This document shows, piece after piece, positions 1 to 56,428 of a stretch of 56,428 nucleotides of DNA. Source of the stretch: an uncultured bacterium (GTDB taxonomy: Bacteria; Patescibacteriota; Patescibacteriia; UBA1558; GWA2-36-10); assembly GCA_903876815.1 (NCBI GenBank), contig CAIRBL010000080.1, forward strand, positions 1-56,428, read 5' to 3'. Each line of letters opens with the position of its first letter. Position 1 is the stretch's first letter. The notes under the pieces were generated by a model. That model was not told where the DNA came from, did not search any database, and worked only from the letters and a program-made list of their open reading frames with translations. Made by a program: the position numbers and the translations under genes.

Positions 1-203
1 GGAATAAGATGAAAAATATTTTCTTGACCATTGACAGAAATTGTATGTCCAGCATTCGCGCCACCAGTACCACGAATAATCACGTCTGCCCAAGAGCTCA
101 ATAGGTCTACTAATTTACCTTTGCCGGTATCTCCCCACTGATTACAGATAACTGCTACAATTTTTTTATCACTTAAAAAATCTTGTAAAATTTTTTGGTC
201 CAT
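1..203 (-). CDS. purA: adenylosuccinate synthetase, N-terminal fragment (gene continues past the left edge)
   Basis: Hand translation from ATG at 203: [60 protein letters not shown]. The QWGDxGKGK P-loop and GGxNAGHT are PurA N-terminal signatures. Absent from the ORF track because it is truncated. Confidence 0.85.
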
Positions 204-210
204 AAATTTG

Positions 211-239
211 AAAAAATAAAAAATCACTACTAATAGTGA
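211..239 (-). terminator. weak hairpin plus U-run just upstream of the purA start (possible attenuator or expression platform)
   Basis: Minus strand reads TCACTA-TTAG-TAGTGA then TTTTTTATTTTTT, ending 8 nt before the purA ATG. The stem is only 6 bp and mostly A:T. Confidence 0.3.
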
Positions 240-262
240 ATGCTTGTATGAGCCTCCACTAT

Positions 263-340
263 AATCGTTTTGCCAAAAATTCCAGTGAGAGCACTGATTT
301 TTGTGACAAAACCAATCCACTATGAATCGGCAAAACGATT
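263..340 (-). other. unassigned structured RNA element in the ~320-nt ndk-purA spacer / purA leader
   Basis: Perfect 12-bp stem AATCGTTTTGCC (263..274) / GGCAAAACGATT (329..340) encloses short hairpins (e.g. CAGTG-CTCT-CACTG). No credible ORF. Strand assigned only because purA lies downstream on minus. Confidence 0.3.
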
Positions 341-517
341 GTTGCAGACGGCTAATATTGACGCTCATCTTTGACAATTCCAACCCCTGAAAAATCAGGT
401 GGGTTTCCGCAATTTAAGACCACGACCCTAAATAATTTGAGAATCCCAATAGGCTAGATTGTAGAGTTTTTTATTGCCAAATAGAGCGCAAATTAAATAT
501 AGCACAAAATATTTTGC

Positions 518-554
518 TATGCAAAATCCCCCAAGCCAAATGGCTTGGGGGATT
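518..554 (-). terminator. rho-independent terminator of ndk
   Basis: 13-bp GC-rich stem AATCCCCCAAGCC (525..537) / GGCTTGGGGGATT (542..554) with a 4-nt loop. A U-run follows on minus. It starts a few nt after the ndk stop. Confidence 0.8.
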
Positions 555-559
555 TGAAT

Positions 560-1069
560 TTATTTTTCTACTAAAGTGTGCTTGGTATAACTTGGCTTAT
601 AATCTTGTAGCTCATAATCATTAAACCACACTGCTACTTCTATCTCCGCTTCTTCTGGATTTGATGAGGCGTGAATAAGATTGAAGACACCTACTTTATT
701 TTCATCTGCATATTTGAAAGACAAATGTGCATAATCACCACGAATAGTGCCAGGTGCGGCAGATTTTGGCTCAGTTTCCCCTACCATTTTTCTCACTACT
801 GCTACCGCCTCTACACCCTCGATAGCCAAAGCAACTATTGGGCCAGAAGTAATCATCTCAATCATCATATCTCTGACATGCTGTCCGCGACGTTGAGCCA
901 AATCCTCAGTATAATGACGCATAGCAGTATCTTTATCTGACCAAACTAATTTTAAACCGGCTAATTTGAGACCTGTGCGCTCAAAGCGTGTGATAATTTC
1001 ACCAACTAAACCCCTATCCACAGCATCTGGTTTTAATAAAACTAAACTTCTTTCAAATTTTCTTTCCAT
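560..1069 (-). CDS. ndk: nucleoside diphosphate kinase
   Basis: ERSLVLLKPDAVDRGLVGEIITRFERTGLKL and the NLIHASS catalytic-His region. ATG at 1069 preferred over the TTG at 1078 used by the ORF track. Confidence 0.9.
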   Translation of the reverse strand: MERKFERSLVLLKPDAVDRGLVGEIITRFERTGLKLAGLKLVWSDKDTAMRHYTEDLAQRRGQHVRDMMIEMITSGPIVALAIEGVEAVAVVRKMVGETEPKSAAPGTIRGDYAHLSFKYADENKVGVFNLIHASSNPEEAEIEVAVWFNDYELQDYKPSYTKHTLVEK

Positions 1070-1141
1070 AAAAATCAAAATTAAGTATCTTTAAAGCAAG
1101 TTTTTGAAGCTTGCTTTATTTTATAAAAATGTAAAATTTAA

Positions 1142-1531
1142 TTATTTACCTAATTTAGCTAGCTCACGCTTAGCTGCTTCTACCACTTCAGCTGGAGTAA
1201 CATTAGCTTTGACCAAATAGCCAACAACGCCTAATTCTTTACCTTTTTGCACATCTTCATCTTGACCAAGATTTGTCAACAAAATGACAGGTAAATCTTT
1301 GATATTAGCATCTTCTCTAATAGATTTCAGTACCGAAAAACCATCCATTTTAGGCATAATCACATCTAAAAGTACTAAGTCTGGTTTGATAGTTTTGGCA
1401 AGCTCCAAGCCACTAGCGCCATCCAAAGCTTTGGTAATATCAAAACCTTCATTTTGAAACTTCACCTCATACATATTGGCTAACATTTCCTCGTCTTCTA
1501 TCAAAAGAATTTTTGCTCTTGTTTCTGGCAT
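1142..1531 (-). CDS. stand-alone response-regulator receiver domain (CheY-like)
   Basis: ILLIEDEE, DLVLLDVIMPKMDG, PVILLTNLG and GYLVKA give the acidic pocket, phospho-Asp, Thr and Lys positions. No output domain. ATG at 1531 (track start 1543 is TTG). Confidence 0.85.
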   Translation of the reverse strand: MPETRAKILLIEDEEMLANMYEVKFQNEGFDITKALDGASGLELAKTIKPDLVLLDVIMPKMDGFSVLKSIREDANIKDLPVILLTNLGQDEDVQKGKELGVVGYLVKANVTPAEVVEAAKRELAKLGK

Positions 1532-1599
1532 ATTTTTATTCAAATTATCCTAAATTAATGTTTTTATTATAAGGCAAAGCTTCGGAAAAAGCAAGAAAA

Positions 1600-2424
1600 T
1601 CAATCAAGTTGCCAAAAAAGTCCATCTGATTCTACTTTGATATTTCCTAAGCTGTCGTTACGTAAAATTTGACAGCCAATTGCTTCTAAGCGCTCTAAAG
1701 TTTCCTGATGCGGGTGTCCGAAGCTATTATCTGTTTCCGACTGAATTACGCATAGCTGGGGGCTCACAGCCTGCAAAAAATCTAAAGCCGAAGAGTATTT
1801 GCTGCCATGATGGGCTACTTTCAAAATATCAGCTGATAAATCTACTTTGGCTTTTAATAAATCTTTTTCTTTGTCACTTGTTAAGTCACCGGTTAGTAAC
1901 AATTTAATTTCGCCAATAGTAAATTTAATCAACAAAGAATTGTCATTAAAATCCTCATGTTGGCTATCAGCGGCTAATATTTGCCAAAAAATATTAGGAG
2001 CTAAATAAAATTGATCGCCAGCATGTACTACTTTGGGCTCCAATTGATGCTGGCCTACGGCTTGCTGCCAAACAGAAAATAAAAATTCTTCTTCAGGCCT
2101 GTGAGCGCCAACTAAAATATTTTTTACTTGGTAACGATTCAGAAGCTCAATAAAACCCATATAATGATCATCGTGAAAATGAGAAATAATCAAATAGTCT
2201 ATTTTTTTATCCCACCAAGGCAAAACTTCTCCCAAACGATAAAGCAATAAATTATCCGGACCACCATCTACTAAAATATTTTGACCATTTACTCTAAGTA
2301 AAATTGCATCACCTTGACCAATGTCTAAAAAATAAATCTCAGCTAAATTTTCTTTCTGTAGTTGCCAAGTAGTAGCTGCAGCTAAAAATAAAAAAGCCAA
2401 GGCTAATTTAAAAATTTTTTTCAT
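1600..2424 (-). CDS. ComEC-type metallo-beta-lactamase domain protein (separate ORF with signal-peptide-like N-terminus)
   Basis: YFLDIGQGDAILL, HFHDDH (HxHxDH), LLTGD and VAHHGS motifs of the ComEC C-terminal MBL domain. Overlaps the upstream comEC ORF by 17 nt at an A7 run. Confidence 0.8.
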   Translation of the reverse strand: MKKIFKLALAFLFLAAATTWQLQKENLAEIYFLDIGQGDAILLRVNGQNILVDGGPDNLLLYRLGEVLPWWDKKIDYLIISHFHDDHYMGFIELLNRYQVKNILVGAHRPEEEFLFSVWQQAVGQHQLEPKVVHAGDQFYLAPNIFWQILAADSQHEDFNDNSLLIKFTIGEIKLLLTGDLTSDKEKDLLKAKVDLSADILKVAHHGSKYSSALDFLQAVSPQLCVIQSETDNSFGHPHQETLERLEAIGCQILRNDSLGNIKVESDGLFWQLD

Positions 2425-3727
2425 AAGGCTTAATAATAAAAGTAAAAATCAACATCATTATTAAACTCAACGCTAAAGCAAAAATACTAAAACTTTTGAG
2501 CTCAATATAAGCAAAAGGAATTTGCGCTAAAAATTTTGCTATTTGAGAAATAGCTCTTAAGCCTAAAAATAAAGGCCAAGCTAATAAATCGGCTAGTACT
2601 GGCCAAGCGCCAAATAAAACCAATAAAAATCCAAAAATTAAAGTACCAGTGGCAAAAGGCAAAATAGCTAAATTAGCTACAGGAGAAATAAAAGAAAAGA
2701 TATGAAAATAATACAAAACCAAGGGCCAAGTAAAAGTTTGGGCAGCTAAAGTCACAGCGCACATTTCTCTAAATTTTAAAGTATTAGGCAAAAAAAATAA
2801 TTTTGTTTCCCAGAACTTGCCGTACCACAATAAACCTAAAACTGATAAAAATGACAGCTGAAATCCAATATCATAAATCAAGGCTAGTGGCTTAAAAATC
2901 AATAAAAGCAAAGCTGCTAATAACAAACTATTTATAGAAGTGACTACGCGACCAAAAAATGGCCCCAGCATCACAAATAAAACCATCAAAGCTGAACGTA
3001 AAGCTGGAGCTGGACAACCTAGTAAAAATAAATAAGCTGATAAAATCAAACAAATCGCAAAAAAAATTTGCTGTCGAGATAAATATAAATTACTTAAAAT
3101 AGTTTGCAAAACTACGGCAAAAATTGCGATGTGTAAGCCAGAAATAGAAATCACATGAATAATGCCAGTTTGCGAAAAACTGATTTGAAAATCATTTGTC
3201 AGCTCTCGCCTTTCATCCAAAATCATTGCTTTGGCAAAAGCTGATTCTGGCTCTACTAAGTTATTATTTAAATTACGCCAAAAATATTTTTTTGCAGCAA
3301 AAAAATCAGCCTGCCAACTAGGCCGATATTCTAACCAAGTGATACGACTACGATACATAAGGCCAAAGATATTTTCTTTAGCTAAATACAAATCATAAAA
3401 AAATTTGCGACCATCTACTTGCTCAATAACCTCTGGCTGATAAATAGTACCGGCAATTTGTAAAACATCACCATAGCGATACTCTGGATATAATGGTGTA
3501 TTGACTATCAAAAAACCAAAAAAATTTTCTAAATTTTCTGGCTTAACAGTGAGCCTCCAGCCATCCAGTTTTTTTTCTGCATCTATAACTTGCCCTTGAA
3601 AGTTATAAAACTTATCAAAAACAAAATTATTTGGTTTGATAAAAATTTGTGGATAATATAAATCTAAACAAAAAATTATCAATAAAAAAAGAAGGCTGAC
3701 AACCAAAAATATTTTACTTTTGCCCAT
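2408..3727 (-). CDS. comEC: ComEC/Rec2 DNA-uptake channel (DUF4131 plus competence domain)
   Basis: Polytopic membrane protein with an OB-like N-terminal part and the ISISGLHIAI competence motif. ATG at 3727 (track start 3736 is GTG). Confidence 0.85.
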   Translation of the reverse strand: MGKSKIFLVVSLLFLLIIFCLDLYYPQIFIKPNNFVFDKFYNFQGQVIDAEKKLDGWRLTVKPENLENFFGFLIVNTPLYPEYRYGDVLQIAGTIYQPEVIEQVDGRKFFYDLYLAKENIFGLMYRSRITWLEYRPSWQADFFAAKKYFWRNLNNNLVEPESAFAKAMILDERRELTNDFQISFSQTGIIHVISISGLHIAIFAVVLQTILSNLYLSRQQIFFAICLILSAYLFLLGCPAPALRSALMVLFVMLGPFFGRVVTSINSLLLAALLLLIFKPLALIYDIGFQLSFLSVLGLLWYGKFWETKLFFLPNTLKFREMCAVTLAAQTFTWPLVLYYFHIFSFISPVANLAILPFATGTLIFGFLLVLFGAWPVLADLLAWPLFLGLRAISQIAKFLAQIPFAYIELKSFSIFALALSLIMMLIFTFIIKPYEKNF

Positions 3728-3785
3728 CAAAATCACTTTAATACTTCATCTTTATTTAAGAAGAAAAACTAAAAAAAGTCAAATG

Positions 3786-3826
3786 AAAAACCGTAAGAGC
3801 TACCCATGGTAACTATTACGGTTTTT
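3786..3826 (-). terminator. terminator of the GC-rich small ORF
   Basis: Minus strand reads CCGTAATAGTTACC-AT-GGGTAGCTCTTACGG (one mismatch, one G:U) followed by TTTTT. The TAA stop of the ORF lies in the 5' arm. Confidence 0.7.
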
Positions 3827-4045
3827 GCGATGCATCATGTCTTGCCTCCTGTACTGATTTTTGAGATCTTAGATTGTCATTGATGGACTCCAGAAAAAAA
3901 CCAATGAAAATCAACATCTCGTTGGTACCCAAGTGAGCTCGCTCAGCTTCTGCGTAAAGGCCTTTGGCCAATTTATGCAAAAAGCTTGACGAGCTTCAGC
4001 ATCTTTGATGGTCTGAAGATGCTCCAGGTGTTCACGAATCGACAT
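3816..4045 (-). pseudogene. GC-rich small ORF (~76 aa if repaired), broken by a 1-nt frameshift at a T5 run (A5 on plus, 3979..3983)
   Basis: GAAAGGAG sits 6 nt before the ATG at 4045. Frame 1 gives MSIREHLEHLQTIKDAEARQAF.. and stops at TGA 3913..3911. A second frame continues LHKLAKGLYAEAERAHLGTNEMLIFIGFFLESINDNLRSQKSVQEARHDASQKP to TAA at 3818..3816. Hand count 29/60 G+C in 3901..3960. Confidence 0.55.
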
Positions 4046-4067
4046 GACAAGCTCCTTTCTGCAAAGA

Positions 4068-4095
4068 TCAAAAAACCTTCTTTATCTAGAAGGTT
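4068..4095 (-). terminator. terminator of the 489-aa gene
   Basis: 8-bp stem AACCTTCT (4074..4081) / AGAAGGTT (4088..4095). TTTTTT follows on minus. Confidence 0.65.
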
Positions 4096-4127
4096 AAGTC
4101 ATTTATATTAAAGTGTCAAACACAAAA

Positions 4128-5597
4128 TTACTCCAAAATAGCTGGCGTCAATGGTAAGCCTGGTAATAAATAAGAATTGTATAACTGATCATCTACTGAC
4201 CACAAAAAATTGTTCTGCACATTTTCCGGCTGAATATTGATATTATCTGTTAAAAAATTAGCAGTCAAACGAGAGTCTGGTCCAGTTTTAGTTGTTTTAG
4301 CGATTAACTGTACATTTAACTCATCGGTCACAAGCAAAGAAGTTCCTCCCCAAAAAGTGAAAATAATCTGATCATTAACTACTTTGGAACTAGCCAAAAA
4401 CTTATCCTGAGACCAAAGTTCAAAATTTTCTACTTGAATATCTTGAGCCTTAATTTCCCAAGCTAACTTATGCAATTTAATATCTTGCTCACCTAAATTA
4501 GTAAATTTAAGGTCTGCTAGGGTATTCCAAGAATCAGTGAGTACATGACGTTGTGCTTGACTTTGAATAGACAAAACACTTGGCAAAACATTTAAGCGAG
4601 ACAAAGTGATATCTTCAGTCAAGCTGATCTGTTCCCCAGAAATAAAGCCTTTGCCACTAATAAAATTCAGAGTTACAGCATACTCACCAGTCTCCAATGT
4701 AGCCCAAAGTTCTAGAGCTAAATCTTCATTCGCCTTAATCAAAACTCCAGCTGGTAAATCAAAATCTAATTCTGAAGTCCCTGTTATACGAGATAACACT
4801 TGTCCCTTGGATGCTAAATAAAAATCTACCGGTTTTTCATTTTGAGAAAAAATAAAATTTATTTTCTGTAAATCTACCGTTTCACCTTGAGATGATAAAC
4901 TCAAATCAGCTATTTTAGTAGAAACTCCCGATGAAACAACAAAATTGTTTTTTAATAAATTGTTATAAGGTAAAATTTGTGCTTTTTCAACAATCAAAAC
5001 ATCCGTGCTACTCACAGGAAAAGTTCCGAGTGGCAAAACTTTTTTGCCTTGATAAGATAAATCTAAACTATCTATATCCTGAAAAAATATTTTAGTTTTT
5101 TGTCCTAATAAGTCATCTTCTAAAGCGTCAGCCTTTAAATGAAAATAATTTTTACCAGCTGATAAGGGATAGTCATCTAGCGTAAAAATTAGCTGTTTAT
5201 TGATAACTTGAACACTAGCATTGATTTGCGCTTGATTTTGATACAAAACCAACTTGGATAAAAAATCTTCATCCATCGTACCTTCGCTGCTAAAAACTAG
5301 TCTATTGAGACTAATATTTTCATAAGGACTATCAAGCACAAAATCAAACATAGCCACACTTGGACTACGTAAAACAAATTGTGAATTTCCCAGCTCATTA
5401 GCTGTAAAAACCTTGACTCTATCAAATTGAGAAATATCTTGACTTTGAGCCGATGATTTTGGTCCTTGATTTACACCGAGCCAAGCAGAAGTAAAAACAA
5501 AAAGAGACAATAATAAAAGACTAGCGTATAACTTGACACGCTGTGGTTTCTGAGAAATGAAATCTTTGTGTTGTGGTGAAACTAAATGCTCAAACAT
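4128..5597 (-). CDS. hypothetical membrane-anchored, beta-rich repeat protein
   Basis: N-terminal TM helix (LYASLLLLSLFVFTSAWLGV) followed by three or four similar ~100-aa modules. No recognisable catalytic motif. ATG at 5597 (track start 5615 is TTG). Confidence 0.6.
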   Translation of the reverse strand: MFEHLVSPQHKDFISQKPQRVKLYASLLLLSLFVFTSAWLGVNQGPKSSAQSQDISQFDRVKVFTANELGNSQFVLRSPSVAMFDFVLDSPYENISLNRLVFSSEGTMDEDFLSKLVLYQNQAQINASVQVINKQLIFTLDDYPLSAGKNYFHLKADALEDDLLGQKTKIFFQDIDSLDLSYQGKKVLPLGTFPVSSTDVLIVEKAQILPYNNLLKNNFVVSSGVSTKIADLSLSSQGETVDLQKINFIFSQNEKPVDFYLASKGQVLSRITGTSELDFDLPAGVLIKANEDLALELWATLETGEYAVTLNFISGKGFISGEQISLTEDITLSRLNVLPSVLSIQSQAQRHVLTDSWNTLADLKFTNLGEQDIKLHKLAWEIKAQDIQVENFELWSQDKFLASSKVVNDQIIFTFWGGTSLLVTDELNVQLIAKTTKTGPDSRLTANFLTDNINIQPENVQNNFLWSVDDQLYNSYLLPGLPLTPAILE

Positions 5598-5603
5598 GTT
5601 TAT

Positions 5604-5612
5604 ATTATACCA
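5604..5612 (-). promoter_or_regulatory. extended -10 element (TGgTATAAT) 6 nt upstream of the 5597 ATG; possible leaderless transcript
   Basis: Minus strand reads TTGTGGTATAATATAAACATG. The -35 is weak (TTTTCT). Confidence 0.35.
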
Positions 5613-5633
5613 CAATTTTTTCTAAGAGAAAAA

Positions 5634-6716
5634 TTATTTGACCAATTGCTCCAATCTAGCTTTGATAAATGGCATTAAATCGCCATTTAAAACTACTTCC
5701 GTATCACTAGTTTCAAAGTTTGTGCGATGATCTTTGACTAATTTATATGGATGCAACACATAAGAACGAATTTGATTACCCCAAGCAGCTTGTGTGTATT
5801 CCCCTTTTAAAGCTTTTCTTTCTTCTTCTTTTTCTACCTCATAATAACGCTGTAATTTGCTTTGCAAATAAAGCATGGCTTGATTTTTATTTTGCAGTTG
5901 CGATCTTTCATTTTGACATGATGCTACCAACATAGTAGGCAAATGAGTGATGCGCACTGCTGAATCAGTCGTGTTGACCGACTGACCACCATGACCAGAA
6001 GAACGAAAAGTATCAATTTTTAAATCATCTTCTTTGATATCAATACCGACTTCTTGCAATTCCGGCAAAACTTCCACCATTGCAAAAGATGTGTGACGAG
6101 CATGATCAGAGTCATAAGGAGACAGCCTGACTAAACGATGTACGCCTGCCTCAGTTTTGAGATAACCATAAGCATAGACGCCAGCCATACGAAAAGTTAC
6201 ACTTTTTATTCCTGCCTCAGAGCCAAGCGAACGAGACAAAATACTGACTTGCCAATTTTGGCTTTCTGCAAATCTCAAATACATACGCTCCAGCATTTGC
6301 GCCCAGTCTTGCGCGTCATCACCACCCGCACCAGCATTGATAGTCATAATAGCGGGACTTGCATCGTATTTACCTTGCAAAAAAAGTTCTAAAGATAAAT
6401 CTTGGTATTTTTGAGAAATCTCTTTGAAATGCTCAATAATTTCTGCTAACAAGGCCTCCGCTTGTAAATCAGATAATAAATTTGACAAATCAAACACTTG
6501 TTTTTCTAAGTCCCTCCAATGATTGATAATTTTTTCTAAATTACTATGTTGACTAGAAATTTGGCGTGCTAATTCCTGATTTTGCCAAAAATCACTGGCT
6601 GACATTTGTAATTTTAAGTCTTGTAACAAAATTTCTTTACTAGGCAAATCTAAAGCTTGAATAGCCGTCTTAATTTTGCTGTCTAAATTTTTTAATTTAT
6701 CTTTTAGTTCTTCCAC
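5634..6716 (-). CDS. prfB: peptide chain release factor 2, single uninterrupted frame
   Basis: SGHGGQSVNTTDSAVRITH (GGQ) and LVRLSPYDS (SPF-type tripeptide, here SPY). GTG start 4 nt after the htrA stop. No in-frame TGA, so no +1 frameshift site. Confidence 0.9.
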   Translation of the reverse strand: MEELKDKLKNLDSKIKTAIQALDLPSKEILLQDLKLQMSASDFWQNQELARQISSQHSNLEKIINHWRDLEKQVFDLSNLLSDLQAEALLAEIIEHFKEISQKYQDLSLELFLQGKYDASPAIMTINAGAGGDDAQDWAQMLERMYLRFAESQNWQVSILSRSLGSEAGIKSVTFRMAGVYAYGYLKTEAGVHRLVRLSPYDSDHARHTSFAMVEVLPELQEVGIDIKEDDLKIDTFRSSGHGGQSVNTTDSAVRITHLPTMLVASCQNERSQLQNKNQAMLYLQSKLQRYYEVEKEEERKALKGEYTQAAWGNQIRSYVLHPYKLVKDHRTNFETSDTEVVLNGDLMPFIKARLEQLVK

Positions 6717-6720
6717 GTAA

Positions 6721-7902
6721 TTAATCTTTATACTGTTCTAAAGTGACTTTAACTAATTTTTCTTCTCCTTGTGACCAAACTTTTAATTCCAAAATATCTT
6801 GTGGTTTATACTGAGCTACTATTTTGGCTAAATTATTTTCATCATCCAAGACTTGATTATTTATTTCTAAAATAATATCATTTTCTCTTAAATTTGCCTT
6901 ATCAGCTGGCGAGCCAGGAACAATGGCTAATTCTGCTCTATTTTCTCCCCTGACAATCAAAGCGCCATGATCAAGCTCTAGTTGATTACTTTGAGCAATA
7001 CTTTCATTAAGCATCAAATATCTAACACCTAAATAAGGTCTGATAATTTCACCATTTTCTCGCACACTATCTATGACTTGTTTAGCAGAGTTAATAGGGA
7101 TGGCAAAGCCAATCAACTGACCTTCACGAGAAACTGCCGTATTAATACCCACAACTTGGCCGCTTAAGTTTAGCAAAGGGCCACCAGAATTACCAGGATT
7201 AATAGCCGCATCAGTTTGAATAACATCCTCAAGCTGTTCTGAGCTACCAGTGCCACTAGAAGCTACAACGCTACGGCCAATGCCGGAAACTACACCTACA
7301 GTTACTGTGTTGGAAAATTCTGCCAAAGCATTACCAATGGCTACTACATTTTGACCAATCAATAAATCATCAGAATTACCAAGCTCGGCAACTGGCAAAT
7401 CTTTAGCCTCTATTTTTAAAACTCCGATGTCATTTGTCAAATCAGTACCTATGATTTTGGCCTCGTATTCTTTGTTGTCGCTCAAGGTTACAGAGTATTG
7501 CGCAGCAGCATCTGCAATCACATGTTTATTAGTCACAATCAAACCATCAGCAGAAATAATAAAACCCGTGCCTCCGCCAACTTTTTGAATATTTGGCTCG
7601 TTCTTTTTTGGCTGAGTATTATTTGAGCCAAATGGCCAACCAAAACTAAAAAAATCTTGAAAAGGATCAATATAATTTTGACTAATATCTTTTTTGATAT
7701 TAATAGATACAACCGATGGACTCACTTTTTTGACCACCTCAATCACTGCCGACTCTTCAGTAACTTGATTATGAATTTTTTGTCCACTCCCAAAAGAAGT
7801 GTGTGCCCAAGGTAGCTGCGTAGCATAATTTAAAGTCAAAAATGAACCAAAAAAACCACCAAAAATAGTACTAATGATGATAATAGCTAAAGTTTTTCTC
7901 AT
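6721..7902 (-). CDS. htrA: HtrA/DegP-family serine protease with C-terminal PDZ domain
   Basis: GTGFIISADGLIVTNKHV (His), TNDIGVLKI (Asp), NPGNSGGPLLN (Ser) and a PDZ-like tail. N-terminal TM helix. ATG at 7902 (track start 7932 is TTG). Confidence 0.9.
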   Translation of the reverse strand: MRKTLAIIIISTIFGGFFGSFLTLNYATQLPWAHTSFGSGQKIHNQVTEESAVIEVVKKVSPSVVSINIKKDISQNYIDPFQDFFSFGWPFGSNNTQPKKNEPNIQKVGGGTGFIISADGLIVTNKHVIADAAAQYSVTLSDNKEYEAKIIGTDLTNDIGVLKIEAKDLPVAELGNSDDLLIGQNVVAIGNALAEFSNTVTVGVVSGIGRSVVASSGTGSSEQLEDVIQTDAAINPGNSGGPLLNLSGQVVGINTAVSREGQLIGFAIPINSAKQVIDSVRENGEIIRPYLGVRYLMLNESIAQSNQLELDHGALIVRGENRAELAIVPGSPADKANLRENDIILEINNQVLDDENNLAKIVAQYKPQDILELKVWSQGEEKLVKVTLEQYKD

Positions 7903-7944
7903 ATTATTTTCTCTTACTTCTATATAATACAAAAAAAATAAAAA

Positions 7945-8283
7945 TTACTTACAAATTTGATCTATGGTGAGCTGTTGCGTCTGTGGATTACACAAAGCTT
8001 TGCCAATTTCTAAAATAGAAGCTTGGTCAGTAGAGCCAGCTGTGAAATTTTGTTCTACATCAAAACCAGACAATACACCGCTCATCATGTTGCCATACTG
8101 CTTGAGATATGGTGTCAAATAAAACAACCCCAACAATAATGGGCCGACAATTAAAATTAATTTTAAGACTCCAGCTAATTCTTGCCAAAAAATCTTTTTC
8201 TTAATTTTAAGTACTGTATTTTCCACTCGCGCTAAACTGGCTTGATTTTCTAAGATTAATTTTTCTAGTTCTTCTTGCGTCAT
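7945..8283 (-). CDS. hypothetical small membrane protein
   Basis: Coiled-coil-like N-terminus, one TM helix (LKLILIVGPLLLGLFYL) and two Cys near the C-terminus. No recognised motif. Confidence 0.5.
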   Translation of the reverse strand: MTQEELEKLILENQASLARVENTVLKIKKKIFWQELAGVLKLILIVGPLLLGLFYLTPYLKQYGNMMSGVLSGFDVEQNFTAGSTDQASILEIGKALCNPQTQQLTIDQICK

Positions 8284-8311
8284 AATAAAAAGCTTAATAA
8301 TTTATGACTTT

Positions 8312-8320
8312 ATTATAGCA
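8312..8320 (-). promoter_or_regulatory. extended -10 element (TGcTATAAT) upstream of the 112-aa gene
   Basis: Minus strand reads CACTTTTTTGCTATAATAAAG, about 28 nt before the ATG at 8283. Confidence 0.35.
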
Positions 8321-8347
8321 AAAAAGTGAATTTAAGAAAATTTATCC

Positions 8348-8926
8348 TTATTTACGCCACAATTTGTGCCAACGACCAGTTTTGAACAACCACCATTTAT
8401 GATGTAAAAGAAAATCTAAATCCAAAAATTTATGTTGTTTACGATTAAAAAACCAGAGACACATCAACCAAAGTAAATAGACAAAAATTGCAAAAACTAA
8501 AAATCCAAAGCTTAAAATAAGCCATTGCCAAACACTACTGATTTTTGCCGTATTGATTGTTAAAGGAATTTTGATACCAGAAGCAGCTTTAAAACTATTT
8601 TGATGCAAAGCTTGGCTGATAACTGATAAATTTGTCTTTTGTACAGCTGACACTTGAGTAGAAAAATTAGCTGTCAGCTCAATCATCATGATTTCTTCTG
8701 GCAAAAGATTGAATTCACTAGGCTCAATTTTAATATTGTTGACCAAAGCATCAGCTTGCACTCGTACAAAAATAGGCTCGCTGGAAATATTGGTAATTTT
8801 TAATTTTTCTTGCTTATTTTGCGGATAATCTAGCTCTATTTTAGCTGGCTCCACTGCCAAACCAACCGCCCCAACATGTAGTGGTACCAAAAAAAGCAAA
8901 AATAGAAAAATAAATTTCACGCGCAT
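8348..8926 (-). CDS. secreted Ig/PapD-like beta-sandwich protein with C-terminal TM anchor and basic tail
   Basis: Signal peptide; LAVEPAKIELDYPQNKQEKLKITNISSEPIFVRVQ resembles the last domain of the upstream 586-aa protein; C-terminal TM helix plus a K/R/H/W-rich tail. 6-nt gap from the upstream gene. Confidence 0.55.
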   Translation of the reverse strand: MRVKFIFLFLLFLVPLHVGAVGLAVEPAKIELDYPQNKQEKLKITNISSEPIFVRVQADALVNNIKIEPSEFNLLPEEIMMIELTANFSTQVSAVQKTNLSVISQALHQNSFKAASGIKIPLTINTAKISSVWQWLILSFGFLVFAIFVYLLWLMCLWFFNRKQHKFLDLDFLLHHKWWLFKTGRWHKLWRK

Positions 8927-8932
8927 AAAAAA

Positions 8933-10693
8933 TTATTGTGCTTGTGCCCAAAAAATTAACTGACCAGTTTGGTTACCTGAGCTGGATAAATTGTTTGGCA
9001 AACTGAGCTTCACACTCACAGACTCAGAGCCAGCTACACCCAACTGCTCTTGCCAATTTTGCCAAATAATATTTTCTAAACTAGTGTGTTGCACAAAAAC
9101 ATCAGAACCTGAAATATTAGCTTCCAAATGAATGGCTACGTTACCTGTGTTATGAACTTGCAAAATATTTTCTCCAATTTGACCTGGTTGTAACTGACCA
9201 AAATTTAGACTAGCTTGACTGACAGAAAACGAAACTTGTTCTGGTGGGTTTTCTTCTCCATCATTGTCTATATTTACTGACAAATCTACACTCTGACTAA
9301 ACCCAGAACCAAGCGTAACGTAAACCTTGGGACTTCTAATATAATCATCATTTTGCACCACATAAACCGGATACACGCCATTATTAGCTAAATTTAAACT
9401 TAAACTGCCACTAGCGTCGGTATTTAAAACTTGATCACCGACTTGCACTGCCTGATTGCTTAAATTGTGCCAAGTACCATCATGATATTGGGCTTGCACA
9501 TTCAGAATATTTTCACTCAAAGTAGCTGTTAAACGACTAGGCAAAATATCAAAGGGACCATAAGCCCACAAAATTTCATCACCGTCAGCCACTGTCTGCA
9601 CATTAGCTGCCTGTGAGCCTGCTTGCCAATTTTGCCAATACTGCCAACCACTAACTCCTTGTCCACTAAAACCAGCAATCATGGAAACATAAGGCCCATA
9701 CTCTGTATCTTGGATTTGATAAGTAAAATTACACACACTCGCAGCACTAACCAAAACATCTAACACTGTTTGGCCACTCAAATTATCGGCTAAACAAATA
9801 GTATCAGTCGGGCCCTCAATTCTAATGCTGACCTGTGTATCGTTATTATTATTTTCTTCAGCAGGAATATCTATGTGATTGACGGGATAGCTTTTGTCTA
9901 AAATAGCAAGCAAGGCATAGGCTGTGACCATACCAGAGCCCTGTGTATCACTTGGGAGCCATAAAAATGAACCGTCTGCTTGTTGTAAACTGTTTAAAAA
10001 ACTTAAAGGTGTATTAGCGCCTTGAGACCAAGTATTAGCATCAATATCTAGCTTATTTAAAGCCGCTAGTACCCAAGCTGTTGAAGCGCCATCTGAGTCA
10101 CTAGCTGCATCATAAGCAAAACCACCATTTGTTTTTTGCGTAGTTTGTAGATAATTTAAAGCATTGATAATAGCTGTATTACTGCTAGCCACACCAGCCT
10201 CCTTGAGAGCCATAATAGCTGCCGCTGTATCATTACTGTCTGAAGTGCCACTTGTGGCCCAAGACCAACCACCATCAGTATTTTGATGACTTAAAATAAA
10301 ATCTTTCACGCTATTAAAGTCTCCGGCTTTATTTACTGAGCCTGCTGCCAACAAAGCCCAAAAATCATCATTTAATTGCGTATCAGAACCAAACTGACCA
10401 TTACTAATATGTCCGCTCAAAGTTGCAAACAAAGTACGCAAAGTCTCAAAATCCTGACTTTGTACAGAGCTCAAAGCTAATAAATATTTAGCCACTTTCA
10501 TAAGATCTTGCTCTTGAGGATTGACGTAGCTAGTTGATAAATTTTGCTGATTAGCTGCTGCTAAACTTTGTGTAATCCAAGGATTTTGCGTTTGCGCTTG
10601 CAAATACTGGATAGCACTAGCATTGTCGGCAAAAGATAAAAATGGCACTAACAACAAGGCATTGAGTAAAAATAAAGCAAGAATTTTTTTCAT
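8933..10693 (-). CDS. secreted transcobalamin-like protein: alpha/alpha-toroid (prenyltransferase/SQHop-type) repeats, DUF4430 (transcobalamin-like C-terminal) domain and two Ig-like domains
   Basis: Signal peptide. Repeats NTDGGWSW, TNGGFAY and ADGSFLW. DUF4430-like GVSGWQYWQNWQAGSQAANVQTVADGDEILWAYG (about 9568..9832). Lies directly behind a cobalamin riboswitch. Confidence 0.65.
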   Translation of the reverse strand: MKKILALFLLNALLLVPFLSFADNASAIQYLQAQTQNPWITQSLAAANQQNLSTSYVNPQEQDLMKVAKYLLALSSVQSQDFETLRTLFATLSGHISNGQFGSDTQLNDDFWALLAAGSVNKAGDFNSVKDFILSHQNTDGGWSWATSGTSDSNDTAAAIMALKEAGVASSNTAIINALNYLQTTQKTNGGFAYDAASDSDGASTAWVLAALNKLDIDANTWSQGANTPLSFLNSLQQADGSFLWLPSDTQGSGMVTAYALLAILDKSYPVNHIDIPAEENNNNDTQVSIRIEGPTDTICLADNLSGQTVLDVLVSAASVCNFTYQIQDTEYGPYVSMIAGFSGQGVSGWQYWQNWQAGSQAANVQTVADGDEILWAYGPFDILPSRLTATLSENILNVQAQYHDGTWHNLSNQAVQVGDQVLNTDASGSLSLNLANNGVYPVYVVQNDDYIRSPKVYVTLGSGFSQSVDLSVNIDNDGEENPPEQVSFSVSQASLNFGQLQPGQIGENILQVHNTGNVAIHLEANISGSDVFVQHTSLENIIWQNWQEQLGVAGSESVSVKLSLPNNLSSSGNQTGQLIFWAQAQ

Positions 10694-10738
10694 AGAATTA
10701 TTATTTTAAAATTTATATTCAAAATCAATCATTGGTAT

Positions 10739-10755
10739 CCCCGCCTTTGGCGGGG
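10739..10755 (-). other. GC-rich hairpin between the riboswitch terminator and the start codon
   Basis: CCCCGCC-TTT-GGCGGGG, a 7-bp G:C stem. No adjacent U-run on either strand. Confidence 0.4.
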
Positions 10756-10787
10756 TTCCGCTCAATTTTATAAAATTATTGAAGCGT

Positions 10788-10813
10788 AAAAAAATCTCCT
10801 GATTTCCAGGAGA
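10788..10813 (-). terminator. intrinsic terminator forming the riboswitch expression platform
   Basis: Minus strand reads UCUCCUG-GAAA-UCAGGAGA followed by U7. The upstream AGGAGA words (CCUAAGGAGAAAAGGAG) could pair with the 5' arm as an antiterminator. Confidence 0.75.
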
Positions 10814-10879
10814 CAACGAGTAAGTCTATTATCTTTTGACATGTGATGATAACAAGCTCACTCCTTTTCTCCTTAGGAA

Positions 10880-11000
10880 AAAGAATAAACAAACTTCAGG
10901 TATCTGACTTATCTCCGCCAATGGCAGAGCTTACAGTAGCTAGGACTGTGGAGGTTTTACACCTCGCTTCCCTGATTAAATTTTAAAGGTAACTTTCGCT
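10880..11000 (-). promoter_or_regulatory. cobalamin (B12) riboswitch aptamer
   Basis: Minus strand reads AAUCAGGGAAGCGAGGUGUAAAACCUCCACAGUCCUAGCUACUGUAAGC, then hairpin CUCUGCC-AUU-GGCGGAG, then the B12-box-like AAGUCAGAUACCUGAAG (10894..10910). This matches the GGGAA..GGUG.AA..CC..C.G.CC..GC.ACUGUAA core. Confidence 0.8.
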
Positions 11001-11005
11001 CTCAA

Positions 11006-11034
11006 ACTTTAGCACAAGATTTTAGCTTTGACAA
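11006..11034 (-). promoter_or_regulatory. sigma70-type promoter for the riboswitch transcript
   Basis: TTGTCA (11034..11029), 17-nt spacer ending in TGc, then TAAAGT (11011..11006). Confidence 0.45.
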
Positions 11035-11055
11035 GCAGTTATTTTACTTGGTTTT

Positions 11056-11517
11056 TTATAGTGATTTTTTCTTTAATAATCTATTTAGCTCGGTCTGAAA
11101 AGTCTGCGCGTCTTTAAATGACCGATAAACAGACGCATAGCGAATATAAGCAACTTGATCAAAGTTTTTCAACTTTTTCATGACAATATCACCTAAAACT
11201 TTTGAAGTAATTTCACCTTTAGACACTTTGGTGATTTCTCTCTCTATTTCTGAAACTAATTTTTGAAAATTTTCTTCTAAATAAGATCTTTTTTCTAAAG
11301 AAGTGCGCAAACCCCTCACTATTTTATCTCGATTATAAGTCTCTCTTCTACCATCACGCTTAATAACCACCAGATCCAAAATCTCTATCGCTTCTAGAGT
11401 AGAAAATCTCATTTTACACTTAAGGCACTCACGTCTGCGACGAATATTAAAACCCCCGCCACTTAAACGAGAGTCTATCACTTTTGTATCTTGATGATTA
11501 CAAGCTGGACAATGCAT
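11056..11517 (-). CDS. nrdR: transcriptional repressor NrdR
   Basis: MHCPACNHQDTKVIDSR...CLKCKMRFSTLE zinc ribbon plus an ATP-cone. Confidence 0.9.
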   Translation of the reverse strand: MHCPACNHQDTKVIDSRLSGGGFNIRRRRECLKCKMRFSTLEAIEILDLVVIKRDGRRETYNRDKIVRGLRTSLEKRSYLEENFQKLVSEIEREITKVSKGEITSKVLGDIVMKKLKNFDQVAYIRYASVYRSFKDAQTFQTELNRLLKKKSL

Positions 11518-11521
11518 AGCT

Positions 11522-12700
11522 TTATCTGTCTTGCATTTTTTTGCGTAAGAAAGCTGGAATTTCTAATTCCTCTTCCTCTTTGCTCTTTGTTACCTCGACT
11601 GGCTTTTCTTCAACTTCTTCTTTATTAAAAGCTTTTTTGATAGTTCTTTCTTCAGCTTTTTTTACATAAGTTTCTTGATAAGAAATATGACTTTGTGCAG
11701 GCACTGACATTCTTTCTTGCTGTTTGTCATTGTGCTGCTTAAAGCCAGTTGCAATCACTGTTACTTTTACTTCATCACCCAAAGATTCATCGATCACTGC
11801 ACCAAAAATAACTTTAGCTTCTGGATCACAAGCAGAAGTAATCACTTCGGCCGCTTCATTGACTTCAAACATCGATAAATCTGAACTGCCAGAAATGGTA
11901 AACAAGACTCCAGTAGCACCATTGATAGATAATTCCAGCAAAGGGCTATCTATAGCGGCTCGAGCTGCATCTTGAGCTCTATTTTCGCCAGTGGCTCTGC
12001 CTATACCCATCAAAGCTGAGCCTGCCTGCCTCATAATAGCTTTGACGTCGGCAAAGTCGACGTTGACCAAACCTGGTACAGTGATAAGCTCAGAAATGCC
12101 TTGAACTCCTTGTTTTAAAACTTCGTCAACAATCGCAAAGGCATCAAGGAGAGATGTTTTTTTATCAATAATTTGTAATAATCTGTCATTGGGGATGGTA
12201 ATAATAGTGTCTACTTTGTCGATCAATCTATCCAAACCACGCTCTGCTATATCTTTGCGCTGTAGACCTTCAAAAGTAAAAGGCTTAGTCACTACTGCCA
12301 CGGTCAAAGCACCAGCCTCTCTGGCAATGTCAGCAATAATAGGCGCTGCTCCTGTGCCAGTGCCTCCACCTAAACCACAAGTGATAAAAACCATATCTGC
12401 ACCAGCCAAAGTACCGGAAATGTCAGTTTCGTTTTCCTCAGCTGATTTGGAGCCCAAATCAGGATCCATGCCAGCACCCAAACCACGTGTCGTATTGCGA
12501 CCAATGTGAATCTTGTGTGGAGCAATAGAATGATGAAGCGCTTGAGCATCGGTATTCACAGCGATAAATTCTACTCCCTTAATTTTGGAAGTTACCATAC
12601 GATTCACAGCTGAACCGCCAGATCCGCCTACACCTACTACTTTAATATTTGCAAATGTTTCAATAGAAGGAATGACTTCTTCAATGTTTTTTCTGTTCAT
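11522..12700 (-). CDS. ftsZ: cell division GTPase FtsZ
   Basis: [13 protein letters not shown] tubulin signature and NTDAQAL; acidic and basic C-terminal tail. Confidence 0.95.
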
Positions 12701-12721
12701 TGATTTTGAAAAAATTAAAAA

Positions 12722-13966
12722 TTAAGGCCACAAAGATTTAAACCAACCTCTCATTTTTTCAGTGGTTTGTTTGACCGAGGAAAAATTAGAAAGAAAATTT
12801 TGATTGATACCAATATTTTTATTAGCCCAAATAACTAGCCCTAAGGCCGTGGTAAATTCTGGATCTTTAAGCTTATCAATAGGGAAAACGTGATTAACTG
12901 GCACTCCCAAAAATACTGGCAATTTAAAAACTTTTTTGGCTAAATCTACTACCAAGGGTAATTTTGCACCACCGCCAGTCAAAACCAAACCAGCTGGAAG
13001 CTTACCACTCTTATCTATTTTCTTCAATTCAGCATCTACCATCTTAAAGATTTCTTCCATCCTAGCTTCACAGATATCAGCAATATCTTTTTTGTAAACA
13101 TAAGTGCCTTTTTTCTCTACTTCGGAATACTTATGTAAATCTACTTCATCTCTCTTAGAAACTTCATCACTCAAGGCAAGTGCCTGATCTAATTTGACAA
13201 TCTCTGCTGTTTCTACTGAAGTTCTTAAGCCAATAGCTAAATCATTGGTCACATGACCTGCTCCTACTGGTAAAACTGCTGTATGCAAAATGTCGCCTTC
13301 TTCAAAAACAGCTAAGGCTGTAGTAGATTGGCCAATGTTGACAACAGCCACACCTAAATCTTTTTGTTTTTGAGTCAAAATAGCTTCAGAGGTAGCTAAA
13401 GTAGAAAAGACTAAGTCTTCAATATCAATACCAGTACGATAAATACACTTGGTTAAATTTTTGATCTGTGCTGAAAGACCCATGATAATCTGCGTTTCAA
13501 CTTCTAGTCTGACGCCAGACATACCGATCGGATCACGCAAATCTCTTTGGTCATCTAAATTATAATTCGTCGGCAACACATGTAAAATTTCATAGTTTGG
13601 TGGCGTAGCGATTGCTTGCGCTGCTTCCAAAGCTCTTTCAATATCACTTTGTTCTACTTGTTCATTAGCTTTAGCAACAGCTACCACGCCTTTGCTATTG
13701 AGAGTTTTGATGTGCACACCTGAGATACCAACTACAATTTTATCAATATTAAAACCAGTCATGCGTTCGCATTTTTCTACTGTTGCCGAAATAACAGAAA
13801 CAGCATCTTCTATAGAGCTAATACTGCCTCGATTTACACCTTCAGCTGGATTTTCAGCAGCGCCAATAATTTGCAAATCACCATTTTGATTCACCTGCCC
13901 CATGACAATGCGAATAGCGCTAGTGCCGATATCCAAGCCTGTAATAATTTCCTTACTTTTGACCAT
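12722..13966 (-). CDS. ftsA: cell division protein FtsA
   Basis: Actin-fold motifs GLDIGTSAIRIV and LTGGGAKLP. Immediately upstream of ftsZ. Confidence 0.9.
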   Translation of the reverse strand: MVKSKEIITGLDIGTSAIRIVMGQVNQNGDLQIIGAAENPAEGVNRGSISSIEDAVSVISATVEKCERMTGFNIDKIVVGISGVHIKTLNSKGVVAVAKANEQVEQSDIERALEAAQAIATPPNYEILHVLPTNYNLDDQRDLRDPIGMSGVRLEVETQIIMGLSAQIKNLTKCIYRTGIDIEDLVFSTLATSEAILTQKQKDLGVAVVNIGQSTTALAVFEEGDILHTAVLPVGAGHVTNDLAIGLRTSVETAEIVKLDQALALSDEVSKRDEVDLHKYSEVEKKGTYVYKKDIADICEARMEEIFKMVDAELKKIDKSGKLPAGLVLTGGGAKLPLVVDLAKKVFKLPVFLGVPVNHVFPIDKLKDPEFTTALGLVIWANKNIGINQNFLSNFSSVKQTTEKMRGWFKSLWP

Positions 13967-13981
13967 AACAAAACTTTGAGA

Positions 13982-14002
13982 CTTTTGAATTTAATTCAAA
14001 AG
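13982..14002 (-). promoter_or_regulatory. perfect 9-bp inverted repeat in the ftsA 5' UTR (operator or RNA hairpin)
   Basis: CTTTTGAAT-TTA-ATTCAAAAG, between the predicted -10 and the ftsA ATG. Confidence 0.35.
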
Positions 14003-14010
14003 ATAACATA

Positions 14011-14039
14011 ATTATAACTAAATTTTGCTTATTTGCCAA
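14011..14039 (-). promoter_or_regulatory. sigma70-type promoter of ftsA-ftsZ
   Basis: TTGGCA (14039..14034), 17 nt, TATAAT (14016..14011). Confidence 0.55.
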
Positions 14040-14077
14040 ATGCTCACTCTTCACTGGATAGTATAATCAATAAAATA

Positions 14078-14416
14078 CTAGAAAAAAATAAAAATACCCA
14101 CCAAAACAGCTAAAATTGCAGCCAACAAAACCATCGAAGCCAATAGATCTTTAATCTCTTTCGCAAAGTGATGTGTCTGCGGAGCCAACATATCCACTAA
14201 TCTTTCCACGCTAGCATTTACAATTTCTAAAATTAAAACTAAAGAAATGACTAATAATAAAATCAGCCATTCAAATCTAGAAATATTTTCCCACACCGCC
14301 AAGCTAACAGCACAAAAAGCAAAAAATACATGAATACGAAAATTCCTCTCACTCAAAAACATAACTCTTAAGCCAGCTCGAGCATGTTTTAAGCTACGTA
14401 AAAATTTAGTTGGCAT
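14078..14416 (-). CDS. dgkA: diacylglycerol/undecaprenol kinase (DgkA family)
   Basis: 112-aa, three-TM protein with NFRIH and EIVNASVERLVD motifs. Confidence 0.8.
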   Translation of the reverse strand: MPTKFLRSLKHARAGLRVMFLSERNFRIHVFFAFCAVSLAVWENISRFEWLILLLVISLVLILEIVNASVERLVDMLAPQTHHFAKEIKDLLASMVLLAAILAVLVGIFIFF

Positions 14417-14843
14417 AATTTTTTAGTAAAGCTAAAATTTTTTCTTGTTCTTTTTCTTGACGTAAATATTCTTGCTCACTTAATTCATGATCATAGCCTA
14501 ATAAATGTAAAATACCGTGCACCGTCAATAATTGTAATTCAGCCCTAAGACTTGTCTTGTGTTCTAAGGCTTGTTTTTTTGCCTTGGCTAAACAAATAAC
14601 TATTTCTCCCAAAATTTCTGCTGAGTCTATATTAAAAGACAAAACATCTGTCACTTTATTTTTATGACGATAAACTTTATTTAAATTTTTTATTTCTGTC
14701 TCTGAAACTAAGGCTATGGAAATATTTTTTTTGAGTCTAAATTTTTTTTGAATAATTTTTTCCAAATACAACAACCAAGTAAAGTTAGCTGTACTTGACC
14801 TTTTATTCAAAACTATCAAAGGCTCTGTTTTATGTTTATTCAT
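14406..14843 (-). CDS. ybeY: rRNA maturation endoribonuclease YbeY
   Basis: HGILHLLGYDH zinc motif. ATG at 14843 overlaps the stop of the upstream gene (track start 14855 is TTG). Confidence 0.9.
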   Translation of the reverse strand: MNKHKTEPLIVLNKRSSTANFTWLLYLEKIIQKKFRLKKNISIALVSETEIKNLNKVYRHKNKVTDVLSFNIDSAEILGEIVICLAKAKKQALEHKTSLRAELQLLTVHGILHLLGYDHELSEQEYLRQEKEQEKILALLKNYAN

Positions 14844-16116
14844 TGATAAATTCAAAACTATTTAGCATCATTTGAAAAATAGTATTAAAATAACGTTCAG
14901 CTTGATCATTGACATCATATCTGATAACTATTTTATGACTAGCAGTAACAGCCACTAACCATAAATCACCATCTATTTCTTGCTTTAGAGTCGGAATTTT
15001 GCTTTTACCCAAAGTCACTGTAGTAGTATTGTCTAATTTTGGATGTAGACCCGAATCATTAGCCCAAGCACTTAAGCTAGCGTTATCTGTATTATTTACC
15101 ATTATTAAACTAAAATTATCACCTAATTCCGTGTCCGTTGAAATAGCTACTGTGTGATTAACATCAGTCAAAATATCAGCTACCCAAGCAGATGGATACA
15201 AAAAGCGATATTTAAATTCATTATTAGTAAAAATAGTCACTATACCCGCATCAGACAAAGCTCCACTGGACACACTGGGGTTATAAAGATTCAAAACTTC
15301 TGTACCGTCTTGATAACCATCATTGTCTGTATCACTATCATTAATGTTGGTACCAAATAAACCCTCTTCTTCGCGAGTCAAATTGTCTTTATCAGCGTCA
15401 GTATTGTCATTTGCTGGTGGAGGTGGCGGAGCAACCGGATTATTGTTAGCATTATTATTATTTTCTGATTCTACTTCTGCCTGATAAACTGCCCAGCCTG
15501 CCTTAGTAAATTGGTAAGTGCCAACTTTATTTTTATCTACACTACCATCAAATTGCACGGTAAACTTGAAATTTGCACCACTGCTGATGGCTGCATAGAT
15601 ATAGGCCGAGCCATCTTTTTGTAAGGGCATATTAGTCAAATACTTTGGTTGCAAATCTCCCAAATACACCGGATATTTTTGCTCAAACTGAAAATATTTA
15701 TCCAAAGCTGTTTTAAAAACATTTATATCATCCAAAATTTTCTGATCATTTTTGGCTTCGATTTGTTCAGTATTATTTTCTGTGTTATTTTCTGTATTGT
15801 TCGCTGCTGGAATATTTGTAGTGGGACTCGTCACACTGCTACTAGCCCACCATAACATAGCAGCTATCACAAAACCCAAGAACAAAACAAAAACAATACT
15901 CACAAAAATAATTTTTTGTTTAGAGCTTAGTTGTTTTTTTGGTGATTGAGGTAAAAATTTAGCTGGCATGACATGCACACTATCTTCACTCAACTCCAAA
16001 GGCTTATCTTTTCCAATTTCTTGATTAACAATAGTGTTAATCTCATTTGACATTTTTTGTGTATCACGCTCAGCATTTATATCTTGAGCATTATTTTCTT
16101 TTTGATCTGAAAACAT
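14836..16116 (-). CDS. membrane-anchored surface protein with pseudopilin (GspG)-like domain, thrombospondin-type-3-like Ca-binding repeat and unknown C-terminal domain
   Basis: TM helix IIFVSIVFVLFLGFVIAAML; N-rich linker (NTENNTENNTE); ALDKYFQFEQKYPVYLGDLQPKYL resembles a T2SS-G fold; DSDTDNDGYQDGTEV. Confidence 0.55.
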   Translation of the reverse strand: MFSDQKENNAQDINAERDTQKMSNEINTIVNQEIGKDKPLELSEDSVHVMPAKFLPQSPKKQLSSKQKIIFVSIVFVLFLGFVIAAMLWWASSSVTSPTTNIPAANNTENNTENNTEQIEAKNDQKILDDINVFKTALDKYFQFEQKYPVYLGDLQPKYLTNMPLQKDGSAYIYAAISSGANFKFTVQFDGSVDKNKVGTYQFTKAGWAVYQAEVESENNNNANNNPVAPPPPPANDNTDADKDNLTREEEGLFGTNINDSDTDNDGYQDGTEVLNLYNPSVSSGALSDAGIVTIFTNNEFKYRFLYPSAWVADILTDVNHTVAISTDTELGDNFSLIMVNNTDNASLSAWANDSGLHPKLDNTTTVTLGKSKIPTLKQEIDGDLWLVAVTASHKIVIRYDVNDQAERYFNTIFQMMLNSFEFINE

Positions 16117-16122
16117 ACTTAA

Positions 16123-16941
16123 TTATTGCGTTATTAATTCTTTGTTAGGATCAATAGTTAACTCTCCTTCGCCTAAAGGATTATATCTATTTGCTACCTC
16201 TATACCATCTAGATAACCATCGTTATCAGTATCTGAATCCAAAATCTGTGTTTGCCAAATTGACACTTCTGCTTTATCAAATAAACCATCGTTATCAGTA
16301 TCAGGATTTAATGGGTCACTTAGATAAACCTTGACTTCCTCTTTATCAAATAAACCATCATCATCTGTATCTGGATTATTTGGGTCCGTACGCAACATGT
16401 CTTCTTGAGAATTTGATAAACCATCTTTATCATCATCATTAGCTAAAATATCAACGTTATTTTCTTCAGTCACTGGCTCGGTGTTTGTAGGATTATTCTC
16501 AGTATTTGTATTATTGACCAAAGAATTTTGCTCGTTAGCATTTACGTTGGTATTATTATCTGTGGAATTTGCAAAAAATACTGCGTAAGCCCCCCAAGAG
16601 ACTAAGGCCACCAAAATCACCCCCACAGATGCTATCATACCCTTTTTAAAAGTAGAATTTTTTGTATCATCACCCATCAAAAGCTGATTATTAGCAATGG
16701 TTTGCTCAGCGGACATTTTGGGTAAATTGACCTGTGGACTAGCTACTTGCATTTTACCGCTAGCCATAGCGCTCGGCTTAACCATAAAAGCATCACTAGT
16801 TTTGTTAGCTGTTGGATCTGTTTCTTGAAACATATCATCTACACCAACATTTTTTGGCGCTGGCGGTCCTGACATAGGTGGAGCAGTATTTAAAATTGGC
16901 TGAGAAATATTTTGATCCTCTTTTTTGATCTCATCAAACAT
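16123..16941 (-). CDS. membrane-anchored protein with four thrombospondin-type-3-like (DxDxDGxxDxxE) repeats
   Basis: TM helix GMIASVGVILVALVSWGAYAVFF; N/T-rich linker; NDDDKDGLSN, DTDDDGLFDKEE, DTDNDGLFDKAE and DTDNDGYLDGIE. Confidence 0.6.
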   Translation of the reverse strand: MFDEIKKEDQNISQPILNTAPPMSGPPAPKNVGVDDMFQETDPTANKTSDAFMVKPSAMASGKMQVASPQVNLPKMSAEQTIANNQLLMGDDTKNSTFKKGMIASVGVILVALVSWGAYAVFFANSTDNNTNVNANEQNSLVNNTNTENNPTNTEPVTEENNVDILANDDDKDGLSNSQEDMLRTDPNNPDTDDDGLFDKEEVKVYLSDPLNPDTDNDGLFDKAEVSIWQTQILDSDTDNDGYLDGIEVANRYNPLGEGELTIDPNKELITQ

Positions 16942-16970
16942 GTTGATTTTCGATTTAATTATACTAAAAA

Positions 16971-27052: not shown

Positions 27053-27121
27053 AAATAATCATCACTATCTTGCTTGTCTAAAATTGCCACTTTAACAAAA
27101 AAGACAAGCAAGGACTAATGA

Positions 27122-27397
27122 TTATTTGTAACGACGATTAAGGAAATCATCTAATTTGCCGATTCGTTTCAAATATTCTATTTTTTGCGACATGCCCTTG
27201 CGACGTAAGGCGCTTTCTTTTTGTTCACGTTTAGAACTCTTTGGCGTATGAAAACGTACTTTTTTGGCTTGCAAAATTTTGCCGCTTTGAATAGTTTTTT
27301 TGGTGAATCTACGAATAAGACTTTCAAAAGACTCTCCGTCTTTTTTCTTTACTTCTAACACACTGTCACCTACCTTTCTGATATTTTTAAATAACAT
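27122..27397 (-). CDS. rpsU: 30S ribosomal protein S21
   Basis: VKKKDGESFESLIRRFTKKTIQSGKILQAKKVRFHTPKSSKREQKESALRR matches the S21 pattern. Has an N-terminal extension of about 13 aa. Confidence 0.8.
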   Translation of the reverse strand: MLFKNIRKVGDSVLEVKKKDGESFESLIRRFTKKTIQSGKILQAKKVRFHTPKSSKREQKESALRRKGMSQKIEYLKRIGKLDDFLNRRYK

Positions 27398-27400
27398 TTT

Positions 27401-27426
27401 GGAATAAAGGTTTGGCTCTTTATTCC
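27401..27426 (-). promoter_or_regulatory. 9-bp hairpin abutting the rpsU start codon
   Basis: GGAATAAAG (27401..27409) / CTTTATTCC (27418..27426) with an 8-nt loop, ending 3 nt upstream of the ATG on minus. Confidence 0.35.
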
Positions 27427-27454
27427 TCTATTATAATGACAAATTTTTTACAAA

Positions 27455-27488
27455 AAGTCAATCCCACCAAATTTTCTTTGGTGGGGAT
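27455..27488 (-). terminator. terminator of hisS
   Basis: ATCCCACCAAA / TTTGGTGGGGAT stem (one bulged G). TGACTTTTTG follows on minus. Confidence 0.65.
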
Positions 27489-27519
27489 AAGTTTTGACTA
27501 TAAATTCACTAGATAATGG

Positions 27520-28857
27520 CTATTTATTTCTGATACTGTGTCCGCGTAAAACTTTTTCTACTACATGGATATTCAAACGTTTTTGAATCTCTTTAACAAT
27601 TTTTTTATAATCAACTGTTTCTTGCACACCATTTTCCATGTCTCTAATCAAGATAGTACCATCAACAATTTCTTTTTGACCTAAAATCAAAGCGTATTTA
27701 GCTTTACGTTTGTCAGCTAATTCTAACTGATTTTTCAAACCAGTCTTTGAGATATCCTCAGCGACTGACAAACCAGCCTCTCTAAGCTCTTGCATCAAAC
27801 GTAAGCTTTTTTTTCTTGCCTCTGTGCCTAATTGCGCAATATAAATATCTGGACGAAAGGCAGCTGGCAGCTCAACTTTGTGCTCTCTCATTTTACTAAT
27901 GATTCTTTCAACGCCACAAGCAAAACCAGCAGCTGGAGTATTACGGCCACCTAAATTTTCCACCAAAGCATCATAACGACCGCCGCCACCCAAAGCTTGC
28001 AACTTACCTTCTTCATCTAGCTCAACTAGCTCCCAAGCTGTTTTGGTATAATAATCTAAACCCCTGACAATTTTAGGATTCAAAACATACTTAATATCCA
28101 TCTCATCTAAATATTCTAAAACTGCTGTAAAATCTTTATTACAAACATCACAAAGATAATCAACTGTTTGTGGAGCATTTTGAGCAATTTCTTGGCACTT
28201 CTTCACTTTACAGTCTAATAATCTCAAAGGATTTTTGACCAAACGCTTTTGACAATCTGCGCAGAGATCTTTTTTGTTATCTTTAAAATATTGACTTAAA
28301 ACTTTAATATATTTTGGACGACAAGCGTCATCACCAATGCTATTAATCTGTACTTCTGTATTTAAACCTAATTCTTTTAAAATAAAATAAGACATGCTAA
28401 TCAATTGAGCATCTACCACTGGATCGGTTTCTCCTAACACTTCAAAACCGAATTGCCAAAATTGACGATAACGTCCAGCTTGTGGTTTTTCATGACGAAA
28501 TTGGGGAGCAAAATAAAAAAGCTTTACTGGTTGTGGCAAGCTTAACATGCCATGCTCAATATAAGCTCTGACAACTCCCGCTGTATTTTCTGGTCTCAAA
28601 GATAGTTTATCGCCACCCTGATCAACAAAAGAGTACATTTCTTTGGAAACAGCATCTGTTTCTTCTCCAACTGCACGTTTGAATAAAGCTGTAGCCTCTA
28701 CTATAGGAGTATCAATATACTGAAAACCATAGTCCCTGGCCATCAAAAAAACTCTTTCTTTAATAAAAGACCAAAAATCAGCCTCAAGGGGCAAAATATC
28801 TTTCATTCCTTTGACTAATTGAATGGGTGCTTTCTTAGGTTTTTTAGTACTAGACAT
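27520..28857 (-). CDS. hisS: histidine--tRNA ligase
   Basis: Class II motifs: LSLRPENTAG, FRHEKPQAGRYRQFWQ, GGGGRYD; anticodon-binding C-terminal domain. Confidence 0.95.
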   Translation of the reverse strand: MSSTKKPKKAPIQLVKGMKDILPLEADFWSFIKERVFLMARDYGFQYIDTPIVEATALFKRAVGEETDAVSKEMYSFVDQGGDKLSLRPENTAGVVRAYIEHGMLSLPQPVKLFYFAPQFRHEKPQAGRYRQFWQFGFEVLGETDPVVDAQLISMSYFILKELGLNTEVQINSIGDDACRPKYIKVLSQYFKDNKKDLCADCQKRLVKNPLRLLDCKVKKCQEIAQNAPQTVDYLCDVCNKDFTAVLEYLDEMDIKYVLNPKIVRGLDYYTKTAWELVELDEEGKLQALGGGGRYDALVENLGGRNTPAAGFACGVERIISKMREHKVELPAAFRPDIYIAQLGTEARKKSLRLMQELREAGLSVAEDISKTGLKNQLELADKRKAKYALILGQKEIVDGTILIRDMENGVQETVDYKKIVKEIQKRLNIHVVEKVLRGHSIRNK

Positions 28858-28880
28858 AAAATTATGTTTATAATTTGATT

Positions 28881-29540
28881 TTAATAAGTTGGTAAATTAA
28901 AAGTGGAAATTTTATCTACAGGCCAACCACGAAACCACACCCGACCAATAATATATTCTCTTTTTAAAGCTTTGAAATAACGAGAGTCTTGACTAACTGG
29001 TCTATTGTCACCCAAAACAAAATATTCATCATCAGCCAAAGTCAAAGCAGAAAAACTTTGTTTTGATAAATTTTCAATATAAGGTTCTTTGATAGCCTTA
29101 CCATTTATCAAAACTTCTCCCCCACTAATCTCAATTGTTTCACCTGGCAAACCAATAACTCTCTTAATATAATACTGTTTAGTATTTTTAGGGTTACGAA
29201 ACACAATCACTTCACCTCTTTGTGGCTCTTGAAAACGATAAGAAATTTCATCAATAATCAAATATTCTTTATCATGAAAATTTGGCTCCATGCTTGCCCC
29301 TTCTACATAAAAAGGCTGAATCAAAAACATCCTGACTGGTAAAATAATAGCCAAAGAAATCAAAACAACTTTCACAATATCAAAAACAAAGCGACCAAAC
29401 TTTTTGGCATAAACTAAAATAATATTTTCATTATCTGAGGAAAAATTATCTAAGCTCAAGTCCTCTTTTTCCACCTCTTTAATAGCACCATTATCTTCGA
29501 TGCCTTGCTCTGACTTATTTTCAAAATTTGTATTTACCAT
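28881..29540 (-). CDS. lepB: signal peptidase I
   Basis: GASMEPN (catalytic Ser), YIKRVIGLPGE (Lys) and GDNRPVSQDSR boxes. Confidence 0.9.
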   Translation of the reverse strand: MVNTNFENKSEQGIEDNGAIKEVEKEDLSLDNFSSDNENIILVYAKKFGRFVFDIVKVVLISLAIILPVRMFLIQPFYVEGASMEPNFHDKEYLIIDEISYRFQEPQRGEVIVFRNPKNTKQYYIKRVIGLPGETIEISGGEVLINGKAIKEPYIENLSKQSFSALTLADDEYFVLGDNRPVSQDSRYFKALKREYIIGRVWFRGWPVDKISTFNLPTY

Positions 29541-29573
29541 TATATTTTCAATTAAACAAAATCATTATACACA

Positions 29574-31298
29574 ATGCCCAAAGTTAAGGCAAACCAGCCC
29601 AAAACTGCTAGGTTGACTAAAGGGGGTAAATTCTTGTATAATGCAATTACTTTTCTTAAAATAAAAGGATTTTTCAAGAATTTCATCATGTCACCATCTG
29701 ATTTCACAAAAAGACAAATCAATTTTATAGAAAAAGACCATCAAATTGAGCTAGAACAACAAATAAGACAAACGCCAACGCATAGCCCAGAACACCAAAC
29801 ACAGGCTATTTCTAGGCCTCAAAAAAATGGTCACTATAACCCAAAACGCAGGAAAAGAATTTCCTATTTTTTTATATTTTCTATAATTATCCTGAGTTTT
29901 GTGGCTAATGTTTTGGCGGGTGGCAACAACAGTTTTTTATCTGGTGTCAAAAATAGCTACCTTTTAAGACAAATCTTTAATATTGTAGCCCCTGGAGAAA
30001 AATATCTACAAGGCGAAAAAGAAGATCGTATCAATTTTTTACTCTTAGGCATGGGCGGTCCTGGCCATAGCGGACCTTATCTAACTGACACAATCATCAT
30101 TATCAGTTTTCAGCCATCTACCCAAAAAGCCTCCATGATCTCTTTGCCAAGAGACATGATAGTTCCTATAGCTCCAAATAATTATAAAAAAATTAATAGC
30201 GTTTATAGTATTGCCAAAAATCAAAACGAAGATGGCGCCGAGTTTGTCAAAGAAGTTATCAGCAAAACTTTTGATATGCCTATTCATTATTTTGCCTCAG
30301 TAGATTTTCAAGGCTTTGTAGAAATCATAGATGCGCTAGGTGGCATAGATGTGACCGTAGACAAAAATTTTACTGATTATCAATTTCCTACTCAAGACTA
30401 CAAATATCAAGTCATATCTTTTGAAGAAGGTGAACAAGAGATGGATGGCTTAACCGCCCTACGCTTTGCTCGTTCTCGTCACGGAAATAACGGCGAGGGC
30501 TCAGACTTTGCTCGTAGTGTCAGGCAACAAAAAATCTTAACCGCCTTAAAAGACAAAGTCACCTCCTTTAATACTCTGATTAATCCAAAAAAAATTACCG
30601 ATCTATTTTCTTTGGTCAATCAATATACCCAAACAGATCTTGAGCCATGGGAAGCAGTCAAGCTTGTCCATATGGTCAAGGGTATTGATAAAAAAAATAT
30701 TGTCAGCCAATCAATCGATGACAGGCCCGGTGGATTCTTAAAATCTGGCATTGCTTTAGACGGCGCTTATATTTTACAACCAATCACTGGTAATTTTGAA
30801 CAATTACAAAAATTATTTGCTAATATATTAGAATTTAGCAATTCCGAAGAGGAAAAAGCCAATATTGTTATACAAAACGGCACCACCATACCAGGTCTAG
30901 CCCTACAAGCCCTCAATCACTTAAGCTATATTGGTTATGAAGTCCTAAGATATGGCAATGCCAAAACACAAGACAAAAGTCAAACAATTGTGTATGATTA
31001 TACTGGAAACAAAAAAAATACTAAAGCTAGTTTAGAAAAAATTTTTAATACTAAAGTTGAAACTCAAATTCCAGCTGAATACAATAATGATACTGTAACT
31101 AATACTTGGAATATCAAAGATGAAAATGGACAAAATAAACAACTAGACTTTTTGATTGTTTTGGGAGCTGATCAAATCATAGATGATAAGGCTGAACTGT
31201 TAACCACTATCGATCCTAGCCTGCTTAATGCTTCTACTACCAGCTCAACACCAGAAATAGCTAGCTCAACACCAGAATTAGAGACGGAAAAAAATTAA
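29574..31298 (+). CDS. LytR-CpsA-Psr (LCP) family cell-envelope phosphotransferase with C-terminal LytR_C-like domain
   Basis: INFLLLGMGGPGHSGPYLTDTIIIISF, SLPRDM and RFARSRHG motifs. The alternative start ATG at 29688 lies downstream of the predicted promoter and may be the true start. Confidence 0.8.
   Translation: MPKVKANQPKTARLTKGGKFLYNAITFLKIKGFFKNFIMSPSDFTKRQINFIEKDHQIELEQQIRQTPTHSPEHQTQAISRPQKNGHYNPKRRKRISYFFIFSIIILSFVANVLAGGNNSFLSGVKNSYLLRQIFNIVAPGEKYLQGEKEDRINFLLLGMGGPGHSGPYLTDTIIIISFQPSTQKASMISLPRDMIVPIAPNNYKKINSVYSIAKNQNEDGAEFVKEVISKTFDMPIHYFASVDFQGFVEIIDALGGIDVTVDKNFTDYQFPTQDYKYQVISFEEGEQEMDGLTALRFARSRHGNNGEGSDFARSVRQQKILTALKDKVTSFNTLINPKKITDLFSLVNQYTQTDLEPWEAVKLVHMVKGIDKKNIVSQSIDDRPGGFLKSGIALDGAYILQPITGNFEQLQKLFANILEFSNSEEEKANIVIQNGTTIPGLALQALNHLSYIGYEVLRYGNAKTQDKSQTIVYDYTGNKKNTKASLEKIFNTKVETQIPAEYNNDTVTNTWNIKDENGQNKQLDFLIVLGADQIIDDKAELLTTIDPSLLNASTTSSTPEIASSTPELETEKN
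29613..29642 (+). promoter_or_regulatory. sigma70-type promoter inside the 5' end of the long LCP ORF
   Basis: TTGACT (29613..29618), 18 nt, TATAAT (29637..29642). Confidence 0.5.
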
Positions 31299-31309
31299 AT
31301 AACAAAGAC

Positions 31310-32509
31310 ATGTCAAAACTATATAAAGTAGCTATTGTTGGCCGGGTAAACGTCGGTAAATCTACCTTATTCAACAAATTAATATCCCAGCCCAAAGCTA
31401 TTACTTCCAATGTAGCCGGCACTACTCGCGATCGTAATTATGCCATTTGTTCTTGGCGTGATCTTGATTTTGAGATCATCGATACTGGTGGTTTAAATGA
31501 AGAAAGCAATGATATCGACAAAGCTATCACTCAACAAATATTTCACGCTGCCAAAGAAGCAGACTTGATATTATTTGTAGTGGACGTCAAAGCAGGCATC
31601 ATGGCTGATGATAAAGTTTTGCTAAAAAAATTAAAACCTTACAAAAAAGACATTCTTTTAGTGGTTAATAAAGTAGATAACAACAAGCTACGTTTAGACA
31701 GCCCTGAATTCTACAAATTAAATTTAGGTGAACCAAACTTAATTTCTGCTTCCAATGGCGTGGGTACTGGCGATTTACTAGACCAAATTGTCGTCAAACT
31801 CAAACAAAGCAAAAAACCTAGCAAAAAATCCAGTAAAACAGAGGAAGGAAAAATTATCAAAGTAGCTATTGTTGGTCAACCAAATGTTGGTAAATCTTCT
31901 TTAGTCAATGCTTTATTAGGTGAAGAAAGAGTCATTGTTTCACCCAAGGCACACACCACTCGTGACTCTCAGGACATTACCATTGGTTATTTTAAACAAC
32001 AAATTACTTTTATAGATACCGCTGGCATGCGTCGCAAAAGTACTAAAGCCATCGATCCTTTTGAAAGACAAAGTGTTTCCCAAAGCATGGAAAGCATCAA
32101 GAGAGCAGATATTGCTATTTTAATGCTAGATGCTCAAGAAAAAGTAGAATTTCAAGACAAACGACTAGCCAAAGAACTAGAAGAAGCTGGCGTTGGTGTG
32201 ATTATTTTGATAAATAAATGGGATCTAATACCAGACAAAGACACTGATACTGCTCAAAAATTTATCAATTATTATCGCGCTCAAATACCTTTTATTCCTT
32301 GGGCACCAATCTTTTTTACTTCTGCTAATACCAAAAATAATTTACACAAAATATTTCCAACTATTGTCAAAATTTATCAGGAAAAATTTAAAAGTATCGA
32401 CGATAATGCTTTGAGCAAATTGCTACAAAAAATTATCAAAAAACACAAACCATCCCGTGGCAAAGGTACTCAACATCCTTATATTTATAGCTTAAAGCAA
32501 AAAAAGTAA
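31310..32509 (+). CDS. der: ribosome-assembly GTPase Der/EngA (two G domains), truncated by a frameshift before the KH-like domain
   Basis: GRVNVGKST and GQPNVGKSS P-loops, DTGG and DTAG, NKVD and NKWD. The ORF stops at TAA 32507..32509, right after an A7 run. Confidence 0.9.
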   Translation: MSKLYKVAIVGRVNVGKSTLFNKLISQPKAITSNVAGTTRDRNYAICSWRDLDFEIIDTGGLNEESNDIDKAITQQIFHAAKEADLILFVVDVKAGIMADDKVLLKKLKPYKKDILLVVNKVDNNKLRLDSPEFYKLNLGEPNLISASNGVGTGDLLDQIVVKLKQSKKPSKKSSKTEEGKIIKVAIVGQPNVGKSSLVNALLGEERVIVSPKAHTTRDSQDITIGYFKQQITFIDTAGMRRKSTKAIDPFERQSVSQSMESIKRADIAILMLDAQEKVEFQDKRLAKELEEAGVGVIILINKWDLIPDKDTDTAQKFINYYRAQIPFIPWAPIFFTSANTKNNLHKIFPTIVKIYQEKFKSIDDNALSKLLQKIIKKHKPSRGKGTQHPYIYSLKQKK

Positions 32510-32667
32510 ATCCTCCAACTTTTGCTTTAAAAATAAATTTTAAAGCACCGCTACACTTATCTTACTTAAATTTTATTGAAAATAATTTGCGTTATAAATT
32601 TGGCTTTGAAGGTGTGCCAATCAAAATTTATTTAGAAAAATCACAAAACACCAAAGACACCAAATAA
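32509..32667 (+). pseudogene. der: Der C-terminal segment in a shifted frame
   Basis: Frame starting at 32509 reads NPPTFALKINFKAPLHLSYLNFIENNLRYKFGFEGVPIKIYLEKSQNTKDTK, matching the conserved Der tail (PPTFV.F.N....SY.R.L.N.LR..F.F.G.PI). One extra A in 32499..32505 would restore one ORF. Confidence 0.75.
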
Positions 32668-32686
32668 ATCATTAGCTTAAAAGTAT

Positions 32687-33247
32687 ATGAAACTAATTGT
32701 TGGTTTGGGAAATCCTGGCACAGAGTATGAATTTACTCGCCATAATTTTGGCTATTTAGTGATAGATAATTTTGCCAAACAAAATAATCTCAAATGGAAA
32801 AAGCATAAAGACTTACAAGCGGAAATTGCAGACTTAAAAATTGGTGCGGAAAAAATCATTTTAGCTAAATCTTTGACTTTCATGAATGAATCTGGACTTG
32901 CCGTCTCGCACTTAAAAAAATTTTTTAAACTAAAAAATGAAGACATCATTGTTGTGTATGATGATTTAGCTTTTGATTTTGGTATTTTAAAAATAGCTCA
33001 TGATCGCTCAGCTGGTGGGCATAATGGTCTTGCATCAATTATTCAGTATTTAAAAAGCCAAAAATTTACTAGACTTAGATTAGGTATTGGCCCACAGCTT
33101 GGTGTAGCAGAAAAATTTGTCTTACTCAAATTCAATGCTCAACAAAAAAAACAATTAGCTAAAATATTAGACTCAAGTTGTCAGGCTTTACATGACATCA
33201 TCACTGACGGCTTAGCTAAAGCCACAAATAAGTATAATACAAAATAA
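32687..33247 (+). CDS. pth: peptidyl-tRNA hydrolase
   Basis: LIVGLGNPGTEYEFTRHNFG and DDLAFDFG motifs. Confidence 0.9.
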   Translation: MKLIVGLGNPGTEYEFTRHNFGYLVIDNFAKQNNLKWKKHKDLQAEIADLKIGAEKIILAKSLTFMNESGLAVSHLKKFFKLKNEDIIVVYDDLAFDFGILKIAHDRSAGGHNGLASIIQYLKSQKFTRLRLGIGPQLGVAEKFVLLKFNAQQKKQLAKILDSSCQALHDIITDGLAKATNKYNTK

Positions 33248-33276
33248 AAAAACTCAGCTTATAGCTGAGTTTTTTT
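33246..33276. terminator. bidirectional terminator between convergent pth and pepA
   Basis: AAAAAAACTCAGCT-TAT-AGCTGAGTTTTTTT, with A and T runs on both sides. Confidence 0.8.
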
Positions 33277-33279
33277 ATT

Positions 33280-34764
33280 TTATTTACCTTGTAGCCACTC
33301 TAGCAATGTCCTGACACCGAAACCAACACCGCCAACTGGCGTATAAGAATTCAATTCCTTTTCTGCATAGACAGGACCAGCAATATCTAAGTGAGCCCAA
33401 GTAACATTATTTTCAATAAACTCTTGCAAAAATAAAGCGGCAGTAATCGATCCCCCGCCTCTGCTGCTTGCAATATTCCTAACATCAGCCACATGGCTTT
33501 TATTGAATTCTTTATACTCTGGAGCTAGCGGCATACGCCAAATTTTTTCACCACTGAAATCAGCTGATTTTAATAGCTCTTTAGCTAAATTTTCTTGATT
33601 AGCATACAAAGCCGCGTAAGAACTACCCAAAGCCACAACACAAGCACCCGTCAAAGTAGCTAAATCAATTACAGTATCTACACCTTGCTTTTGCGCATAA
33701 GCTAAAGCATCAGCTAGAGTAACCCGACCTTCAGCGTCCGTGTTCCCAATCTCAATAGTTTTGCCTTGCATATTTTGTACTACATCACCAGGTCGCAAAG
33801 CCTTGCCAGAAGGCATATTTTCACAAGCAGCAATAATGCCATGCACTTCTACCTTGATATTCAAACTGCTCAAAACTTGAAACACACCCAAAACAGTAGC
33901 CGCTCCACCCATGTCAATTTTCATATCTGTCATACCATCGCCAACCTTGATATTCAAACCACCACTATCAAAAGTAATACCTTTGCCTACTAAGGCAATT
34001 TTTGTTTTTGTTTTGCCTTGTGGTTGATACACTAGATGAATAAACTTGAGTGGCTCATCAGAACCTTGATCAACGCCCAAAAAAGCTTTCATACCAAGCT
34101 CATGCACTTGCTCTTTATCTAAAATCTTTGCTTTGATTTTTTTGTCAGCCTTAGCAATAGACAAGGCAATTTCTGCCAATAAACTTGGCGTCATCGTAGC
34201 TGCTGGCTCATTGACCAAGTCTCTAGCTAAAATAGTGGCCTGAGCAAACAAAACTCCTCTGTCCCAAAATAAAGTCCAAGTTTTTTTGACCTTGTTTGCT
34301 AAAAATAAAGTTAAATTTGGTATTTTAGCATCAATATCTTTCTTGCTCTTATATTTATGAAAATTATAAGCACCCAAATAAAAACCTTCTGCAAAAACTT
34401 GAGCATAAGCTTTTTTATCTTCACCAAACTTAATAATTCTACTAAAATCAATGCCAATATTTTGCGCATGATTTTTCTGAGACCAACGAGATACAAAACC
34501 AGCTAATTGTCTAAAATCATCTAGTCCTATTTTTTTCTCACAGCCAGTACCATAAAAAATAATCATAGTCTGCTTCAGCTCAAAACTAAAAATTTCTCCT
34601 TTTTTACCAACAAACTCTTCTCTTTCAAATCTTTGTAAAACCTGCTCGTTAACATGCAAAAATTTCAACAATGACTTGATGCCTTGCGCATTTTGTAAGA
34701 CTGGATAAACCAAAAAATCTAGTGTCTGCAAATGAATCTCTTTGTCGCAAAATTTTAATTCCAT
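33280..34764 (-). CDS. pepA: leucyl aminopeptidase (M17)
   Basis: VGKGITFDSGG, NTDAEGRVTLADAL and LATLTGA motifs. Confidence 0.9.
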   Translation of the reverse strand: MELKFCDKEIHLQTLDFLVYPVLQNAQGIKSLLKFLHVNEQVLQRFEREEFVGKKGEIFSFELKQTMIIFYGTGCEKKIGLDDFRQLAGFVSRWSQKNHAQNIGIDFSRIIKFGEDKKAYAQVFAEGFYLGAYNFHKYKSKKDIDAKIPNLTLFLANKVKKTWTLFWDRGVLFAQATILARDLVNEPAATMTPSLLAEIALSIAKADKKIKAKILDKEQVHELGMKAFLGVDQGSDEPLKFIHLVYQPQGKTKTKIALVGKGITFDSGGLNIKVGDGMTDMKIDMGGAATVLGVFQVLSSLNIKVEVHGIIAACENMPSGKALRPGDVVQNMQGKTIEIGNTDAEGRVTLADALAYAQKQGVDTVIDLATLTGACVVALGSSYAALYANQENLAKELLKSADFSGEKIWRMPLAPEYKEFNKSHVADVRNIASSRGGGSITAALFLQEFIENNVTWAHLDIAGPVYAEKELNSYTPVGGVGFGVRTLLEWLQGK

Positions 34765-34819
34765 ATATTTATTTTATTAGTACAATTAAATTTAGCATAC
34801 TAAAAAACTATATACAAAT

Positions 34820-34843
34820 AAAGCCCCAAAATTTTGGGGCTTT
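34820..34843 (-). terminator. terminator of the rplK-rplA unit
   Basis: Perfect palindrome AAAGCCCCAAAA/TTTTGGGGCTTT, 17 nt after the rplA stop. Confidence 0.75.
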
Positions 34844-34860
34844 ATGATAATATAATAATC

Positions 34861-35544
34861 TTATTTTAAATTGACTTTGATACCAGGCCCCATAGAAGAA
34901 GCTAAGGTCAAAGATTTGATATAAGTGCCCTTAGCAGAGCTTGGTTTATTTTTCTTTAAAGCCTCAAAGAAAGCTTGAAAATTTTCTTCTAACGCAGTAT
35001 TTTCAAAAGAAACTTTACCGATGGTCAAATGGACATTGGCGGTATCATCATTTTTGTAAGAAACCTTACCTTTTTTTAACTCGCCAATCATCTTTTTTAA
35101 ATCATCACCAATAGTACCAGTCTTTGGATTTGGCATCAAGCCTTTTTGACCTAAAATTCTAGCAACAACAGCTAATGACTTCATGAAAATTGGTGTAGTT
35201 ACAGCTACATCAAAATCACATTTACCAGTTTTTTTGATTTCTTCAACTAATTCGTTGTCTCCAGCAATGTCAGCACCAGCGTCTTTTGCTTCTTTTATTT
35301 GGTCAGTTGGCACAAAAGCGGCTACTCTGACAGTTTTGCCTGTACCGTGTGGTAAAATCACAGAATCTCTGACCAATTGATCGCTCTTTTTTGGGTCAAT
35401 GCCCAAATTGACATGAACTTCTACTGAAGCATCAAATTTTACTTTGGATGTTTCTTTGATTAAATTGATAGCCTCAGGCAAAGAATATACTTTGTCAGCT
35501 TCAATTTTAGCTTTTGCTTCCTTTAATCTTTTGCTTGTTTTCAT
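34861..35544 (-). CDS. rplA: 50S ribosomal protein L1
   Basis: KFDASVEVHVNLGIDPKKSDQLVRDSVILPHGTGK. Confidence 0.95.
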   Translation of the reverse strand: MKTSKRLKEAKAKIEADKVYSLPEAINLIKETSKVKFDASVEVHVNLGIDPKKSDQLVRDSVILPHGTGKTVRVAAFVPTDQIKEAKDAGADIAGDNELVEEIKKTGKCDFDVAVTTPIFMKSLAVVARILGQKGLMPNPKTGTIGDDLKKMIGELKKGKVSYKNDDTANVHLTIGKVSFENTALEENFQAFFEALKKNKPSSAKGTYIKSLTLASSMGPGIKVNLK

Positions 35545-35608
35545 ATTAATATAATTTGCGAGGTAATAACGTTTATCTGACTATGGATAAACTCCCTCAA
35601 AAAAATAA

Positions 35609-36034
35609 TTATTCTACAATACTAACGCCCATTTGACGAGCTGTGCCAGCAATAATCTTTTTGGCTTGCTCAATATCAGTGGTGTTCAAATCAGGCATTT
35701 TTGCTTTAGCAATTTCAGTTAATTGACTATCTGTTAATTTGCCTACTTTTACTTGTAAAGGTGTACCTGAGCCCTTCTTTAGACCAGCCTTATCTTTGAT
35801 CATTTCAGCAGCTGGAGCTGTTTTTAAAATAAAATCAAAGCTTCTATCTTCATAAATCTTCAATTCAATTGGCACCACTTCACCCATTCTGTCTTTTGAG
35901 GCATCGTTGAATTTGGTACAAAACTCTTGAATATTAACACCATGTGGTCCTAAAGCTGTACCAACTGGAGGTGCTGGTGTAGCTTTTCCACCGACTATTT
36001 GTAATTTTACAATTTGTTTAATTGCTTTTGCCAT
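35609..36034 (-). CDS. rplK: 50S ribosomal protein L11
   Basis: [34 protein letters not shown] pattern. Confidence 0.95.
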
Positions 36035-36125
36035 ATAATTGTCTTACATTGAATCTCGCTCGTTCTTTACCTTTTTTACAAAGGAGAAGCCAAAGAGTGA
36101 CGTGCGGAAATACTTAATTAATAAA

Positions 36126-36671
36126 TTAAATTTTTTTAATTTGTAAAAAGTCTAGCTCAACTGGAGTTTCACGACCAAACATAGAAACTAGAACCTTGGC
36201 CTTACCACGAGCCTCATCAACAGCGGAAATTTTACCTTCATAATCTTTGAAAGGTCCATCAGTAATTTTTACTAGTTCGCCAATAGCCATGTCCACTTTG
36301 TATTCTGGCTCTTCTTCACCCATTCTATCCATCAAAGACTTTATTTCTTCTTCTGAAACTGGTGATGGTGTGGTACCAGAACCGATAAAACCGGTAACAT
36401 TTGGCGTATTACGCACAACATACCAAGAAGCGTCAGTTACAATCATATTTACCAAAACATAGCCAGGAAAAATCTTTTCTTTGAGCATTTTACGCTTGCC
36501 ATTTTTGATTTTAATTTTAGTTTCAGTGGGAATTAAAACATCAAAAATCTTATCCTCCATATCCATGGATTCAATTCTTTGACGTAGATTTCTACAGACA
36601 TTTTCTTCATAGCCAGAATAAGTATGTAAAACATACCATCTTCTGCCTTGTTGTGATGTTTGCTTAGGCAT
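36126..36671 (-). CDS. nusG: transcription termination/antitermination factor NusG
   Basis: WYVLHTYSGYE NGN domain and the KOW motif GELVKITDGPFKDYEGKI. Confidence 0.95.
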   Translation of the reverse strand: MPKQTSQQGRRWYVLHTYSGYEENVCRNLRQRIESMDMEDKIFDVLIPTETKIKIKNGKRKMLKEKIFPGYVLVNMIVTDASWYVVRNTPNVTGFIGSGTTPSPVSEEEIKSLMDRMGEEEPEYKVDMAIGELVKITDGPFKDYEGKISAVDEARGKAKVLVSMFGRETPVELDFLQIKKI

Positions 36672-36684
36672 AAATTATATTATT

Positions 36685-36864
36685 TTATACAAATAATTGT
36701 AAAATTTTAGTCAAAAGATAATCAATTCCACCTAAAAAAATGGCCATAACAATGGAAAGCACAATTACTATGCCAGTGTGCTGTATAGTAGTTTGCTTGG
36801 ATGGCCAAGCCACTTTAGCTAGTTCTTGACGAGCTTCTTTGAAGTAGTTAATAAGCTTATTCAT
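36685..36864 (-). CDS. secE: preprotein translocase subunit SecE (59 aa; below the ORF-track cutoff)
   Basis: Hand translation: MNKLINYFKEARQELAKVAWPSKQTTIQHTGIVIVLSIVMAIFLGGIDYLLTKILQLFV. V.WPS motif plus a single TM helix. Canonical position upstream of nusG. Confidence 0.85.
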   Translation of the reverse strand: MNKLINYFKEARQELAKVAWPSKQTTIQHTGIVIVLSIVMAIFLGGIDYLLTKILQLFV

Positions 36865-36965
36865 AATAAAAGGTTATATTGGTATTTTAAAACAGCTGGT
36901 TGGAAAGCTGTTATTGCTCCCAAACTATAGCAAAAAAAATATTTTTAGTCAAGACCCCAAAATAT

Positions 36966-36995
36966 AGCAAAAATCCCACTTTTTAGAGTGGGATT
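36966..36995 (-). terminator. terminator of gyrB
   Basis: AATCCCACT (36972..36980) / AGTGGGATT (36987..36995). TTTTTG follows on minus. Confidence 0.7.
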
Positions 36996-37003
36996 GAGAA
37001 AAA

Positions 37004-39124
<2,121 letters not shown>

Positions 39125-39141
39125 CTAAAATCAGCCAAAAA

Positions 39142-41571
39142 TTAACGTAATTGGCTATCAAATTTTTTATTTAAAACTGCTAAAATTTGCTTCATAATCA
39201 ACTCCACATCTGCTGATTCCAAAGTTTTATCAGTACTACGGAATTCCAAATGAAAAGCAATGGATTTTTTACCTTCTGGCACGCCGTGTCCAGTAAAAAC
39301 ATCAAAAGGCTCAAGATTGACAAGTAGTGGTGAAATTTTGATAATTTCTTTCATCAAATCTTCCCACAAAATATCTTCTGCTACCACAATCGCTAAATCT
39401 CTTTGCATGCTAGGAAATTTTGGTAAAGGTGTGTAAATCATATTTTGATTAATATATTTGACCAAAACAGAAAAATTTACACTCCACCAAGCCACCTGCA
39501 CTTTGCTTGGCCCACTGTTAAACAAATCATTTTTTAACAAACCAAATTGTCCTAAAGTAACATCTTGCGTTTTGATATCATATACTAAACTAGAAAAAAC
39601 ATTTTCATTTTTTTCAAAAGACAATTTGATGCCAAAATAATCAGCCAAAGACTCCCACAAACCTTTAATACGCAAAAAAGTAGCTTGCCCAGTATCAACT
39701 GACACTTCAAGACCAGCAAAATGCTTGTCCTGCAAAGGTAAATATTTTTTCTTACTAGGGTCAGTGTGATAAACACTTTTATGTTTTTTATCAAAGGTTC
39801 TATCAATTTCAAAAATTTTGATATTATCAAAAAAACGAAAGTTTTCTTCTGCTTTTGCTAATAAATTTGGCAGCAAAGACAAATTCAAATACGCCTGGTC
39901 TAAGCTAATAGTATTTTTAACTTTGACGTGATCATTGAGACTAAGGTGTAATTTTTCTACCCAAGGCAAATTGGTAAATGGATAAGTATAGGCTTCACTA
40001 TAGCCTTGAAATAAACTCATCCAAAATTTTAGATCCTTCAAAACTTGATGGGCAACATCAGTATGTGGAGCTTGTAAAAAAACTGCTGGTAAACTTGATT
40101 TAATATTGTCATAGCCATAAATACGAGCTACTTCTTCCACGATGTCTTCAGGAATAGAAATATCCTTGGTTGCTCGAAATGTTGGCACCTTAATAAAAAA
40201 AGTTTGATTTTTATATTCTACTTGAAATTGCAATCTAGTCAAAATATCTTTTATTTCTTTAGTGGGAATCTCGACACCAAAACGACTATTGATTAAAGTT
40301 TCTGGTACTTCCAAATTTATTTCTTTAAAAGGATTGTAATTGATATCTTGTAAACGACTGGCTACATAAGCTTCATCATTTAAAGACAAAATAAGTTCAG
40401 CAGCTTTGCGAATAGCTAATTCTGCTAAAACTGGATCCAAAGATTTTTCAAAACGCGCTGAACTTTCTGATCTTAAAGCCAAAAAACCAGAACTACGTCG
40501 AATATTGGAAGCCAAAAAATTGGCAGACTCCAAGATGACTGTTTCTGTGTCTGAGGAAATCTCGCTATTTTGTCCGCCCATAATGCCGGCTACAGCTACA
40601 TATTTTTTGCTATCTGCAATCATCAGGCAATTTTCATTCAAACGTCTTTTGGTACCGTCTAAAGTGATAAATTTTTCTCCTTTTTTAGCAGACACTACCT
40701 GAATCTCTGGACCCTCAATCATACGAGCATCAAAAGCATGCATCGGCTGACCAAGCTCATACATGATATAATTTGTCACATCAACAATATTATTGATTGG
40801 TCGCAAGCCTACTGCTTGTAGACGATTTTTAAGCCATAAAGGTGATGGCTCTACTTTGACATTTTTTATTACTAAACCCAAATAACGAAAACATTTATCC
40901 TTGTCCTTCACACTAACCTTCAGCTTCATTTCATCTGCTTCTTTCAGTGGTGCTACTTGATAATCAGCCAAAGTCAGCCTATAAATAGCCGCCACCTCAC
41001 GTGCTAGACCATATTGACCCCACAAATCAGGTCGATGGTTGATAGATTTGTTATCAATATCAATAATAAAATCATTGAGCTGTAAAGCTTGAGACAAATC
41101 TGCGCCTACTTTCAGACTTAAATCTGTTAAATCTAAAATTTCTTTGTCAGACTTAGCGGGAAATAAATTGTTCAAACCAATTTCTGAAGCAGCAGCTATC
41201 ATGCCATGACTTTCAATGCCACGAATTTTTACTTTTTCTAAAGTAACCAATTCACCTTCACCATGCCATTTGACTTTTGAACCCACTGTCGCTACAGCTA
41301 CCAGCATACCTTTGCTTAAATTTGAACCACCACAAACTATCTGATCAACACGAGAGCCGAGATCAACCTGACAAACCTGCAAACGATCAGCGTCTGGATG
41401 AGGAGCAATTTCTTTTATCTTACCCACTAAAACACCAGCCAAACTTGCTGCTTGATCTATCACTTCCTCGACCTCAACTGTAGACATGGTGAGATCATGA
41501 GCTAATTTTTCGGCGGTCAAATCTTTTGGTAATTTTAACCAATCTTTCAACCAATTTACTGATAAATACAT
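39142..41571 (-). CDS. pheT: phenylalanine--tRNA ligase beta subunit
   Basis: N-terminal tRNA-binding OB domain (HPDADRLQVCQVDLG), B3/4 and B5 domains, and a C-terminal FDX-ACB-like domain. 1-nt gap after pheS. Confidence 0.9.
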   Translation of the reverse strand: MYLSVNWLKDWLKLPKDLTAEKLAHDLTMSTVEVEEVIDQAASLAGVLVGKIKEIAPHPDADRLQVCQVDLGSRVDQIVCGGSNLSKGMLVAVATVGSKVKWHGEGELVTLEKVKIRGIESHGMIAAASEIGLNNLFPAKSDKEILDLTDLSLKVGADLSQALQLNDFIIDIDNKSINHRPDLWGQYGLAREVAAIYRLTLADYQVAPLKEADEMKLKVSVKDKDKCFRYLGLVIKNVKVEPSPLWLKNRLQAVGLRPINNIVDVTNYIMYELGQPMHAFDARMIEGPEIQVVSAKKGEKFITLDGTKRRLNENCLMIADSKKYVAVAGIMGGQNSEISSDTETVILESANFLASNIRRSSGFLALRSESSARFEKSLDPVLAELAIRKAAELILSLNDEAYVASRLQDINYNPFKEINLEVPETLINSRFGVEIPTKEIKDILTRLQFQVEYKNQTFFIKVPTFRATKDISIPEDIVEEVARIYGYDNIKSSLPAVFLQAPHTDVAHQVLKDLKFWMSLFQGYSEAYTYPFTNLPWVEKLHLSLNDHVKVKNTISLDQAYLNLSLLPNLLAKAEENFRFFDNIKIFEIDRTFDKKHKSVYHTDPSKKKYLPLQDKHFAGLEVSVDTGQATFLRIKGLWESLADYFGIKLSFEKNENVFSSLVYDIKTQDVTLGQFGLLKNDLFNSGPSKVQVAWWSVNFSVLVKYINQNMIYTPLPKFPSMQRDLAIVVAEDILWEDLMKEIIKISPLLVNLEPFDVFTGHGVPEGKKSIAFHLEFRSTDKTLESADVELIMKQILAVLNKKFDSQLR

Positions 41572-41572
41572 A

Positions 41573-42580
41573 TTAAAACTGTTTTAAAAATCTTAAATCA
41601 CCTGATTGTAATAGTCTGATATCATCAATGCGATATTTCATCATGGCCATACGCGTCAAGCCAAGACCAAAAGCAAAGCCAGAATAAACTTTTGGATCCA
41701 AACCGCCAGCCTCTAGAACTTTAGGATGAACCATTCCACAAGGCATCAACTCTACCCAACCAGACTGTTTACAAACTGAACAACCTTGCCCACCACAAAC
41801 TAAACACTTAATATCCATTTCAAAAGCTGGCTCCACAAAAGGAAAAAATCCTGGGCGTAATCTCACGTCAACTTCACGTTTGAAAACAGAAGACAATAAA
41901 GTGCGCATAGTAGCAATCAAGTTGCCAATATTTATATTTTTATCCACCATCAAACCTTCTAGCTGATAAAAAGTATGATCATGTGAGGCGTCAGTCGACT
42001 CATAACGGAAAACGCGTCCTGGAAAAATACCACGAAATGGTGCGCCATATTTTTCTAACATTCTCACTTGCAAATTTGAGGTGTGGGTGCGTAATAAATT
42101 GTCACCTTCCAACCAAAAAGTATCTTGAGTATCACGAGCAGGATGATCGGCCGGAATATTGAGCGCCGTAAAATTATAATAATCTGATTCTAATTGTGGC
42201 CCATCATAAACAGCGAAACCCATGGCCAAAAAAGCCTCTTCAATTTCATATTGAACAATAGTCGAAGGATTCAAATGGCCAATTTCTTTTTTGGTACCTG
42301 GTAAACTAGCATCAAAATTAAAATTTGTTTGTTTATTTGGATTAAAAGCTGACTCTGCTTGAGCAAACACTTCTGCTAATTCTTGTTTGATCTCGTTGGC
42401 TAATTTACCAATACGAGGTTTTTCTAGATCTGATAAATCTTTCAGAGCTTTTAAAATTTCATTGAGCTCACCTTTTCTACCTAAATATTTATTTTTTAAA
42501 TCTGCTAAAAGCTGGCTGTCTTTTATCTCAGCCAATTCTTTTAAGATTGTATTTTTAAGATTTTGTAATTTTACTTCCAT
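41573..42580 (-). CDS. pheS: phenylalanine--tRNA ligase alpha subunit
   Basis: HPARDTQDTFW, FRYESTDASHDHTFYQLEG and GFAFGLGLTRMAM class II motifs. Confidence 0.95.
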   Translation of the reverse strand: MEVKLQNLKNTILKELAEIKDSQLLADLKNKYLGRKGELNEILKALKDLSDLEKPRIGKLANEIKQELAEVFAQAESAFNPNKQTNFNFDASLPGTKKEIGHLNPSTIVQYEIEEAFLAMGFAVYDGPQLESDYYNFTALNIPADHPARDTQDTFWLEGDNLLRTHTSNLQVRMLEKYGAPFRGIFPGRVFRYESTDASHDHTFYQLEGLMVDKNINIGNLIATMRTLLSSVFKREVDVRLRPGFFPFVEPAFEMDIKCLVCGGQGCSVCKQSGWVELMPCGMVHPKVLEAGGLDPKVYSGFAFGLGLTRMAMMKYRIDDIRLLQSGDLRFLKQF

Positions 42581-42589
42581 AAACTTCTG

Positions 42590-42979
42590 TTATTTATCTT
42601 CTGTTTTTTGAAAACTTAAAATAATAAATTCTAATAAAGTAGCAAAAATAATCAGCAACAAAATGTTCCACCAATTTAATAAATCTGCCACTTGCAAAAT
42701 CAAGGCAATGATAAGAACCGCCGCAAAGATAAAAGCCTGGCGAAAAGATTCAGACACTATTGTTGAGGATAACTCTCTTTTTCTTTGCCATATTTTACGC
42801 AAAAATACTCCCAAGAGAGCCAGTGTGCCTAAAATACTCAAAAATAAAGAAAAATAAACAAAGACAAATACCAAAATATTGCCCTGCTGTGGGTCAAAAC
42901 TGTTAATAACTAAGAAAAAACCAAGCCAGGCAAGTAGCGTGGCTCCGAGCATAGAAAAATTGTATGTTTTTAATTGCAT
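42590..42979 (-). CDS. hypothetical four-TM membrane protein
   Basis: Four hydrophobic helices. No recognisable motif. Confidence 0.5.
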   Translation of the reverse strand: MQLKTYNFSMLGATLLAWLGFFLVINSFDPQQGNILVFVFVYFSLFLSILGTLALLGVFLRKIWQRKRELSSTIVSESFRQAFIFAAVLIIALILQVADLLNWWNILLLIIFATLLEFIILSFQKTEDK

Positions 42980-43024
42980 GTGCTTTAAATATACTAAAAA
43001 TGCCTTAGAAAATCAAGTCCCCTT

Positions 43025-43321
43025 CTAATGCAAAAAATACAGATCCTCTACTACTTCTGACTGAAATTTTTGATTTAAAACTTGGATAAACTCTGCTCTT
43101 TTGGCTGTAATCTCCTGTTCGCTTTTATCTTCCAAAATAGCAAAACTTAATACTTTATTTTTAAAATAAATAGCTTGGGCAGTATTTAAAATTGTTGCGC
43201 CAAAAAAACTAGACAACAAATTGTTGGCTTCTTGAATAATCATTGTTTCTGTAGCTTGGCGCCAAACTTGATGTTTGTTGACACGCCCGGAAGCCACATC
43301 TTTGAAGCTATCCCAAGACAT
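43025..43321 (-). CDS. DUF721/DciA-like small protein (tentative)
   Basis: 98 aa. The pattern A.AIYFKNKVLSFAI......E......EFIQVLN......V.DLYF resembles DUF721. Motif-level impression only. Confidence 0.35.
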   Translation of the reverse strand: MSWDSFKDVASGRVNKHQVWRQATETMIIQEANNLLSSFFGATILNTAQAIYFKNKVLSFAILEDKSEQEITAKRAEFIQVLNQKFQSEVVEDLYFLH

Positions 43322-43336
43322 AAATAAGTTTGCAAA

Positions 43337-46258
43337 TTAGGCTTTGGCAAAAGGACAAATTTTATTAAAATCACAAGTTGAACAGGCCCAGCCAGGTGTG
43401 GCGGTAAAATCTCCTGACAAAATAGCAGCAATACTTTCTAAAATCCACAGTTTAGTTTTTTCAATTTCTTTATCCGTGCCCACAAAAGATACTGGTGTAT
43501 TATTGCTCAAATAATAAAAAGTTAAATTTTTTACTTTAGTTTGAAAAACCACTTCAGCAGCTATCTGATAAATCAATAATTGCTTTTTATCTTCAAAAGT
43601 AATCTTCTCACCTTTAGCTTGGCCGGTTTTATAATCCATAATCTCCCAAGTATTGTTTTCTGCTACATCCACTCTATCAAATACGCCTTTGAGAGTATAA
43701 TCTTTAACTTTGATATTAAAACCTTTTTCCAAAAATAATGGTACCGGCCAATTACCTTCAAATTTATAATAAAATTCTTTTAAAATTCTTTCGCCATCAA
43801 GACGATATTTTTCTTTTTCTAAAGCGCCATTGTACCAATCATCAATCCAAGACTCTGCATAAAAGTTTAATAAATCTTTTAATTCAGGCATTGGCGCTTG
43901 AATTTTTTGGCCAAACAAATCATTTTGTGTTTTTTCTCGACTCAAAATAATAGCATTAAAAAACTTTTGCAAAGTCGCATGCATAGTTTTACCAAAACTA
44001 AAACTTGCTTTACCCTTACTCTGCAGTTTCACTACATGCGAATAATAATATTGTCTTGGGCAAGTCTCATAAGCTTTGAGCTGAGAAAAAGAAAAAGTTT
44101 TGGGAATGACATTTTTTACTTTCTCGAATTTCGTGTCCACAGCAACGGGCTCTTTGACATCTTTATTAGGAACATCTTGAGCGGCTAGTTTAATCTCTTC
44201 GATAAAACGAGAAGGTTTACGCTCTCTGACTCCACCATAGTCCTTGGCAAAAGTAAGATAAGCTGCTTTTTTTGCACGAGTCATAGCTACATAAAACAAA
44301 CGCCTTTCTTCTTGCAAATGCGCGTCACCACTAGGTAACTGCTCTTTGATAAAAGTTTCAGGCATAGCAATAGGGTCACGTCTTTCAGTGCTAGGAAAAC
44401 GCAAGTGTGCTAAATTTGTGATAAAAACATATTTAAACTCTAAACCTTTTGAGCCATGTACGGTCATAATTTTGATAGCTTCAGGACCAGCCTCTGCATC
44501 TTGACGCATAGCGCCCTGCTCGCCTGATTCTAACTCCATTTCCATGGTAGCTAAAAATTGATGGATAGAAGGATCTAGGGCCTCTTCTTCCCAAACTCTA
44601 ACTTTTTTAAAAAACTGATTTAAAAAATGGAGCTGTTCACGACTATAAACACTATCTTCTAAAGTCAATAATTTGAGATAGCCGCTTTCTTCCAGCCAAA
44701 CATAAATAACATTTGAGGTTGGTTTTGATTTTGCCAATTCAGTGTGACTTTTGATCAAATCCAAAACATTGCGAATAATTTTTTGTTCACTAGCATCAAT
44801 AGTGAGATGTCCATAATAATTTTGTAGAGTATAGTATAAACTCCAAGATTTCTTGTAAGCCAAATGATTGAGATTAATCAAAGTTTTGATATCTAAATTT
44901 ACACAAGGCAGACTTAAAATTCTAAACAAAGCTCCCGACTCATGATAATTATCGAGCAATTTCAAGTAGGCTAAAATATCCAAGACAATATCTTGACCAT
45001 ACAAACCACGCGATGCCAAAAATTGATGTGGCCAACCAACTTTTCTGAGCATGGAAACAAAACCACTAGCTTGATCATTGGCTCTGACTAAAATCGCAAA
45101 ATCTGACCAAGTCAAAGACTTATCTTTTTGTTTGAGATTTAAAATTTTATTCAAGATGCCATCTACTTCAGCATTTTTGTCAGCAAAAGAAAGCACCTTG
45201 ACCTCGCCCTCGTCCTCACTATGACTGATTAATTTTTTATTTAATTTTTTCTTACCCACTTTTAGTTGCGCTTCCAAACGATCAGGGTTATTGGCTTTGA
45301 TAAAATTATAAGCAGTGTCTAAAATTTTTTGACCAGAACGATAATTGTCTACCAAAAAAATTTGGGCGCTTTCAGGAAAATCATGTCGGAAACTCAAAAT
45401 ATTGGAAATAGCCGCACCTCTAAATTTATAAATTGCCTGATCATCATCGCCCACTACCATCAAATTATTTTTTGGTGAAGCCAAAATTTTTATAAGCTCA
45501 TATTGCGCCCAGTTGGTATCCTGAAATTCATCGACTAAAATATACTTAAACTGCTCACGAAATTTGGCTAAAATCGCTGGACGCTCTCTAAATAAACGCA
45601 AAGTATAATTGATAAGATCACCAAAGTCTAAAGCATTTTTGGAAAGCAATAGCTCTTGGTAAACATGATAAGCGTTAGCAATTTCTTGTACTCTTTTTAT
45701 TTCTAATTCTGCGTCTTGTCTATCTAAAGCTAAATCTGCATCTAATTTTAAATTTTGGGCGTATTCCAAATAGCTTTCTGGATAAACTACTTCGTCTTTA
45801 CAACGCGAAAAATGTGAAAGCAAAGCGTGAATAAATTTGGTCGGATTACCTAGTGGCCTGTAATAATCCAAATCAAATTTATCCAAATTTTCCCTGACTA
45901 GCATCCAAGCCGCCGTGGAATCAAGCAGTTTAAAATCATTTGGCAAGCCAATATCTAAAGCATAATTTTTCAAAACTTTTTCGGCAAAACCATGAAAAGT
46001 ATGAATCCACAGCTCAGCATAACCCAAGGGCAAAAGCTGATCTACGCGCTCAGCCATTTCACCGGCCGCTTTTTCAGTAAAAGTAACGGCCAAAATTTCC
46101 TCCGGTTTAGCCTTTTTTTTGGCAATCAAATGAGCAATGCGCTGAGTAATCACGGTTGTCTTTCCGGTGCCCGCCCCAGCAATGAGCATCACCGGCCCGG
46201 AATCGTGTAAAACCGCCTGCTTTTGCGCTTTATTTAGTTGTGTTAAGTCTACTGGCAT
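43337..46258 (-). CDS. UvrD/PcrA-type SF1 helicase fused to a C-terminal PD-(D/E)XK (Cas4/AddB-type) nuclease with a four-Cys cluster
   Basis: AGAGTGKTT, DEFQDTN, VGDDDQAIYKFRGA, TVHGSKGLEF and YVAMTRAK. Then ETCPRQYYY, FDRVD..EIMDYKTG and CSTCDFNKICP. ATG at 46258 (track start 46294 is TTG). Confidence 0.85.
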   Translation of the reverse strand: MPVDLTQLNKAQKQAVLHDSGPVMLIAGAGTGKTTVITQRIAHLIAKKKAKPEEILAVTFTEKAAGEMAERVDQLLPLGYAELWIHTFHGFAEKVLKNYALDIGLPNDFKLLDSTAAWMLVRENLDKFDLDYYRPLGNPTKFIHALLSHFSRCKDEVVYPESYLEYAQNLKLDADLALDRQDAELEIKRVQEIANAYHVYQELLLSKNALDFGDLINYTLRLFRERPAILAKFREQFKYILVDEFQDTNWAQYELIKILASPKNNLMVVGDDDQAIYKFRGAAISNILSFRHDFPESAQIFLVDNYRSGQKILDTAYNFIKANNPDRLEAQLKVGKKKLNKKLISHSEDEGEVKVLSFADKNAEVDGILNKILNLKQKDKSLTWSDFAILVRANDQASGFVSMLRKVGWPHQFLASRGLYGQDIVLDILAYLKLLDNYHESGALFRILSLPCVNLDIKTLINLNHLAYKKSWSLYYTLQNYYGHLTIDASEQKIIRNVLDLIKSHTELAKSKPTSNVIYVWLEESGYLKLLTLEDSVYSREQLHFLNQFFKKVRVWEEEALDPSIHQFLATMEMELESGEQGAMRQDAEAGPEAIKIMTVHGSKGLEFKYVFITNLAHLRFPSTERRDPIAMPETFIKEQLPSGDAHLQEERRLFYVAMTRAKKAAYLTFAKDYGGVRERKPSRFIEEIKLAAQDVPNKDVKEPVAVDTKFEKVKNVIPKTFSFSQLKAYETCPRQYYYSHVVKLQSKGKASFSFGKTMHATLQKFFNAIILSREKTQNDLFGQKIQAPMPELKDLLNFYAESWIDDWYNGALEKEKYRLDGERILKEFYYKFEGNWPVPLFLEKGFNIKVKDYTLKGVFDRVDVAENNTWEIMDYKTGQAKGEKITFEDKKQLLIYQIAAEVVFQTKVKNLTFYYLSNNTPVSFVGTDKEIEKTKLWILESIAAILSGDFTATPGWACSTCDFNKICPFAKA

Positions 46259-46290
46259 ATAGTCTATTTTAGCTAAAAACAACTTTTTTG

Positions 46291-46319
46291 GCAAAGGAAA
46301 AAGGCGACCTAAGTCGCCT
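46291..46319 (-). terminator. terminator of the 73-aa ORF; the stop codon lies in the loop
   Basis: AGGCGAC-TTAG-GTCGCCT followed by TTTTTCCTTTGC on minus. The tail CGCCTTTTTCCTTTGC is repeated at 46610..46625. Confidence 0.7.
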
Positions 46320-46530
46320 CCTGTGCATCGTTTTGCAAACGTGGGTCATAGACAGAGTGACAATGCTCGCATTTGACCAGACCGCCAGCCTCATCACAAA
46401 ACTCGCTATCGTATGAGCCACAATGAGGACATTGCGATTCTGGATAACCGCGAGTAAAAAGTGAAAAGAATTTTTTGACGCCCCATCCAATGATGATGAC
46501 GACGGCAAGCAAACCAATGATCCGCCACAT
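46309..46530 (-). CDS. small membrane-anchored zinc-ribbon protein (GC-rich cassette)
   Basis: AAGGGAG sits 7 nt before the ATG. TM helix IIGLLAVVIIIGWGV, then CPHC..(16)..CEHC. Confidence 0.6.
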   Translation of the reverse strand: MWRIIGLLAVVIIIGWGVKKFFSLFTRGYPESQCPHCGSYDSEFCDEAGGLVKCEHCHSVYDPRLQNDAQEAT

Positions 46531-46609
46531 GTCGAGTCTCCCTTCTATGCGTTGAAATGATTTAAGGTTCTCTAATACTTATTATTTTTAACACAAATAA
46601 TAAATTTTA

Positions 46610-46643
46610 GCAAAGGAAAAAGGCGGTACCTTGCGACACCGCC
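46610..46643 (-). terminator. terminator of the 36-aa ORF
   Basis: GGCGGT..ACCGCC stem followed by TTTTTCCTTTGC on minus. Confidence 0.55.
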
Positions 46644-46651
46644 CCTGCTGT

Positions 46652-46762
46652 TCAGTTGTGCAGAATGTCCTGCTCAAAATCGCCACTCTTGATCTTACGC
46701 CAAGCAGTAACGAGGTAAAACAGGCACAAAATGCCAACCATGATGGAACCTGCATGGTCCAT
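46652..46762 (-). CDS. 36-aa single-TM peptide (GC-rich cassette)
   Basis: AGGAGGAG lies immediately upstream of ATG 46762. Sequence MDHAGSIMVGILCLFYLVTAWRKIKSGDFEQDILHN, TGA stop. The 90-aa version in the ORF track is probably an over-extension. Confidence 0.5.
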   Translation of the reverse strand: MDHAGSIMVGILCLFYLVTAWRKIKSGDFEQDILHN

Positions 46763-46784
46763 CTCTCCTCCTATGAAGCTTCTT

Positions 46785-47324
46785 TCACACCTTACAAACG
46801 CAAAGGTAGCATTCGTCAGGCTCCCCAGAAAATGGCTGCTCCAGGTCCCGAGGAAGCAACAAGATTGAATGCATGTCCACACCCATATCAGCTGCCTGCC
46901 GTAGATTCTTGAGTGCTCGCTCAAAATTCACTCGTGGAAAAGCGCCAGGATTTAGAAGAATTTCCTCTACATATTGCCGCAAGAAATCTTGTGCAATCTT
47001 AGTCCTTTTCTGTAAATGACGAATATGTTGCGCTCTCTCTTCTTCGGCCGAAGAAAAAGCACGACTACCGCCATAAGCACCACAGTCCCAGTGATTACAT
47101 AGAACAACTTGCCTAACGCCATGCAGCCCAATAGACACCTCAACTAAGTTTCTCAGAGTGGTCTCTCCTACTTGACAACCAAGCTTGAGATCCTTCACTC
47201 CACCAGGATGGGTGTAGGGGTCAATGACATGACCGCCTACAAGATGTCTGGCTGCCCTCAGCATTGTTTCTGTCCACGCACCATCGACACAACCGATAAG
47301 TGCGCCATGATAGACACGCGACAT
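46785..47324 (-). CDS. divergent beta-carbonic-anhydrase-like protein, GC-rich xenolog of the neighbouring 149-aa gene
   Basis: GCVDGA (CxDxR with the Arg lost), GLHGV and VVLCNHWDCGAYGGSRAF (HxxCG). ATG at 47324 preceded by GGGGG (track start 47351 is TTG). Hand count 34/60 G+C in 46801..46860. Confidence 0.5.
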   Translation of the reverse strand: MSRVYHGALIGCVDGAWTETMLRAARHLVGGHVIDPYTHPGGVKDLKLGCQVGETTLRNLVEVSIGLHGVRQVVLCNHWDCGAYGGSRAFSSAEEERAQHIRHLQKRTKIAQDFLRQYVEEILLNPGAFPRVNFERALKNLRQAADMGVDMHSILLLPRDLEQPFSGEPDECYLCVCKV

Positions 47325-47375
47325 AAAACCCCCATGTGTTTTTTGTGCCAACTCTGTTGTAAATGAAGCTAAGAT

Positions 47376-47403
47376 ATTCTACACCTATTAAAAAATATGT
47401 CAA
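47376..47403 (-). promoter_or_regulatory. sigma70-type promoter of the GC-rich cassette
   Basis: TTGACA (47403..47398), 16 nt, TAGAAT (47381..47376), within AT-rich host-like sequence. Confidence 0.5.
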
Positions 47404-47421
47404 TAACTTTTTCTTTTTTAT

Positions 47422-47453
47422 AAAAAATCAGCCCCAGCTTAAGCTGGGGCTGA
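47422..47453 (-). terminator. terminator closing the atp operon plus the 149-aa gene
   Basis: Palindrome TCAGCCCCAGCTT/AAGCTGGGGCTGA followed by TTTTTT on minus. Confidence 0.8.
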
Positions 47454-47464
47454 TGAAATATCTT

Positions 47465-47914
47465 TTATTCTAAAACTAAATATTCCAAACCTTGTGGTAC
47501 AATTTTTGAGTAAGCTAAGACAATTTCTAAATCATCTGGTAATTCTTTTGCTAAAATGTCTCTGACAGCTTGTAAGTCTTTGGTATATTGTTGCTCTTCT
47601 GCTTGCTGTGAAGCAAAAGCATGACTACCACCATAGCCACCACAATCCCAGTGCCAAAGTAATAATAATTTTTTTACTCCATGCAAACCACGAGAGACAG
47701 TCACAATCTTCTCTACCAGCGATGTTTTAAAACCATTTAATTTCAAAACCTCTTTAGCTGCTCCTGGCCAAGAAAATAAATCAAAATCTGTATAACCTAA
47801 ACCTTTTTCGACAAATTCTTGATCAGAAGTTCGAAAACGAAAATCCACACATTTAATAACTGCCAAAGGACATTCGTGTTTTTGTAAATTATCATTAGGT
47901 ATTGTGTATTTCAT
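47465..47914 (-). CDS. beta-carbonic-anhydrase-like zinc protein (native composition), last gene of the atp transcription unit
   Basis: IKCVDFRF (CxDxR) and LLLLWHWDCGGYGGS (HxxCG) match the beta-CA zinc-ligand motifs. Starts 12 nt after the atpC stop. Confidence 0.5.
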   Translation of the reverse strand: MKYTIPNDNLQKHECPLAVIKCVDFRFRTSDQEFVEKGLGYTDFDLFSWPGAAKEVLKLNGFKTSLVEKIVTVSRGLHGVKKLLLLWHWDCGGYGGSHAFASQQAEEQQYTKDLQAVRDILAKELPDDLEIVLAYSKIVPQGLEYLVLE

Positions 47915-47926
47915 ATTTTTAAAAAG

Positions 47927-48361
47927 TTATTGCAAATTATGCATACCTTTTTGTTTGTATTTTCTCGCCACTCGCAAACGATTCAATTCTTTTTCTAAAG
48001 TAGCTGACAACATGGCAAATTGCTCACTATCAACATGTTCTTCTTTCAAAGCAGCTTCAGCGCGCTGTCTTGCTTCCTCTGCTCGCTGCTCATCAATATC
48101 AGCTGCATACTCTGCACGGTCTGCTAAAATAATCACCTCATCAGGCAAAACCTCAATAAAACCACCAAAGACCGCCATCAAACTTACTTCTTTGTTCTGA
48201 TGTTTGACAATAATCTCTCCTGGCGCCAACTGGCTAATAAGGGGCAAATGATGGGGCAAAATGGTAATTTGGCCAGAAGTCGTCGAAACAGACAGCTGGT
48301 CAACCTCATCGGTCAAAACCACTCTTTCTGGGGTAACTATTTTTAGCTTAAATTTATCCAT
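47927..48361 (-). CDS. atpC: F1 ATP synthase epsilon subunit
   Basis: LKIVTPERVV..GQITILPHHLPLIS plus a helical C-terminal domain. Position after atpD. Confidence 0.9.
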   Translation of the reverse strand: MDKFKLKIVTPERVVLTDEVDQLSVSTTSGQITILPHHLPLISQLAPGEIIVKHQNKEVSLMAVFGGFIEVLPDEVIILADRAEYAADIDEQRAEEARQRAEAALKEEHVDSEQFAMLSATLEKELNRLRVARKYKQKGMHNLQ

Positions 48362-48408
48362 AAATAGAGCTTGAATATCTTAATCCTTAGTCTCAATAAT
48401 GTCAAACA

Positions 48409-50729
<2,321 letters not shown>

Positions 50730-50733
50730 AGTA

Positions 50734-52251
50734 TTAATTTTTTACAAAAGTTTCTGTTAAATCTTCAAGTAAAGTTTTTAATTTGGCTTCTACGTCATCT
50801 GTTAATGTGCCTTCAGTTTCAATATGCTTGATAAAATCTTGACCACTTTGATCCAAACTACTAAATAATTCTTTTTCAAATTTAGCCAAATCTTTTACTT
50901 CAACTTTATCAGTATAGCCATTGATGACCGCATAAATAATAGCAACTTGTTTAGCAACACTCAAAGGAGTAAATTGTGGCTGTTTTAAAATTTCGGTAAT
51001 TCTCGCACCTCTATTGAGCTGTTGTTTGGTAGCTTCATCAAGATCAGAACCAAACTGAGCAAAAGCTTCTAGCTCACGATATTGAGCTAAAGAAAGTTTC
51101 AGCTTACCAGCTACTTTTTTCATCGCTTTGATTTGCGCAGCAGAACCCACACGAGAAACCGACAAGCCAGCATTTAAGGCAGGCCTAACACCTTTATAAA
51201 ACAAATCAGTTTCTAAGAAAATCTGACCATCAGTAATAGAAATAACGTTAGTAGGGATATAAGCAGAAATATCACCAGCTTGAGTTTCAATAATCGGCAA
51301 AGAAGTCAAAGAACCACCGCCACATTCAGCGGACATTTTAGCGGAACGTTCAAGTAAACGAGAATGCAAATAAAAGACATCACCAGGATAAGCCTCACGT
51401 CCTGGAGGACGACGTAATAACAAAGAAATCTGTCTGTAAGCAACCGCATGTTTGGATAAATCATCATAAATCACCAAAACATCTTTGCCTTTATCCATAA
51501 AATATTCACCCATCGCCGTTCCTGCGTAAGGGGCAATGTATGATAAAGAAGCAGACTGAGAAGCACCAGCCAAAACAACTGTCGTATAATCCATGGCTCC
51601 GGTTTCTTGCAATTTGGCTACAATACGAGCAATTTTTGATTCTTTTTGACCAATGGCTACATAGATACAAATAACATCTTTACCTTTTTGATTGATAATA
51701 GTGTCAATTGCCAAAGCTGTTTTACCGGTCTGTCTATCACCGATAATCAACTCACGCTGACCTTTACCGATAGGAATAATAGAGTCAATAACTTTGATAC
51801 CAGTTTGCAATGGCTGAGTAACTGCTTGACGAGTAATAACACCAGGGGCAATTTTTTCTACTGGATAAAAATCTTTAGTCTTGACCACGCCCTGACCATC
51901 AAGCGGCTCACCAAGTGGGCTTAACACACGACCTACTACCGCGTCACCAACTGGCACTTGCAAAATTTTATTGGTGCGACGAACTTGATCTCCTTCTTTC
52001 AAAGTTTGATATTCACCCAAAATGATAGCGCCAACTGAAAATTCCTCTAAATTCAAGACTACACCGTAAATTTTCTCACCTTTAGAATTTTCAAACTCCA
52101 ACATTTCTGAGGCCATCACTTCGGATAAGCCAGAAATCTTGGCAATACCATCGCCAATTTCAATCACTTCACCAACAGTTTCTACTTTGGCTGTGCCTTG
52201 AAAATCTTCTAAGGCTTGCTGTAAATTTTTTACTAAATAATCGTAGGACAT
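50734..52251 (-). CDS. atpA: F1 ATP synthase alpha subunit
   Basis: GDRQTGKTA Walker [11 protein letters not shown] and [20 protein letters not shown]. Confidence 0.97.
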
Positions 52252-52264
52252 AAAATTAATTATT

Positions 52265-52669
52265 TTAATTGACTAAAGATTTGTTTAAATTATTGATTTG
52301 TTTTTTGATAGATAAATCCAAAACTTGATCTTGATATTTTATTTTCATGCCTCCTAATAAACTCTCATCTATCGTCTCTTCAATGTTCAATTTTTTGTTG
52401 AGCTCTTTCTGCAAATACTTATCTATCACATTTACTGTTTCTTTATGCAAAGGGTGAGCGCTGGATATTTCTACAGCTAAAATATTGTGAGCTTCATTAT
52501 CCAGATCTTTCAAGGCTTCTAAAATATCTTTTAACAAATATAAGTAATGATGCTGTTTTAAATACAACAAAAAATTTTCCACTACCACAGCAGCTTCTTT
52601 TTTATTTTTCTCTTTCAAAGCCAAGATTACGGCAGTGGCTAAAATTTTAACTTGTTGTTTTTTGTTCAT
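52265..52669 (-). CDS. atpH: F1 ATP synthase delta (OSCP) subunit, short form
   Basis: Position between atpF and atpA. C-terminal [19 protein letters not shown] matches the OSCP tail. Confidence 0.75.
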
Positions 52670-52677
52670 GATTTTGC

Positions 52678-53181
52678 TTAATTTTTTTCCTTAAGGTCAT
52701 GCAGGGCTTGTTTGATATATTTTTGATCAATTTCTTTGCTTAGATTTTTTGATAAAATCTTATCTAAAGCCAAAACTAACATTTGGGAAAACTCTTTTTT
52801 GGCCTCCACAAACATTTTTTCTTTTTCTTGACTGATTTGTTCTTTAGCTTTAGCGACAACCACCTCTACTTCAGATTTGGCTTTATCTAGAGTCAGCTTT
52901 CGATTTGCTTCTGCCTGAATATTTGCCTTTTCCAAAATAAGCATAGCCTCTTTTTTAGCTTCATTTAACTGTGCTTTAGCGTCTTTTTCTACAGCCAACA
53001 ATCTATCTTCTGCAATTCGTGCATTGTCTAAGCCTGAGGCTATTTCTTGATTACGACTTTCCATAGTCTTTAGTAATGGACGAATAGCAAAACGCCACAA
53101 GACAAAAAAGACAATAGCAAAATTCACAATTTGCGCTAACATCAATTTCCAATTGACCCCAAATAATTCTAAAATTTCCAT
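52678..53181 (-). CDS. atpF: Fo ATP synthase b subunit
   Basis: MEILELFGVNWKLMLAQIVNFAIVFFVLWRF TM helix followed by a long charged helix. ATG at 53181 (track start 53214 is TTG). Confidence 0.85.
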   Translation of the reverse strand: MEILELFGVNWKLMLAQIVNFAIVFFVLWRFAIRPLLKTMESRNQEIASGLDNARIAEDRLLAVEKDAKAQLNEAKKEAMLILEKANIQAEANRKLTLDKAKSEVEVVVAKAKEQISQEKEKMFVEAKKEFSQMLVLALDKILSKNLSKEIDQKYIKQALHDLKEKN

Positions 53182-53247
53182 AATTTCTTTTTTAAAAACT
53201 TTAGCTTGGCTCAAAATATTTTTGAGCCAATAAAAACTTTCAAAAAA

Positions 53248-53534
<287 letters not shown>

Positions 53535-53590
53535 TTAATTAATACTTAATGCTTATTTACTAAAAAAATAAACAAACATCAAATATCAAT

Positions 53591-54508
53591 TTAATGCTCA
53601 TGAGAATGTGAGCTAGCAGCAATAGTAAAATAAACTAAAGTTAAAATGGCAAAAATCAAAGCCTGAATTACGCCAACGATGATTTCTAAAAACATAAAAG
53701 GCAAAGGCACGCCCCAAGCTACCATAGCAGAAATAGAAGAAAGCAAAACTTCACCAGCAAACACATTACCAAACAAACGAAAAGATAGGGAAGCAATTTT
53801 GGCAAATTCAGAAATAATTTCAATCAAACCGACAAAGAAAGTGATAGGGTTTACTAAAATAATAGTTGGCTCTTTTACAATTTTTTTAGGAATTTCAAGT
53901 AAGGCTTTGATATTTACAAATTTATTAAAATACTCCCAAGCACCGACAGACAAGACGCCAAAAATATTAGCACCCACCACTGCAAAAATACCTAAAGCTA
54001 AAGTAGTATTTAAATCGGCTGTACCACCGCGAAAAATATGATGACCACCAAAACTAACAGAGCCTATGCCCGGCACCAAGCCCAACCAATTGTTGATCAA
54101 AATAAAAACAAAAATCGAAAAAACTACTGGAAAAGCTTTTTTGCTTTTTTGTCTATCATTGGTCACCAAATCCATCATCCCTAGAGCACCATCAATCACT
54201 ACTTCAATAAAACTTTGAAAAACACCAGGAATTCTTTTGGTCTGTTTACGAATAATGATAGATAATAAAATAATCAAAAAAACCGCTACCCAAGAAGTTA
54301 TCAGTGAATTTGTCACCGGAAAACTTCCGATATGAGTAACCGGTTCTGCATATAAAGTTATTTCATGAGATTCAGCATGCTCACCCTCGGCTGCATGCTC
54401 ACTGTCTAAAAGCGCCTCATCATTTGTATGAGTGTCTAGCTCTAAATCAGCTGAACTATTATGTTCAATATTTTCTTCTATTGTATGACTATTATCTTCG
54501 CTGGTCAT
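53591..54508 (-). CDS. atpB: Fo ATP synthase a subunit with an acidic, His-rich N-terminal extension of about 60 aa
   Basis: SLSFRLFGNVFAGE (essential Arg) and the C-terminal TM bundle. Overlaps the upstream ORF by 17 nt. Confidence 0.9.
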   Translation of the reverse strand: MTSEDNSHTIEENIEHNSSADLELDTHTNDEALLDSEHAAEGEHAESHEITLYAEPVTHIGSFPVTNSLITSWVAVFLIILLSIIIRKQTKRIPGVFQSFIEVVIDGALGMMDLVTNDRQKSKKAFPVVFSIFVFILINNWLGLVPGIGSVSFGGHHIFRGGTADLNTTLALGIFAVVGANIFGVLSVGAWEYFNKFVNIKALLEIPKKIVKEPTIILVNPITFFVGLIEIISEFAKIASLSFRLFGNVFAGEVLLSSISAMVAWGVPLPFMFLEIIVGVIQALIFAILTLVYFTIAASSHSHEH

Positions 54509-54797
54509 GGTTTATGCTTTCTTTATCTTCTTCTACTTTTTTATCTTGTTTATTTACTTGCTTTAAATATTTCATACCGACAATACCGATGCCAACACAG
54601 GAGATGACAAAAGCCAAAGCTGTTAAACTTAAAAAATATAAATAGCCTGTATCATATTTAGCATCCATTGCACGGCCAGCAAACAAAGCTATGACAACCG
54701 GCACAGCTACCCAGCCGCTCATTTCCGCAAAAGCACTCAAAGCTAACTTAGTAAACTCTTTATCTGCTTCTTTATTGTTTTTGGAAAAAAAATTCAT
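54492..54797 (-). CDS. AtpZ/AtpI-like small membrane protein of the atp operon
   Basis: EMSGWVAVPVVIALFAGRAMDAKYDTGYLYFLSLTALAFVISCVG resembles the ATPase_gene1 pattern. Lies upstream of atpB. Confidence 0.6.
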   Translation of the reverse strand: MNFFSKNNKEADKEFTKLALSAFAEMSGWVAVPVVIALFAGRAMDAKYDTGYLYFLSLTALAFVISCVGIGIVGMKYLKQVNKQDKKVEEDKESINHDQRR

Positions 54798-54800
54798 AAG

Positions 54801-55079
54801 CTATTCTTCTAAATCTTTAACTTTGCCAATTTTGGCCAAATCATCGGAATAAGCGCCTAAAAGATTATCAATCTCCGTCTTGATCACTACATAAAGGAGT
54901 AATAAAGAAATCACAGCTGCTACAATAACCATTGCAACTGACAACCAAGTATATTCTTGGCACAAAGCTGTCAAAAAATTAAAGCGACAACCATAAAAAG
55001 CAAACCCGATAAAAAAAGCTACAATAGCCAATAAACGAAAAATTAACATGCTGGTCGACGATTTACTTTTGATGGGCAT
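54801..55079 (-). CDS. hypothetical three-TM membrane protein, first gene of the atp transcription unit
   Basis: Hydrophobic helices only. 26 nt downstream of the predicted promoter. Confidence 0.5.
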   Translation of the reverse strand: MPIKSKSSTSMLIFRLLAIVAFFIGFAFYGCRFNFLTALCQEYTWLSVAMVIVAAVISLLLLYVVIKTEIDNLLGAYSDDLAKIGKVKDLEE

Positions 55080-55105
55080 AAATGTTTAAAAACAATAGCG
55101 CCATC

Positions 55106-55134
55106 AGTATACATCAGGCGCATGAATTAGTCAA
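55106..55134 (-). promoter_or_regulatory. sigma70-type promoter of the atp operon
   Basis: TTGACT (55134..55129), 17 nt, TATACT (55111..55106). Confidence 0.55.
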
Positions 55135-55176
55135 TATATTTTTTGTTAAATTTAGCTAAAAATAAGGAAAAATAGG

Positions 55177-55584
55177 CTAAAAAGGCTTAAAATTTTGTTT
55201 TAATAAATTCTGTAAAGGCAGAAAACAAGGGTTTGGTAAATTGTCCCAATCAAACCACTCCCATTGCTCACATTTTTCTGGCTCCATTGCTTGAACCTCA
55301 CCTGCCGCATAATCAGTCATCATAAAAAGTGTAATATAATGTTTTCCCTCTTTGACAAAAATATCATTAGTCGCTGAAGCAAATCTAATATTTTTTATTT
55401 CAATGCCCGTTTCTTCCATAACCTCTCTTTTAGCACAATCTTCCCAAGATTCATTCATTTCTAAATGGCCACCCGGAAAAGCCCAATCACCTTCACCGTG
55501 AGCATTTTTTCTTTTGCCAAGCAAAATTTTATTATCTTTGATGATGATAACACCCACACCTACTCCTGGTCTATTTTGTTCCAT
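55177..55584 (-). CDS. Nudix hydrolase
   Basis: Nudix box GGHLEMNESWEDCAKREVMEETGI. Confidence 0.9.
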   Translation of the reverse strand: MEQNRPGVGVGVIIIKDNKILLGKRKNAHGEGDWAFPGGHLEMNESWEDCAKREVMEETGIEIKNIRFASATNDIFVKEGKHYITLFMMTDYAAGEVQAMEPEKCEQWEWFDWDNLPNPCFLPLQNLLKQNFKPF

Positions 55585-55613
55585 ATAGTTAAAATTATAC
55601 TTAAATCAACCAA

Positions 55614-55640
55614 ATTCCGCCCCGCGTCGCGGGGCGGAAT
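55614..55640 (-). terminator. terminator of rmuC
   Basis: 12-bp GC-rich stem ATTCCGCCCCGC / GCGGGGCGGAAT with a 3-nt loop. TTTGGTTGATTT follows on minus. Confidence 0.7.
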
Positions 55641-55650
55641 AAAATGTTAA

Positions 55651-56428
55651 TTACTCTATTCTTGGTTTTTCTATTTCTTCCAGTTCAAGTGCTCCACCCT
55701 GGCCACTGATTTTCAAAACATCTTTATCTATTTTCTTAAACTCTTTATTACTTAAATTATAAGTATTGACCACTGTACCAAGTTGTGCACCAACTTTTTT
55801 ATGATACTCTGCGTAAACTAATAAATGCGTGCTAAGTTTTTCCACATTGGCTCTGATTTCTTTGGCTGACTCCTCTATCTGGAGAGCACGTAAACCCTGC
55901 AAAACTGTTTGTAAATAAGCAGCAAAAGTAGTTGGAGACACAATGATGACTTTGCGTTCATTAAAAGCATAGTCGATCAAACTTCTGGTGTTGACTTTGA
56001 CTGCGCCTACTTCATTGATAAGCAAATCATAATAAATACCTTCAGCGGGAATAAACATAAAAGCAAAGTCTAAAGTACTTTCAGATGGACGGATATATTT
56101 AGCAGTTTCATCAATACGTTTTTTCAAATCATTTTTAAACTCTTTTTCTAGTTCTTTTTTCTTTTCAACATTTTCTTCAGAAATAATACGACGATAATTT
56201 TCTAAAGAAAATTTCGCATCAACTGGCAAAATTTTGTCTTTGATTTTTACCGCGGCATCAACTGCTTCACCGTTTTTGAAACGATATTGCATTTCATAGC
56301 TTTGCGGTGGCAAAATATTTGATAAAATCATTTCCAAACTTGCCTCACCTAAAGATCCTCTGTTTTTAGAATTCGTCAAAACTTTTTCCAGATTTGAAAG
56401 CTGATCAGTAAAACTCACTACTTGTTTA
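55651..56428 (-). CDS. rmuC: DNA recombination protein RmuC, C-terminal part (frame open to the right edge)
   Basis: NRGSLGEASLEMILSNILP and the PD-(D/E)XK-like DAAVKI..PVDAKF region typical of RmuC. No stop between the GTG at 56418 and the window end. Confidence 0.8.
   Translation of the reverse strand, partial: KQVVSFTDQLSNLEKVLTNSKNRGSLGEASLEMILSNILPPQSYEMQYRFKNGEAVDAAVKIKDKILPVDAKFSLENYRRIISEENVEKKKELEKEFKNDLKKRIDETAKYIRPSESTLDFAFMFIPAEGIYYDLLINEVGAVKVNTRSLIDYAFNERKVIIVSPTTFAAYLQTVLQGLRALQIEESAKEIRANVEKLSTHLLVYAEYHKKVGAQLGTVVNTYNLSNKEFKKIDKDVLKISGQGGALELEEIEKPRIE

What the first reader, a model, noticed from the sequence alone, without database searches (positions are those of the whole stretch)
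8348..11034. Cobalamin riboswitch drives a transcobalamin-like secreted protein and an anchored Ig-like protein, with no known B12 transporter
The leader has a promoter (TTGTCA-17-TAAAGT), a B12 aptamer core (GGGAAGCGAGGUGUAAAACCUCCACAGUCCUAGCUACUGUAAGC plus the B12 box AAGUCAGAUACCUG) and a clean terminator (UCUCCUG-GAAA-UCAGGAGA-U7). The first regulated gene combines alpha/alpha-toroid repeats (DGGWSW, NGGFAY, DGSFLW) with a DUF4430 domain. That is the domain pair of eukaryotic transcobalamin and intrinsic factor. Two Ig-like domains follow. The second gene, 6 nt downstream, is an Ig-like protein with a C-terminal TM anchor and a basic tail. No BtuCDF, ECF-CbrT, BtuM or BtuB-like gene lies in the operon. 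The pair could therefore be a surface B12-capture module of undescribed type in an auxotrophic small-genome bacterium. nrdR sits immediately upstream, which loosely fits a B12-dependent ribonucleotide reductase economy; this last point is speculative.
Basis: partly seen in the sequence, partly recalled or inferred. Interest (0 to 1): 0.72.

Follow-up and report, generated by a model that had tools for sequence, protein, structure and literature searches.

The report
B12 riboswitch controls transcobalamin-like catcher
In a tiny-genome (Patescibacteria/CPR) bacterium, a vitamin-B12-sensing RNA switch controls two genes, one for a secreted protein built like the human B12 carrier transcobalamin and one for a membrane-anchored partner; together they most likely catch scarce B12 at the cell surface, a kind of protein predicted in 2007 but not described in this riboswitch-linked CPR form in the literature I could search.

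Summary
A cobalamin riboswitch (RF00174, 34.8 bits against a gathering score of 31.5) with an intrinsic terminator precedes two tightly coupled genes. The first encodes a 586-aa secreted protein whose AlphaFold model best matches transcobalamin, intrinsic factor and haptocorrin over both domains (Foldseek E 4.5e-12). Two Ig-like domains follow. The second encodes a 192-aa PapD/MSP-like beta-sandwich with a C-terminal TM anchor. The riboswitch-gene link holds in 26 of 26 full-length family loci with enough upstream sequence, and its structure co-varies (22 of 29 pairs). The window holds no transporter gene. The claim of an "undescribed type" is too strong, because Burroughs et al. 2007 predicted secreted bacterial toroid+SLBB B12 scavengers. 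Relatives at 30-39% identity continue the operon with a small DUF4430 protein and a CbrT-like S-component (DUF6580). One more distant locus carries a full ECF transporter. Several relatives have a class II-type ribonucleotide reductase, and most of those a corrinoid adenosyltransferase, just upstream. Best reading: a B12-repressed surface capture front-end that feeds an S-component-type importer encoded elsewhere. Whether this genome has that importer could not be tested. Verdict: new variant of a known kind, moderate interest.

The parts
11006..11034 (-). Promoter-like site, TTGTCA-17 nt-TAAAGT with a TG extension (extended -10)
   Evidence: The site is not significant on its own (12 sites found, 11.3 expected by chance). 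The TGYTAARRT box recurs just upstream of the aptamer in six homologous leaders.
10878..11011 (-). Cobalamin riboswitch aptamer, compact, with a short P6 extension
   Evidence: RF00174 at 34.8 bits against a gathering score of 31.5. Own model R1 scores 145 bits over 10861..11002. On 28 homologous leaders, 22 of 29 pairs show compensatory changes and 91% of cells are paired, against 40-55% in slid controls.
10856..10890 (-). Conserved P13-like hairpin at the 3' end of the aptamer (UUAUUCUUUUUCC-UAA-GGAGAAAAGGAG)
   Evidence: The sequence is nearly invariant in clade A. Its role as a kissing-loop partner is inferred, not shown.
10787..10814 (-). Intrinsic terminator of the expression platform (9-bp stem, AAA loop, U7)
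   Evidence: An equivalent hairpin plus U-run follows the riboswitch in 13 of 14 leaders, with different stem sequences that keep the pairing.
10739..10755 (-). GC-rich hairpin CCCCGCC-AAA-GGCGGGG between the terminator and the start codon; function unknown
   Evidence: Read directly from the sequence and present in the MFE fold.
8933..10693 (-). Gene 1: 586-aa secreted transcobalamin-like protein. Signal peptide residues 1-22, alpha/alpha toroid ~25-265 (nt 9899-10621), SLBB/DUF4430 beta-grasp ~286-381 (nt 9551-9838), Ig-like domain 1 ~384-462 (nt 9308-9544), disordered linker 464-480, PapD-like Ig domain 2 ~486-586 (nt 8936-9238).
   Evidence: Pfam. AF2 model with pLDDT 89.9. The 15 best Foldseek PDB hits are transcobalamin, intrinsic factor or haptocorrin, with E from 4.5e-12. 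The family profile hits the TC-2 beta-domain at E 2e-7. Family alignment.
8348..8926 (-). Gene 2: 192-aa membrane-anchored PapD/MSP-like Ig-fold protein. Signal peptide 1-20, beta-sandwich ~21-126, TM helix ~131-165, conserved basic amphipathic tail.
   Evidence: Weak Pfam hits to Cep192_D6 and MSP. AF2 model with pLDDT 69. Foldseek best hits are MSP/VAP domains and pilus chaperones, E 6e-8, TMt up to 0.71. The gene starts 2-8 nt after gene 1 in all 10 clade-A loci and follows a TC-like gene in 33 loci.
8312..8320 (-). Extended -10 box TGCTATAAT in the 64-nt gap before the next gene; marks the likely 3' limit of the riboswitch-controlled unit
   Evidence: TTTTTTGnTATAAT is conserved in this gap in 10 of 10 clade-A loci. 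L006, L007, L010 and L011 also have a hairpin plus T-run just before it.
7945..8283 (-). Conserved neighbour: 112-aa single-TM protein (N-terminal coiled coil, C-terminal Cys pair). Probably its own transcription unit; link to B12 unproven.
   Evidence: Present next to the operon in all clade-A loci and nearby in L008 and L019. No Pfam or NCBIfam hit. Own promoter box.

Best explanation
This is a B12-repressed two-gene unit that encodes the extracytoplasmic capture stage of cobalamin salvage in a Patescibacteria (CPR) bacterium.

Proposed mechanism:
1. When intracellular cobalamin is high, it binds the leader aptamer, the intrinsic terminator 64 nt further on forms, and transcription stops before gene 1. 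This makes it an OFF switch.
2. When B12 is low, both genes are transcribed and translated as a coupled pair.
3. Gene 1 is exported by Sec. It binds a corrinoid between its alpha/alpha-toroid and its SLBB beta-grasp domain, as transcobalamin, intrinsic factor and haptocorrin do.
4. Gene 1's two C-terminal Ig-like domains act as a stalk. They dock onto gene 2, a PapD/MSP-like beta-sandwich held in the membrane by a C-terminal TM helix, so the binder stays at the cell surface.
5. Captured B12 is then passed to an S-component-type membrane importer (DUF6580/CbrT-like or ECF). In this lineage that importer is not in the operon and must be encoded elsewhere.
6. The likely consumer is an AdoCbl-dependent class II ribonucleotide reductase.

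Shown here: the riboswitch, the terminator, the folds, the gene coupling, and the conserved genomic associations.
Inferred: the ligand, the tethering role of gene 2, the hand-off to an importer, and the consumer enzyme.
For: Riboswitch and terminator:
- RF00174 scores above its gathering cut-off, and the terminator lies just downstream.
- A cobalamin-clan riboswitch lies upstream on the same strand in 26 of 26 full-length family loci that have at least 450 nt of upstream sequence. Rfam matches at gathering score occur in L002, L003, L004, L007, L021, L024, L026, L027 and L032.
- Covariation supports the structure.
- A terminator follows the riboswitch in 13 of 14 leaders, with stems that vary in sequence but keep pairing.

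Transcobalamin-like binder:
- The 15 best PDB fold matches are all transcobalamin, intrinsic factor or haptocorrin, aligned over ~400-430 columns across both domains.
- The family profile hits the TC beta-domain at E 2e-7.
- The beta-hairpin insert after the beta-grasp helix, which defines the TC-like SLBB clade, is present in the model (compared with PMC1796856).
- The protein has a signal peptide, and A22 at the predicted cleavage site is nearly invariant.

Partner protein:
- PapD/MSP fold followed by a TM helix.
- Found next to a TC-like gene in 33 loci, with 2-8 nt gaps in clade A.

Link to transport:
- 13 loci continue with a small DUF4430 gene and a DUF6580 gene. DUF6580 matches CbrT of ECF-CbrT (PDB 6FNP) at E 1.9e-4.
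- ECF S-components follow the TC-like gene in L038, L040 and L051.
- L042 carries EcfT, a double ATPase and an S-component.

Link to B12 use:
- A class II-type RNR lies directly upstream in L012, L019, L020, L021 and L063.
- Adenosyltransferase genes: CobA or PduO-type upstream in L012, L019 and L021, CobA next to the operon in L008, and CobA inside the operon in L020.
Against: - No binding or transport experiment exists for any member of this family that I could find.
- Whole-chain TM-scores to transcobalamin are modest (0.33-0.45 normalised by target, rmsd ~24 A). The match rests on two domains whose relative orientation differs.
- By sequence, the toroid is closer to squalene-hopene cyclase and prenyltransferase repeats than to Pfam's eukaryotic cobalamin-binding family.
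- The RF00174 score is only 3.3 bits above the cut-off.
- No importer is found in the window, and none of the 10 clade-A loci has one within 5 kb downstream. The hand-off step therefore has no direct support in this lineage.
- The tethering role of gene 2 rests only on adjacency and fold. hhalign similarity to gene 1's last Ig domain is weak (E 5e-4, probability 31%).
- The specific antiterminator pairing I proposed was not better than shuffled controls.
Confidence: 0.72

Rival explanations
1. A self-sufficient, new uptake route. In this lineage the transcobalamin-like binder and its anchored partner, perhaps with the neighbouring 112-aa TM protein, deliver B12 across the membrane without any S-component, ABC, BtuM or BtuB-type transporter.
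For: - None of the 10 clade-A loci has a transporter gene in or next to the operon.
- The 56-kb window has no DUF6580 or ECF-S homolog.
- Among the 120 listed DUF6580 homologs, none shares a contig-length fingerprint with clade-A contigs.
- The 112-aa TM protein is a conserved neighbour.
Against: - Two or three single-pass TM helices are not a plausible pathway for a 1.3-kDa polar cofactor (general knowledge).
- Every more distant branch of the family is linked to S-component-type proteins.
- Group II ECF S-components are typically encoded away from their partners (general knowledge of ECF transporters).
- Only 56 kb of the genome was visible, and only 120 of 943 DUF6580 hits were listed.
- The 112-aa gene has its own conserved promoter box.
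Confidence: 0.12
2. Surface sequestration or storage rather than import. The pair hoards corrinoids at the cell surface, either to compete with neighbours or to take B12 from the host cell to which a CPR episymbiont attaches, and import is a separate and independent matter.
For: - The architecture is that of a high-affinity binder on a stalk.
- The operon is not coupled to a transporter in clade A.
- CPR bacteria are often episymbionts (general knowledge).
Against: - Repression by intracellular B12 through a riboswitch is the signature of an acquisition function serving the cell's own pool (general knowledge of cobalamin riboswitch regulons).
- Relatives couple the same pair to S-components, to adenosyltransferases and to a class II-type RNR.
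Confidence: 0.08
3. The binder's ligand is another tetrapyrrole or an incomplete corrinoid (cobinamide or heme) rather than complete cobalamin. Heme was proposed for the Lactobacillus sakei transcobalamin-like pair Lsa1839/1840.
For: - A bioRxiv paper (10.1101/864751) models heme in transcobalamin-like proteins of an ECF-like operon.
- Burroughs et al. wrote "B12 or its precursors".
- ECF-CbrT also transports cobinamide, according to my recollection of PMC5997447.
Against: - A cobalamin riboswitch is found in 26 of 26 full-length family loci with enough upstream sequence.
- Adenosyltransferase and class II-type RNR genes are neighbours.
- Nothing heme-related appears in the neighbourhood census.
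Confidence: 0.05
4. The protein is a secreted terpenoid cyclase, a prenyl-binding enzyme or a cell-wall enzyme, and the riboswitch hit is a chance match.
For: The best sequence matches of residues ~100-260 are to squalene-hopene cyclase and prenyltransferase repeats.
Against: - The riboswitch is conserved and co-varies.
- Where the protein aligns to the cyclase catalytic DxDD motif, it has DSND with N154 nearly invariant, although that alignment is weak.
- The protein carries a signal peptide and extracellular Ig domains, while isoprenoid diphosphate substrates are cytoplasmic.
- By fold, the transcobalamin family outranks cyclases and prenyltransferases by about 5 orders of magnitude in E-value.
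Confidence: 0.02

Closest known systems
Animal transcobalamin, intrinsic factor and haptocorrin (PDB 2BB5, 4ZRP, 2PMV, 4KKI)
   Same: [quoted passage not shown]
- These are the best fold matches over both domains.
- The beta-domain is detectable by sequence profile.
   Different: - 15-18% identity.
- By sequence, the toroid resembles cyclase and prenyltransferase repeats, and PF01122 was not matched.
- Two extra Ig-like domains at the C-terminus.
- Bacterial, under riboswitch control, and paired with a membrane anchor rather than with a receptor such as CD320 or cubilin.
- B12 binding is untested.
Bacterial transcobalamin-like SLBB proteins predicted by Burroughs, Balaji, Iyer and Aravind 2007 (PMC1796856), including Lsa1839/1840 of L. 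sakei (bioRxiv 10.1101/864751)
   Same: - Signal peptide, toroid+SLBB fusion and Ig-fold additions.
- Occurrence in organisms that lack B12 synthesis.
- A predicted role in scavenging B12.
- A paralogous small SLBB protein in the same operon in clade B.
   Different: - Those proteins were described mainly in low-GC Gram-positives, in operons with CbiO/CbiQ.
- Here the lineage is Patescibacteria, with a fixed four-domain ~590-aa architecture and a constant PapD-like TM-anchored partner.
- A B12 riboswitch is present, which that paper does not mention.
- In the window's clade there is no CbiO/CbiQ or S-component in the operon.
ECF-CbrT vitamin B12 transporter (PDB 6FNP; Santos et al. 2018, PMC5997447)
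   Same: - Relatives' operons end in DUF6580, which matches CbrT at E 1.9e-4.
- L040's S-component matches both the ECF-S families and DUF6580.
- L042 has a full ECF module.
   Different: - The window encodes none of these components.
- As far as I recall, ECF-CbrT as characterised works without an extracellular binding protein.
- Clade-B operons show no EcfT or EcfA next to DUF6580.
Surface or periplasmic B12 capture proteins of other systems: BtuF (BtuCDF) and the BtuG lipoprotein of Bacteroides (from my own knowledge, not tested here)
   Same: They do the same job: an extracytoplasmic high-affinity B12 binder that feeds a membrane transporter, encoded behind a cobalamin riboswitch.
   Different: - Unrelated folds (BtuF is a class III substrate-binding protein; BtuG is a beta-propeller).
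- Different transporters (a type II ABC importer; the TonB-dependent BtuB).

Membership tests
Cobalamin riboswitch (Rfam RF00174, clan CL00101) | Score at or above the curated gathering threshold | tested here: met
   34.8 bits against 31.5, E 3.3e-05, full model span 1-189. Relatives pass the cut-offs of RF00174, RF01482 or RF01689.
Cobalamin riboswitch (Rfam RF00174, clan CL00101) | Conserved core and B12 box (GGGAAG...GGUG...CC, AGUCAGAUACCUG) with helices supported by covariation | tested here: met
   The core is invariant in 8 leaders. 22 of 29 pairs show compensatory changes, and no shuffle out of 500 reached the observed values. Caveat: that alignment was fitted to the model.
Cobalamin riboswitch (Rfam RF00174, clan CL00101) | Peripheral P6 extension typical of class I AdoCbl aptamers | tested here: inconclusive
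   The Rfam alignment replaces 62 model positions with 13 nt, so the aptamer is compact. Relatives score best with RF01482 or RF01689. The ligand form (AdoCbl, MeCbl or OHCbl) cannot be assigned.
Cobalamin riboswitch (Rfam RF00174, clan CL00101) | Cobalamin binding and ligand-dependent termination | not testable with these tools
   This needs in-line probing and transcription assays. Only the terminator's presence and conservation are shown.
Transcobalamin / intrinsic factor / haptocorrin-type B12 binder | N-terminal alpha/alpha-toroid followed by a C-terminal beta-grasp (SLBB) domain | tested here: met
   AF2 model, pLDDT 89.9: helices at 25-264, then a beta-grasp at 288-380. The 15 best Foldseek hits are this family, aligned over ~400-430 columns.
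Transcobalamin / intrinsic factor / haptocorrin-type B12 binder | [quoted passage not shown] | tested here: met
   Order of elements in the model: E288-293, E298-305, H310-321, E325-330, E333-339, E348-354, E373-380. Pfam DUF4430 scores 32.6 bits against a cut-off of 23.8. The profile hits the TC-2 beta-domain at E 2e-7.
Transcobalamin / intrinsic factor / haptocorrin-type B12 binder | Sequence membership of the alpha-domain in the eukaryotic cobalamin-binding family (PF01122) | tested here: not met
   The Pfam scan at E up to 1 reports Prenyltrans and SQHop_cyclase for residues 102-256, not PF01122. I therefore file it as TC-like in architecture and fold, not as a member of the eukaryotic family.
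Transcobalamin / intrinsic factor / haptocorrin-type B12 binder | Binds one cobalamin between the two domains | not testable with these tools
   No ligand-aware modelling or experiment was available.
Bacterial SLBB B12-scavenging operons (Burroughs et al. 2007) | Encoded with CbiO-like ATPase and CbiQ-like membrane protein genes | tested here: not met
   Absent from the window and from all 10 clade-A loci. Present in the distant relative L042.
ECF-CbrT / S-component-type B12 importer | An S-component membrane protein (CbrT, DUF6580, PF12822 or PF07155) in the unit | tested here: not met
   None in the 56 kb (best DUF6580 HMM E-value 0.16). It is met in relatives: 13 loci with DUF6580, plus L038, L040, L051 and L042.
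BtuCDF / BtuB / BtuM | Any of these genes in or beside the operon | tested here: not met
   The flanking genes are nrdR, ftsZ, ftsA, a 112-aa TM protein, htrA and prfB. The 24 window ORFs scanned with Pfam gave housekeeping families only. The rest of the genome was not available.
Class II terpene cyclase / prenyltransferase enzymes | Catalytic DxDD motif (cyclases), and a cytoplasmic or membrane-embedded location | tested here: not met
   The stretch that aligns to squalene-hopene cyclase D374-V-D-D reads D152-S-N-D, with N154 nearly invariant. That alignment stretch is weak. The protein has a Sec signal peptide and extracellular Ig domains.
PapD-like / MSP (ASH) Ig-fold domain (gene 2) | Seven- to nine-stranded beta-sandwich of the PapD/MSP type | tested here: met
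   Foldseek best hits are MSP, VAP-A, FimC, Caf1M and Cep192 ASH domains, E 6e-8 to 1e-6, TMt 0.6-0.71. The model confidence is only moderate (pLDDT 69). The Pfam hits are below the gathering score (25.3 against 35).

The most novel reading that the evidence does not exclude
In the window's clade of Patescibacteria, the transcobalamin-like binder and its PapD-like anchor may operate without any S-component, ABC or TonB-type B12 transporter in the genome. B12 would then enter by an as yet unknown membrane route, or would be taken directly from a host cell surface by an episymbiont. On a related point, this deep-branching four-domain family would suggest that the toroid+SLBB B12 binder is much older and more widespread than the 'low-GC Gram-positive innovation' proposed for the origin of animal transcobalamin.
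Probability: 0.12. Interest if true: 0.8.

Novelty: new variant of a known kind. Interest (0 to 1): 0.52.

Why it matters
- CPR/Patescibacteria make up a large share of bacterial diversity, cannot make most cofactors, and have very few recognisable transporters. How they obtain B12 is not established in the literature I could search.
- This locus and its relatives give a coherent, testable salvage pathway: a riboswitch, a surface transcobalamin-like binder on a PapD-like anchor, then (in relatives) a small SLBB protein and a DUF6580/CbrT-like S-component, then a corrinoid adenosyltransferase, and finally a class II ribonucleotide reductase.
- It assigns probable functions to three uncharacterised families: DUF4430 fusions, DUF6580 and the anchored Ig-like protein.
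- It offers a compact cobalamin riboswitch with a clean terminator for biochemistry.
- It provides bacterial proteins with which to study the origin and ligand specificity of the transcobalamin fold. No bacterial member appears to have been characterised experimentally so far.

Tried and rejected
1. **Antiterminator model.** I proposed that the 3' arm of the P13-like hairpin (AGGAGA) pairs with the terminator's 5' arm (UCUCCU). Duplexes of 3-6 bp were matched by 9-99% of shuffles in 12 of 13 leaders, and the pairing fails in L007, L010, L011 and clade B. The switching helix therefore remains unidentified.
2. **Homology of gene 2 to gene 1's Ig domains.** hhalign gives only E 5e-4 (probability 31%) to Ig domain 2 and nothing to Ig domain 1. 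Common origin is not claimed.
3. **Is a DUF6580 gene present elsewhere in clade-A genomes?** I compared contig-length fingerprints between the two homolog lists. Matches occur only for clade B (36329, 6495, 4525, 253591). Only 120 of 943 hits are listed, so the absence is not informative.
4. **Genome-contig scan with a single sequence.** The metagenome scan with the alignment was far more productive.
5. **NrdR box near the promoter.** There is one chance-level match, far away at 20749. Direct NrdR control is rejected.
6. **Horizontal-transfer island.** GC content is uniform at 0.32-0.40 across 7-12 kb, and synteny is conserved. Rejected.
7. **The 112-aa TM protein as a third operon gene.** A conserved extended -10 box, and in some loci a terminator, lies in the gap. 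It is treated as a separate unit.
8. **Literature.** Ten searches found no description of the CPR system. Rodionov et al. 2009 was not held under the ID I recalled.
9. **One redundant call.** One search repeated.

Full report
**1. What is in the sequence**

All features lie on the minus strand, downstream of nrdR (11056-11517).

- Promoter: a promoter-like site TTGTCA-17-TAAAGT with a TG extension lies at 11034-11006.
- Riboswitch: a cobalamin riboswitch aptamer lies at 11011-10878. It is the only Rfam hit at gathering score in the whole 56-kb window (RF00174, 34.8 bits against 31.5, E 3.3e-05).
- Aptamer end: a conserved P13-like hairpin lies at 10890-10856.
- Terminator: a clean intrinsic terminator lies at 10814-10794, followed by U7.
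- Folding energy: the 323-nt leader folds much better than shuffles (z = -4.7).
- Gene 1 (10693-8933) encodes a 586-aa protein with a Sec signal peptide.
- Gene 2 (8926-8348) starts 6 nt after gene 1 and encodes a 192-aa protein.

The promoter cannot be distinguished from chance on its own, with 12 sites found against 11.3 expected. Its extended -10 box does recur in homologous leaders.

**2. Is the riboswitch real?**

The Rfam margin is small, so I tested it by comparison with related loci.

- Seven related loci from genomes and metagenomes all carry a cobalamin-clan match directly upstream of the orthologous gene. Four pass the RF00174 cut-off. Three match RF01482 just below its cut-off, with E from 1e-4 to 2e-7.
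- I built a covariance model (R1) from these eight copies and searched 88 sources (724 kb). It hit 45 of them, always on the gene's strand.
- Of the 64 loci with at least 450 nt upstream of the TC-like ORF, 38 have a hit upstream within 1.5 kb.
- Within the full-length ~590-aa family, 25 of 26 such loci have a hit. The 26th, L027, has an Rfam AdoCbl-II match (RF01689) at gathering score.
- Rfam also confirms L021, L024, L026 and L032 at gathering score.
- On 28 aligned leaders, 91% of cells are paired against 40-55% for slid partners. 22 of 29 pairs show changes on both sides, and no shuffle out of 500 reached the observed values. This alignment was fitted to the model, so it leans towards the structure.
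- A hairpin plus U-run follows the riboswitch in 13 of 14 leaders, with stems that differ in sequence but keep pairing.

I conclude that this is a genuine cobalamin riboswitch acting through transcription termination. Which helix competes with the terminator is not established, because my candidate failed its control. The aptamer is compact: 62 model positions of the P6 extension are replaced by 13 nt. The preferred cobalamin form therefore cannot be inferred.

**3. Gene 1**

- Pfam gives Prenyltrans (residues 102-216) and DUF4430 (residues 307-378), both above their cut-offs.
- A 60-sequence family alignment gave an AlphaFold model with mean pLDDT 89.9. It shows a helical toroid at 25-264, a beta-grasp at 288-380 that includes the beta-hairpin insert after the helix, a beta-sandwich at 386-461, a disordered linker at 464-480, and a second beta-sandwich at 489-585.
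- Against the PDB, the 15 best Foldseek matches are all transcobalamin, intrinsic factor or haptocorrin. They align over about 400-430 columns, with E from 4.5e-12 to 5.8e-9.
- Prenyltransferases and squalene-hopene cyclases follow from E 2e-7.
- The large rmsd (~24 A) and modest TM-scores (0.33-0.45) fit two well-matched domains held in a different relative orientation.
- The family profile finds the transcobalamin beta-domain by sequence (5NO0, E 2e-7). By sequence, the toroid is nearest to cyclase repeats.
- The stretch that aligns with the cyclase DxDD motif reads DSND, with N154 nearly invariant. That alignment is weak.

Gene 1 therefore has the transcobalamin architecture and fold. It is not a sequence member of the eukaryotic family, since PF01122 was not matched.

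**4. Gene 2**

- Only weak Pfam hits are found (Cep192_D6, MSP), both below their cut-offs.
- A model built from 8 sequences (pLDDT 69) shows a beta-sandwich at 18-126, a long helix at 131-165 and short C-terminal helices.
- Foldseek places the sandwich with MSP/VAP domains, PapD-like pilus chaperones and Cep192 ASH domains (E 6e-8, TM up to 0.71 of the target).
- It follows a TC-like gene in 33 loci, with a 2-8 nt gap in all 10 loci of the window's clade.

PapD/MSP domains are protein-binding modules. I therefore infer that gene 2 tethers the secreted binder to the membrane, possibly through gene 1's last, Cep192-like domain. This is not shown, and direct similarity between the two domains is weak.

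**5. Limits of the unit**

The 64-nt gap after gene 2 holds a perfect extended -10 box (TGCTATAAT, 8320-8312). The box is conserved in 10 of 10 clade-A loci. In four of them a GC-rich hairpin plus T-run precedes it. The conserved 112-aa single-TM protein (8283-7945) is thus probably a separate transcription unit, and the riboswitch controls two genes.

**6. Context in relatives, which changes the interpretation**

The organism is a Patescibacteria/CPR bacterium. The sources name the nearest homologs as Patescibacteria, Nomurabacteria, Komeilibacteria and Parcubacteria. The family is large, with 216 clusters at 50% identity at E <= 1e-30. Operon composition is tabulated.

| Group | Identity to the window protein | Loci | Gene order |
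|---|---|---|---|
| Clade A (the window's clade) | >= 45% | 10 | nrdR, riboswitch, [small secreted ORF with an RRxFF signal in 6 of 10], TC-like, anchor, then the 112-aa TM protein, (htrA), prfB; never a transporter |
| Clade B | 30-39% | 13 | riboswitch, TC-like, anchor, small DUF4430 protein (~147 aa), DUF6580 (~180 aa) |
| More distant | lower | L038, L040, L051 | TC-like followed by ECF S-components (PF07155, PF12822) |
| More distant | lower | L042 | TC-like, anchor, toroid-like 320-aa protein, CbiQ/EcfT, fused double ABC ATPase, S-component |

- The small DUF4430 protein is a clear paralog of gene 1's SLBB domain (hhalign 99.2%, E 8e-20).
- DUF6580 is a multi-TM protein that matches CbrT, the S-component of the B12 ECF transporter 6FNP, at E 1.9e-4.
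- L040's S-component also matches DUF6580 weakly.
- L042 therefore carries a complete ECF transporter in the same gene string. L058, L061 and L066 show ORFs of the same sizes in the same order, but I did not scan them with Pfam.
- L052 and L053 have the same 174-aa ORF after the TC-like gene as L051, also not scanned.
- Upstream of the riboswitch in L012, L019, L020, L021 and L063 lies a ribonucleotide reductase with the class II-type layout (barrel plus TSCPD domain). L020 also matches the class II B12-dependent N-terminal domain.
- In L012, L019 and L021 a CobA/BtuR or PduO-type corrinoid adenosyltransferase follows the RNR. L008 has CobA next to the operon, and L020 has it inside the operon.
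- A Pfam census of 81 neighbouring ORFs is headed by ECF S-component families. Adenosyltransferases and ABC ATPases are among the families that recur.

**7. Mechanism proposed**

- Low intracellular B12 lets transcription read through the leader.
- The binder is secreted, held at the surface by the anchor, and captures corrinoids between its toroid and SLBB domains.
- The cofactor is then handed, in clade B perhaps via the small SLBB protein, to an S-component-type importer.
- Inside the cell it is adenosylated and used by a class II RNR.
- High B12 closes the switch.

The RNA element, the folds, the gene coupling and the associations are shown. The ligand, the tethering, the hand-off and the consumer enzyme are inferred.

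In this window the importer, the adenosyltransferase and the RNR are all absent. Only 56 kb of the genome is visible, so I could not test whether they lie elsewhere. I give that idea about 12%.

**8. Comparison with what is known**

- Burroughs, Balaji, Iyer and Aravind (2007, PMC1796856) defined the SLBB superfamily. They noted secreted bacterial toroid+SLBB fusions, some with Ig-fold domains and with paralogous SLBB genes alongside. These occur in operons with CbiO/CbiQ, in organisms lacking B12 synthesis, and the authors predicted B12 scavenging.
- A preprint modelled the L. sakei pair Lsa1839/1840 as heme binders in an ECF-like operon.
- I found no experimental characterisation of any bacterial member, and no paper linking Patescibacteria to transcobalamin-like proteins or cobalamin riboswitches.
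- What is new here:
  - the CPR-wide four-domain family;
  - its constant PapD-like anchored partner;
  - the consistent riboswitch;
  - the DUF6580 link to CbrT;
  - the nrdJ-cobA neighbourhood;
  - the transporter-less clade to which this window belongs.
- It works like transcobalamin, or like BtuF and BtuG in function. By sequence it is not a member of the eukaryotic transcobalamin family.

**9. Verdict**

I rate it a new variant of a known (predicted) kind, with interest about 0.5. It gives a concrete, testable model for B12 acquisition in CPR bacteria and assigns probable roles to three uncharacterised families.

Noticed in passing
L002:5498-5923, L003:5585-5935, L005:7523-7921, L006:7450-7938, L007:7410-7928, L009 (122-aa ORF between the riboswitch and the TC-like gene); absent from the window (10693-10790), L004, L010 and L011: A small secreted ORF (116-172 aa) with a twin-arginine-like RRxFF signal lies between the B12 riboswitch and the TC-like gene in 6 of 10 clade-A loci. 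That would make it the first riboswitch-controlled gene there. It has no Pfam or NCBIfam match, and the window has no remnant of it.
   Followed up: partly
window 10739-10755 (-): A GC-rich hairpin, CCCCGCC-AAA-GGCGGGG, sits between the riboswitch terminator and the start codon of gene 1. It stands out in an AT-rich leader. Its function is unknown; it might stabilise the mRNA, act as a second structural element, or be a remnant of the missing small ORF region.
   Followed up: no
window 7945-8283 (-), with its promoter box at 8312-8320: A 112-aa protein with an N-terminal coiled coil, one TM helix and a C-terminal Cys pair is conserved beside the B12 operon in every clade-A locus, and nearby in L008 and L019. 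It has its own conserved extended -10 box and matches no known family.
   Followed up: partly
L012:7-2328, L019:2097-4457, L020:2707-5598, L021:2653-5049, L063:79-2286: Class II-type ribonucleotide reductase genes (barrel plus TSCPD domain) lie directly upstream of the B12 riboswitch and TC-like operon in relatives, with CobA or PduO-type adenosyltransferase genes between them in L012, L019 and L021. In the window's clade the RNR regulator gene nrdR occupies that upstream position instead.
   Followed up: partly
window 16971-24935 (-) and 24974-26584 (-): A giant 2654-aa surface protein (faint/weak TIG and Big_5 hits) lies next to a 536-aa protein that has a T4SS_pilin domain plus Big_5 repeats. 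The arrangement is syntenic in relatives, where the giant protein itself carries T4SS_pilin and VWA domains. This may be a CPR attachment apparatus.
   Followed up: no
window 4128-5615 (-): A conserved 495-aa protein just after prfB has no Pfam or NCBIfam match. It is syntenic (485-496 aa) in all clade-A loci examined.
   Followed up: no
L012:5688-5907: A 220-nt GC-rich, strongly structured spacer lies between the TC-like gene and the anchor gene in this clade-B locus. Most loci have a gap or overlap of only a few nucleotides there.
   Followed up: no
L004 (contig CAZXZY010000021.1): The record title calls this contig 'uncultured Gammaproteobacteria bacterium', yet its gene content and order (ftsA-ftsZ-nrdR-riboswitch-TC-like-anchor-TM112-prfB) match the Patescibacteria loci. 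It is probably a mis-binned contig.
   Followed up: no

What the first reader, a model, noticed from the sequence alone, without database searches (positions are those of the whole stretch)
46295..47403. Compositionally foreign three-ORF cassette between the helicase-nuclease gene and the atp operon terminator
Coding sequence here is far more GC-rich than its surroundings. Hand counts give 34/60 G+C in 46801..46860 against 19/60 in 47521..47580. It also uses codons that are rare elsewhere in the window (CTG, GAG, CGG, AGG, GGC). The cassette encodes a 179-aa beta-CA-like protein, a 36-aa TM peptide and a 73-aa TM plus CxxC..CxxC zinc-ribbon protein. It is bounded by the atp terminator (47422..47453) and its own terminator (46291..46319). 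A host-like AT-rich promoter (TTGACA-16-TAGAAT) drives it. The function of the trio is unknown. A membrane peptide plus a membrane zinc ribbon plus a zinc-enzyme-like protein is not an arrangement I can name.
Basis: partly seen in the sequence, partly recalled or inferred. Interest (0 to 1): 0.72.

Follow-up and report, generated by a model that had tools for sequence, protein, structure and literature searches.

The report
Ancestral GC-rich carbonic-anhydrase-like gene module
The GC-rich patch is real, but it is not a recent foreign insert: it is an old, vertically inherited pair of genes (a second carbonic-anhydrase-like zinc protein plus a tiny membrane protein) that sits behind the ATP-synthase operon in a whole lineage of Patescibacteria and is GC-rich in every one of them, with a small variable zinc-ribbon gene added downstream.

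Summary
Observation confirmed. 46295..47403 is the most GC-rich stretch of the window (0.458 vs 0.362). All three ORFs have excess GC3 (z 3.8-4.3 given their amino acids), and the promoter and terminators are present. Seven independent assemblies carry the region 100% identical, so it is not a chimera.

The "foreign cassette" reading fails for two of the three ORFs. The 179-aa Pro_CA_2 protein and the 36-aa membrane peptide occupy the same slot (atpC - short Pro_CA_2 paralog - long Pro_CA_2 - peptide - helicase) in every relative found. The long gene keeps this position even in lineages only 24-30% identical. It is GC-rich against its neighbours in all ten lineages, although synonymous sites between the more distant of them are saturated. 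Its dS matches the flanks, it shows no GC->AT decay, and no donor, phage or plasmid copy exists.

A continuing force must therefore maintain the composition. The best candidate is selection for a folded mRNA (z -6.1, with some compensatory pair changes).

The region is two transcription units, not one. The 73-aa membrane zinc ribbon forms its own unit, bracketed by a 40-nt direct repeat, and is present or absent among close relatives.

Function is inferred: a CO2/HCO3-/H+ module attached to the ATP synthase. The long paralog lacks the catalytic Arg.

The parts
47465..47914 (-). Short Pro_CA_2 paralog (149 aa). It is the last gene of the atp operon, 12 nt after atpC. It is AT-rich (GC3 0.19) and carries the full beta-CA motif set: CVDFR and HWDCG.
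   Evidence: PF20393 at 38.6 bits against a cut-off of 30. 32% identical to the 179-aa protein. Conserved directly after atpC in L014, L021 and L024-L026. Motifs shown.
47427..47454 (-). Intrinsic terminator of the atp operon plus short-CA transcript.
   Evidence: 12-bp stem followed by a T run. -24.1 kcal/mol, z -6.2.
47376..47403 (-). Near-consensus sigma-70 promoter (TTGACA-16-TAGAAT) of the long-CA/peptide unit.
   Evidence: 11 of 12 positions match. ATTGACATATTTTTT..GGTGTA(G/A)AAT is conserved in L014, L021, L008 and L011, with a looser TTGACA..TATAAT version in L024; L020, whose contig starts inside the element, keeps only the -10 half. It is kept even where the upstream gene differs.
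46785..47324 (-). Long Pro_CA_2 paralog (179 aa) with a beta-CA-like fold. Zn-ligand candidates C12, H78 and C81 plus D14 are invariant. The Arg of CxDxR is replaced (CVDGAW). An extra P-x-[DE]-C motif (C172) is conserved. GC 0.485, GC3 0.41.
   Evidence: PF20393 at 32.8 bits against a cut-off of 30; PF00484 is below its cut-off. AF2 pLDDT 87.7. The Foldseek top 50 are all beta-CAs. Alignments. Composition.
46763..46772 (-). Shine-Dalgarno sequence AGGAGGAGAG in front of the 36-aa ORF.
   Evidence: Read from the sequence. GGAGG is conserved in all relatives.
46652..46762 (-). 36-aa single-pass membrane micro-protein (MDHAGSIMVGILCLFYLVTAWRKIKSGDFEQDILHN). The topology is inferred as N-out/C-in, with a cytoplasmic tail. 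GC3 0.60.
   Evidence: Conserved at the same position in L008, L009, L010, L014-17, L020 and L021, with the motif AWRKLKxGDFxxDI(L/W)H(N/S). dN/dS is 0.19-0.35 in most pairs. Called as a gene in L008 and L014.
46619..46646 (-). Intrinsic terminator ending the long-CA/peptide unit.
   Evidence: A similar GGCGGT(A/C)CC...CCGCC stem followed by a T-rich tail (TTTTTTCTT, then TGC, GGG or ATT) is present in L014, L008, L009 and L011.
46586..46625 (-). Direct-repeat copy A: terminator tail CGCCTTTTTCCTTTGC plus an AT-rich leader. It contains a weak promoter-like TTGCTA-17-TAAAAA for the 73-aa gene.
   Evidence: Repeat D1, 40 nt, 75% identity, 319-nt spacing. The 15-mer occurs exactly twice in the window against 0.01 expected. 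The leader is conserved in L009 and L021. The promoter was read by eye (8 of 12) and was not reported by the scan.
46309..46530 (-). 73-aa protein: an N-terminal TM helix followed by a C4 zinc ribbon (CPHC...CEHC). This is a variable accessory unit. GC3 0.47.
   Evidence: ORF. Zinc-ribbon Pfam hits all fall below their cut-offs. Only itself is found in the 5.8e9-protein search. A 28%-identical TM-zinc-ribbon ORF with the same C-terminus (QEAT*) and the same terminator lies in L009, and a second TM-zinc-ribbon type lies in L009 and L021, all at the same site.
46291..46319 (-). Terminator of the 73-aa unit. The stem-loop GGCGAC-TTAG-GTCGCC contains the stop codon and is followed by TTTTTCC.
   Evidence: -18.3 kcal/mol, z -4.0. 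An identical 19-mer lies at the end of the L009 insertion.
46267..46306 (-). Direct-repeat copy B. It overlaps the helicase promoter-like site TTGCCA-17-TAAAAT (46294..46266).
43337..46258 (-). UvrD/PD-(D/E)XK helicase-nuclease, the right-hand syntenic anchor. GC3 is raised in its first ~270 nt.
   Evidence: Pfam domains. Synteny. GC3 bins.

Best explanation
The patch is an ancestral, vertically inherited accessory module of the ATP-synthase locus in a Patescibacteria (CPR) lineage. It is not an imported cassette.

Unit 1 runs from a near-consensus promoter through the long Pro_CA_2 paralog and a Shine-Dalgarno-led 36-aa single-pass membrane micro-protein to a terminator. The long paralog has a beta-CA fold and keeps the Cys/His/Cys zinc site and the Asp. 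It has lost the catalytic Arg and gained a conserved C-terminal Cys.

Unit 2 runs from a weak promoter through the 73-aa membrane-anchored zinc ribbon to a terminator. It is an indel-polymorphic add-on bracketed by a duplicated terminator-tail/promoter repeat. Relatives gain or, more likely, lose it by recombination between those repeats.

The GC-richness of unit 1 is a lineage-wide, long-maintained property. The most likely cause (inferred) is selection for a stably folded mRNA, which in an AT-rich genome needs G:C pairs.

Function is inferred, not shown. The module is probably part of a CO2/HCO3-/H+ handling system coupled to the F-type ATPase. The AT-rich short paralog, co-transcribed with the atp genes, would be the catalytic carbonic anhydrase. 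The Arg-less long paralog would be a regulatory or altered-specificity zinc protein acting at the membrane together with the micro-protein's cytoplasmic tail.
For: Synteny:
- The long gene lies between the atp operon (or the short CA) and the helicase in P0001-P0005 loci that are 91-45% identical.
- The long gene also lies directly upstream of the helicase in L023, L025 and L026, which are only 24-30% identical; in L024 a methyltransferase follows it instead. In L024-L026 it follows the short CA behind atpC, and in L023 it follows complex-I/Mrp-like genes.

Composition:
- The long gene is GC-rich against its neighbours in all ten lineages. Examples: L026 GC3 0.72 vs 0.36, L023 0.54 vs 0.27, L024 0.61 vs 0.38.

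Vertical descent:
- dS of the long gene is about the same as dS of the helicase: 0.43 vs 0.55 for window-L020 and 1.2 vs 1.0 for window-L011.
- dN/dS is 0.14-0.34 against 0.03-0.14 in the flanks.
- There is no excess of GC->AT changes: 20 W>S vs 10 S>W, the same ratio as in the helicase.

No donor:
- The GTDB species set gave one relative, metagenome contigs gave one already-known locus, viral contigs none, and phage and plasmid records none.

mRNA structure:
- The operon RNA has z -6.1 against dinucleotide shuffles.
- Long-gene CDS z-scores in nine lineages run from -0.3 to -4.0 (mean about -2.4). Seven control CDS run from +0.4 to -1.4.
- 21 pairs show changes on both sides, against 10.7 +/- 2.3 in shuffles (0 of 500) and 3-11 in slid controls.

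Protein:
- PF20393 is above its cut-off, AF2 pLDDT is 87.7, and the Foldseek top 50 are all beta-CAs.
- C12, D14, H78 and C81 are invariant.

Locus theme:
- Relatives carry a CsoSCA_cat-like gene (36.5 bits) and a Na+/H+ exchanger in the same slot.
- A distant short-type member lies directly upstream of atpI in an unrelated contig.

Unit 2:
- A 40-nt direct repeat brackets it.
- L009 differs from L008 by an insertion with the same leader and the same terminator as in the window. The two loci encode the same long Pro_CA_2 protein, and their flanks match almost base for base over the parts read.
- L021 has duplicated terminators around its zinc-ribbon gene.
Against: - No experiment or expression data exist for any of this. 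Carbonic-anhydrase activity of the Pro_CA_2 family is only a database name.
- Covariation rests on six related sequences, and RNAalifold's covariation term is about 0.
- Three lineages (L014, L024, L021) show weak z-scores.
- One conspicuous hairpin (FSS..EEE) also appears in the short paralog, so it may be a by-product of the amino-acid motif.
- Some identities are incongruent with the flanks. The window long gene is closer to L008 than to L011, although its helicase is closer to L011. Local recombination therefore cannot be excluded.
- The peptide is absent from the distant lineages L023-L026 and is interrupted by a stop in L011-13. The pairing is therefore not universal.
- The raised GC3 in the first ~270 nt of the helicase suggests a regional effect rather than a purely gene-specific one.
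Confidence: 0.6

Rival explanations
1. Recent horizontal acquisition. Under this reading a three-gene cassette from a GC-richer donor was inserted between the atp terminator and the helicase gene of this genome.
For: Composition and codon usage are atypical. Several short contigs end ~400 nt inside the helicase, as can happen at strain-variable borders.
Against: - The same genes occupy the same place in all relatives, and the long gene does so down to 24% identity.
- The anomaly is shared by all of them.
- dS equals that of the flanks, and there is no amelioration signal.
- There is no integrase, tRNA or IS nearby.
- No donor or mobile copy was found.
- The promoter is conserved with the gene.
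Confidence: 0.03
2. Recombination hot spot. Under this reading the slot between atpC and the helicase exchanges alleles among co-occurring relatives, or receives them repeatedly from unsampled GC-rich relatives. GC-biased gene conversion or repeated replacement then keeps it GC-rich.
For: - Incongruent identities: in L008 vs L014 the helicase is 96% and pheS 96% identical, but the long CA is 49% and the short CA 56%. In window vs L014 the helicase is 79% but the short CA 89%.
- The slot has variable gene content: CsoSCA-like gene, Na/H exchanger, zinc-ribbon units, a second peptide.
- GC3 is also raised in the adjoining 5' end of the helicase in this sub-clade.
- Between window and L008, pS of the peptide is only 0.17 against 0.59-0.66 in the flanks.
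Against: - The adjacent short paralog shows the same incongruence yet has the lowest GC3 of all genes (0.16-0.23).
- dS of the long gene is not clearly above that of the flanks. The low protein identity is explained by a higher dN/dS and by degeneration in L008 and L011, where the zinc motif is deleted.
- No background genome reaches the GC of the gene (0.55-0.58 in L024 and L026).
- No outside alleles turned up in 5.8e9 proteins.
Confidence: 0.17
3. Translation throttling or neutral by-product. Under this reading the GC-rich, rare codons are selected to slow or limit translation of a strongly transcribed unit. Alternatively the composition simply follows a Gly/Ala/Arg-rich protein, with no RNA-level role.
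For: - The promoter is near consensus while the unit is rich in codons that are rare in this genome (CTG, CGG, AGG).
- GC1 and GC2 are also raised (0.63 and 0.41).
Against: - The GC3 excess remains at z 3.8-4.3 after conditioning on the amino acids, so amino-acid content alone is insufficient.
- Shuffles that keep codon content still fold worse than the native sequence.
- No expression data are available to judge throttling.
Confidence: 0.15
4. Assembly chimera joining DNA of two organisms.
For: None beyond the compositional jump.
Against: The sequence across both junctions is 100% identical in seven contigs from different samples and three assembly pipelines. Relatives show the same order.
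Confidence: 0.01

Closest known systems
Pfam PF20393 Pro_CA_2 ('putative carbonic anhydrase'); PGAP names members 'carbonic anhydrase' in Patescibacteria MAGs
   Same: Both window paralogs score above the gathering cut-off (32.8 and 38.6 bits against 30). NCBI names for relatives are 'MAG: carbonic anhydrase [Patescibacteria group bacterium]'.
   Different: The 179-aa protein belongs to a rare long sub-type. About 10 clusters at 50% identity cover the C-terminal extension, and only 5 of 569 representatives score below 1e-30. This sub-type has CxDGx[WY] instead of CxDxR, a ~45-residue C-terminal extension and a conserved P-x-[DE]-C motif. I found no paper on the family.
Beta-class carbonic anhydrases (PF00484; e.g. 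M. tuberculosis Rv1284, M. thermautotrophicus Cab, H. influenzae HICA)
   Same: The fold matches: the Foldseek top 50 are all beta-CAs with probability ~1. The HxxCG region aligns to Rv1284 (E 1.5e-3). The Cys/His/Cys ligand positions and the Asp are conserved.
   Different: - TM-scores are only 0.32-0.44.
- PF00484 is below its cut-off (18.9 against 25.7).
- The Arg of the Asp-Arg dyad is missing in the long form.
- No activity data exist.
- From general knowledge of beta-CAs, loss of the dyad Arg favours the Asp-ligated 'closed' zinc site.
Carbonic anhydrase / ion-transporter 'metabolons', and CA genes linked to Na+/H+ antiporters or carboxysome CsoSCA
   Same: In relatives the same slot holds a CsoSCA_cat-like protein and a Na+/H+ exchanger next to the two Pro_CA_2 genes, directly behind the ATP-synthase operon. 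A short-type member precedes atpI in another genome.
   Different: No carboxysome genes are present and no physical interaction has been shown. Linkage to an F-type ATPase operon is, to my knowledge, not a described arrangement, and the literature search found nothing.
Small accessory membrane proteins of enzyme complexes (e.g. CydX, KdpF, AtpI-type small subunits)
   Same: The 36-aa protein is a single-pass, conserved peptide with its own SD. It is encoded immediately after its presumed partner.
   Different: No sequence similarity to any Pfam, NCBIfam, PADLOC or PHROG family was found. The partner and the role are unknown.
Genomic islands / horizontally acquired cassettes
   Same: Composition and codon usage are atypical, and the borders at a terminator and a promoter are sharp.
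   Different: The module is present in all relatives, with no mobility genes, no donor and no amelioration signal (see the membership test).

Membership tests
Pfam Pro_CA_2 (PF20393) | Score at or above the curated gathering cut-off (30 bits). | tested here: met
   Long form 32.8 bits and short form 38.6 bits. L023 and L026 long forms 33.1 and 33.9 bits.
Beta-class carbonic anhydrase | Zinc ligands Cys ... His-x-x-Cys. | tested here: met
   C12, H78 and C81 are invariant in 14 long and short sequences. HWDCG aligns to HHTDCG of Rv1284. The geometry was not inspected.
Beta-class carbonic anhydrase | Asp-Arg dyad (C-x-D-x-R). | tested here: not met
   The long form has CVDGAW: Asp is present and Arg is replaced by A, W, L, E, D or M in all long forms. 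The window's short form has CVDFR.
Beta-class carbonic anhydrase | Beta-CA fold. | tested here: met
   The AF2 model has pLDDT 87.7. All of the Foldseek PDB top 50 are beta-CAs, with E down to 6e-6 and probability ~1, but TM-scores are only 0.32-0.44.
Beta-class carbonic anhydrase | Pfam PF00484 gathering score. | tested here: not met
   18.9 bits against a cut-off of 25.7.
Beta-class carbonic anhydrase | Zinc binding and CO2 hydration activity. | not testable with these tools
   Needs purified protein.
Horizontally acquired island/cassette | Atypical base composition and codon usage. | tested here: met
Horizontally acquired island/cassette | Patchy presence: absent from close relatives at an otherwise conserved site. 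| tested here: not met
   The long CA is present at the same site in all 10 lineages. The peptide is present in the whole sub-clade. Only the 73-aa unit is patchy.
Horizontally acquired island/cassette | Mobility signatures (integrase/transposase, tRNA target, flanking repeats). | tested here: not met
   There is no tRNA in the window and no such ORF nearby. The only repeat is the 40-nt terminator/promoter duplication around the 73-aa unit.
Horizontally acquired island/cassette | Identifiable donor, or copies on mobile elements or in other contexts. | tested here: not met
   All homologs lie in the same syntenic slot of related Patescibacteria.
Horizontally acquired island/cassette | Ongoing amelioration (excess GC->AT changes). 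| tested here: not met
   W>S 20 against S>W 10 at third positions, the same ratio as in the helicase (69 against 33). The counts are small and polarisation was by parsimony.
C4 zinc ribbon | Two CxxC knuckles about 15-20 residues apart, recognised by a curated model. | tested here: inconclusive
   CPHC...(14)...CEHC is present. All 21 Pfam zinc-ribbon hits fall below their cut-offs; the best is 23.3 bits against 28.6.
Conserved structured RNA | Folding energy beyond composition, together with compensatory base-pair changes. | tested here: inconclusive
   - z -6.1 for the operon RNA.
- CDS z-scores average about -2.4 against about -0.6 in controls.
- 21 double-sided pairs against 10.7 +/- 2.3 in shuffles.
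- The RNAalifold covariation term is +0.13 on six sequences.
- No Rfam match was found.

The most novel reading that the evidence does not exclude
The long Pro_CA_2/micro-peptide unit may be a previously undescribed ATP-synthase-associated accessory system of Patescibacteria. In this reading an Arg-less, possibly non-catalytic beta-CA-fold zinc protein is docked at the membrane by a 36-aa micro-protein, with optional membrane zinc-ribbon partners. It would sense or buffer CO2/HCO3-/pH for the F-ATPase. Its persistently GC-rich coding sequence would be kept by selection because the mRNA itself is a functional folded element, for example one that couples or gates translation of the peptide.
Probability: 0.2. 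Interest if true: 0.7.

Novelty: new variant of a known kind. Interest (0 to 1): 0.45.

Why it matters
1. It is a clean counter-example to the rule 'atypical GC means recent horizontal transfer'. A single gene stays 10-36 GC3 points above its neighbours in ten lineages, the more distant of which are saturated at synonymous sites. Composition here reports a continuing constraint, probably at the RNA level, rather than ancestry.

2. It points to an unstudied link between beta-CA-like zinc proteins and the ATP-synthase operon in CPR bacteria. How these organisms manage energy and pH is still unclear.

3. It adds a conserved 36-aa membrane micro-protein, and a family of small membrane zinc ribbons, that gene callers mostly miss.

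If the functional guess is wrong, the finding reduces to an ordinary lineage-specific pair of hypothetical genes with odd composition.

Tried and rejected
- Chimeric assembly: rejected, because independent assemblies are identical.
- Phage, plasmid or defence origin: there are no tblastn hits in the phage or plasmid collections, no viral-contig relatives, and only noise in PADLOC and PHROGs.
- Known RNA family in the patch: none. Only terminator-like sub-threshold hits appeared.
- High-expression codon bias: rejected. The best background GC3 is 0.37 (atpC), and the enrichment is in G-ending rare codons.
- Xenologous replacement as the main cause of the low identity between close relatives: not supported by dS.
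- The FSS..EEE hairpin as proof of RNA-level selection: dropped, because the short paralog forms it too.
- P0010, a 2967-aa hit in the representative search, is a repeat-protein artefact.
- Searches that returned nothing usable: genome-wide pattern scans with the broad alignment A1 failed for lack of a conserved stretch, and the literature searches on PF20393 and on CA plus atp operon plus Patescibacteria found nothing relevant.
- Not attempted: a fused long-CA + peptide structure prediction. The tool description restricts input to window sequences and proteins returned by the search for homologous proteins, so a fusion was not submitted.
Full report
**1. Observation**

All genes in this part of the window are on the minus strand. 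The order is atpD, atpC (47927..48361), a 149-aa ORF (47465..47914), a strong terminator (47427..47454), and a promoter TTGACA-16-TAGAAT (47403..47376). Then come the 179-aa ORF (46785..47324), a 36-aa ORF (46652..46762), a terminator (46619..46646), an AT-rich spacer, the 73-aa ORF (46309..46530) and a terminator (46291..46319). The UvrD/PD-(D/E)XK helicase-nuclease follows, starting at 46258.

The stretch 46295..47403 has GC 0.458 against 0.362 for the window, and it contains the two most GC-rich 300-nt windows of the whole 56 kb. Forty-five background genes have GC3 0.272 +/- 0.031, while the three ORFs have 0.41, 0.60 and 0.47.

After conditioning on each ORF's amino acids and on background synonymous usage, the excess is z = 3.8, 4.3 and 3.8. 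CTG, CGG and GAG are used 6-, 8- and 2.3-fold more than in the background. The observation therefore stands.

Three corrections are needed:
- An internal terminator splits the 'trio' into two transcription units.
- The GC3-rich patch continues ~270 nt into the helicase.
- The AT-rich 149-aa neighbour is a paralog of the 179-aa protein (32% identity, both PF20393).

**2. Not an artefact**

The exact 179-aa and 73-aa proteins are encoded on ten or more contigs from different samples, produced by three assembly pipelines. The 2.5 kb spanning both junctions is 100% identical in seven of them.

**3. Relatives**

The 179-aa protein has only seven relatives among 5.8e9 proteins. The GTDB species set yields one locus, the JGI metagenome scan yields one already-known locus, and viral contigs yield none.

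Every relative lies in the same slot: atp operon, short Pro_CA_2, optional genes, long Pro_CA_2, small peptide, helicase, a 98-aa gene, pheS, pheT. The optional genes are a Na+/H+ exchanger (169 bits) and a 357-aa CsoSCA_cat-like protein (36.5 bits against a cut-off of 21.5).

A profile search of 1.84e9 representatives finds 569 family members, but only about ten clusters of the long type. I looked up the context of four distant long-type members (24-30% identity). In L024-L026 the order is again atpC, short CA, long CA, followed by the helicase in L025 and L026 and by a methyltransferase in L024. In L023 the long CA and the helicase follow complex-I/Mrp-like genes. NCBI labels two of these proteins 'carbonic anhydrase [Patescibacteria group bacterium]'. 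The host is therefore a CPR/Patescibacteria bacterium from stratified-lake metagenomes.

**4. The anomaly is old**

The long gene is GC-rich relative to its neighbours in all ten lineages:
- L014: GC3 0.40 against about 0.29.
- L008: 0.39 against 0.28.
- L011: 0.41 against 0.27.
- L021: 0.34 (its peptide 0.65) against 0.22.
- L023: 0.54 against 0.27.
- L024: 0.61 against 0.38.
- L025: 0.38 against 0.22.
- L026: 0.72 against 0.36.

Synonymous divergence of the long gene equals that of the flanking helicase: 0.43 against 0.55 for window-L020 and 1.2 against 1.0 for window-L011. Between the distant lineages it is saturated. Its dN/dS is 0.14-0.34 against 0.03-0.14 for the flanks. The gene therefore descends with its neighbours but evolves faster as a protein.

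Polarised third-position changes between window and L020 show no GC->AT excess (20 W>S against 10 S>W, as in the helicase). An imported gene would have ameliorated long ago. Some continuing force keeps this gene GC-rich.

**5. What keeps it GC-rich (inferred)**

The operon RNA (46615..47370, minus strand) folds far better than dinucleotide shuffles (z -6.1). Long-gene CDS z-scores are -3.8, -3.1, -2.4, -1.6, -2.6, -4.0, -1.1, -2.3 and -0.3 in nine lineages. Seven control CDS give +0.4 to -1.4. Shuffles that only permute synonymous codons give the same picture.

On a six-sequence alignment the consensus structure keeps 90% of cells paired. It has 21 pairs with changes on both sides, against 10.7 +/- 2.3 in shuffles (0 of 500) and 3-11 in slid controls. 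The best helices cover the peptide ORF (columns 645-732).

There are caveats. RNAalifold's covariation term is about 0. The structure was derived from the same sequences. One hairpin is a by-product of an FSS..EEE motif. I rate 'selection for a folded mRNA' as the leading explanation of the composition, at roughly even odds.

The main rivals are a recombination or gene-conversion hot spot and rare-codon throttling. The hot-spot idea is supported by incongruent identities and weakened by the very AT-rich short paralog next door.

**6. The proteins**

The long protein models confidently (pLDDT 87.7). The Foldseek top 50 hits in the PDB, ranked by E-value, are all beta-carbonic anhydrases, and a profile search of PDB sequences gives only beta-CAs. 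C12, D14, H78 and C81 are invariant.

The short paralog has the complete CxDxR / HxxC set. All long forms have CxDGx[WY], with no Arg, plus a C-terminal extension carrying a conserved P-x-[DE]-C.

In the window a 1-nt deletion just after the C172 codon frameshifts the last six codons. This creates the Cys-rich tail CYLCVCKV instead of the CV(S/P)LxL seen in relatives.

The 36-aa peptide has its own GGAGG and is conserved in the whole sub-clade, with the motif AWRKLKxGDFxxDI(L/W)H(N/S). It is under purifying selection in most comparisons. By the positive-inside rule its tail is cytoplasmic (inference). It is interrupted by a stop codon in L011-13 and is absent from the distant lineages.

**7. 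The 73-aa unit**

This protein is an orphan in the protein search, but the unit as a whole is not unique. It is bracketed by a 40-nt direct repeat made of a terminator tail plus a promoter-like leader.

L009 differs from L008, a locus encoding the same long protein with almost identical flanking sequence where I read it, by an insertion at the same point. That insertion has the same leader, two TM-zinc-ribbon ORFs, the same C-terminal QEAT* and the same terminator 19-mer as the window. L021 carries a TM-zinc-ribbon gene there, between duplicated terminators that include the 3' end of the peptide gene. L008, L014, L020 and L011 lack the unit.

The unit is best read as an accessory transcription unit that is lost or gained by recombination between the terminator repeats.

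**8. Mechanism proposed**

Shown:
- Synteny.
- Conservation.
- Fold class.
- Motif pattern.
- Promoter and terminator structure.
- Persistent composition.
- Excess RNA folding.

Inferred:
- The locus behind the ATP synthase is a CO2/HCO3-/H+ handling module. Supporting context is the two Pro_CA_2 genes, a CsoSCA-like gene and a Na+/H+ exchanger in relatives, and a short-type member upstream of atpI in an unrelated contig.
- The short form is the catalytic CA.
- The Arg-less long form is a regulatory or altered zinc protein that works at the membrane with the micro-protein.

No data bear on activity or interaction.

**9. Verdict**

The long protein is a new variant (a long, Arg-less sub-type with a micro-protein partner) of an already catalogued family. 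The persistent compositional anomaly and the atp linkage are the interesting parts.

Noticed in passing
window 10878-11011 (-): Cobalamin riboswitch aptamer (RF00174) at 34.8 bits against a gathering score of 31.5, upstream of the 8933..10693 ORF.
   Followed up: no
window 16971-24935 (-): A giant 2654-aa ORF, moderately GC-rich (0.41-0.42 over parts of its length). It holds several of the next-best GC windows of the contig.
   Followed up: no
window ~46806-46811 (-): A 1-nt deletion relative to five relatives lies right after the Cys172 codon of the long Pro_CA_2. It frameshifts the last six codons and yields the Cys-rich tail CYLCVCKV. The deletion is identical in all independent assemblies.
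   Followed up: partly
L011:8569-8667 (also L012, L013): The ortholog of the 36-aa peptide carries an in-frame stop at the conserved Trp in three assemblies of this lineage. The long gene there is also the most diverged relative to its flanks, which may indicate decay of the system.
   Followed up: partly
L008:1348-1755 and L011:6301-6714: In the two lineages that carry a CsoSCA_cat-like gene in the slot, the short Pro_CA_2 has lost the HxxC zinc motif by deletion. In L008 it has also lost the Cys of CxDxR. This looks like functional replacement.
   Followed up: partly
L023:6478-6600 and L026:2104-2225: A conserved GC-rich element of about 110 nt lies between the long-CA stop and the helicase promoter in distant lineages that lack the peptide. 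It has three hairpins, the last being a terminator. It has no Rfam match, and a short conserved reading frame is also possible.
   Followed up: partly
L008:5084-5200, L009:5048-5164, L011:~8687-8800, L021:1517-1651: A second small membrane peptide of about 38-44 aa (GTG start, AAGGAGG SD) follows the 36-aa peptide in four lineages. It is absent from the window.
   Followed up: no
L022:6001-6393: A distant short-type Pro_CA_2 (P0007, 130 aa) lies immediately upstream of atpI-atpB-... in an unrelated 612-kb contig. The family's linkage to F-ATPase operons therefore recurs outside this lineage.
   Followed up: no
window 46652-46762 vs L008:4955-5065: The synonymous difference of the peptide ORF between these two lineages is only 0.17, against 0.59-0.66 in the flanking genes, while a third of the residues differ. 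This could reflect local gene conversion or synonymous constraint.
   Followed up: no
window 47357-47370 and 46773-46786 (-): The 5' leader AGCUUCAU is repeated just upstream of the peptide's SD, within the self-complementary GAAGCUUC. The predicted fold pairs the mRNA 5' end with this site, closing the whole long-CA CDS into one domain. The pairing is kept, with a change, in L008.
   Followed up: partly
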